4,439 nt of DNA from a virus (Duplodnaviria > Heunggongvirae > Uroviricota > Caudoviricetes). The notes under the pieces were generated by a model. That model had not been told where the DNA came from, made no database searches, and saw only the letters and a list, made by a program, of their open reading frames with translations. Shown one piece after another: positions 1-4,439 of this stretch. The stretch lies in IMG/VR virus record IMGVR_UViG_2657245015_000006. One strand, 5' to 3'. The translations under genes were made by a program, and so were the position numbers. The first letter of the stretch is position 1. Every line of letters starts with the position of its first letter.

Positions 1-1
1 C

Positions 2-274
2 GCGGCTGTATCGGGCATGTATGCGGCAGGGGCCAGTATGATCCTGGGCGGAGTGGCGCAGATGCTGGCACCGAAAGCCAGGACGCCCACGGCAGCCAGT
101 ACAGATAACGGCAAACAGAACACCTATTTCTCCTCACTGGATAACATGGTTGCCCAGGGCAATGTTCTGCCTGTTCTGTACGGTGAAATGCGCGTGGGGT
201 CACGTGTGGTTTCTCAGGAGATCAGCACGGCAGACGAAGGGGATGGTGGTCAGGTTGTGGTGATTGGTCGCTGA
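2..274 (+). CDS. I: Tail assembly protein I (gpI), C-terminal part only; the 5' end lies upstream of the window
   Basis: The reading frame is open from the window edge to TGA at 272-274 (the ATG at 17 is internal). The translated C-terminus (...NGKQNTYFSSLDNMVAQGNVLPVLYGEMRVGSRVVSQEISTADEGDGGQVVVIGR) matches my recollection of the lambda gpI C-terminus. Its position directly upstream of J reproduces the lambda gene order I-J-lom. Confidence 0.85.
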   Translation, partial: AAVSGMYAAGASMILGGVAQMLAPKARTPTAASTDNGKQNTYFSSLDNMVAQGNVLPVLYGEMRVGSRVVSQEISTADEGDGGQVVVIGR

Positions 275-292
275 TGCAAAATGTTTTATGTG

Positions 293-320
293 AAACCGCC
301 TACGGGCGGTTTTGTCGTTT
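293..320 (+). terminator. Possible weak intrinsic terminator or attenuator hairpin in the I-J intergenic region
   Basis: Seen in sequence: a perfect 8-bp stem (AAACCGCC 293-300 pairing with GGCGGTTT 305-312) around a 4-nt loop (TACG 301-304), followed by an interrupted T-rich tail (TGTCGTTT 313-320). The broken T-tract and AT-rich stem base make efficient termination doubtful; it may instead act as an RNA stability or processing element. Confidence 0.3.
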
Positions 321-322
321 AT

Positions 323-326
323 GGAG
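323..326 (+). promoter_or_regulatory. Shine-Dalgarno (GGAG) for J
   Basis: GGAG lies 8 nt upstream of the J ATG at 335. Confidence 0.55.
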
Positions 327-334
327 CGTGAGGA

Positions 335-3300
335 ATGGGTAAAGGCAGCAGTAAGGGGCATACCCCGCGCGAAGCAAAGGACAACCTGAAGTCCACGCAG
401 TTGCTGAGTGTGATCGATGCCATCAGCGAAGGGCCGGTTGAAGGTCCGGTGGATGGATTAAAAAGCGTGCTGCTGAACAGTACACCGGTGCTGGACAGTG
501 AGGGGAATACTAACATCTCTGGTGTCACGGTGGTGTTCCGGGCAGGTGAGCAGGAACAGACACCGCCGGAGGGATTTGAATCATCAGGTTCCGAGACGGT
601 ACTGGGTACGGAAGTGAAATACGACACGCCGATCACCCGGACCATCACGTCGGCAAACATTGACCGTCTGCGCTTTACCTTCGGTGTGCAGGCACTGGTG
701 GAAACCACCTCAAAGGGGGACAGGAATCCGTCGGAAGTTCGCCTGCTGGTTCAGATACAACGTAATGGTGGCTGGGTGACGGAAAAAGACATCACCATTA
801 AGGGCAAAACCACCTCGCAGTATCTGGCCTCGGTGGTGGTGGGTAACCTGCCGCCGCGCCCGTTCAATATACGGATGCGCAGGATGACGCCGGACAGCAC
901 CACAGACCAGCTGCAGAACAAAACGCTCTGGTCGTCATACACCGAAATCATCGATGTGAAACAGTGCTACCCGAACACGGCACTGGTCGGCGTGCAGGTG
1001 GATTCGGAGCAGTTCGGCAGCCAGCAGGTGAGCCGTAATTATCATCTGCGCGGGCGCATTCTGCAGGTGCCGTCGAGCTATAACCCGCAGACGCGGCAAT
1101 ACAGCGGTATCTGGGACGGAACGTTTAAGCCGGCATACAGCAACAACCCGGCCTGGTGTCTGTGGGATATGCTGACCCACCCGCGCTACGGCATGGGGAA
1201 ACGTCTTGGTGCGGCGGATGTGGATAAATGGGCGCTGTATGTCATCGGCCAGTACTGCGACCAGTCAGTGCCGGACGGTTTTGGCGGCACGGAGCCGCGC
1301 ATCACCTGTAATGCCTACCTGACCACGCAGCGTAAGGCGTGGGATGTGCTCAGTGATTTCTGCTCGGCGATGCGCTGTATGCCGGTATGGAACGGGCAGA
1401 CGCTGACGTTCGTGCAGGACCGACCATCAGATAAGGTGTGGACCTATAACCGCAGTAATGTGGTGATGCCGGATGATGGCGCGCCGTTCCGCTACAGCTT
1501 CAGCGCCCTGAAGGACCGCCATAATGCCGTTGAGGTGAACTGGATTGACCCGAACAACGGCTGGGAGACGGCGACAGAGCTTGTGGAGGACACGCAGGCC
1601 ATTGCCCGTTACGGTCGTAATGTCACGAAGATGGATGCCTTTGGTTGTACCAGTCGGGGGCAGGCACACCGCGCCGGGCTGTGGCTGATTAAAACGGAGC
1701 TGCTGGAGACGCAGACCGTGGACTTCAGCGTGGGCGCAGAAGGGCTTCGCCATGTACCGGGCGATGTCATTGAAATCTGCGATGATGACTATGCGGGGAT
1801 CAGCATCGGCGGGCGCGTGCTGGCGGTGAACAGCCAGACCCGGACGCTGACGCTCGACCGTGAAATCACGCTGCCATCCTCCGGTACCACGCTGATAAGC
1901 CTGGTTGACGGAAGTGGCAATCCGGTCAGCGTGGAGGTCCAGTCCGTCACCGACGGCGTGAAGGTAAAAGTGAGCCGTGTTCCTGACGGCGTTGCAGAAT
2001 ACAGCGTGTGGGGGCTGAAGTTGCCGACGTTGCGCCAGCGCCTGTTCCGCTGTGTGAGTATCCGTGAGAACGATGACGGCACGTATGCCATCACTGCCGT
2101 GCAGCATGTACCGGAAAAAGAGGCCATCGTGGATAACGGGGCGCACTTTGACGGCGACCAGAGAGGCACGGTGAATGGTGTCACGCCGCCAGCGGTGCAG
2201 CACCTGACCGCCGAAGTCACCGCAGACAGCGGGGAGTATCAGGTGCTGGCGCGCTGGGACACGCCGAAGGTGGTGAAGGGCGTGAGCTTCCTGCTCCGTC
2301 TGACCGTAACAGCGGATGACGGCAGTGAGCGGCTGGTCAGCACGGCCCGGACGACGGAAACCACATACCGCTTCAGGCAACTGGCGCTGGGGCGTTACAC
2401 GCTGACGGTCCGGGCGGTAAATGCGTGGGGACAGCAGGGCGATCCGGCATCGGTATCGTTCCGGATTGCCGCACCGGCAGCGCCGTCGCGGATTGAGCTG
2501 ACGCCGGGCTATTTTCAGATAACCGCCACGCCGCATCTTGCGGTTTATGATCCGACGGTACAGTTTGAGTTCTGGTTCTCGGAAACGCGGATTACCGATA
2601 TCAGGCAGGTTGAAACCACAGCCCGCTACCTTGGCACGGGGCTGTACTGGATAGCCGCCAGTATCAATATCAAACCGGGCCATGATTATTACTTTTATAT
2701 CCGCAGTGTGAACACCGTTGGCAAATCGGCATTCGTGGAGGCCGTCGGTCGGGCGAGCGATGATGCGGAAGGTTACCTGGATTTTTTCAAAGGAGAAATC
2801 GGGAAAACACATCTGGCCCAGGAGTTGTGGACGCAGATTGATAACGGTCAGCTTGCGCCGGACCTGGCTGAAATCAGGACGTCCATTACGAATGTCAGCA
2901 ATGAAATCACGCAGACCGTCAATAAAAAACTGGAAGACCAGAGTGCGGCAATCCAGCAGATACAGAAAGTTCAGGTTGATACAAATAATAACCTGAACAG
3001 CATGTGGGCCGTGAAACTGCAGCAGATGAAGGACGGACGCCTTTATATTGCGGGTATCGGTGCCGGTATTGAGAACACCCCTGACGGCATGCAGAGTCAG
3101 GTGCTTCTGGCTGCTGACCGGATTGCGATGATTAATCCTGCGAATGGCAACACAAAGCCGATGTTTGTTGGTCAGGGCGATCAGATATTCATGAACGACG
3201 TGTTCCTGAAACGCCTGACGGCTCCGACCATTACCAGCGGCGGTAATCCTCCGGCATTTTCCCTGACACCGGACGGGCGGCTGACGGCGAAAAATGCCGA

Positions 3301-3814
3301 TATCAGCGGTAACGTGAATGCGAACTCCGGGACGCTCAACAACGTCACGATTAACGAGAACTGTCGGGTTCTGGGAAAATTGTCCGCCAACCAGATTGAA
3401 GGCGATCTCGTTAAAACAGTGGGCAAAGCTTTCCCCCGGGACTCCCGTGCACCGGAACGGTGGCCATCAGGGACCATCACCGTCAGGGTTTATGACGATC
3501 AGCCGTTTGACCGGCAGATTGTTATTCCGGCGGTGGCATTCAGCGGCGCTAAACATGAGCGGGAGAATAACGATATTTATTCGTCATGCCGCCTGATAGT
3601 ACGGAAAAACGGTGCTGAAATTTATAACCGTACCGCGCTGGATAATACGCTGATTTACAGTGGTGTTATTGATATGCCAGCTGGTCGCGGCCACATGACG
3701 CTGGAGTTTTCGGTGTCAGCATGGCTGGTGAATAACTGGTATCCCACAGCAAGTATCAGCGATTTGCTGGTTGTGGTGATGAAGAAAGCCACCGCAGGCA
3801 TCAGTATCAGCTGA
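335..3814 (+). CDS. J: Tail tip / host specificity protein J (central tail fibre, gpJ family), 1159 aa
   Basis: A single uninterrupted 3480-nt ORF. The N-terminus ([34 protein letters not shown]...) and most of the first ~800 residues match my memory of lambda gpJ (1132 aa) almost residue for residue. The central region contains two fibronectin-III-like segments (about residues 620-810, e.g. ...[32 protein letters not shown]... and ...[21 protein letters not shown]...). The conserved block [28 protein letters not shown] precedes the C-terminal domain. The gene sits between I and lom as in lambda. Stop codon is TGA at 3812-3814. Confidence 0.95.
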
Positions 3815-3832
3815 ATTTTATAACCCATATAC

Positions 3833-3860
3833 GGGCGCCAGAAATGGCGCCTTTTTTATT
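3833..3860 (+). terminator. Rho-independent terminator downstream of J
   Basis: Seen in sequence: a GC stem (GGGCGCC 3833-3839 pairing with GGCGCC 3846-3851) around a 6-nt loop (AGAAAT), followed immediately by T6 (3852-3857) and ATT. It lies 19 nt after the J stop codon. It is unidirectional, since the opposite strand has no T-tract after the stem. Confidence 0.75.
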
Positions 3861-3870
3861 GCAGAAAAGC

Positions 3871-3876
3871 GAGAGG
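3871..3876 (+). promoter_or_regulatory. Shine-Dalgarno (GAGAGG) for lom
   Basis: GAGAGG lies 5 nt upstream of the ATG at 3882. Confidence 0.6.
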
Positions 3877-3881
3877 TAATT

Positions 3882-4433
3882 ATGCGTAAAGTTTGTGCAG
3901 TCATTTTGTCCGCAGCCATCTGTCTGTCCGTATCCGGTGCGCCTGCATGGGCGTCTGAACATCAGTTCACACTGAGCGCGGGGTATCTTCATGCCCGTAC
4001 GAACGCTCCCGGCAGTGATAATCTGAACGGGATTAACGTGAAATACCGTTATGAGTTTACGGACGCGCTGGGGCTGATTACGTCCTTCAGTTATGCCAAT
4101 GCTGAGGATGAGCAAAAAACGCACTACAGCGATACCCGCTGGCATGAAGATTCCGTGCGTAACCGCTGGTTCAGCGTGATGGCGGGGCCGTCTGTACGCG
4201 TGAATGAATGGTTCAGCGCGTATTCGATGGCGGGTGTGGCTTACAGCCGTGTGTCGACTTTCTCCGGGGATTATCTCCGCGTAACTGACAACAAGGGGAA
4301 AACACTGCCGTACTGCGCTGGAGAAATTCTCCCAGCAGCATCAGCCGTTGCTGGTAAGTCTGGAGTCGCTGGGCCGTCATACCATCCAGATGCTGCACGA
4401 CGTGCTGGACGCGTTCGCGCGGATGGACATTGA
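3882..4433 (+). CDS. lom: Lom-like outer membrane protein (Ail/OmpX/PagC/Lom family) with an altered, probably non-native C-terminus; likely truncated or a pseudogene
   Basis: The N-terminus [24 protein letters not shown]|SEHQ is a typical Sec signal peptide with an AWA cleavage site. Residues 1-141 closely track lambda Lom as I recall it ([29 protein letters not shown]...[59 protein letters not shown]). After codon 141 (nt 4304) the frame reads [42 protein letters not shown], which has no resemblance to the Lom C-terminal beta-strands and lacks the terminal aromatic residue typical of this barrel family. Lambda Lom is about 206 aa; this ORF is 183 aa. Confidence 0.75.
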
Positions 4434-4439
4434 CGAAGC

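Follow-up and report, generated by a model that had tools for sequence, protein, structure and literature searches.

The tail tip attachment protein J encoded in the E. coli prophage fragment analyzed here carries, judged from its sequence, a C-terminal specificity module that is the common 'O157-prophage / 1A2' allele rather than the LamB allele of phage lambda. The receptor of this J protein is most likely OmpC and not LamB, a reading to which we assign a probability of about 0.8 by analogy with a 97%-identical domain that functions through OmpC (1A2), with the structure of a related allele in complex with OmpC (A8) and with a natural OmpC-dependent phage (phi330). The window (the whole stretch of DNA that was analyzed, 4,439 bp) is the entire contig CDRU01000694.1 of draft assembly GCA_000946335.1, and all features described below lie on its plus strand.

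An intact J gene of the lambda type

Gene J (335..3814), encoding the tip attachment protein or central tail fiber, is a single intact open reading frame of 1159 codons with nt 3812-3814 as its stop codon. It lies between the 3' end of the gene encoding tail assembly protein I and the lom gene, and the order I-J-lom is that of lambda and of E. coli strain 120899. In the source contig gene I is called from base 2, where it is cut by the contig edge, and in the list of open reading frames the segment spans 17..274; upon alignment to lambda I it is 97-100% identical from nt ~120 onward. The bases before that (nt 1 to ~120), which belong to the stretch of gene I encoding the C-terminus, are only 68-75% identical to lambda, which marks a further mosaic breakpoint inside that gene.

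A profile search found six Pfam families in J, all above their curated cutoffs and in the order typical of J proteins: FNIII-A_GpJ, Phage-tail_3, Ig_J, Ig_J_second, Phage_Tail_Tip and Ig_GpJ_C. The last of these (PF12421) covers residues 1029-1159 with a score of 131.9 bits against a cutoff of 26.2. The gene is thus functional-looking and of the lambda type, insofar as sequence can tell. Since its residues 1-820 are 97.6% identical to those of lambda J, and in view of the known lambda structures, the protein would be expected to assemble as a trimer at the tail tip and to trigger DNA ejection.

Two blocks of J diverge from lambda

Alignment of the protein with the J protein of lambda (NC_001416) gave 84% identity over the whole chain. 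The N-terminal part (residues 1-820; 335..2794), which comprises the hub and the FNIII/Ig domains, has 800 of its 820 residues in common with lambda (97.6%). It is followed by a divergent block, block A (residues 821-905; 2795..3049), in which 22 of 57 aligned residues are identical (38.6%) and which carries a 28-residue insertion at residues ~835-862. This insertion, which lies upstream of and separate from the C-terminal domain, is the source of the 27 residues by which the protein exceeds lambda J in length. The equivalent of block A in lambda is the alpha-helical shaft plus the top of the straight fiber (domain names from PMC11101478). The straight-fiber segment between the two divergent blocks (residues 906 to ~1002; 3050..3339) is moderately conserved relative to lambda, identity being 79% over residues 906-1011. 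Beyond it lies the putatively exchanged specificity module (residues ~1003-1159; 3340..3811), delimited by a drop in DNA identity and consisting of the last fiber beta layers and the receptor-binding domain (RBD). The Ig-like RBD proper (residues 1029-1159; 3419..3811) was delimited by PF12421, an AlphaFold2 model and Foldseek. Identity to lambda J is 42.5% (57/134) over residues 1026-1159 and 46.7% by tblastn over the last 167 residues, and the two RBDs are collinear, with only a single one-residue gap.

The same blocks are seen in the DNA. Identity to lambda per 60-nt bin is ~90-100% over nt 120-2760 (one bin is at 78%) and low over nt ~2760-3180, with 51-62% in block A and 58-73% at nt 3001-3180. 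It is back up to 87-93% at nt 3181-3300, is 78% at nt 3301-3360, and is 48-67% from nt ~3360 through the end of J and beyond. We place the module boundary near nt 3340 (residue ~1003) because DNA identity to lambda breaks there. Some phages have the module in common with the window only from nt ~3241 on, and database proteins join this RBD class to either a lambda-type or a window-type upstream segment. The sharp identity breakpoints, together with the presence of the domain on J backbones having differing upstream segments, support the view that the RBD is a horizontally exchanged module. As the RBD class is found with either shaft, and as the 1A2 chimera (see below) works with the shorter shaft of lambda, block A and the RBD assort independently.

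An initial annotation of this DNA had described the C-terminus as having the overall layout of lambda gpJ while diverging from it, with identity of >90% to the lambda domain named as refutation. Both descriptions hold: the anchor motifs FPR, WPSGT, DRQIV, DMPAGRG, KK and GIS are present in both proteins, and 42.5% identity is far below the level named. The added claim that short segments differ in length was overstated, the domain being collinear except for the one-residue gap. The coordinates given there, 3370-3814, need adjustment at both ends. Nucleotide 3370 is in codon 1012 (phase 2), so that the first in-frame base is 3371 (codon 1013), and the end includes the stop codon; moreover, the break in DNA identity is slightly upstream, at ~nt 3340, and the peptide quoted in support corresponds to residues 1026-1159 (nt 3410-3811).

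Base composition had also been offered as evidence of exchange. The two GC figures were reproduced (45.8% for nt 3541-3660 and 65.0% for nt 2401-2460), but these stretches are hand-picked extremes and the argument built on them is weak. GC falls over the 3' third of the window J gene and of lambda J alike, and 150-nt bins across the last 450 nt range from 47 to 57% in the window versus 52-58% in lambda. Since lambda's own J gene declines similarly at its 3' end, GC content says little about recent exchange.

The C-terminal domain has the gpJ receptor-binding fold

A sequence search of solved structures returned PDB entries 9wca/9wcb ("A8 gpJ 713") as the best match with 211 bits, and lambda J (8xcj/8iyk) scored 140 bits. 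We modeled residues 993-1159 with AlphaFold2 by use of an alignment of 32 homologues; six database homologues were dropped as frameshifted pseudogene products. The top Foldseek matches of the resulting model (pLDDT 85) were 9wcb and 9wca followed by the lambda structures 8xck and 8xcj, with TM scores of 0.77-0.84 and E-values of 1.7e-19 to 4.1e-17. Structural modeling had been proposed in the initial annotation, and it recovers the gpJ RBD fold, with OmpC-bound A8 nearest and lambda next. By this model the domain has the known Ig-like receptor-binding fold of gpJ.

Entry 9wcb bears the title 'Open state of A8 gpJ 713 central tail fiber with OmpC G17 from E. coli EDL933' and holds gpJ together with three outer membrane porin C chains, and 9wca is the closed state; our use of the A8 structures draws on their PDB titles and chain contents. 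The A8 allele has the same fold and is the best structural match, but its identity to the window protein is 67.3% over residues 994-1159 and 46% in the predicted distal loops (defined below), its loop L1 is 4 residues shorter and its loop L2 is 5 residues longer. On this comparison the window RBD is a sister class to A8 and not the A8 allele itself. The lambda RBD (8xck and 8xcj, with LamB) has the same Ig-like fold (TM 0.79-0.84), but it binds LamB, and modeling indicated that the open lambda RBD clashes with OmpC (PMC11101478).

Predicted receptor-facing loops are the most variable parts of the domain

Four loops at the bottom of the lambda RBD, L1-L4, reach into LamB (Ge and Wang 2024, PMC11101478), and critical host-range residues and indel hot spots of lambda J are located at residues 1012, 1048-1049, 1077-1078 and 1107 (Maddamsetti et al. 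2018, PMC6646904). The strand order of our model gives seven inter-strand loops; each strand of the sandwich runs opposite to the one before it, so that consecutive loops fall on alternate faces. Three loops (DDQPFD, NG and PAGRGH) are thereby assigned to the fiber-proximal face and four to the distal face, a predicted orientation derived from strand order rather than from coordinates.

The first predicted distal loop, L1 (residues 1032-1045; 3428..3469), has a mean entropy of 1.40 bits and corresponds to the hot spot at lambda residue 1012. L2 (residues 1075-1080; 3557..3574), at 2.40 bits and 40% identity across homologues, is the most variable segment of the RBD and corresponds to the indel hot spot at lambda 1048-1049. 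L3 (residues 1102-1104; 3638..3646; 1.94 bits) adjoins the indel hot spot at lambda 1077-1078, and L4 (residues 1132-1143; 3728..3763), which carries the single one-residue gap relative to lambda, corresponds to the hot spot at residue 1107. Over the 32 homologues mean entropy is 1.61 bits in the distal loops, 1.05 in the strands and 0.63 in the proximal loops, and identity to lambda is 29% (10/35) in the predicted distal loops versus 80% (12/15) in the proximal loops. That the distal loops are the most variable and, with a 28-residue offset, coincide with the lambda positions 1012, 1048-1049, 1077-1078 and 1107 argues for the predicted orientation.

The module matches the OmpC-dependent 1A2 domain

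A8 and 1A2 are chimeras of lambda gpJ whose C-termini were taken from natural gpJ variants of E. coli phages (Brödel et al., Nature 2024, PMC11338833). Screening was done in a host deleted for lamB, and function was assayed in a ΔlamB ΔompC background with plasmids encoding OmpC variants, in which wild-type lambda J failed (PMC11338833). DNA delivery by 1A2 is LamB-independent and OmpC-dependent (PMC11338833), and a later preprint (10.1101/2025.02.28.640725) confirms its use of OmpC. The two chimeras differ in the OmpC variants accepted among the 23 tested: A8 works with the OmpC proteins of both K-12 and EDL933, whereas 1A2, which accepts EDL933 OmpC and many further variants, does not function with that of K-12 (PMC11338833).

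The DNA sequence of 1A2 was taken from the supplement of that paper, where it is codon-optimized and where machine reading of the PDF introduced 11 frame errors. Strings of the window's own DNA had no match in the Nature 2024 supplement, as expected from the codon optimization of the chimera C-termini. When the window C-terminus was compared with the machine-read DNA of 1A2 by plain tblastn, the matches were broken up and jumped between frames, at 46-58% identity. We decoded 1A2 by a custom frameshift-aware protein-to-DNA alignment, and 151 of its 162 readable residues were identical to those of the window protein. Five of the differences are credible (R1076K, N1078H, N1079T, R1118H and S1157T, window residue given first) and the rest reflect reading damage such as a stop codon.

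The J proteins of prophages VT1-Sakai (AP000400) and PPompW_EH2246 (LC567836) differ from the window protein at exactly those five positions and at no others over residues 993-1159 (162/167 identical, 97.0%). As natural O157 alleles show the same five differences, the 1A2 domain is taken to be the O157 prophage allele, and doubt over the optically read 1A2 sequence is mostly removed. These two natural genes occupy the same position, with lom next to J, and their predicted loops L1, L3 and L4 are identical to those of the window. Three of the five differences that set VT1-Sakai, PPompW and 1A2 apart from the window (R1076K, N1078H and N1079T) fall in L2, the other two being R1118H and S1157T. 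The allele of Stx2a_JNE130578 has R1076, as in the window. The 1A2 chimera also differs from the window protein in its shaft, which is the shorter one of lambda, whereas the window J protein carries the 28-residue insertion.

Natural phages provide a further comparison. The Stx2a siphophage phi330 forms no plaques on a ΔompC strain of the Keio set, and complementation restores plaque formation (PMC12502783). Its J protein (PV189401), from a natural lambdoid long-tailed EHEC phage, has an RBD 63.5% identical to that of the window; it is of an A8-like class, unlike that of the window, and phi330 infects K-12 via K-12 OmpC. Phage 21 was considered as a native OmpC user or as a source of the allele and was ruled out, since it is natively LamB-dependent and gains OmpC use by one J mutation (PMC11336670). 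A 2026 receptor-prediction preprint deals with the GpJ proteins of Drexlerviridae, explicitly excludes the lambda C-terminal domain and makes no call for the class found here.

The earlier proposal of a receptor other than lambda's LamB is hence supported, both by the 97.0%-identical, LamB-independent and OmpC-dependent 1A2 and by the finding that the nearest solved complex is one with OmpC. Its alternative, a variant LamB, is unlikely in view of the 42.5% RBD identity and of the origin of the 1A2 allele in a screen on a lamB deletion. As few substitutions can shift receptor choice in the J family, the set of OmpC alleles accepted by the window protein may differ from that of 1A2.

The module is widespread in E. 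coli and often decays

The 475-nt module is present at ≥80% nucleotide identity in 3383 of 5426 complete E. coli genomes, with a median of two copies per positive genome. Copies that are 100% identical to it occur in many genomes of the species, among them those of type strain ATCC 11775, NU14 and several ETEC isolates. The RBD class is represented at ≥90% amino acid identity by 56 phage records of INPHARED, mostly Stx1a- or Stx2a-converting prophages and PPompW prophages, and the RBD of phage 204576 is 100% identical to that of the window. The best match of the full window among the 5,426 complete genomes has 96.9% identity; its exact mosaic of J segments is therefore absent from that set, although each segment is present.

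Relatives in protein databases are graded from 98% down to 47% identity, and many of them are fragments or are frameshifted. The out-of-frame stretch of the frameshifted database copies corresponds to an open reading frame in the +1 frame of the window (3318..3596). The J gene of VT1-Sakai is annotated as truncated by mutation. The many frameshifted copies indicate that such J genes frequently degenerate in resident prophages; the window copy is intact.

Modular exchange at the C-terminus of J was described in a study of 1,207 homologues, in which the specificity region emerged as an evolutionary module that circulates on its own (Maddamsetti et al. 2018, PMC6646904). The 'specificity region' of that study consists of lambda residues 960-1132; in the window, the divergent block extends to the C-terminus from a position equivalent to lambda residue ~975. 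The variable loops of the window coincide with the hot spots reported there; that study assigned no receptors to natural lineages.

Sequences downstream of J

The spacer between J and lom (67 bp, 40% GC) contains a terminator-like hairpin and T-run (3833..3862). The hairpin itself (3833..3852) has an 8-bp stem with 6 GC pairs and a 4-nt loop, and is followed by TTTTTATTGC. One such site was found versus 0.3 expected, and the hairpin would fit separate expression of lom from the late tail operon. The lom gene (3882..4303), encoding an Ail/Lom outer-membrane protein, matches PF06316 over profile positions 1-140 of 199 and is truncated after codon ~140 of about 200. Matches to E. coli prophages end at nt 4302-4303, beyond which lies a 135-bp internal fragment of the chromosomal phoU gene (4305..4439) that is 100% identical to annotated phoU and is out of frame with lom. 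The phoU fragment has matches in 5421 of 5426 E. coli genomes, and in complete genomes having the identical module phoU is megabases away. Neither the GTDB representative genomes nor the JGI metagenome contigs contained a 35-mer spanning the lom::phoU junction, and no exact-protein record was found for the product of the fusion open reading frame. The join probably arose as a chimera during assembly, which is the simplest explanation because the junction was found nowhere else and only 135 bases separate it from the edge of a short draft contig; a real rearrangement is possible.

Discussion

The reaction of this protein with its receptor can be conveniently divided into steps, of which the later ones are transferred from lambda and from the open and closed A8 structures on the strength of 97.6% identity over residues 1-820. 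Three J chains would form the central tail fiber, their C-terminal Ig-like domains making up a trimeric tip. The four distal loops of the tip would enter the extracellular mouth of a trimeric porin, most likely OmpC, and loops L1-L4 would largely determine which OmpC alleles are preferred. If lambda is a guide, binding would spread the bases of the domains and the straight fiber, a beta prism, would twist. The alpha-helical shaft would then flip, the tail tip would open and DNA would be released.

Other readings of the divergent domain have to be set against the assignment to OmpC. The domain might still bind LamB, or an allelic variant of it, with its divergence reflecting drift or adaptation to LamB polymorphism. 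The fold and the conserved proximal loops are indeed those of the LamB-binding domain of lambda, and some other lambdoid phages, such as phage 21, natively use LamB. However, the RBD is only 42.5% identical to that of lambda and the predicted receptor-facing loops only 29%, 1A2, which is 97% identical, requires OmpC and came out of a screen in cells lacking lamB, and the nearest solved complex is one with OmpC; we regard continued use of LamB as highly improbable. A porin specificity shifted from that of 1A2 by the five substitutions, toward other OmpC alleles (e.g., that of K-12) or toward OmpF, seems unlikely. In its favor, three of the substitutions are in L2, the most variable loop (2.40 bits) and the equivalent of an indel and host-range hot spot of lambda; 1A2 and A8 differ in the OmpC variants accepted, of 23; and in lambda and phage 21 a change of porin takes no more than one or a few mutations. 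Against such a shift are the 97% overall identity and the agreement of the other three predicted distal loops with the 1A2/O157 allele, and intermediate alleles such as that of Stx2a_JNE130578, which has R1076, suggest ordinary polymorphism within one functional class.

Finally, J could be a relic in a defective prophage that has no working tail, in which case its specificity would be of no current consequence. The truncated lom gene joined to phoU might be read in this way, as might the many database homologues of the RBD that are frameshifted fragments and the J gene of VT1-Sakai annotated as truncated by mutation. The window J gene, however, reads through all 1159 codons without a break and retains every domain, and the lom::phoU junction, which was found nowhere else and lies at one end of a draft contig of 4.4 kb, is most simply explained as an artifact of assembly. 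Moreover, lom is not a tail gene. We consider it improbable that this J is a relic.

The RBD found here belongs to an already known and very common allele class, and modular exchange of J was described in 2018. With the allele class present in most E. coli genomes, the finding carries little weight as a discovery, and a 97%-identical allele has already been functionally characterized and used in engineered phage particles aimed at O157. Its value lies in annotation: J genes of this class are probable OmpC binders and should not be assumed to bind LamB. With five residues unlike those of 1A2, most of them in a single receptor-facing loop, the window allele provides a natural variant for mapping how the gpJ loops choose among OmpC alleles. 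It is a tentative and rather doubtful suggestion that the L2 residues R1076, N1078 and N1079 (K, H and T in 1A2/O157) retune the OmpC alleles accepted, e.g., toward that of the K-12 type. If they do, this widespread allele would be a case of natural, fine-scale tracking of porin alleles by prophage tail tips.
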